From contig CAXIUT010000237.1 of the NCBI GenBank assembly GCA_964035545.1, positions 1-34,084 on the forward strand: 34,084 bases of DNA. The letters run 5' to 3'. Shown in pieces: positions 1 to 34,084 of the stretch. The notes below the pieces were generated by a model that worked only from the letters and a program-made list of their open reading frames with translations, was not told the DNA's origin and ran no database searches. The position numbers were made by a program, and so were the translations under genes. This stretch comes from Bugula neritina (Eukaryota; Animalia; Bryozoa). Each line of letters starts with the position of its first letter. Positions within the stretch are counted from its first letter, which is position 1.

Positions 1-80
1 CAACCCCAACCCCAACCCCAACCCCAACCCCAACCCCAACCCCAACCCCAACCCCAACCCCAACCCCAACCCCAACCCCA
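1..80 (-). repeat. Left telomere, (CCCCAA)n
   Basis: Perfect C4A2 repeats from base 1, followed by about 200 nt of AT-rich spacer; this is the oligohymenophorean (Tetrahymena-type) telomere repeat. Confidence 0.98.
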
Positions 81-280
81 TAGAAATAATAAATTAACAA
101 TATAGTATAATATTAAATAACAATTGATTAAAATTTATTTATTAACTTTTCTTTTATAATATTGATCTTATTTTACCAAGAAGGATTATTATCTCTTATT
201 TTAATAATCTTTTTGCATTAATAAATGATGAATCTTAATTGATATTATTTGTGGTTTATAAAAGAAATATATCCTATAAA

Positions 281-2730
281 ATGAAAATAGTAATCCAGCT
301 CATCTAAAACTATCTCAAACAAGAAATTCCTTCTATTCTTATAACTACCTAAAACAACAGATACCTCTTCAACGTGCCCTCTAGTTTCCAAAGATTCACT
401 AAATAACATAGAACTAAATTTCCTACTAACGCTCGTTTCTTCTTCACTAAAACTTCAACATCCACTATCGCAGGACTAACCGGTCTACTCCTAACTCTCT
501 TCCATTTTGGCAGCAGTAATGGATCAAAATTATACCTCGACTAGAAGCTATTCACATACATGTAACAGCTAAGATACAAGATGGGATACAAAGCTAGTCC
601 CATATCATATTGTAGTTGGCAAGGTAAACTAAGAAAAGGGATTTTGAATTATTCAAAAATAAATTAAATCATATAAAAAGATAATTTTAGATAAATATTC
701 GATAACCTTCATGAATATATTGACAACAAATTACCAAAATAATAACAAAATAATGCTTTTGATTATTTTAATCCTAAAATGCCTGCATATAAAGATTAGG
801 AACTATAAATTATACCTTTCTTCATTTAGTAATCAGGGTAACTTATCACCAATTATATTATTATTCCTGGAATATTGCCAGGTAAAATTATAAACTAGAA
901 ACTAAAATAGTTAGGCATAAAAGGTAAAAATATAGCTCTTCTTACTAAAGATGGATAAATAAATATCAATGGTAAAATAATAAAATAGTAATAAGTTAGA
1001 TAACAACCTTCGCCTAGTCCCAATGTCATCTACTACATTATAAGGAAAAATAAACCATCAGCTCTATAGTAAATAACCATAAATTTTTATAATTTACATC
1101 AAATAAAACAAACTTAATATACTCTATTATCCATATAGTATAAAATCCTTAAACGATATTGACTCCGTAGTTCAAATCTCTACTTTCTTTATTTCCCAAT
1201 GCAGAACATCTGATATATAACAGTCGTTTCCGCAATTCCAATGATAGTATCTAAGATCTAAGCAGGTTGAGTTCACAAGTCAAACTAGTATCAGATCTTA
1301 ATAAACATTTTCCATTCTGTATGCCCAATTTGGCAGAAAAACAAGAACAATATGTGAAAGAATATATACTGACTAGAGAAGCTATTGATAAGATGTTTCC
1401 TTAATTTAAGATAAGAGCATATCGAAGATGTTAATAGTTGGTAGTTGCGCCTAAGAAGAGTTGGGGATTCAGGATGGTTGGAGGGGCATAGAAGAAAAGT
1501 AAATAACTGGACATGGATCTCTAAATACCAACAGTAAAAGGATAAATACAAGAGTAATAAATAAAGAGTAAGTTGTTATAAATAAATCCTAAAATAATTT
1601 TTCTAGGTACTGGGTCAATGAAGCCATCGAAATATCGCAATGTTTCGAGTATACTTGTATAGTGGACTAAAAGCAGTAACATAATGATGGATTGTGGGTA
1701 AGGTTCTTATATTCAGCTGATTGATCATTACGGATACTAAGAGTATTAGAAAATATTAATAAATTTAAGAATATTATTTATTAGTCACATCCATTCTGAT
1801 CATAATCTTGGACTTCTAGATCTGATTAGCCAAAGAACAAAGCTACTAAAACAAAAACATATCAATGTACAGTAAAACAAATTGTTTCTTATTTTGCCAG
1901 CTAATGTCGTTCCTTGGTATCACTCTTTTTGTAAAAATGTATAGGATCTAAATTAAGGTTGTTTGATAGTATTTATCCAGGCATTAAGAAAATAGAATTA
2001 TTCATTTTAAGGGACTATGTCAAAATAAAATACTCTCAAAAAGGTTTGTTCATCTAAAAGCGATATGGTCTAATAGTCATAATAAGGATAATAATAATAA
2101 TAAGATTAAGACCAACTCAACTTCATTGTATTTTATTTGATAATAATAGAAACCAGAATGGAACCAAATTCTTAAGCAATACTTCGAATAACAACAACAC
2201 TACCTTTAATACTTTGAACAATATTTAAAATCTATTGGAATCACATAGTTCTATCCATGCCCTGTTATCCATTGTCCGCAATCTTATGGCATTTGCATCA
2301 AACATAAATCAGGAATAAAAGTTAGTTACAGTGGTGATACTAGACCATGCTCATAATTTGCAACTGCAGCTTAAAATTCAACCATTCTTATCCACTAAGC
2401 CACCTTCGGAGACGATCTTGCTTTTAATGCCTTCAGTCACTATCACTCAACTGTGGGATAAGCCATGGATATGTATAATGTTTGATATTTAGAGCGATGA
2501 AAGCAAAAAGTTGGAAATTGGCTTTAACGCATTTCAGTCAACGCTACAAAAGTGCACAAGATATAGTAGATCCTAAAAACTACAACAGCAATAAAGTCAA
2601 GAAATAGTTTGCATAAAAACATACTATCGTATGCTTCGACCATTTGTAAATATAGACCAGCAAAGCGCATTTAATGCCAGCTTATTCTAGAGCTATTGCC
2701 TCAGCCATTCCTAAATAAAATAAATAATGA
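281..2730 (+). CDS. ELAC2: tRNase Z / RNase Z long form (ELAC2/Trz1 family)
   Basis: With TAR=Glu: RYLFNV, flexible-arm segment PGKIINEKLKELGIKG, FLGTGSMKPSKYRNVS, MDCGEG, SHIHSDH (motif II), YSGDTRPC, IHEATF, HST and THFSQRY. Introns at 2128-2149 (22 nt), 2473-2492 (20 nt) and probably 1025-1044 (20 nt). TGA at 2728. Confidence 0.93.
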
Positions 2731-2753
2731 TATTATGTGAATATTTGACTATA

Positions 2754-4164
2754 TCATAAATTAATCAACTACTATGCTTAAATATTACGCCTTAGTACCA
2801 TGATCTTGCCTCTGTTTCCTAGTTAAGATCGACTAAAATAAATACTTTTAGGATGAGTAAAACGAATAAACTAACCATCGATCTGCAAATAGGTGCGATG
2901 TTTCTCTTCATCAGGATATTTATTAAAAGTTAAATAGAATGGACCTTATCCTTGTGTAATTCTGGAGGCAAAACCTCCAATCATTCGCTATAGAGCCATT
3001 CCAACACTAGACCCAAAACAGACTACCTACACCTTACCATCTTTTGACGATGTTGAAGAAGATTAACTCTTATTTTTGAGTTAGTTATCTTTGGCATTAT
3101 TCCATATCTTATTTACTCCTCCCATAAAACTATCAATATTCAAAAATATCATATTATAGTAGTCATTTTTAAGATTGAATTATGAATCCTATTTCTTTTA
3201 GTTTATTTTTTTAATAGATCTAAATAGTAATTTTGATTAACTGATTGGTTTTGTGTCTTATACTACTTTATTCAATTTTATCATTGATGATTACTATCTC
3301 ATCTTTAGACTACCATTCGGTTTATTCAACACCTTTTATGGATATATTGCTTAGTTACCAATTTATGGGACCACTTACATAGTATCAACTAGTTCTTGGA
3401 CAGTTTTAGTCTTAGTTGCAGCCTTAACTAATCCCATAGTACCATAGACCATCAAATTACCTATCCGACTGCCAGTTCTTCTTTTATCAAAAGAATATCC
3501 AATTTTACCATCAATTCCAAAACTAAAATAATTACATAAACTATAAGACACACTCATCTTCTTTTTACCCTCTGCATCTAACAACACCTGATTCTATCCA
3601 TTTTTGTCCACTTTCTAAAATTTACCATTCTCTATATCTAGCCAATGTACCTCATAAATTTAAGCCTTGATATCCCAAATATCGAATTCTTACTGTTCAG
3701 CCAAAAGCCACTTCTTTATCATCTTCTTTAGAGATCTAAAACTGTTTTCTATTAGTTGAGTCTTCTACTTACCCCAGCCCAAATACTGTGAAAAATCATT
3801 TCCTGTCCCCACAGGTATCACACCTAGTGGAATCTTCAATGGATTTATCTTGTATTTGTTCAATTATGATACTACCCACATGATAGTGCCATCACCTCCA
3901 CACACTATTCCGATTATTTTGTGTTATTATTGGGTTAGTTTACGAGCCATGTTGAAGGCTTTTTCTCTTTTGGTGAAAAGATCAAAAAAATATACCTCTA
4001 TTAGTTGGAAATTGTTATTGTTATCAATGGCTATGTTGAATTATACTTTTTAAATCTAGGTTTTAGATGGATAATACTTACTGGGAGAGTAGTTTTGCAC
4101 CTAATCCACCTCCTGAAGAGCTGTTGATGAAGAGAATGACTGTGCAGTAAGGTCTGTTTTACAT
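2754..4164 (-). CDS. Diacylglycerol kinase (catalytic plus accessory domain)
   Basis: FINSSSGGG, VCGGDGT, PVGTGNDFS, NYFSFGIDG and YLQIDGEF motifs; 22-nt intron at 4056-4077. Confidence 0.9.
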
Positions 4165-4378
4165 TTTAAATCTATGTTAATATTAAATGCTAAAAAGTTT
4201 GATAATAGATAATAAAAATAATATCTTTTTTAAATTAGATTTGTCAAAAAGTTTATCTTCAACTATATCATTCTTTGTATCTCAACATAATTATTATTTG
4301 TCTCAAATTTAAATAATTACTTCTACTATCTTAATATTTGATGAAATGCTAAAATAAAGAATCAATCAAATATCTGTC

Positions 4379-6014
4379 TCAGTTTTTAGGCAAAGTCTTC
4401 AATATACTCTCATTGAACATAATCTGATCGATCAGATGCCAATATCCAATCAAATGAGGTTCAAGTATCTCCAACATACCAGCCTTATTAGCACCATTGT
4501 TAACAGCATTATACGCCCTTAAGTATTTATTGGCACCAAGAGCTGCTTAACAGCGATGTTTAAGTACTTTTATCTTATGTAATAATTTGTAATAACTTTT
4601 ATTATAACTTTAAGGTACTTCTTACTCCTATTCATTATTATAAATGGATTGATTTTATTAATCGGATTCCTACTTGATAATCTACTATGATATTGGTTCC
4701 ATAATAAAAGCACCTTAATCTTCCATAGGATAATCTTAATATATTTTAAATCTTCCTTTCTAATTTTTTTTATCAACTTTTTCTGTAAAAATAGTTCTTT
4801 TGTGATCAACAAATGCTTACTTTTAATCATAGTCAAAAGGTATATTAAGAGCCTTATATGATGAAGTAGTTTATTCACCTTTCTTCATTGTCTCCTTTTC
4901 AAAAGTACTCTTTCTTTTGCCATGATATTGAGATAGTATCTAACTATCATCTTCTTATGATCGTTTTGTCATGAATGATTTATTTGTTGATCCTTGTTTC
5001 TTTTACAAATCCTTCAAACTAGGATATTTCTTAATTCCTTCCTCCTAGTTATTAATAATCCCTAGAGCAACAGCCTGTTCCCTTAAAGTATCCAAATAGA
5101 TGTCATCCATATCAGTTTGTATAGCATTTCTCGATAAAAGATCAGTAGAATATTTTTACATTCTTGTTCTGATAAATGGTTTGTTTAAAACATCAATAAT
5201 GGAAGGTCTATCTTGTGGTTTTTTAGCTAGCATAGAGGCAATAAGATCTCTGAGTTGTTTAGAATAAGTAGGCATGATTGAAGGATAACTTCCTTTTAAT
5301 ATTTTCATGGCTAGGGCATTATAATGTTGTGCCTAGAAAGGAAGACGTAGATTACATATTTCATAGAGGATGACTCCTAATGACCAGATATCACTAAAAT
5401 ATAGATATCATAGTACCTTTTATATGAGTATGGGTTATATCTGAATACTTATGGAGCCATATAATATGGAGTTCCAATGCAAGTTCTGGCCAAATCTTGT
5501 GAAGTATCAAGCACTTTAGCTATTCCGAAATCACCTAACTTGATTCTATCTTATTTGATTCTATCGTCTTTTTTCAAAAACAAATTTTGAGTTTTAAGAT
5601 CTCTATGAAGGATCTTTTGATTATGGAGATAGTAGATAGCTAGTGATATTTGTGTGACCCAGTCTAGGATTTGAGACTAGGTAAAGTTTTTAGATTTTTA
5701 CTTCATTTGCTTTATTTTAGTATGCATGTCTCCTTGCTAGCAATAGATCATCACAATACATAAATTGCCTTTTTAATCGGTAAAAGAGTCTTTGTATGAT
5801 ACTATATTAATATGTCTTAATTTTTGCAATATTTTTAGTTAGTTTTAGATATTTTAACGCTACTTTTATTCTATTTCGATAGTTTTTATCTTCTTCAATG
5901 CATAGTTATAATTTTTATCTGTTTTATGTCGACACAAAAAAACATCACCTGATGAACTTAGTATATGATTAAGTACCCAGTCCCTATCAACTTGCCGATC
6001 TAGTAAAGTTACAT
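4379..6014 (-). CDS. NIMA-related (NEK-family) Ser/Thr kinase
   Basis: [48 protein letters not shown] and YSYKSDIWSLG motifs; introns at 5957-5976 (20 nt) and 5394-5416 (23 nt). Confidence 0.92.
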
Positions 6015-6178
6015 ATTGCTAGTTTAAATATTTAACTATTATTAACTAATAGAAACAATATCATCAACCAGTTATAACCTTTATTTATGAACAACCTTAT
6101 AAGACAAATAATTAGAATAAAAGGAATAACTCTTCAATAATAAATGAGTTAGTGTAATATTTAAGGAATGGATCACTA

Positions 6179-6802
6179 TCAAAAGGTGGTGCAAAGACCG
6201 AGGCATTGATTGGAACATTGTGGACTAAACTTCGAAGGATCAATAGGTCCAGTATTATAGCTATCAAGGTCGAAATCCCATGATTTAGGATTGCCATTCT
6301 TAATCTAAAAAAACTTAACAGGCAGTTGCTTATCGACAGTTGAATAGTAGTGATTCAAATATGCTCCCATCTTAGTCCAATGCGTAACTGATTTGCCATC
6401 TATTGTTTCAATGCCTATATAGGTACTGTTTTATTTGAGCCAATCATAGGCAATAGCTCCAAATGATTTGGTGCATTTGCAACAAAAATTTTTAGAAGGA
6501 AATGAAATATAAGACCACCCGTCAGTAGCAAAAGTAACATGGCAAGGCAGTCCACCCTTCTGGAAAGGAGTCAAAGGCAACAGACACATCTAATCTTCTT
6601 AGGGTGCTTCATGTTAATATCTTTAAACTTTTTTACTCCAGTCATAGTAATAAGTAAAGTTCCAATGAGTAATAGGTTTATTGTAGAGCATTTTAACTTT
6701 AACAGAATAACGTGGATTGCCTCCCCAGCTAGGTGCATTCGAACATGATACTGCCAATATCAGCAGAGATGCCAGAAGATACATATAGATTTTATTTAGC
6801 AT
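6179..6802 (-). CDS. Secreted Cys-rich protein, paralog A (possibly ependymin-related/LolA-like fold)
   Basis: Intronless 207-aa ORF under code 30, with a hydrophobic signal peptide and YYDW, FCCKC, YDWL and HWTK motifs; close paralog at 6858-7520. The family assignment is tentative. Confidence 0.8.
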
Positions 6803-6857
6803 CAATTATCTTTTAATTATAGTTCTAGTAATGTTGATATTAATTGAGTTTATATGA

Positions 6858-7520
6858 TCAATTTTGTTCTTATTTTAGATTTAGTTAGTCTTTTTGAATT
6901 AACTTCGAACATGTTCCGCCACAAAGAGTAGAGCACTGAGGAGCAAATTTGGATGGATCGATCGGACCAGTGTTATAGGTGTTAAGGTCGAAATCCCATT
7001 GTTTAGGAATATTGTTTTTAAGTTAGAAGTATCTAACTGGCAATTGTTTGTCTACAGTAGAATAGTAGTGGTTAAGAGAGTTTCCGCTTTTAGTCCAATG
7101 AGTAACAGATCTGCCGTCAATAGTATCAATTCCAATATATTTGCTATCAGCTTGAAGCCAGTCATATCTGACAGATCCGAATGATTTAGAACATTTGCAG
7201 CAAAAGTCTTTAGTTGGAAACGTAATATACGACCATCCGTCAGTAGCAAATATTACATTACAGGGAATGCCACCCTTTTCGAATGAAGTTGTGGGCAGCA
7301 TGCACATCTAGTCGTATTGGGGAGACTCGTGTTCGTATCTTTATACTTTTTGAGTCCAATCATAGAAGTATGTAAAGTTCCAATTCGTAATAGGTGAATC
7401 GTAAAGCATTTTGACTTTTACTGTGTAGCGAGGATTTCCTCCCCAGCTTGGAGGAGTCTGGCACTAAATGCTCAGCAATAGTCCCAAAAGAATAGACAAT
7501 AAGAAAAGGATTCTAGTCAT
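6858..7520 (-). CDS. Secreted Cys-rich protein, paralog B
   Basis: Intronless 220-aa ORF; shares PSWGGNPRY, FATDGWSYI, FCCKC, NHYYSTVDKQLPV and WDFDL with paralog A. Confidence 0.8.
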
Positions 7521-7576
7521 CGTAGATAATTAATCTATCAAACATAAATAACAAAATGATAATAAAGTCATAATTA

Positions 7577-8437
7577 TCAATTAGTCTGCAACTGATTATT
7601 CTCTTTAGGTTTATTTTGTTACTGTTGATGCATTTTGATAAATTTTTATGCCAAATGAGTGAGTCTTAATTAGTTTAAATTTATTTTTTAACCACTTTTT
7701 TAGATATTTTTGGCCATAAATCTAAAAACATTGTTCTATCTTCCTTACCAACGTCCACTGAACTAAATTACATCTCCTAGCTATCGTTTGTTTCCATCCG
7801 ATTTGGTTTGATTGGTTTGATAGACCAAAATATCTTAAGTTTGATGATTTTTAAATTGACTAGGATTCATTTTGATAGCTAAGATAGTGATTCCCTTTTA
7901 TTTATGATGCTATTCTCTTAGAAATATACCACTGATATTCCAATCCCCCAAATTAGAATACATGTTGTAAAGACTATTAGCTTTATACTAATTTTATACG
8001 AATATTTAAAATCCACAATCATTAGCCATCTCACTCCATTTCTTATTCACATGAATTCCAGCAGTACTATTGATATTAAGTATAAAAGAACCAACCAAAC
8101 CGATCACTATGATCCCTGCTATAATTCTAAATTTAAATTTAGTCAACATTATCATACAATTACCCAACCTCAAAACCAAATTATCATCACTTCCCTACAC
8201 CTTAAAATCAAGTTAGATTTATCTTCTACATTGAGGACAATACCAGTAGTTTTTAGCGAAACAGTAACTTATCAAAAATATAGCTATTGCCAACTTTATT
8301 GAATAAAAAAGAATCAAGACCTACAGTAAAATAAAAGGATAGTGTTGAACTGATTAAGGAGCTGGCTCTATAGAACAAATCTAACAAACTGGTAACTCCT
8401 ATGAAGGCAACTCTTTTGATTCGAAATTACTTGACAT
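7577..8437 (-). CDS. Membrane protein with LITAF-like zinc ribbon (CxxC, hydrophobic segment, CxxC)
   Basis: 286-aa TGA-free ORF: PVCEIC, hydrophobic FILLEVLILFYSIKLAIAIFLISYC, YWYCPQC, then a second TM segment (IIAGIIVIGLVGSFIL) and a globular C-terminus. Confidence 0.65.
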
Positions 8438-8464
8438 TTGTTTATTATGATTATTATTATTATC

Positions 8465-8642
8465 ATGATTATGGATTAAAAGAATGTTTTTTATTACTAT
8501 GGATCAAAAGGATGTGAGTATTTAGTATGGATTAAAAGAATATTATTATTGCTATGGATTTATAGTGATTATTATGATTATGGATTAAAAGAATGTTTTT
8601 TATTACTATGGATCAAAAGGATGTGAGTATTTAGTATGGATT
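8465..8642. repeat. Intergenic direct duplication (2 x 69 bp) built from TATGGAT sub-repeats
   Basis: 8465-8533 and 8574-8642 are identical; lies between divergent genes. Confidence 0.85.
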
Positions 8643-8757
8643 TATAGGTTTATCTATTTAATCGTTTTATTTGATATAAAAGCTATTGAACTATTTACGA
8701 TTATTATTAGCTTTAATAACGCTGAAATAATAGAATGGAAATATAATATAAACGATA

Positions 8758-9963
8758 ATGCTGCAAGATTAATTAATAAAACAAAAATGGAACAAACAAC
8801 TTCAAGACTAAGGATAGTTGTACTCTCTAATGCTCAAACAGGGAAATATCACCCTAAAAGATAAGACCCTTAAATTTCAATATTTTACGAGAGGGGACCG
8901 TCCAACTAACGGTTATTCTCTTATTTTTGGTCTTCACGGAGGCGGAGGATGTCCTAAAGAAGTAAACGACCAACAATTTAAAAATCATACAAATTTATAT
9001 AACAACTACTTGCCTCAAGGAGTCATCTGGATGGTCTTGAGGTCATGCTAGTAGGCGTCAGACATGTGGTGGAAATAGTATCTGCCTGAATTTTTAAGTA
9101 TAATAGTTCGAGGATTCATTATCAAAGATACAATCAGCCCGAATAAAGTTTTTGTTACTGGATATTCTGCAGGCGGCGACGGAGTGTATCATTTAGTCCC
9201 GATGATGGCTGACTGGCTGGCAGGTGCAGCCATGATGGCAGGTCACCCCAACGGAGTTGAACTGTATAATTGCAGAAACACAGCTTTTTCGATTCAAGTT
9301 GGTGGTAAAGATGCAGCCTATAACAGAAATGGTCTTGCTAGATAGTATATCTAAAAAATGAAATAGCTGCATAACCACTACGGTCACTTTTCTACAGAGT
9401 ACTGTCATGTATTCGATGAGGAGGAACATTGGATGCATCTCAAAGACGCAAGCATATTGCCTTCGTTTTTGCATTAAGTTAGAAACCCCTATCCTAATTT
9501 TATTTTGTTCAAACAACATCCAAGAATATCAAAACAATATTTTTACTATCTCTAAGTAGACCCCTAAATCCATAAAGATTTGATTATTTTGAATAAAAAA
9601 GGAAATTAGTTTCATATTTAGAGCTAAAAAATACCAATAACTATCTATATCAACAGACTTATGGTAGACTACTCACAGTAAGTAAAAATATTTCATAATA
9701 ATACCTTAACAACTAGTCGCAAACCAGTAACAAATAATAAAATTATATAAAGATCGATTGATTAAAGAATGGATCCTTTTTATATATTTTAGGATAGTTT
9801 TTAATCAGTGCCAATCAATGACAGGTGTCCATTGACTTATTCAATATAAGAATTATAACAAAACTAAGCCAAATACTAGTTTTTGATACAAGATATCGTT
9901 CCATCTGTTCAGTAACAAACTAATAAAATGGAAAAACAAGGACAGTGTTGCTTAATCATGTGA
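8758..9963 (+). CDS. Alpha/beta hydrolase (bacterial-type GYSAGG esterase/peptidase family) with C-terminal CaaX
   Basis: Intronless 401-aa ORF with LHGGGG, VNDQQF, GYSAGGDGVY (nucleophile elbow), MMAGHPN, GGKDAAYNRN, HWM and RNPYP; ends QCCLIM-stop. Confidence 0.85.
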
Positions 9964-10435
9964 TTTATTCGTTTATTACTTATCCTTTTATATTATTTAT
10001 TTCCTTTTTTCATTATCATATCATATATTGTCATAGGTTATTAAACTACTACAATATCTCATTATTAAAAGGCTAATATCACTAATATTTCATTTTTTAT
10101 AGTTATGATTCTATCAATTATAAAAATTAGAAGAAGAAAACTTGAATACTTTAAAAATAAAACTCATTCTAATAAATAAATTTATCTTTTCAAAGGAAAA
10201 GGATGTTAAGTTTTATTGAATGAAAAGGATGTAAATTTTTATATTTTAATATTATTAAGAATAACTTGATTTGAAGGCATTGTTTTTATATTATTAATAT
10301 TTTTGAGCAGTAATATTGATAAGATGAGATAAGTGACGAGATAAGATGATAGGATGACATAGTATTAAATCTTTTGTTGATAGTTTAATTATTTTAGTTG
10401 ATGGTTTTAAATATTTTAGTTTATAGTTTTAAATA

Positions 10436-12133
10436 ATGGAGCCTTAACAGTCAATAGTGCATGAGATATAGTTGATAACTTACTCTCAAGCCAAACCCAA
10501 AGATGCTCTTGTTCCTGAAGTAGCTAAGCCAGCTAAAGAGGATAGGTTGAAATAGAAAAAGTAGCAGCAGAGAGTTAAAAGCAAGAAGAGAAAGATAGGT
10601 ATCGGATTGATAATATCTCTAAGTGCTGTTATGTTCGGTTACAGCATCAAATAAATAACTTCAATTTCAAAAGAAGACCTCGGTACTATCTTCGACATAA
10701 CAATGGACCTCTTCTATGCCCAATCCATTTTAATAGGCATCTTGCCTCTAACTGCTATCATTGGAGCTGTTATTACTAGAGTTCTTATTAAAAAATTTAG
10801 AAGACTATCAGGCATCTATATCTTCACTCTTGTCAATTGTGTTGCCATCGGTATTGTCCATATAGGTAACTTCCCAGCTTTGTTGGTCGGTCGTGCTCTC
10901 TAAGGTGTATGTATTGGCTTTTATTCAGCCATTGCTCCCATATATTTGAGAGAGATAGCTCCTAGGGAGTTGAGAAAGATGTTGGGTTTGTTTTTTAGTT
11001 TGGGGAAGGTCATTGGTGTCCTGATATCTGTTATTGTAGAATTAATACTATCGGCAGCTGGTGTGACTTATGCTTGGAGAGTCATTTTATCCCTAACAGC
11101 TGTTTTTTCGATATTACAGGCTGTTTTGATATACTTTTTCGGATCAGATACACCAACTGAAATGATTTAGAAGGGCAAAAATGATAAGGCCATAGACATA
11201 ATAAGAGATCTTTATCACGAAGAATTCGTGAGATAGGTTTTCGAGTAGTATACGCAATAATATGAGGCATAGACTCAGAATGCAGATGTGGTAAGCGATA
11301 ATACTGACGTTCGTAATAAGAAGAAGAGATTTAACCAAAAGGCTCAAGTGTAGAAGAGATTTAAGAAGAATAACGGAGAAGACAGTTCTAACAAGATGTA
11401 GTAATAGTCTAAGAACTAGCTTGAATCTAACTGGGAAAGTGAATTCAATGTATAGTAGACAGTGATTGACAGATAGTAGATCAGAGTGTCGTAAGTTAGT
11501 GAGGTGTCGAATGTTCAGAAGATATCTTTTCAAGAGAAGAAAGATAAAGCTTACTGCATGGGAGTTCATTTGGCTATAATTAGAAATTTGATCGGCGCTA
11601 ATGCTATAATAACTCAAGGAGGTATTTTTATAAAGAAGTAAGATCCAGGATTGGGTAAGTATACATCTTTGATTATAAACTTGTTTCAACTGGCAGCTGT
11701 TTTATTTGGCTTGATCTATGTGCAAAACTTTATGGGGAAAAAACAGTTGTTCTTGATATCGATTCCCATTCTAGCTATCATCAATATTGCTCTTGTGCCT
11801 GCTATGATTGACGGACATGTAGTTGCCATGATGTTCTTGATGTGTATCTTTATGGTCATCTATGGGGCTGGCTTCTTGAGTCCCATCTGGGCTTATCCTT
11901 CATAGATAATACCAGCCAGTCAGGCTCTACTGTCCAATATTTGTCATTGGATAACTGTGGCCTTTTCTATGTTGATTCCACCGCTTGTAGCTGGATTTAT
12001 GCCTGGATAAAATTCATATCCTGTTTTTATCTTTTTTGGAATTTATGGACTCATTGGGTTCATTCATGTTAAAATGACCTTGAGAGAGTCCAATGGATTG
12101 ACCTATAAACAAATCATCAAAACCTTCAAATGA
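10436..12133 (+). CDS. MFS sugar-porter family transporter
   Basis: Single TGA-free frame of 565 aa with multiple TM helices; MFGYS, VGRALEG, YLREIAPRELR, WR, YPSEIIP and RESNGLTY motifs; long acidic central loop. Confidence 0.88.
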
Positions 12134-12199
12134 TCTATATCATTATATCATCAATAGTCTTATATCATTAATGCCTCTATGGTTGCTATCATCACAATA

Positions 12200-13370
12200 T
12201 CATTAATACTATTTATATAGATAGTTTCTATGTATTGACTACTAACACCTGTAGTTATTTATTGATATGGTTGTGATTAAATATTGAATTAATTTATCAG
12301 AAAGTCCAATCTTTTTTGAAGACTTTGATTTAAACATCATTTCTATTTTGCATAATAGTCTAAAGAAATCTATATTGACTTAGATTTACTCAGTGGAGGT
12401 AACTTTGTAGTTGGTGTAAATAGATATTTATTTCAAGTAGTCCAAAGTTAGCAAGGCCTAGACTACAGCGATTTGGAAGTCATTTTGGTCGATATCCCAT
12501 CTTAGTTTAAATAGCATTACACACAGTAGAGTTAGAAGGCTTATAGATTTTTGAGTGACTATAAGGTGCCAATCATCCGAACAAACTATATTTCTATCTA
12601 ATACAACTCTTACTTTGTCCTTCTATTGTCTACATAGATCAATATTATACAAGATCCTAACTTTTATTAGATTTACGTCAACTATATTAAATCATATATA
12701 CCATATTTGACTCTTATTTTTTTGGGTCGGTAGTTGAGGTTAATTAGTTGAGTGTTGACATCTTTAAGAGTCTACTCTATTATCTAGTTGAATATATAGG
12801 TGTTTTAGTGCTAGCTTTTCCATCGAAATTCAGGTAAATTGAGAAGGACTGAGTTTAAAACTGATTGGACTTTTTATTTTTATGAAATCAAGTAGTTTCT
12901 GAGATGAGTGAAGTGTCCGTCCTAGAAATCAGTTGATCTTATTAGTTTGGGCATGATAATAGCTATTTATTCACAGGTAAAAGATTCGTAGTCCTAGTTT
13001 TTGAGGAGTTCTATCAGTTTTTTTTAGTCTTAGTGGAAAATGAGATCGTCAAAGACGAAGTGATCGATAGATTAGTAAACTTCAGTGAAGAGTCTTTATA
13101 TTTATTTTCTGTCATTGCGAAATACTAGTAGACCATTTTTTTGAGGTAGGCTCTTTTTTAAAGATTGGAATTGGAATGCAAGGAAATGATGTGTCTGATC
13201 TGTTATAAGGTGAGTACATTATGTGCTCTTTCGTTTTACTAGTGGAATCCGATGCAGCCTTTGGTTTAACAGATGGCTGCTTTGTTGGAACAGGTCAGAC
13301 AACTACCGAGTTGTACTACTTTATTCTTATGGATATTGCAAACGACATTTTTCTTTTTTGAGTGTTGCAT
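12200..13370 (-). CDS. Hypothetical protein with N-terminal B-box-like zinc finger (C-terminus approximate)
   Basis: Starts [14 protein letters not shown]...CLTC...[11 protein letters not shown]...H, followed by a helical region. Needs a frame change near 13109-13142 (17-nt GT-AG candidate or an A-run error) and at least one 20-nt intron near 12491-12510. Confidence 0.55.
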
Positions 13371-13391
13371 TATTATTATTTAATTCAAAAT

Positions 13392-14828
13392 ATGAATGAA
13401 CCGGTTCTTGGGAAGTATCTTTTGGGCAAAACAATCGGCCAAGGAACCTTTAATAAAGTACGAATAGCTAGACATATCAGAACCAATGAAGAAGTAGCTA
13501 TAAAGTTGATAGACAAAAAAAGTATTAAGAGTGAAGCTGATGAGTTGAGACTGAAGAAGTAACTTAAAATACTTAGGAAGGTGAGACATCCTAGTATAAT
13601 TCAGTTATACTAGATATTTGAAGATAACGATAATTATTATTTGGTGACTGAGTACGCGAGTCGAGGATAGTTATTTTAGCATATCGTGAAACAGTAAAAG
13701 CTGACTTAGTTTTAAGCGAGTAAGTGTTTGCAGCAGCTTTTGAATGCAGTTGAATATTTGCATGAGTTGGGAGTGGTGCATAGAGATTTGAAACCTTAAA
13801 ATATACTATTGGATTATAAGTATAATGTCAAAATTATTGATTTTGGTCTTAGCGCTATCTACTCAAAATAACAAAAACTTACGACTGCTTGTGGAAGTCC
13901 GTGCTATGCTCCTCCCTAAATGCTCCTAGGCAGAAGCTATGACCCTCTGAAAGTAGATATTTGGAGTCTAGGAATAGTGTTGTATGCTATGTGTTTTGGA
14001 TGTCTTCCCTTTGATCACACCGACTCAGCTGAACTGTTTAGAATGATTAAAGTAGGAAAGTACTAGCTCCCGGATCATTCTAGTGAAGAGCTAAAAGATA
14101 TATTGAAGATGATATTGGAAACAAATCCATTGAAGAGAGCCTCAATTGAAGAGATTCGACGTCATAAATTTTGTAAGGCCAACTAGGTAGAGGTAGTACA
14201 GGGGATAATAGAAGGATTATCGATGATTCCATTTGAGATGAGTATAAAGAAACAGATGTAAGAATAGATGTTTGATACTAGTGACTTGTTGTAAGATATA
14301 GTCAATAATAAACATAACCACAATACTGCTACTTACTATATTTTACTGCAACAGAATTTCAGAATAAATAATTCGACTGTTTTGAAGTACTTTATGGACA
14401 AATATGCCTGCATTAACAGATATCGACTGATTTAGAAAGTAAAAGAAAGGCTTTAAACTAGAAAAGAACTTAATAAGATATAAAAAAGTAGATATTTAAG
14501 TAAAAACAAGAAAAGGTCCAAAACAACTAATAATAAGTTATAAAAAGTTCATAATAGTCGTGAGCATCTCGGTTGGAATAGATATCATACTTCTAATTCT
14601 AAAAGTGTTTCCAAACAACTTTTCAGTAGTCCATAAAAAAAACATTATAAACACAAAAGTCATCAGAGTCTTTAAAAAGAAATAAATATCATCACAAAAT
14701 TTGATTTAGAAAAATAACAACACAAACAAGAAGTATCTCATCTATATGTAAAAAAATATTTATTTACTTCATCATTAATATTGATAAAGACGACATTCAA
14801 TATTGATAAAGACTACATTCAATATTGA
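13392..14828 (+). CDS. SNF1/AMPK-related (CAMK group) Ser/Thr kinase
   Basis: [41 protein letters not shown] and VDIWSLG motifs, then a UBA-like HNTATYYIL segment. The first in-frame TGA is at 14826, inside a tandem repeat, so the true end may be earlier. Confidence 0.9.
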
Positions 14829-14871
14829 TAAAGACTATATTCAATATTGATAAAGACTATATTTAATATTG
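14777..14871. repeat. 22-bp tandem repeat (AATATTGATAAAGACTACATTC), about 4.3 copies
   Basis: Units start at 14777, 14799, 14821 and 14843; lies between convergent genes. Confidence 0.9.
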
Positions 14872-14875
14872 GAGA

Positions 14876-15794
14876 TCAAGCATCTTTTCCCATTCCTACC
14901 AGATGGAGTTTCTTTTTTTTTTTTTTTTTGGAGGCGTCTGGTTTGCTTTTGAAGTTTTGAGGATTTTTATTTCTCTGTTAGTTGTATTAGTGAGAATCGA
15001 AGTAATAACCCATTTGTCTCATAGCTTTTGATGTTGGAGCTTGATCTTTTACTGGCACTCTGGCCAGTCCAGTACTAACATCAAATTTAACATAATTGGC
15101 ATTTAATATATTTTTGTTTTTATCATTTATTTTCACATATTTGAAACCTTTTATACCTTGAAAATGTTCACTTGATACCTTCATGCCTTATTAGTTATCG
15201 ACCTATTGAAATTTCTTTTTAAGTAAATCTACTCTATTTCCAGAGTCTAGTTATTCTTATTATTATTATTACTATTATTCTTATTATTTTTATTTAGGAG
15301 GAGGTGGTGGTGGTTTAGCTCCAACTTTAACATAGTTTGATGGAAAAAAAACCTTTTATACTAGGCTTTTTTATCAAATGTCCTAACCACCATCCAGTCT
15401 AAAATGATTGTTCGACTAGTATCTTATCTCCTTTTTCAAAAGATAAATACTGTACTTATTCTTATCTATCTACTTGTCCTTATTATTGTTAGTCTAGTGG
15501 TATTTATTCTTGTTTATCTAGTGGTCTTTATTATTGTTTGTCTAGTTGTCTTTACTATTGTTAGTCTAGTGGTATTTATTCTTGTTTGTCTGATTATCTT
15601 TATTCTTGTTGATTTAATTTGTTTGTTTATTATTTGTAAAGTTTATCTAGTCCTTCTTTGGATAGTTAATGTTAATGTGATGATGATCTTTTTCTTTTTC
15701 CTTTATCCAGTTGATCTTATTAGTTAATATTTGATTGGTTGGAAGTTTTTAGTATTTTTGAGCTGAAGTCAAATAGAGCTTAGACTACAAACAT
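14876..15794 (-). CDS. SH3-domain protein with a large repeat insertion in the SH3, then poly-Pro and poly-Glu
   Basis: MFVVEALFDF, about 100-aa insertion, then QYLSFEKGDKILV, GWWLG and GFFPSNYV (the last needs one fewer T in the run at 15344-15351), PPPPP, poly-E and KAMRQMGYYFD. The end is uncertain because of a long homopolymer. Confidence 0.75.
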
Positions 15795-15955
15795 ATTTAT
15801 AAGTGTTTGAATTATTATTATCAATTAAATACTGGTTGATTAATTTTAAAAGTCAGTGATCTTGATTTAATAATAAAAGTTGATTTGATTGACCAAAGAA
15901 TGCAACTAAATAATAATAGATGAAATTTGTATGGTATAAATATGTGATTTGATGA

Positions 15956-16024
15956 GGGGTTGGGGTTGGGGTTGGGGTTGGGGTTGGGGTTGGGGTTGGG
16001 GTTGGGGTTGGGGTTGGGGTTGGG
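15956..16024 (+). repeat. Internal telomeric tract 1, (GGGGTT)11 GGG
   Basis: 69 nt of perfect telomere repeat between the divergent SH3 and UBA5 genes. Confidence 0.97.
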
Positions 16025-16033
16025 AGATATAAA

Positions 16034-17167
16034 ATGTAGGAGTAGAAGGGAGTGATATAAAAGCTGATGCAATAGCGTAGAAAGATAGATCAGCAAATAA
16101 CAGATATCATATCTAAATCATACAAAAAATACCAAATGAGCGAAGTAGTTAAAGATGATAATCCCTATAGTCGATTAATGGCATTAAAAAAGATGGGAAT
16201 TGTGAATAATTATGAAGTACATGCTTTATGAATATAGGACATAAAACTAAAGACAGTGTTGATAGTCGGAGTGGGAGGAATAGGATCTGTGACTGCAGAG
16301 ATGTTGACTCGTTGCGGAATAGGTAAGCTCATTATCTACGACTATGATACAGTTGAACTAGCCAACATGAATCGTCTCTTCTTCACACCATCGCAAATAG
16401 GCTCATCTAAAGTACAAGCAGCTAAAGAAACACTTCAAGCAGTCAATCCTGATATAGTCATCGAGGCCTACCATATGAATATCACCACCCAGGAAGGATA
16501 TGAACATCTCACCAAAAGAGTACTAGAAGGAGGACTGCAAGGCTCGACTGATCTGGTGTTGAGTTGTGTTGATAACTATGGAGCCAGAATGACTGTTAAT
16601 TCTATCTGTAATCGGCTAAATAAGATATGGTTTTAGTCAGGTGTGTCTTAAAGTGCTTTATCTGGACATATTCAAATACTTATACCTGGGGAAACTGGTT
16701 GTTTCGGGTGTGCTAGTCCTTTGGCTGTTTCATAAGGAACTTAAAATACGATCAAAAGATAAGGTGTGTGTGCTGCGAGTCTGCCAACTACTATGGGCAT
16801 TGTAGCTGGCTTCTTAAGTCAAGCTGCTATCAAATTTTTACTTGATTTTGGTAGATTATCGCATTGTCTGTCCTATAATGCTCAAACTGACTTCTTTAAC
16901 TCCTATAAAATAGCTATAAATCCAGAATGCAAGGAACCAACTTGTCAGTAAGCTCAAAAGAAGAAGAAGAATGGTTAGTTTGTTTCATTGATTAATTTGG
17001 TTGAGAAGAAGAAGGAAGAAAAGAAGAAGGTGGAGCATAATGTGAATGAGTGGGGCATTTAGGTGGTGACAGTTGGTAGTAAAGATGAGAAAGAAGGTAA
17101 ATAAAAGGTTTAAATCAAAGAATCCTAAAATATTTAGGATCTTATGGCTGAATTAAAAGTCCTCTGA
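16034..17167 (+). CDS. UBA5: UFM1-activating enzyme E1 (UBA5)
   Basis: [63 protein letters not shown] and [18 protein letters not shown] 21-nt intron at 16217-16237 contains an in-frame TGA. Upstream in-frame ATG at 16034; alternative start at 16136. Confidence 0.96.
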
Positions 17168-17250
17168 TATAAAATATCAATCTATATCTATTATTTTGAC
17201 CTTTTATTCATAAATATCAATAATCATCCGTCATAACTATTTATCATTTT

Positions 17251-17322
17251 CAATAATCATACATAATACCTATCAATCAATAATCATACATAATACCTAT
17301 CAATCAATAATCATACATAATA
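17251..17322. repeat. 27-bp tandem repeat (CAATAATCATACATAATACCTATCAAT), about 2.7 copies
   Basis: Units at 17251, 17278 and 17305, in the spacer between the convergent UBA5 and Vps39-like genes. Confidence 0.85.
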
Positions 17323-17398
17323 TCTATTAATATCAACAATATAGAACTGTCACTTCTGTTACAATAATATCGATATGTTTTAAGATATAGCAAATAGA

Positions 17399-20209
17399 TC
17401 AGTATTTGAATGTTTTTTCGAAGTCTTGTTTGGTAACTGGACAGATGGTACTTTTCTATTTTTTGACGCAAGCCTGATGGCAAACATTGGCATTGGGGTA
17501 AACTACAAAATACTAAATAGATATGGCTATTACCTTGTCTGAAATGGGTGTATCGCAGATGCAGCATTTCTTTTTGTAAGTGAACCTGAGGTATGCTCTT
17601 TTGGCTTGAATTAGATTGTGTTAAACGTTAAGCAGGTCCATTTCTGAAAGATGTTTTGATGTATATGTGGCTCTTCTTTCGTGCAAGGTATGGATAATAG
17701 CTGACTAGAGGAACTGATAAATGCCACTATCGTTTTATGTGAGAAGCCAATTATCAGGAATCATTTAAAGAACACTAATTGGATCTAGCTATGGCTCGCT
17801 TGAATGCTTTTTTATAAATGTTATAATATCTTTTTTCCAGAGAACATGAGAATTATTTTTGGAGGATTAGTATGACCGATACATGGCTAGTAGGAGTTTG
17901 AAGTAAATAGTTAGAGTACCTTCTCGATTTCTGGTGCAATATTATTAAGCTTATTTCGTCATCTCTTTGCTGATATATTTTTTTAATGCTTCTTAATGTC
18001 TTTTTTATCTAGAGTATAAAAAGATTTAATCTTATAGTAGCCACTAGCACTTCTATATTCTTTTGAGGATGGGCTAGGATGCATATTTGGATTATGAATT
18101 TCTCAGTAGTTTTCTCATTTTTTATAATTTTTATGCGAATTAGGGCGTTTTTAGTTACTATTTGCTATCTTTGCTGTGAAGATCGAATAAAGCATCGAGA
18201 TATATTAAGAGAAGTTTGGTATGATAGGCTTAAATATCAGTCTTTTTTTAGAATACTATGATCTAGAGATATAATTCAAGATACTTGGTATTTTTATCTA
18301 TTTAAAAATTTTTTATTATCTCTTCTGGTTGGATAAAGTTAGTATCAACCATCTTGAAAAATGTCATGCCTATCTAAGGCCTTTTCTTTAATATCCAGAG
18401 TAGCTTCTTATAGACTTATTGTTTGCTTTAGAATAGAGTTAGCAATCTAACTGCTTATTGGTAGGCTTGGAGTCTTTGAATGTCATCTTTACTATTTTAA
18501 GCAACATATTTCCATCCTTCGAAAGCTTAATCAAGTTTTTAGAAGGCAGTATAGAATCTAGGTTTAAGACTGGCAAATGAGATAATGTTTTAGTTATTTT
18601 TGATAAGACTTTAAAACTAAAGAAATAGTCTTTTACAATAGATATTCTGGTTGTCTTTAAAGAAACGTTACAGAAGAGCAAATGATTACATACTAAGGTG
18701 CAGTCTAATTATATAGTAATCTATTATTTATAGCAATTATTAAGGAGTGGCTGGTGATAATTTTTGTTTCACTAAAGAATATCTAGAACTATTCAGTGCT
18801 ATCTTCACTTTAAATAAATTCATACGACTCAAATACTACTATCGTTTATACTACAAAACTTATTTCAAAAATAGTTTTGATTTCTTTTTTAGTTAGTTTT
18901 CCTATTCTTTGCCTCTGCCTGATTTTTCATTCAAATATTCTACTATTAAGGTATTCATGTATTTATCTGGTTTTATTCCTTTCAAAGAATCTAGTTCTGA
19001 AGTCATTGATAGTTAAGGATACAACAAAACCAACTCTCTGATATCAAAGTTAATGGATCTTAATATTTATCTAGCTTTATCTAGTTCCATTCTACGTAGG
19101 AGAGGCCAAATAGCATTCATTTTCAAATCTTATATTTTTTGTTAGTTATCAGGTCCGCTATTTTGAATTAGTAGATTTAAAGCATCTTCCACTCGACCTC
19201 TTTCTAATAATGCCTTTATTTGGGTCTAAACAGGAATCTTGTAGAGGTAAAGAAGTTCATCTTTGCCAAATATGAAAGGACGACCAGAAGTAATGCCTCG
19301 AATATTAGCTGATAAATTGATCTATTGAACAAAAGAACATCTCTTTGGATCGTCTATTTTAATTATGAATTACAAATGCTAAAAATTTGTAGAGTTCCTT
19401 CGCAGAGGATGAGGCAATAGTTGGTCTAGAGTCCAATATCAATTAATGACCTTTAGGTGGTGAGAGTGATGTTATCTTTTTGGATGGGTTGGAATTGGCT
19501 GTCCATAAATAATCCGATATTGTCCATGAAAAATACCAGTTAGTTGGATCCTGTTACTTTGAAGAAGGGGTTCTTGCTTTGGAGTGGTCCTTTGGCCAAT
19601 GCAAAGTTTTTTTATATGTTGTAGCTTTAATAATCTTTTTTGTAGCTGCATACTATATGTTTTCCATTGAAGCCAACTTTATTAGGTAGCTAGCTTAAAC
19701 TAAACTTTTTAGACTACTCTAATTTTTTAGTTTGAGGGTTCATAAAAGCGATGTAGCCTTCTTTTCTTTTGGAGACTATTGCTATTCCTTGGATAGTTCC
19801 TTATTTTTGAGCTTAATTAACACTAAAATCATGAACCTTCGTCATTGTTTGAATACTTTTTGTGCGATAAGATCTGCTTTTCTTAAGGCAGAATCAACCA
19901 GATAAAGCTTTTAGTCAGCCAATGCTAAAACAGAAGATAGAGATGGATAGCATTGTAGTTTGTCTATCCTATGCTTGGTTATATTTTTAGATTGTTCTTG
20001 AGTAGATTTAGCAATGATGTCAGGATCATTGACTCGAACAGGATAGAAATAGATGTTCCCTCAATATGTTTAGATATACCTTTATCGTCTCCAATATAGA
20101 GAAAGTCATTGAGAACATCAGCTGTTGTTATTTTGTAGTTGAATTACCTTCGAATGGGTCGAATTTCAAACACCTGAATCGCACTATTCTTTTCCTTGCC
20201 TCGGTCCAT
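17399..20209 (-). CDS. Vps39/Vam6/TGFBRAP1-like (CNH domain, helical repeats, C-terminal zinc finger)
   Basis: N-terminal CNH-like LYIGDDKGNIYFY; C-terminal CCICDTPISDKYFVVYPNANVCHQAC...CPVT, typical of the Vps39 family. Several introns of about 20 nt; the middle of the gene was not fully traced. Confidence 0.8.
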
Positions 20210-20335
20210 AAGATACAACTTTTAATCGATTTATAACTAATTTGTCAGAATTATCCTTGATCATTTATCTACTAAAATCTATATCTAAACTACTAATACC
20301 TAAATACTAACTATCAAGTCATTATTACTAGTCAT

Positions 20336-20439
20336 TATCGAATGTTTCTAATATATCGAATGTTTCTAATATATCGAATGTTTCTAATATATCGAATGTT
20401 TCTAATATATCGAATGTTTCTAATATATCGAATGTTTCT
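20336..20439. repeat. 18-bp perfect tandem repeat (TATCGAATGTTTCTAATA), about 5.8 copies
   Basis: Identical units, located between the NHE stop codon and the Vps39-like start. Confidence 0.92.
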
Positions 20440-20505
20440 CAAATGTTTATGAGTCAAGGATTAAATTTATCCTACAAAGATATTAATATCTATATTTATA
20501 ATCTA

Positions 20506-22114
20506 TCACTGGTTGCTATCTTCTTCAATATCGATTCTTCTATCAGTATCTTCTTTTTTTTATTTCATTGAATAGGTTAAGTCGAGATCTTACCCATCTT
20601 GTTTTGAAAAGATAGGCTGGATGTACTTCTTCTAAAAACTTTGAAATGGATTCTTCTCATTTTTGGGTGAAGCAAGAGCAGTATCTTCTTTCTAAAACCC
20701 TCCAATGTTCTTGTACTTGGATGATAGAGTGGCCAACTGATCACTCGGTCTCTACATTTGTGAACTCATCAAATGTCTGAATTAGATGGATGTACGTTGA
20801 TGCTTTTTATTGAAGAGGACTACCTGAATCAAGTTATATTATTTTGGCAAATTTTTGCATAAAAGAGGATCCCACCAAAGTAGTCACCATCACTATACAC
20901 AGAGCGACAGTCATTATAAATTTTTTATGACTTGTACCTATTTGCAGACATAAAGCAAATGCAATAACGCCTCTTACTTGTCCACACCACCAACATATTT
21001 TGAGTTCTTTGTTGGTTAGTAAAAACTTACGATTGATAACTTTGTAGAATAGAGGCATGATGAAGACCATGACTGCTCTTATAAAAGGCATTCCAACCAA
21101 CATCAAAGAAGCCATAAATACAGCCAACCACTCTCCATCTATACTGAGGACTGATGCTCCTAGATACGAGAAAACGAAGGCTTCAGAGATATAGCTGACA
21201 GTTTAAAAAGCTAGTCCTGTGCCTCTTTGTGATAGTTAAGATATATTCATGTACGAGTAGTGGCCCATAATAATAGCACAGGTGAAAAGAGTTATGATGC
21301 CTGATAGTCCTAGTAGCTATCCCAGCAGATAGGTAAGATATCCATTGAGGAGAATCAAACTGGTTTATTTAATTGGATGTTGGTTGATAGACTAATATAT
21401 CTTAAATAGATAACTTAATCCAAAACCACTTAAAGTACCGAAAGCTACACTGAAAAAAAAAAGATAGCAGAAGTCTAAAAACATTTGTTCGACGACTTTG
21501 TAGCTGAATTACTAAATGAGTACGTGAATTATCCTCCAGCTTAATCGAGCTACAATTTTGATATAGTGCCGAATAGAATGATAGCTACTGCGTCGTTGAT
21601 GATACCTTATCCGAAAAGAACGGCATTGAGGACTGGGTATTTTTAAACTCGGATCATAGAGTTGGCTGCTACCGTGTCTGTTGCGCACATTACACTGCTT
21701 AAAAGTAGAATTTATGTGAGAGTCAATATCTAAAAGAAAGAGTTTAGGAAGATTAAATACCCTGCCAGCAAAATGAAGCCGATTATTGTTCCAAAAATTC
21801 CTAAGAAGCTGATCATTCCAAAGTTTTCAAAGAAGAGAGATTTTCGAAGACTGTAGCCAGCTGAGAAGATGATGGGCGGGAGAATTAGAGCGAAGAAGAG
21901 TTCGTTTGAAAAGTCGATTTACTTGCCGAGGGCCTGTTGAAGATATTTATACATATTTCGATATGAGAGATGTGAGGAGTCCCATGATGATGGCGATGCT
22001 AGCTTCGTGGAGGTAGGCTATTTTTTTGTTTTAGATGATGTGCGAGGTGAGGACGTAGACAACGAGAATAACAACGAAGATGAGTGCTTCAACGTGGAAA
22101 GTCTAAGCTGACAT
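20506..22114 (-). CDS. Na+/H+ exchanger (CPA1/NHE family)
   Basis: [50 protein letters not shown] and [14 protein letters not shown] motifs; 19-nt intron at 21934-21952 and further introns. Confidence 0.92.
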
Positions 22115-22281
22115 TTCAAAATATTTATAAATAGATTTTAAAAACAATACCTTACAATACCAGCTCTATTTATCTAATATTAAAAGTTAAATCTTTTTTG
22201 ATCGAATAGTGTTATCTTTATTTACTTTTTGATTGAGATGATGTAAACTATTAGTTGAAACATAATTATTAATTTTAAGAT

Positions 22282-23129
22282 ATGTACGGACAGGGACAAA
22301 GTAAATATTATGACACATAGGTGGTTTTGGAGGACAAGGGCAAGGATTTGGAGGCGGACAAGGACAACAAGGCTTCGGAGGACAAGGACAGCAAGGTTTT
22401 GGAGGACAAGGGCAACAAGGATTTGGAGGACAAGGACAAATGGGAGGTCAGCAAGGATTTGGAGGTCAAGGACAGATGGGAGGACAAGGTTTTGGTAGTC
22501 ATCAGCCACAAGGAATGGGAATGAACCGTTGGAGTCAGGGCAACAATAATCACCATCAAATGAATGGATACACTCAGGTAGATTATAGTCAAGGATGGAA
22601 CCAAAACGTGCACGGCAATATGCTTGAACAGAATGTTAACAAGGTGTTCCAGAAGTACGATAGAAACAATAGTGGTCAACTGGAAGGTCAATAATTTTTT
22701 AACGCTTATAAAGAACTCTGTCTCACTATGGGAATGGCTCCTCCTCAAAACTATCAAGATGTTTGGAACGCTGTTAACCAATGTGATAGCAATAGAGACG
22801 GAAAAGTTAATAAACAAGAAATGCTTGTCTTGTTCAAACAAATTCAAGGAGTGCAAGGGCAAGGACAAGGACAAGGTATGGGAGGGCAGCAGGGTTGGGG
22901 AGGTCAACAAGGAATGGGCCAGCAAGGTATGGGAGGTCAGCAAGGCTGGGGAGGTCAACAAGGTATGGGAGGTCAACAGGGAATGGGAGGACAACAACAA
23001 GGTTGGGGAGGTCAACAAGGAATGGGCGGACAACAACAAGGTTGGGGAGGTCAACAAGGCATGGGAGGACAAGGAGGTCAGCAGGGCTGGGGAGGTCAAC
23101 AAGGTATGGGAGGACAACAAGGTTGGTGA
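22282..23129 (+). CDS. Gly/Gln-rich two-EF-hand protein, paralog 1
   Basis: GFGGQGQ repeats, VDYSQGWN, EF loops DRNNSGQLEGQE and DSNRDGKVNKQE, GGQQGMG/GWG tail; intron at 22301-22320. Confidence 0.88.
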
Positions 23130-23243
23130 TAGTCAAATAGTTACCTTGCTTATTTTAATATTAAAAGCAAATTCCTTTAACTATCTTTTTTAATAGATGG
23201 AAAGAAAGGTGGTTTTTATTTTTAATTAGATTGACAAGATACG

Positions 23244-23815
23244 ATGTTCAACCAAGGACAAGGTATTTCAGTTGATATTTAGGTGGATTCGGAGGAGGTT
23301 ATGGAGGTCAAGGAGGCTTCCAACAACCAGGATTCGGAGGACAACAAGGTGGAATGATCAACCTTGGAGGACAAGGTGGCATGGGCTTCAATAGATGGGG
23401 ACAACAAAACACAGGATACCAGCAAATGAACGGCTTCAATAATGTAGACTACTCAGGAGGATGGAACCCAAGTATTCATGATCAAATGTTGCAAAATAAC
23501 ATTAACATCGTCTTCCAGAGATACGATATGAACATGACTGGCCAACTAGAAGGCCAGGAGTTCTTCAATGGTTACAGAGACCTTTGTTTGATGATGGGAA
23601 TGGCTCCTCCGAATAGTTACCAAGATGTGTGGAATGCAGTCAACCAGTGTGATTCAAACAGAGATGGCAGAGTCAACAAGATGGAAACTTACAACCTTTT
23701 CAAGAGAATTCAAGGGATCAATTCAGGACAGATGATGGGAGGAAATATGGGAATGGGAGGAGGAATGGGAATGGGTATGGGAGGGGGTATGGGAGGAGGA
23801 ATGGGAGGTTGGTGA
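23244..23815 (+). CDS. Gly/Met-rich two-EF-hand protein, paralog 2
   Basis: VDYSGGWNP, DMNMTGQLEGQE and DSNRDGRVNKME; intron at 23263-23282. Confidence 0.88.
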
Positions 23816-23955
23816 TCATCCATTCTATTATCATACAATGATTTTTTAGTTTTTGACTTATTTTGAATTATATTTCTCTCTATATTTTATTGTTTGATTC
23901 TAAGATCTTCTAATAACTAAGTTGTATTTATTTAATTGATAAAATCACACAAGCA

Positions 23956-24722
23956 AGTAAGTTAGTTGTTATTCAGTGCGTCCAGGCTATAATCCTCGAG
24001 ATCCTTATGGTGTTCATGCTCCTCAAGGTCACCAACAGCAAGGAACAGTTATTGTTCACAACAAAAATACAGGAAAAACACAAATTATCATTCCAGGGCA
24101 ACAACAACAACCTCAGTACGGTCATCATCATCAACCACGCCATCAACAACCCCACTATACACCACCTGCACAAGGTCATGGATTCGTCCCACCACCAAGT
24201 AGTGGAGGAGGAATGGGAATGGGAATGAATATGGGAATGAATATGGGAGGAGGAGGAATGGGAGTAGCTATTAATCTTGGAGGAGGAGGCATGGGAGGAG
24301 GCATGGGAGGTGGCATGGGAGGTGGCATGGGAGGTGGCATGGGTTTTAACAAGTGGGCAAATAGTAATGTTAACTACCAGGCAATGCAAGGCTTTCATAA
24401 TGTTGATTATTCAGGAGGATGGAACCCAAATGTGCATGACCAGATGCTTAAAAATAACATCAATACAGTTTACCAGATACATGATATTAATCGTTCGGGG
24501 CAATTGTAAGGACAAGAGTTTTTTAATGCGTATAAAGATCTTTGTTTGAGGATGGGTTTGGCTCCTCCGATGAGCTATCAGGAAGTGTGGGCAAAGGCTT
24601 TGCAGAGTGATACCAATGGAGATGGACAAATAAGTAGGATGGAAATGTTTATGTTGTTCAAAAGTCTACAAGGAGTCAATGCTGGAATGCAAATGCAGTC
24701 AGGAATGGACATGATGTGGTGA
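23956..24722 (+). CDS. Pro/His/Gly/Met-rich two-EF-hand protein, paralog 3
   Basis: Start ATG is formed by splicing A|TG across the intron at 23957-23976; VDYSGGWNP, DINRSGQLEGQE and DTNGDGQISRME. Confidence 0.85.
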
Positions 24723-24759
24723 TTGGTATATCCTTATCTTTAATATCATAATAATTTAA

Positions 24760-24834
24760 GGGGTTGGGGTTGGGGTTGGGGTTGGGGTTGGGGTTGGGGT
24801 TGGGGTTGGGGTTGGGGTTGGGGTTGGGGTTGGG
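24760..24834 (+). repeat. Internal telomeric tract 2, (GGGGTT)12 GGG
   Basis: 75 nt of perfect repeat, starting 37 nt after the stop codon of paralog 3. Confidence 0.97.
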
Positions 24835-24998
24835 ACAAAGGGTAATATATGAAGAACAAAAGCATGATGAACTTCTTGTTTAATGAGATAGTTTACAGCT
24901 AGCATTCTAAACTCTATCAGAATTACCCTTCAAAATATAGCTTAGATTAAAGATATATATGAATCAGAGGATGAGAGGACTATATTGATTGATAAAAG

Positions 24999-25591
24999 AT
25001 GTTTGGTGGTATGGTCTGATTAACGTAGGTGGTATGGGCATGGGCGGCATGGGCATGGGAGGTATGGGAGGAGGCATGGGTATGGGAGGAATGGGAGGCT
25101 TCAATAGGTGGGGAAGTCCTGGTATGAACTATATGGGAATGAACGGATTTTGCAACGTTGACTATTCTGGAGGATGGAATGCAGGTATCCATGACCAGAT
25201 GCTCCAGCAAAAAATATAAATAGTGTTCCAGCGCTATGATATGAACTTTTCTGGACAACTGGAAGGTCAGTAGTTTTTCTATGCTTACCGAGACCTCTGT
25301 CTAATGATGGGAGTTTGTCCTCCAATGAACTATCAAGACGTCTGGGCAGCTGTAGTTCAGAGTGACTACAACGGAAATGGTAGAGTTAGCAGAATTGAGC
25401 TCTTTATGCTCTTCAAACGCATCCAAGGCATTCAAGGAGGAATGGTCTACAACAACTGGAACATGGGAGGAGGAATGGGAGGCATGGGCATGGGAGGCAT
25501 GGGCATGGGAGGCATGGGCATGGGAGGCATGGGCATGGGAGGCATGGGTATGGGAGGCATGGGCATGGGAGGAGGATGGGGAGGTTGGTGA
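24999..25591 (+). CDS. Gly/Met-rich two-EF-hand protein, paralog 4
   Basis: Intron at 25009-25028; VDYSGGWN, DMNFSGQLEGQE and DYNGNGRVSRIE; (GMGMG)n tail ending GWGGW. Confidence 0.88.
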
Positions 25592-25646
25592 TATTCATCT
25601 GCATAACTTTATAGCTTGCTTTTGTTTATTTTTAACTAAAAATAAA

Positions 25647-26414
25647 TCATTGTTGCAGTTTGGAAAGAGGTATTTGAAACAGTTTGGGATAATCCTAGTT
25701 TTATACTAAGTCAATTATATTGATAATTTTCAAGTGACTTTTCTTGGTTTGATGCCTTGCTACATGTTTTATTTTCTTGCTTTTCCGTTTCTTAGATGCT
25801 CTAATTCCTGATGTTGACTTAATTTAGGAGTTTTAGTTTGACTGGATGATTTCTGAATAACTTTGATTGAGAGAGTTATCAATAGACTCTTGAATAACTG
25901 CCTCCCACCATTTCTGTTCTTTTTATTATTTTTCTTAGTTTTTTTGTGGTTAGTCTCCAAATACAAATTTTAATATTTCTGGGTCGCTTTCGCTACTCTG
26001 GTTGATTTAATTGACTGAGTGTTATTTTTGTTCGATGATTGATATTTCTAGTCCATTTTTATCAATGAAAAGAGGTTCAGGAGTATCAACTCGATATACT
26101 TGTGGAAGTATTTAATCAGTTCTTTTCTATTAAAGCTATTCACTCTCATATACATCACATTCATTTGTAAGCATCTTATTTACTTGGTGTTTTCTTTTTG
26201 CATTCTTAGTTCTTTTTTGTCTGCTTGAATTGGATATCAATTCGCTTTGGTTTTATTGGATAAAACTTTTAAAGGATTTTCTTTTTTTTAGGGTTTTTTG
26301 TTTAATTGATTTGTTTGATTTATTGAGGTTGTGTTGGTTATTGGACCTGGTGATTCTTTGGATGACTTGTGAAAATTTGTTGGTTAGTTTTTTAAACATT
26401 TAAAAGATTTTCAT
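25647..26414 (-). CDS. Hypothetical low-complexity protein (255 aa)
   Basis: ATG-to-TGA open frame of 256 codons under code 30; basic N-terminus and acidic middle; no recognisable domain. Confidence 0.55.
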
Positions 26415-26582
26415 CTGCTAGTATATAGTAATTTATTATTGATGATTGAATGTTATGATAAAATAAACTCCTACAAATCTATATGCAAGTCTTTATATTT
26501 AGAATCTCATCAGAACAAATTGATCTATTTCAGGCATAAACTTTATAAACACAATTGAATAGAATCAAAGTAGTGAAGATAA

Positions 26583-27350
26583 TCATTTGCTTTTATTTTT
26601 ATGTACTTTTTCAGTTTTTCCTAAATCTAATAACATTTCTCTGATATCTTAGTTTTCACTGCTATCTTGTTCTAATCCGGTCTTTCCTCTACTTCTTAAA
26701 TGATAGTGCTTACGACTATTCGAGTTGAAAGTCAAAACACCCTAACGATCCCCCATCTTCTTCTTGCTACACCCAGGATTCAATTCTTCTTCTTCATCTT
26801 CTATTGTCTATGGCTTGCTCCTTTTATAAGCTCTTCTTCACAAATGCAAACTCTGCGCTTTCAGACCACTCCTCCATACCACTAATACTTGGCAACTCTT
26901 CGTCTAAAGCACAGCCGTATACTGTAGGAGTTTTGCGAGTGGCTCTGATGACTGAAATGGCAGAAATAGAGAAACTGTCACTCTTAACCGAGGCAGAATC
27001 CGAGAGAAGTATTTTTGAATCTTAGGCAATGAAGCCTAAGTTAAGAATATTGTTGGAAAAGTCGTCGTCGTCGATGGGACTGATTTGAGGAGTGGACTTA
27101 TCGAGAAGAGACATTTCTCCTGGAGTGTTAACAGTTCGGTTGAAAAAGAGGTTCTGCATACCTTTATCACTATTATTAAAATGCTAGCCTTGCTGAGTAG
27201 CTGCTTCTTCTTTATCGTTTTCTTTTACTTTTTTGGAGTTGATCATCCCCTAGAAGTACACACTCTTATATTAAAGATAAAGGTGACTCTTTCAAAAATA
27301 GTATATAAAATATTGAACCAGCAAAAATCTTTAACTATTGTTCAACATGC
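26583..27350 (-). CDS. Hypothetical acidic protein or degraded gene (boundaries uncertain)
   Basis: Coding-like composition with a long open frame from about 27400 to 26794, but the start is unclear (possible ATG at 27159) and frame changes are needed near 26770-26820. Confidence 0.3.
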
Positions 27351-27458
27351 TAACAAAAAGATGCTAAATACAACCAATCAATCAGATATACTATTCTAAC
27401 TAGTCAAAGGAAGTTGTCGACTTTCAAGAGAGGCGGTTAAATGATAGTGTATGGGTGA

Positions 27459-28058
27459 GAATAAGAGTAGGAACTACAAGATAAGAGTAGTAACTACAAG
27501 ATAAAAGTAGTAGCTAAAAGATAGTAGAAACTAAAAGATAGTAGTAACTAAAAGATAAGAGTAATAGACTAAAAGATAGGAGTAATAGACTAAAAGATAG
27601 GAGAAACTAAAAGATAGTAGTAACTAAAAGATAAGAGTAATAGACTAAAAGATAGGAGTAATAGACTAAAAGATAGGAGAAACTAAAAGATAGTAGTAAC
27701 TAAAAGATAAGAGTAATAGACTAAAAGATAGGAGTAATAGACTAAAAGATAGGAGAAACTAAAAGATAGTAGTAACTAAAAGATAAGAGTAATAGACTAA
27801 AAGATAGGAGTAATAGACTAAAAGATAGGAGAAACTAAAAGATAGTAGTAACTAAAAGATAAGAGTAATAGACTAAAAGATAGGAGTAATAGACTAAAAG
27901 ATAGGAGAAACTAAAAGATAGTAGTAACTAAAAGATAAGAGTAATAGACTAAAAGATAGGAGTAATAGACTAAAAGATAGGAGAAACTAAAAGATAGTAG
28001 TAACTAAAAGATAAGAGTAATAGACTAAAAGATAGGAGTAATAGACTAAAAGATAGGA
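27459..28058. repeat. Higher-order minisatellite: about 7 x 76-bp unit made of four CTAAAAGATA-headed subunits (17+21+21+17)
   Basis: Units start at 27531, 27607, 27683, 27759, 27835, 27911 and 27987; degenerate precursor subunits lie at 27459-27530. Confidence 0.95.
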
Positions 28059-28062
28059 TTAA

Positions 28063-29674
28063 TCACTTAGCTAGCAATACAAAGCCATCCCAGCCGATCA
28101 CATACTACTCGATTATGTTGATGTTCCTATAAGCTGCCAACATTGAATATCCTTTGCTTAACAAAAAGGAATATTCTTTATTGATATGAGCTCTCGTCAT
28201 TGAATATTTTTGTTGTATTATTACAAACTATGGATCTTATCCTTTGGACATTTCGTAGAATAGTTGCTGAGGATGTTATTTCAACTAAATGGTCTCATCG
28301 AAATGTTCTAGCTTTCGAAAGGGGGAGGTGTCTATCAGTTTAAAGTTGATATTTCGTTGGAGAATGGTCATTAAGGGCAAAGAATGTGGCTAACATAGAT
28401 ACATAACAGTTAACTTAGGTTGTTCTTATAATGGGTATTTATCTATTTGTTTTCGAAGGTCTCTTAGAATCTATGTTCCACCAGTTTTAGAGCCAATATT
28501 TAAACTAACGAATAGCAATAGATTTATTGATATCACTATCAGAAGTACTACCTTTATTTCTATTAGTTTTTGAAAGCCTTTTATACTTAGAATCAATAAA
28601 AAAGGAGTTACAACTAGTAGAAATCGAGGTTCTTTATGTTTAGATAGTGATAGTAAGAGTATGATTAGAACTGTTAGTATAAATAATTACCAATATTTTT
28701 TGCCCTACCATTATTATAATACTTCAACCTTCCCCTCCTAGATATCTTCTTCTCTTTTGACTTTCATTCTTTTCCACCAGTTCTTGATAAATACTTTATT
28801 TTATTTGATCGATAGTACGAATGGGATGAGGTAAGTGGCCATGATCAGAGGGACAGTAAGATAGAAGTACTATAGAAAAGAGTTGACTCCATAAAGTTCT
28901 GAAAATTTATAAAAGATGTTATACTTAATATCGACATAGATACTTTGAAGAAGTTGTAGTCAATAGAAAGTAATTTCTAATACCATAAACTACCTACAAT
29001 AACACTGAAAACTCCAATCACTACTCTAAGTAAAAAGATGAATACAAAGTGATGGCATTTTTAAAAATAAATTTTATTTTATTATTTTATTTACTGAACA
29101 ATTAATAGGGCCAGATGACCATCCATAGAAACAAACTAGTTGGTCTTAGACTAAAATTTACAATTACTATCGACCGACTGATGAGATCATTTAGATAGTT
29201 TTCCGATCTAGTAGTCCAGAAATAAAAAGCTATCACTATCAAACATGTTTATGCGCTATTGATGTAGATACGATTTAGCATAGAAAAGTAGTACCAGTTG
29301 GTTAGTAAACTTAGTATTATTCCAAATGAAATATTTTTAACGTAGTAGCTGGCAGTCAAAATCAAGAAGTAGTCTGCTGATGTACTTAGCAATAGCTGCA
29401 TTACTTTTGGTGCTATTTATTTTAAATAGGTGGTGCAGAAGGTATGTTAGCAGAGATAGTAACCTAAAGAGAGATAGAGCTGATAGAGAGGACTTCGAAT
29501 TGGTTATTCCATCGTCCATTACCAACTCAAATAACCATAACCATAATAAAAATGATAAGCCACCTATGAACCTTGCCAGTACTCATCAGCTCGATCGAAA
29601 TTGTAGTCCAAGTATAACTGTAGTATTCGCAAAAGTAGCAAGGATATCCAAGCTACAAATAACTCCCTTCTCAT
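28063..29674 (-). CDS. PIGB: GPI mannosyltransferase 3 (PIG-B/Gpi10; Alg9-like GT22 family)
   Basis: DEYWQGSEVAYHFYYGYGYLSWEW, PIRS, APKVMQ, INSAETCL, LRPTS, YNFFKYN..LYG and SKHKEPRFL motifs; two 20-nt introns near 29035 and 28930. Confidence 0.88.
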
Positions 29675-30384
29675 ATCCTATTGCTATTATATTAATTGAA
29701 TAGATTTTGTTTATAGATAATTTATATAATCGATAGTTATAGATAATTAGATGAGGAAGGGTGGAAAAAGATGATTGGAAGAGTAGTGGGTGGAGCTGGA
29801 CGTCAAATAAGTTATTTTATAGATATTGGAATAGATGTTAGCAGTTTAAAGGAGTATGGGGTAAAAGTGAGACAACTTGGCAATTCTATGAATGGATGTT
29901 TATGTTGAGAGGATGTTGAATTGTGAGCCAAAAGATAGTTTTCATAGTAAAGAGTTTAAAAACTTGAAGAACAGCAAAAATAAGCCATAAAGGTATTCAT
30001 TTATGACGAGTCTTAAAATAGTAAATGGTGTTTATTTAAAGGAATTAGAGTTTAGATCAACATAAAATAACTAAAATTAAAAGAATACAAACTAAATCAT
30101 TTGATAAGATATTAATATCTTAAAAAAAAGATAAAAAATTATGAAATGATAAATAGAGATCCATTAAAAATAGTAGCTTATTTCAATAACTTGAACTCTT
30201 AACCTGTTATTTTACTTATAAATTATTGGATCATCACTATCATTTCAATTAACCCTCACCTCTATATTTAAACTTTATCCTGGCATGATAGCATGAACAA
30301 TTATTACTAAGATAAAACTATCATAGTTTATTGATATTTATTTTATATAGTATTTATTGATGAAGCAATATAATATCCTAATTG

Positions 30385-33007
30385 TCAATGATTTAGTCCT
30401 TTTACCTTATTGCTTCTATCTTTAAAAGCATCTTAGATTTTTATTTTACCTAAAATACCTCCAGAACCATCTCTTCTAAATAATTCCTTCATCAAAGAAG
30501 ACTCCTTCCTTTCTTTCACCAAAGAAGACTCCTTCCTTTCTTTCACCAGAGAAGACTCCTTCTTTTCTTTCACCAAAGAAGACTCCTTCCTTTCTTTCAC
30601 CAGAGAAGACTCCTTTTTAGACTTATTTAAATTCTCTTTAGATGTCTTTATTTATCCTTTCTATTTGAAGTTTATCAAGTTAGAATTAAATTATTTAGCT
30701 TAAGCTTTCTTTTAGATAATTTTGTATAATCCTAGTCTTTTATCCGAACATACTTAATCTAGGCAGTCATTTGATTGACGTTTGCTTTCATCTATCATCT
30801 AGGTCTTTGAACTGTTTTGGACATTGTACTTTCTACGGTTGAAAAGTAAGTCGTTGATTGATCGAGGTAGGTTTTTACTTGAAACCTTTTGAATTAATCC
30901 AGAACTACCTGTACAAACATCACTGCCTCTTTCTTTATTAATATAAAAATACTTTTAAAGCTTTTTATTTATGTCATAGTAGGCATGTTCTTTGAAACTT
31001 TTACAGAAAAAAATTATTAGTTGAATCTTTAATCAACTTTTTTTTAATTAAATTATTTTTGAGGGCAATTTTGAGTACAATTTTCTAATGTTTCTTCTAT
31101 TTATCTTTTCCACTTATCTTTTAATAGTATATTTTTATCATAAAGTTTGACATGTTAAAGGTAGTTAGCCATAAGTTATTTTCCTAGGTGTCGATAGCTA
31201 TCATTAGTACACTGTTTGTAGATAGACTATTCTCCGTCATCTTCTTGTGATGGCTAGAAATGTGAGACATTAAGTTGATAAACCAAAGCTTTAGGAAACA
31301 ACTAATTGATAACACAACAAAAGGACTAATTGCTATTTTTTTAAAAGAAGAAACTGTCTTCAAATGAAATCAATTTGTTCCTTCTTGATAATACAAAAGG
31401 AAATATTCTACTGTCTTCACATTGCTACTCATCATTTCTGACGCCTAAAATAGACGAAATTAATCTATCTAGATAAAATATTACTGTTGATGATTGGATG
31501 CTAAGTTGAGACACATGGCTATAGGATGCTGTTTATTAATATTAACCATCCATTCTTTTAGACAGTGTAGTTCTGATTCATATAGAGCATGTGGCTGCTT
31601 CCAGCATTTCTGCAAATCACTGCCTGATAAATTAGATGAACTACTCCCAAATCGAATGCCATCAATATTGAACCTATCCAAATGCTTATTTATCCTACTT
31701 TGCAAAAAGATTATAATTTTGATTAATATACTATTAATAAATAATAATCAATCAATGATATTTATTTTCTCCTTAATTCTTAAATTTTATACCTTTTGAT
31801 TCTTTTTGGGGTTGGGGTTGGGGTTGGGGTTGGGGTTGGGGTTGGGGTTGGGGTTGGGGTTGGGGTTGGGGTTGGGGTTGGGGTTGGGGTTGGGGTTGGG
31901 GTTGGGGTTGGGGTTGGTTTTCTTTCGAATCACATAGCCATTGACAATAGACCCACAAATAGTCTTGCCTATTTCTACCTTTTAGACTTTAGTTAGGCCT
32001 CTTACTTTCTTGAGAATAGCTCTACTAAAATATTTCTAGCATTATAGAGTACCATATGAAGAATCTAAAGCAAATGCTAAGACATCTCTTTTGTTTTTTA
32101 CTTTGATTTAAAATGTTAAATTATAGTACAACTAATCTCTCTTGCTCTAGATCTCCATTTACGATTTTCTGAAACTAATATTCTCTCCACAAAGATGCCA
32201 TCCTTAGCTAAAAGGTTCCTTCCCTGTTTCTCTAAACCCATTCAATTGACAGTACTTGACTCTCATTCCTTTTTCAAACATTTTTCCCATATCCTTGGTC
32301 TACTTATCTCTAGAAGTACCAAATTCATGATTTTAAAGGTGTAGTAGCCTTCTTGTCCAAATTATACTGAAAAGTAAAACCATCCGACCTCTTTGCAACT
32401 GTTGACATCATTCTGTAAAAATAGTTCGTATTCATATGGATCTTTCTAAATATGATCATAGTTACTCGAAGAGCCGCAAATAAGTTGCCTCCTTAGAAGC
32501 TAGAACAAAAGGTAGGATCGAACGAACACCCTCTGTTATTTTTGCTGTCTGGTAGTAAAGATCTACGACTGTTATCAGCCATTTGTAGCCCTAAGTTAGC
32601 AGGAAAGGATGTTTATTGATATATTTGTTGGAAAGGCACATAAAATCCTGTCATTATTCTTGTTCTTAGGTTAATGTCTTTTTGCATGTTGTATTAACTA
32701 TTATCGAACTTCAAAAAAACTATCTGTTCTGATTTACTTTTTAGGTAGTTTCCTAAATAATCAAAGGAGTTAAATGTTTAGCAATATTTAATTAACTAAG
32801 TGTTTCTAGTTTTGGGTGGATTGAATTGAAAGTTATTGAGTCTTTGATCATTTTTCGTTCTGCATTAAAACAAAAGTACATCAGCTTGAAGGTAGGTATT
32901 ACATCTGGAGAGTACTTTTCATTGATGAGTTAATTGGCTGGAAGACGTTTCAGCATAGGCTGTAACTATTAAAATTCAGATTAAGGCTGTTTTCCCTCTC
33001 TTTGCAT
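30385..33007 (-). CDS. Cytosolic carboxypeptidase (M14D, Nna1/CCP)-like gene, catalytically degenerate and interrupted by an internal telomere tract
   Basis: N-half (33007-31918): [45 protein letters not shown]-half (about 31720-30385): [39 protein letters not shown]. Several 20-nt introns. Confidence 0.8.
30493..30616 (-). repeat. Coding 27-bp repeat (KESSLVKER, about 5 copies) in the CCP-like tail
   Basis: GAAGACTCCTTCCTTTCTTTCACCA(A/G)A units visible on the + strand. Confidence 0.85.
31808..31917 (+). repeat. Internal telomeric tract 3, (GGGGTT)18 GG
   Basis: 110 nt of perfect repeat inside the CCP-like gene. Confidence 0.97.
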
Positions 33008-33277
33008 TTAGAATATAGAATATAGATAACATTTAATATTAGAAAGTTACCTAAATAACTTAAAATAAACAACGAAAAAAAACATCAAAAATGAATGGAA
33101 CAAAAAGAAATGCTAATAGCAGAAAATTTAGTTCACCTTTAAGAACTTTCCTTTTCTATAAAAGAAAACGGATAGAATAGTTTCATGATTTAAAATAAAA
33201 CTTTGATTTAAATAATATCTTCAATAATAGGTCTATTAAAAGGATCTTATGAGATATTAAATCTCAAATACTTATAA

Positions 33278-33706
33278 ATGTTATTTAATTATTTTAACTC
33301 AGAACTCTCAGTTCAACCATCCTAGTAATCCACTAGACGACTTACTTCTTTATCATAGACACCTCTCTATCAAATAATCATCTGTCTGGGAAGTATTTGT
33401 CTTCTTCTCATTGCACTGATTGTCTACTACCAACACAAGCATGCGCCTTCAACCCTCCAATTCACTGAATTTAACAGTCAATATGTTGGAAAATAGAGTA
33501 CTAGGTCAAACAGTTAAGCAGAATTTCCTAACTTTGGAGTCGATATTCTTAAAGAACCTAAATTTGAGCCATAAGAACAACAATAAAGCTAAAATTCACC
33601 AAGAACAAAAAGAAGAAAAAGAAAAGTAGATAGAATATAAAGAAAGTAACAAAATAATAATAGCTTAGATCTGACTCCTCCCACTTCTCTGAAAAATTAA
33701 AACTGA
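33278..33706 (+). CDS. Hypothetical single-pass membrane protein (142 aa)
   Basis: ATG-to-TGA ORF with TM segment IIICLGSICLLLIALIVYY and a charged tail. Confidence 0.55.
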
Positions 33707-33983
33707 TAACTTTATAAAATGATAGACAGCAAAAAAATTATTGAAAAGTGCTTTTCGCTGTTGTTGTTTTTAAAGAATCAAACATACAACATTTGAAAAA
33801 CATAGTTTAGCTTTTTTTATAATCTGTATGGTATTTTATAAATTAAGTTTTTTTTAATCAAGAAAAGATCTAATATAAAACGGAGTCAGGATTTGTGGGT
33901 TCATTAAAATATTGTAGTTAGATATGTTATAGCATACTAAAATAACAATAGTATTAAAATGGATTTATACTATAATAATTCGA

Positions 33984-34084: not shown

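Follow-up and report, generated by a model that had tools for sequence, protein, structure and literature searches.

The three internal telomere tracts in the 34084 bp stretch of contig CAXIUT010000237.1 that was analysed (the window) are very probably telomere-bearing read ends that were stitched into the contig, each replacing about its own length of real DNA and each marking a shorter form of a ciliate chromosome; for tracts 1 and 3 this would hold by analogy with tract 2, at which the most direct evidence was obtained. The affected contigs are those of a cobiont, a ciliate in which UAR codes for Glu, rather than of the labelled host. The features discussed below are listed in Table 1.

Table 1. 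Telomere tracts and flanking genes in the 34084 bp window.
Feature	Position (bp)	Strand	Basis and remarks
Terminal C4A2 telomere, left contig end	1–80		Repeat scan
Last gene of block 1	14879–15824	-	Homologue in related species; right limit estimated near 15824
Internal tract 1, 69 nt of perfect G4T2	15956–16024	+	Repeat scan
UBA5 (ThiF family), first gene of block 2	16034–17164	+	PF00899, E = 1e-36
Gly/Met/Gln-rich gene with weak EF-hand C-terminus	23276–24722	+	EF-hand below curated cut-off
Internal tract 2, 75 nt of perfect G4T2	24760–24834	+	Repeat scan; contigs of independent runs
Tandem paralogue of Gly/Met/Gln-rich gene, just past tract 2	24999–25591	+	~69% DNA identity; start codon uncertain
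Internal tract 3, 110 nt of perfect G4T2	31808–31917	+	Repeat scan; next two T ambiguous
Terminal G4T2 telomere, right contig end	33986–34084	+	Single GGGGG irregularity, 12 nt before the end

A repeat scan of the contig confirmed the three perfect, co-oriented G-strand tracts of 69, 75 and 110 nt that were reported in the preliminary description, and none of 100 shuffles of the sequence contained any telomeric 18-mer match. The absence of a head-to-head CCCCAA partner, reported at the same time, was borne out at every internal tract, and the sizes given for the blocks between the tracts (16, 8.8, 7.1 and 2.2 kb) were correct. At the left edge of all three tracts AT-rich unique sequence was followed by GGGGTT. 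The right edges of tracts 1 and 2 ended in GGGGTTGGG followed by A, and that of tract 3 ended in GGGGTTGG followed by TTTTC; the right edge of tract 1 was in the phase TTGGG, as at the contig ends. The flanks are indeed asymmetric; tract 1, for example, stopped 9 nt short of the start codon of UBA5 (ATG at 16034 bp). The left boundary of tract 1 (15955/15956) is a telomerase-type junction and probably a telomere addition site. By analogy with tract 2, the stitch point of tract 1 would lie at 16024/16025 and that of tract 3 at 31917/31918, or as far right as 31919/31920.

Tract 2 was compared with Logan de Bruijn contigs of the public runs X1, X2, X3 and X22, which come from three studies (X3 from the third). 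Single contigs of X1, X2 and X22 matched the window between 24324 bp and 24752 bp (23305 bp and 24752 bp for X2) and again from 24842 bp onward. The contigs of these three runs had 101 nt between positions 24752 and 24842, where the window had 89 nt, and the X3 contig extended 116 nt leftward beyond 24842 bp. Every 31-mer in a Logan file is distinct (PMC12424806), which means that a perfect 6-nt repeat can extend over no more than ~36 nt in a Logan contig and that the 101-nt bridge is therefore not tract 2. On the basis of this rule, and not of the letters of the bridge, the real spanning DNA at site 2 is about 87 nt of ordinary, non-telomeric sequence. Absence of the tracts from spanning sequence had been named in the preliminary description as the observation that would speak against its reading, and at tract 2 the contigs from four runs crossed the site without a telomere tract. 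A heritable interstitial repeat or a telomerase scar should be present in independent spanning DNA, but none was present there at tract 2.

To the left of tract 2 the window corresponded to the main haplotype of X1, and was set apart from X2 by five SNPs and a net length difference of -12 nt (indels +3, +12, -3 and -24). To the right, an alignment of the window with X2 showed no SNPs over 2.5 kb and only a 1-nt indel at 26828 bp, which was common to all four runs, while eight SNPs separated the window from X1. The contig switches haplotype exactly at tract 2, from X1-like to X2-like. The 87 nt skipped at site 2 are the sum of the tract (75 nt) and the net haplotype indel (12 nt), if the unseen part of the overlap is taken to hold no further indels, and this sum fits the appending of a read by an overlap length that was measured in the first read. 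Positions 24503 and 26828 of the window disagreed with all four runs, as unpolished sequence from single reads would do. Two small ORFs beside tract 2 had no exact match in public contigs, and a 32-mer from the left flank had no exact match in the JGI metagenomes.

The blocks that adjoin tracts 1 and 2 were found to be colinear. Contig L024 of a related species (2813–3676, minus strand) matched the last gene of block 1 (14879–15373 bp of the window, minus strand) with 60% over 167 amino acids, and the homologue of this gene lies upstream of UBA5 on one contig in the related species. UBA5 of the window has a 21-nt intron near 16210–16230 bp and reads UAA and UAG as Glu; the best match among those listed in protein searches was 83% identical. 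The Gly/Met/Gln-rich gene ends in a TGA stop (24720–24722 bp) 37 nt ahead of tract 2, and its tandem paralogue follows the tract, which shows blocks 2 and 3 to be true neighbours. Blocks 2 to 4 of the window are single-copy in the assembly. A chimera of unrelated chromosomes was ruled out by the synteny at tract 1, the tandem paralogues at tract 2 and the lack of head-to-head G4T2/C4A2 junctions, and random chimeras of separate chromosomes were also contradicted by the conservation of length and the strand bias.

Replacement of real sequence by a tract of similar length was also indicated in SDHA on contig C231, where a 94-nt tract starts 21 nt inside the coding sequence. Between the ATG and the NTLFKKY codon, C231 had 119 nt, tract included, and the closest relative, which lacks a tract, had 121 nt; the comparison is with another species, and presequence lengths can vary. 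The 94-nt tract would so stand for ~96 nt of presequence plus intron (the intron being 22 nt).

Across the assembly, 215 tract ends were on the contig plus strand and 26 on the minus strand; another count gave 207 and 57. The minority-strand ends, about a tenth, came largely from longer contigs (C66 and C105 among them) and may loosely reflect mixed build directions. The outer edges of the tracts were mostly TTGGG, which is the phase seen at contig 3′-ends and, as its complement CCCAA, at contig 5′-ends, and all 27 of the G-strand tract starts inspected on other contigs had an AT-rich flank followed by GGGG(G)TT. Many of the right flanks elsewhere in the genome were plain AT-rich spacer. On C30 a 70-nt tract was only 18 nt from the terminal tract, and a 182-nt tract on C15 lost its phase after 105 nt. 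No tract-free second copy (haplotig) of the C10 and C37 junction regions was found in the assembly, and 25 junctions of other contigs, scanned for genes that stay open across both flanks, gave no clear case of an interrupted conserved gene. Tract 2 carries the marks of an artefact in its absence from independent spanning sequence, its haplotype switch and its length replacement, while beyond tract 2 such marks were found in the length replacement of SDHA and in the genome-wide orientation of tracts, which is tied to the build strand.

These observations are best explained if the contig was tiled from single long reads of macronuclear DNA of the UAR = Glu ciliate, some of the reads being derived from shorter molecules with a real telomere internally, at 15955, 24759 or 31807 bp. 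On extension, the assembler would retain the entire read including its telomere, and the next read, from a longer molecule, would be appended at the overlap length in the coordinates of the first. The outcome would be a telomere inside the contig that displaces a roughly equal number of true bases. A tract would then lie on the strand of contig construction, with an inner edge where a telomere had genuinely been added and an outer edge where the molecule ended. We infer the read ends at the three sites, the responsible assembler step and the likeness of tracts 1 and 3 to tract 2. A layout rule of the miniasm type predicts the opposite strand and no indel effect, and no assembler is named here. 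Long-read mis-joins at unaligned read overhangs are alike in that an unaligned tail is kept at the join, the haplotype switches and the offset is based on coordinates; a literature search found no paper with this exact signature for telomere overhangs.

The idea of nested chromosomes in the preliminary description survives in part, as shorter forms ending at the sites are, to judge from the tracts themselves, the likely source of the telomeres, whereas internal tracts as true chromosome structure are not supported. Marks of alternative telomere addition were found in the direct joining of unique sequence to a telomerase product and in alternative ends at one locus in the related species, where contigs L026–L028 start with a telomere and L024 and L025 reach 1–2.6 kb further. 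This locus, together with the position of the telomere-type junctions in AT-rich intergenic DNA and the well-known alternative fragmentation of Oxytricha (PMC6937825), would also suit a programmed nested set that shares the left end, with major forms ending at 16024, 24834, 31917 and 34084 bp and with a large proportion of molecules using the sites. We consider such a set unlikely, as the de Bruijn contigs of four runs are unbroken through site 2, which makes a telomere branch there absent or minor, and as the SDHA tract, inside coding sequence, looks like sporadic healing and not like a programmed site. At site 2 the continuing, tract-free form was seen, and the embedded tract points to the telomere-ended one. 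A nested set bears on how frequently the ends are used, and does not make the internal tracts real. The right edges of the tracts were also considered as natural left chromosome ends, given the closeness of tract 1 to the UBA5 start codon and the start of Logan contigs of the related species 12–24 nt ahead of that ATG; this was rejected on the AT-rich right flanks elsewhere and the single 18-nt 'block', and the 9 nt to the start codon leave no room for a promoter.

Chimeric library reads that were then assembled faithfully could also have introduced the tracts, for instance by polymerase run-off at a telomere end followed by a template switch during amplification. From such events one would expect G-strand tracts that share one orientation and stop at the C-strand 5′ terminus, as was observed, and the source may, as a guess, have been a small organism that called for low-input amplification. 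A template switch would, however, not be expected to rejoin the true neighbour with an offset that matches the tract in length, and neither synteny and tandem paralogues at the junctions nor any tie to the contig strand would be expected, which makes this origin highly improbable. We regard as extremely improbable that some macronuclear molecules truly carry internal tracts, through an undescribed repair in which telomerase caps a break that is then joined to the adjacent segment, the products being rare and caught by single long reads. The inner edges do resemble genuine telomerase addition, the adjoining blocks are true germline neighbours, and a minority form with less than about one-quarter of the depth would be dropped when de Bruijn contigs are made and be invisible in the Logan comparison. 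Against this, a process in vivo has no reason to conserve length as in 75 + 12 = 87 and in 94 against ~96 nt (SDHA), and no cause to switch haplotype at a tract; it should ignore the arbitrary strand of a contig and by symmetry give both orientations, not the 215:26 seen, and it would not produce the 18-nt 'block' of C30. The earlier proposals of a cap-then-rejoin process and of a modular chromosome are thus left unsupported by the spanning contigs without a tract, the length replacement, the haplotype switch at tract 2 and the orientation along the assembler strand.

With the tracts read as stitched-in read ends, they hold no new chromosome biology. The public assembly has at least ~240 places at which a telomere tract stands for some 40–180 nt of real sequence, and as some of the replaced stretches are inside genes (e.g. 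SDHA), gene models and 'internal telomere' statistics taken from the assembly are wrong. The inner tract edges probably chart, at no extra cost, where alternative telomere addition occurs in a ciliate that uses the peritrich-type code (UAR = Glu); macronuclear genome data from this group are scarce. A one-strand bias, the molecule-end phase at outer edges, conserved length and a haplotype switch together offer a possible screen for other ciliate long-read assemblies.

In HiFi data of Blepharisma stoltei, telomere-bearing reads end at many internal macronuclear positions (alternative telomere addition sites, ATAS), usually as a minority per position and at most sites backed by one read, and the authors split and trimmed contigs at fragmentation sites by hand (bioRxiv 10.1101/2021.12.14.471607; PMC9942806). 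The Blepharisma telomeres are soft-clipped read ends outside the published contigs, whereas those described here are still inside the assembled contigs; the two cases are further set apart by organism, telomere unit (G4T2 here) and genetic code (UAR = Glu here). Internal telomere addition sites of Oxytricha trifallax yield nested chromosome isoforms, which assemblers merge into the longest (PMC3558436, PMC6937825). The Oxytricha sites are programmed and recurrent and belong to gene-sized chromosomes, whereas here at least one site falls within the coding part of a gene, SDHA, and the four runs show site 2 to be minor. The micronuclear C4A2 blocks of Tetrahymena, which are heritable interstitial telomeric repeats present in every copy, likewise place repeats of the telomere unit away from chromosome ends. 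Unlike these blocks, tract 2 was missing from independent spanning sequence, was perfectly regular and had the length of a telomere.

The window, a contig of 34,084 nt, carried terminal repeats at both ends and three internal tracts of perfect G4T2 repeats on the + strand. Shuffled controls for these tracts gave no matches in 100 shuffles, a search of the window found no G3T3 variant units, and a head-to-head CCCCAA partner was absent at all three tracts. At each left edge, AT-rich unique sequence passed into GGGGTT without a gap; the right edges ended in ...TTGGG or ...TTGG, with unique sequence directly after. The preliminary description of the internal tracts was correct in all these respects (positions, strand, perfect repeats, edges and lack of a partner). 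Two tandem repeats were also located in the window.

Telomere-type tracts and other features in the window, in other contigs of the same assembly and in a relative
Feature	Sequence	Position	Strand	Remark
Terminal C4A2 repeats	window	1-80		left end
Tract 1, perfect G4T2	window	15956-16024	+	
Tract 2, perfect G4T2	window	24760-24834	+	
Tract 3, perfect G4T2	window	31808-31917	+	
Terminal G4T2 repeats	window	33986-34084		right end
UBA5 N-terminus	window	16034-16140		
UBA5 intron	window	16210-16230		21 nt, GTA...TAG
Perfect 18-nt repeat	window	20336-20439		5.8 copies
76-nt tandem repeat	window	27466-28058		7.8 copies, 98% matches
Internal and terminal tracts	C30	5191-5377		L044 1942-2128
Internal tract	C15	86484-86665		L036 1885-2066
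tRNA-like sequence	C14	18552-18582		L034 553 onward
SDHA intron	L056 (relative)	2774-2795		22 nt

Comparison with independent sequence in the window was made at tract 2 only. Logan (de Bruijn) contigs from four public runs (X1, X2, X22 and X3) were aligned to 23300-27400, with 24753-24841 masked. In X1, X2 and X22 one contig matched both flanks, with 101 nt between them vs 89 in the window, and in X3 the contig matching 24842-25504 extended 116 nt further left. By construction, each 31-mer occurs only once in an accession's Logan contig file (PMC12424806); a Logan contig thus has no room for a perfect 6-nt repeat of more than about 36 nt, and the bridging sequence is therefore non-telomeric. 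In place of the 75-nt tract of the assembly, the spanning DNA of the four runs, which came from three studies, thus has approximately 87 nt that are not telomeric, and the suggestion that tract 2 forms part of the spanning DNA failed in all four. As the Logan contigs were unbroken at 24759 and 24835, any telomere branch at tract 2 must be a minor one in these runs, if it exists at all.

Left of tract 2 the window matched the main haplotype of X1; against X2 it showed five SNPs and four indels (+3, +12, -3 and -24; net -12). Right of the tract it showed eight SNPs relative to X1 and none relative to X2 over 2.5 kb, the sole difference being a 1-nt indel at 26828. The source of the contig therefore changes exactly at tract 2. 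The base at 24503 and the extra A at 26828 disagreed with all four runs and are probably residual errors of unpolished single-read sequence.

It is very likely that the tracts exist in the assembly file but in no spanning DNA molecule, telomere-bearing read ends having been stitched over real sequence. The assembler would keep one read whole (v, haplotype 1, ending in the 75-nt telomere) and append a second (u, haplotype 2) from an overlap length counted in the coordinates of v; u would then lose 75 + 12 = 87 nt and the telomere would stay embedded in the contig. The skip predicted by this rule equals that observed (101 - 14 = 87 nt).

A chimera of unrelated chromosomes was excluded by the neighbouring genes. 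Tandem paralogues, confined to this contig, flank tract 2, one ending 37 nt before it and the next starting after it; furthermore, a related species (JGI metagenome, L024-L029) has, upstream of UBA5 on a single tract-free contig, the homologue of the gene that closes block 1 (left of tract 1). An additional cyclin-like gene was found upstream of UBA5 in this species. The blocks had been proposed as modular chromosome units, which was not borne out, and a cap-then-rejoin process found no support. Assembly-wide, tract ends of TTGGG followed by a non-G numbered 215 on the contig + strand vs 26 on the - strand, and a second search pattern gave 207 vs 57. Since contig strand is arbitrary with regard to biology, this bias points to how the contigs were built.

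Outer edges mostly ended in ...TTGGG. Contig 3' ends have this phase and contig 5' ends its complement (CCCAACCCC), and hence the outer edge, the inferred stitch point, is a molecule or read end. On C15, the phase of a 182-nt internal tract broke at a GGGGG after 105 nt, as though two read ends bearing telomeres had been stacked. C30 had a 70-nt tract, 18 nt of unique sequence and a 99-nt terminal tract, which implies two telomere addition sites approximately 90 nt apart. On C14, the tRNA-like sequence (GACACTGTGGCCGAGCGGTTAAGGCG...) began 1 nt past an internal tract.

A 94-nt tract on C231 started 21 nt into the coding sequence of SDHA. The closest available relative, 95% identical over 117 aa of the FAD-binding domain, had 121 nt between the ATG and the conserved NTLF-KY codons (a 33-codon presequence and a 22-nt intron). 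The same distance on C231 was 119 nt (21 + 94 + 4, the last four letters being the intron end), vs the 215 nt and frameshift that a plain insertion would make. Judged against this other species, the tract would stand in place of approximately 96 nt. Assembly G000 calls for caution, as telomere tracts very likely replace real sequence.

The inner edges, where the tracts meet unique sequence on the left, are telomerase-type junctions, and for this reason there are probably shorter molecules whose ends lie at 15955, 24759 and 31807. These edges are likely a map of telomere-addition sites in this ciliate. In the related species of L024-L029, the position at which the syntenic locus ended in telomere varied from sample to sample. 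In Blepharisma, the alternative telomere addition sites found with HiFi reads number in the tens of thousands, most of them resting on a single read (PMC9942806), and programmed chromosome isoforms are described in Oxytricha (PMC6937825). That a site lies within SDHA speaks for sporadic healing, at any rate there. Logan contigs of another related species (L021-L023, three samples) all began 12-24 nt before the UBA5 ATG, near the end of tract 1; this shared start may reflect a hot spot of telomere addition or an AT-rich spacer that is polymorphic.

The assembly (321 contigs, 216 Mb) seems to combine a host genome with that of a ciliate cobiont, with many of the small contigs being telomere-capped ciliate DNA. 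Contigs C1-C9 lacked G4T2 tracts and look like host genome; C1 and C4 were at least 27 Mb and 23 Mb respectively, and the SDHA on C1 was intron-rich. Many smaller contigs had C4A2 at the start and several internal tracts each, and in the small contigs UAA and UAG were sense codons and TGA was stop. Three of the four UAA/UAG codons in the UBA5 N-terminus aligned with Glu in relatives, and runs with DNA matching the window were labelled as three to four different organisms in three to four studies. Together, the telomere-capped small contigs, the reading of UAA/UAG as Glu and the matches in differently labelled runs indicate that the window contig comes from a ciliate cobiont that has the peritrich-type code. 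UAA and UAG were likewise sense in the SDHA of the relative (L056), aligned mostly with Glu, and its intron and that of UBA5 were 22 and 21 nt long.

Follow-up and report, generated by a model that had tools for sequence, protein, structure and literature searches.

Heterogeneous telomere-addition sites are familiar from ciliates, in the telomere-addition regions of Paramecium and the alternative fragmentation of Oxytricha nanochromosomes. Telomere healing and fragmentation have been described in Paramecium (PMC13076228). In vertebrates, interstitial telomeric sequences are explained by telomerase insertion at double-strand-break repair (reviewed in PMC6410037). The locus reported here, a telomere tract between the two halves of a gene on a ciliate chromosome, invites comparison with both. 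Read as traces of alternative chromosome ends, this tract and its counterparts elsewhere in the assembly would share with the Paramecium and Oxytricha sites the nested forms with a common part, whose ends lie between a few hundred bases and several kilobases from one another, the de novo telomeres on AT-rich DNA, the occasional position inside genes and the clustering of sites within about 1 kb (here in contig C61). They differ from those of Paramecium and spirotrichs in the genetic code (TAA/TAG as Glu) and the pure G4T2 repeats, and from those of Paramecium and Oxytricha in being known only indirectly, through tails incorporated into a consensus. With the vertebrate sequences the locus shares a tract between unique colinear flanks. 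The vertebrate tracts, however, are short, present in every copy and found on both strands of any assembly, whereas those described here have full telomere length and the phase of a natural terminus, appear to replace sequence rather than add to it, and show an assembler-linked strand bias.

A further analogy is technical, and comes from overhang-tolerant string-graph layouts and template stitching in long-read assembly. Artefacts in which an overhang is carried into a contig are directional, with one sign per contig orientation, replace about the same length of true sequence, need only one read and recur where reads end in sequence that through reads do not have; the internal tracts would share all of these properties. 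A prefix-copying layout of the miniasm or hifiasm type would give the opposite sign, and only a scheme that appends the extension would give the sign seen here.

The window, the whole 34-kb stretch of DNA analysed (34,084 nt), is an entire small, telomere-capped macronuclear chromosome of a ciliate, contig C246. The ciliate is a cobiont or contaminant inside an animal genome assembly. Its nuclear code is of the peritrich type, in which TAA and TAG encode Glu. When the ciliate SDHA is aligned with that of the host, TAR codons fall on host Glu residues at TEGCRGEGG, IEIREGR and GES, while two further TAR sites stand opposite N and A; the earlier reading of TAA/TAG as Gln is corrected by these conserved Glu positions. 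A micronuclear contig, or a macronuclear copy of a micronuclear chromosome in the assembly, was considered and rejected, the large chromosomes being animal, with the standard code and multi-exon genes. An Rfam search of the window gave no match, a genome-wide search found the Tetrahymena breakage sequence TAAACCAACCTCTTT to be absent, a metagenome scan with a 40-mer from the right flank gave no match, and a search for contigs encoding four ORFs of the window, one of the four entered with wrong coordinates, found none.

Table 1. Telomeric tracts and parts of the CCP-like gene in the window.
Feature	Position	Strand	Basis or remark
Left terminal telomere, (C4A2)n	1-80	+	TRF, 13.3 perfect copies; sequence
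Internal G4T2 tract 1	15956-16024	+	Polarity as right end; AT-rich on the left, abrupt non-telomeric start on the right
Internal G4T2 tract 2	24760-24834	+	Gly/Met/Gln-repeat protein gene ends (TGA) 37 nt before it; next tandem paralogue to the right
Last exon seen of the CCP-like gene, ...LNLASNH...	31373-31673	-	Aligns to paralogues' NPDG...DLNR...DLHxH; TGA stop at 31372-31370
Predicted 25-nt intron, GTAGG...GGATAG	31674-31698	-	Removal gives a peptide aligning to paralogues' NFYIVPM-INPDG
Exon piece, last recognisably CCP-like part of left half	31699-31730	-	Alignments to L020, L022 and L026
AT-rich 75 nt from recognisable exon to tract	31731-31805	.	Inferred
Internal G4T2 tract 3	31806-31917	+	TRF: 112 nt, 100 % perfect 6-nt array, 18.7 copies, ends ...GGGGTTGG
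CCP-like exon ending at tract	31918-32299	-	Reading frame and alignment
20-nt intron GTACTTCTAGAGATAAGTAG	32300-32319	-	Frame and alignment
CCP N-domain exon	32320-32445	-	Frame and alignment
20-nt intron GTAACTATGATCATATTTAG	32446-32465	-	Frame and alignment
Exon with possible start codon at 32582; more exons upstream possible	32466-32582	-	Frame and alignment
Right terminal telomere, (G4T2)n	33986-34084	+	TRF; sequence

C246 carries three internal tracts, all co-oriented, the third of which lies in the region of a CCP-like gene. Here the original observation of a (GGGGTT)18 tract of 110 nt is borne out by TRF (Table 1). The sequence also confirms the minus-strand frame that stays open into the tract and the resumption of coding sequence, on the same strand and in an unchanged genomic frame, once about 130 nt of AT-rich DNA have been passed. 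Both halves align, in the right order and on the same strand, to CCP-like paralogues of the same ciliate, six of which were compared by local alignment (scores of at most 147 for the N-domain and at most 106 for the core). The right half matches the paralogues' N-domain (FESGNL...WFYF...) and the left half their NPDG...DLNR...DLHxH. This is the order of the M14D (Nna1/CCP) family, in which N-terminal beta-sandwich motifs (FxSxFESGNL...WFYF) are followed by the M14 core. One single-copy gene supplies both flanks, which are colinear within it, and the junction is locus-specific, as had been proposed; since both flanks are single-copy in the assembly, the halves are not parts of two other intact paralogues. 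A random read chimera was rejected, the flanks being colinear. Tract 2 likewise lies between tandem paralogues.

The conserved segment of about 60 aa expected between the two blocks is absent: judged by the paralogues, 31-59 residues are missing, including the HPGE (HxxE) zinc motif. The frames on both sides fit one uninterrupted gene, in which an overwritten stretch would hold about 42-56 codons. A peptide proposed as a remnant of the segment, IIFLQSRIN, is not one: without the 25-nt intron (31698-31674), the exon can be aligned with NFYIVPM-INPDG of the paralogues. What look like frameshifts in the N-domain are 20-nt introns, and a pseudogene made by frameshift was rejected for the same reason. 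The gene differs from other CCPs in its zinc- and substrate-binding residues. The assembly lacks the HxxE stretch, GNxR is represented by GSSSS, with S in place of the arginine, and DLHxH reads NLASNH, with A and N in place of the histidines, so that neither the zinc ligands (HxxE and the distal His) nor the GNxR arginine are seen. Judged from these residues, the CCP-like gene has the look of an inactive paralogue even if complete. Its short stop-free pieces had no significant match in Pfam or the PDB; a bacterial CCP (4a37) reached an E-value of only 0.45.

The AT-rich stretch at 31731-31805 is either true gene sequence, comprising a 62-nt GT..AG intron and 13 nt of exon, or special to capped molecules; run data suggest that its upper 57 nt (31749-31805) may be missing from the main form too. 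One of the explanations first offered amounts to tract and AT-rich DNA genuinely belonging to the gene and being removed from the RNA like an intron, so that the mRNA rejoins the halves. On the minus strand, a GT (31792) and a TAG (ending at 31731) could bound the 62-nt intron beside the tract. Known introns here, however, measure 20-25 nt, and no GT..AG pair enclosing the tract restores the missing 31-59 residues, splicing being unable to supply the HxxE segment. Tracts of the same kind are also seen between genes (tract 2) and adjoining N gaps, and none of the RNA runs searched contained the locus. Removal at the RNA level is thus extremely improbable.

Tract 3 is one instance of a widespread pattern, with an estimated 200-260 internal tracts in the ciliate contigs of the assembly. 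Internal tracts measure 58-112 nt at the first nine loci and 39-130 nt across all sampled junctions, and termini 56-105 nt. Most internal tracts end in ...TTGGG, and seven of nine contig termini end in the same phase; length and end phase together point to the ends of capped reads. To the left of the tracts, the adjacent 100 nt have an A+T content of 0.69-0.89, one telomere-cluster locus excepted. With its 112 nt, tract 3 has the normal length, the natural end phase and the preceding AT-rich DNA of an alternative telomere-addition site. Most likely it is the telomere tail of a capped read carried into the consensus, at a real telomere-addition site at about 31805/31806. In C231 a tract lies within the variable presequence of SDHA.

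The orientation of the tracts follows the strand of the assembly. Genome-wide, junctions of the form (G4T2)4GGG[A/C] number 181 forward and 20 reverse, against 7 and 2 for a control pattern, and among the matches listed (the first 100) 53 contigs have '+' junctions only, four '-' only and seven both. Some reverse matches are irregular terminal tracts adjoining N gaps. Contig strand is arbitrary, so a real structure should show both orientations equally, and a bias of 181:20 argues against one. About 10 % of the junctions nevertheless have the reverse orientation, and four or more contigs carry '-' junctions only, which an artefact of assembly could accommodate only with contig flips after assembly. 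An overwrite of equal length predicts that the reading frame is kept across a junction, and 34 junctions were examined for this in two ways: open-frame runs gave three same-phase junctions (L042, L043 and L049) and one or two of different phase, which is not significant, and a codon-usage model trained on long ORFs, too weak for this use, gave no confident pairs.

A rival reading is that tract 3 is a real interstitial telomere, carried by at least a sub-population of macronuclear copies. On this account telomerase capped the left fragment, whose telomere end was then fused in the cell with the broken right fragment, either through end-joining or because the telomere primed synthesis on a sister copy, and the HxxE segment was deleted in the process. 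This corresponds to two of the explanations first offered, a break healed and re-ligated during macronuclear development and imprecise IES elimination healed by a telomere. In its favour, the flanks are colinear halves of one single-copy gene. Telomere-primed copying towards the right end predicts co-orientation within a contig, and fusion of a telomere to a break would also yield the natural end phase. Against this stand the strand bias, unexpected of any real structure when contig strand is arbitrary (181:20; 53 contigs against 4), and both the 31- and 96-nt pieces that separate full-length tracts and the tracts abutting 200 N, which would be hard to make in a cell. The main path in two runs with an identical flank moreover crosses the boundary without a telomere (see below), although contigs are unable to prove absence. 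We regard a real interstitial telomere at this locus as unlikely.

Those short pieces and N gaps come from three contigs: in C15 and C21 tracts run straight into 200 N, and C61 has four tracts spaced only 96, 645 and 31 nt apart, an arrangement that fits successive capped reads from a zone of variable telomere addition. They also bear on whether two contigs, 1-31917 (a short capped form) and 31918-34084, were joined without a gap after assembly, when Hi-C contacts of neighbouring sequence guided scaffolding, gap closing or curation, the missing segment being lost in overlap trimming. The junctions of the same type with 200 N in C15 and C21 show that scaffolding did join telomere-ended pieces, and Hi-C contacts along the longer form would produce the colinearity. 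Pieces of 31-96 nt are, however, too short to have been separate contigs, and the junction has neither Ns nor a duplicated overlap. Scaffolders also orient pieces either way, which leaves the strand bias unaccounted for. Joining after assembly is therefore very unlikely.

Independent contigs from two runs, X1 and X2, cross the right-hand boundary of the tract. They are k=31 Logan contigs, from which rare variants are dropped, and speak for the main form rather than every molecule; they are tied to the assembly's own data only by identity of sequence, a single study and the year (2023). In X1, a 3299-nt contig matches the window from 33902 down to 31928 with zero mismatches and then continues for 1324 nt; in X2, a 435-nt contig, likewise a perfect match to the flank, extends 209 nt to the left of 31928. 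Both were classed as partly not fitting the window, not as running off its end. A k=31 graph cannot cross a 112-nt perfect 6-mer repeat common to all telomeres, so the paths past the boundary cannot contain a tract of 31 nt or more and are non-telomeric, as judged by the extent of the contigs and this argument. The two contigs speak against single molecules with unique sequence on both sides of the tract, which an interstitial telomere would require, though a minority of such molecules may exist. Through molecules are implied by these contigs, and capped molecules only by the tract in the assembly.

Sampled words point the same way. Between 30900 and 32900 their share is 0.90 in X1 and 0.88 in X2, about what would be left if all words touching roughly 31720-31917 were missing. 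Five of the six sampled words from 31888-31990, of which at most one starts within the junction, are present in both runs, and one sampled junction word is missing from both. If its path has the length of the window, the X1 contig ends at 30604, one base to the right of 30603, the single A/G-variable site of a 27-nt repeat and a natural graph break. This suggests an overwrite of equal length; the length of the contig is just as compatible with a path that is 18 nt shorter and stops at 30586, the exact k-mer break. The depth of X2 halves to the left of 32124 and to the right of 33540, which hints at further chromosome forms.

We consider it probable that the internal tract is an assembly artefact marking an alternative chromosome end, its consensus having merged capped and uncapped molecules. 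The chromosome would exist in nested forms, with long copies reaching 33986 and shorter copies stopping at other sites of telomere addition, near 15955, 24759 and 31805, the last inside the CCP-like gene, and the tract would not be on any molecule that continues into the right flank. In the proposed sequence of events, the contig would be built from left to right, a telomere-ended read would be used to its very end, and the next read would be appended by layout position. The 112-nt telomere tail, perhaps together with as much as 57 nt preceding it, would thereby overwrite an approximately equal length of true sequence, the sequence that would have encoded the missing HxxE segment. We infer from the assembly and run data that capped and through molecules coexisted in the sequenced sample, that the overwrite was of about equal length, and which assembler step caused it. 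How the tail survived polishing is hard to account for if most molecules run through. Of the four explanations first put forward, a consensus artefact is the one favoured by the strand bias, the molecule-end character of the tracts, the X1 and X2 paths and the missing word. Break and re-ligation, or imprecise IES elimination healed by a telomere, leave the strand bias unexplained, and removal at the RNA level gains no support.

Should all of the tracts be real instead, which we judge distinctly unlikely, macronuclear chromosomes would hold some two hundred full-length, co-oriented interstitial telomeres, sometimes inside genes. They would arise where a capped truncated copy is joined to the downstream portion of a sister copy or primes its copying. 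The strand bias would then need a separate technical cause, and the process would be a new way of rebuilding somatic chromosomes.

If the tract is instead a product of assembly, there is no telomere inside the gene, and the roughly 200 'interstitial telomeres' of the assembly are the same artefact and not biology. Where a sample holds many nested capped linear molecules, true sequence can be replaced by the telomere tail of a read, and coding segments can vanish unnoticed, as would have happened here to the zinc-binding motif of a carboxypeptidase-like gene. To our knowledge, the macronuclear architecture of this ciliate lineage is little described. As markers, the tracts would give, to the base, true end points of some chromosome copies in a ciliate whose code is of the peritrich type, and they suggest that alternative fragmentation is dense, occurring at intervals of a few kilobases and in some cases within genes.

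The assembly that holds this contig (C246, 34,084 nt) comprises 216 Mb in 321 contigs. It is an animal genome that also contains a ciliate cobiont in several hundred contigs capped by telomeres, because large contigs such as C1 (35.6 Mb) and C2 (33.6 Mb) use the standard code and carry multi-exon genes, whereas in-frame TAA and TAG are abundant in the genes of many small contigs. C1 to C6, six animal chromosomes of about 35 Mb with the same code and gene structure, were compared with small contigs in stretches L010-L034. In the ciliate SDHA gene (C231:18670-19600, L027), TAA and TAG codons align with conserved glutamates of host SDHA (L029-L034), and the nuclear code is therefore of the peritrich type, with TAR encoding Glu and TGA as sole stop. 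Ciliate introns are tiny (20-25 nt, GTA...TAG) and mimic frameshifts if read naively, both in the window and at C231 around 18643-18662. Three host contigs begin with satellites (C1:1-10000, C2:1-10000 and C245:1-10000), one of them a repeat of about 25 nt that is rich in AT (13% G+C); C2 begins with (AAAATTT)n.

Telomeric tracts and introns of contig C246
Feature	Position	Strand	Remark
Left terminal telomere, (C4A2)n	1-80
Internal G4T2 tract 1	15956-16024		perfect; right-end polarity
Internal G4T2 tract 2	24760-24834		perfect; right-end polarity
25-nt intron	31698-31674	minus	immediately ahead of FNIDG
Internal G4T2 tract 3	31806-31917		perfect; right-end polarity
20-nt intron	32319-32300	minus	CCP-like gene, upstream of tract 3 junction
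20-nt intron	32465-32446	minus	CCP-like gene, upstream of tract 3 junction
Right terminal telomere, (G4T2)n	33986-34084

In the assembled sequence, tract 3 interrupts a CCP-like (M14D carboxypeptidase) gene. As the original prediction held, an open minus-strand frame reaches the tract, and the gene resumes on that strand past the tract and some 130 nt of AT-rich sequence; it does so in the same genomic frame. The ciliate has six CCP-like paralogues to which the two halves align in the correct order. Apparent frameshifts upstream were rejected, being the two 20-nt introns. With introns removed, the right half starts MADNSRR and the left half contains DLQKCW...LNLASNH. Measured against the six paralogues, 31-59 residues are lost at the tract, including the HPGE zinc motif. 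Removal of the tract at the RNA level could not restore these residues, which makes that explanation extremely improbable. In the visible part the arginine of GNxR and the histidines of DLHxH are already gone, so that, regardless of the tract, the sequence suggests an inactive paralogue. Both flanks are single-copy across the whole assembly.

Elsewhere in the window, three tandem paralogous genes (22300-25600) encode Gly/Met/Gln-rich repeat proteins (GGQGQQGF..., GMGMGG...), and the interval separating the second from the third contains tract 2, 37 nt past a TGA stop. A 76-nt array of 7.8 copies with 98% identity occupies 27466-28058, and a coding repeat of 27 nt in 4.9 copies (KEGVFFGER...) occupies 30484-30615, its units varying at one A/G site.

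Internal tracts are strongly biased in sign across the ciliate contigs. The 36-mer (G4T2)6 has 5054 forward and 2716 reverse matches assembly-wide; about 300 left termini would account for the latter, and the forward excess corresponds to some 200-260 internal tracts. The sequence (G4T2)4GGG with A or C next to it, a pattern restricted to internal junctions, has 181 forward and 20 reverse matches (control pattern, 7 and 2), some of the reverse matches being irregular terminal tracts adjoining N gaps. Among the first 100 junction matches, 53 contigs are forward-only, 4 reverse-only and 7 both, and by our own arithmetic the two-sided binomial probability of 53 versus 4 is about 2e-12. The strand in which a contig is written is arbitrary for biology, and reverse complementation converts internal G4T2 to C4A2; any real structure is therefore expected equally in both signs. 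The bias thus ties the internal tracts to the process by which contigs were written.

The tracts also look like the ends of reads. They measure 58-112 nt at the first nine loci examined and 39-130 nt over all sampled junctions, compared with terminal tracts of 56-105 nt. Of nine contig termini, seven finish ...TTGGG (left contig ends mostly open with CCCAACCCC), and the majority of internal tracts share this phase: the 201 junctions with GGG before A or C lie far above one sixth of all internal tracts. The left side of each tract is AT-rich, like true ends; the right side often opens abruptly within coding sequence. On C14, the first base past an internal tract is also the first base of a tRNA-Leu(UAA) gene (18552 onward), which may be chance; the gene contains an 18-nt intron and is detected by ARAGORN with the intron option only. 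At the right end of C61 (11454-12555), four G4T2 tracts fall within 1.1 kb at spacings of 96, 645 and 31 nt, a cluster resembling a region in which the telomere-addition site varies, recorded by successive capped reads, i.e. reads ending in telomere; such spacing would be very hard to build inside a cell. Runs of 200 N directly follow a tract in C15 (26730-27017) and C21 (46059-49086). In C21 the gap is flanked by telomere tracts, in the order G4T2, N200, C4A2, so scaffolding joined capped ciliate chromosomes end to end. A related artefact, concatenation of separate contigs without a gap, would accommodate these N-gap cases and is at odds with the tiny pieces between tracts; we regard it as quite improbable for tract 3.

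Contigs from two sequencing runs of one 2023 study, X1 and X2, bear directly on the junction. Sampled 31-mers of 30900-32900 are present at 0.90 in X1 and 0.88 in X2, and we infer that these runs are linked to the data behind the assembly. Three further studies, filed under different organism names, have runs that contain parts of the same interval, which suggests that the ciliate is associated with several hosts or samples. The absent 10-12% of words approximate the number touching 31720-31917; within 31888-31990, five of six sampled words are found in each run, at most one sampled word starting in the junction part. Contigs were compared over 31860-33985. An X1 contig of 3299 nt runs from 33902 down to 31928 with zero mismatches and then continues for 1324 further letters, while a 435-nt X2 contig has 209 letters left of 31928; the direction of record numbering was set by a third X1 contig (6663 nt) with a loose end before 33873. 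These contigs are k=31 de Bruijn graph output of the Logan pipeline. Such a graph admits each k-mer only once per contig, so its contigs cannot span a 112-nt perfect 6-mer repeat common to all telomeres. Since the contigs nevertheless pass its boundary, the right flank runs on into non-telomeric sequence in the main form of both runs, and of the main form only, because contigs omit rare variants and could miss a tract-bearing minority. X2 contig depth is about 128-148 over 32124-33540 and 60-70 on both sides, with branch points at 32153, 33540 and 33873, a pattern that points to a second allele or, alternatively, to additional chromosome forms with that 1.4 kb in common. The rival reading, that a sub-population carries a genuine interstitial telomere, fits the colinear flanks and the co-orientation of tracts within a contig, but conflicts with the assembler-linked sign, the 31-nt pieces between tracts and the main path in X1 and X2, and is accordingly unlikely.

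We therefore favour the last of the four options in the original prediction, a consensus merging capped and uncapped molecules, to which the sign bias, end phase and run contigs point; its reading of the junction as locus-specific stands. Part of the chromosome copies would truly end near 31805 with a telomere, and others would continue to 33986. The consensus builder would follow one read until it terminates and go on with whatever the following read adds, placed according to the layout, so that the capped tail is retained and an equal length of the through read is skipped. Only tails pointing along the building direction would be affected. Such overwriting would produce the sign bias, natural end phase, colinear flanks, lost coding segment and tract clusters. 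The observed sign is what template stitching would give; a prefix-copying read layout would give the opposite. Against overwriting, about one tenth of junctions carry the other sign, and survival of the tail through polishing is puzzling if most molecules are through forms.

The X1 contig would end at 30604 if equal in length to the window, next to 30603, the sole position at which the 27-nt coding repeat varies (A/G) and a natural branch point. This suggests that the true junction sequence is as long as the window's, the tract having overwritten rather than inserted; a path 18 nt shorter, ending at the exact k-mer break 30586, fits as well. The X2 contig (209 = 30 shared + 169 + 10) would put the length of the replaced stretch at 169 nt, diverging at 31748 (equal length) or, on the shorter path, at 31730 directly after a TAG. 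It may hold about 50-56 codons and one 20-nt intron, or 42 codons if 31731-31792 is a 62-nt intron, all within the range predicted from the paralogues. Under either length, the reading frames would be consistent with a single unbroken gene. The intragenic telomere is most likely not a real feature; the real element is probably an alternative site of telomere addition, one of many in this ciliate, inside a degenerate CCP-like gene.
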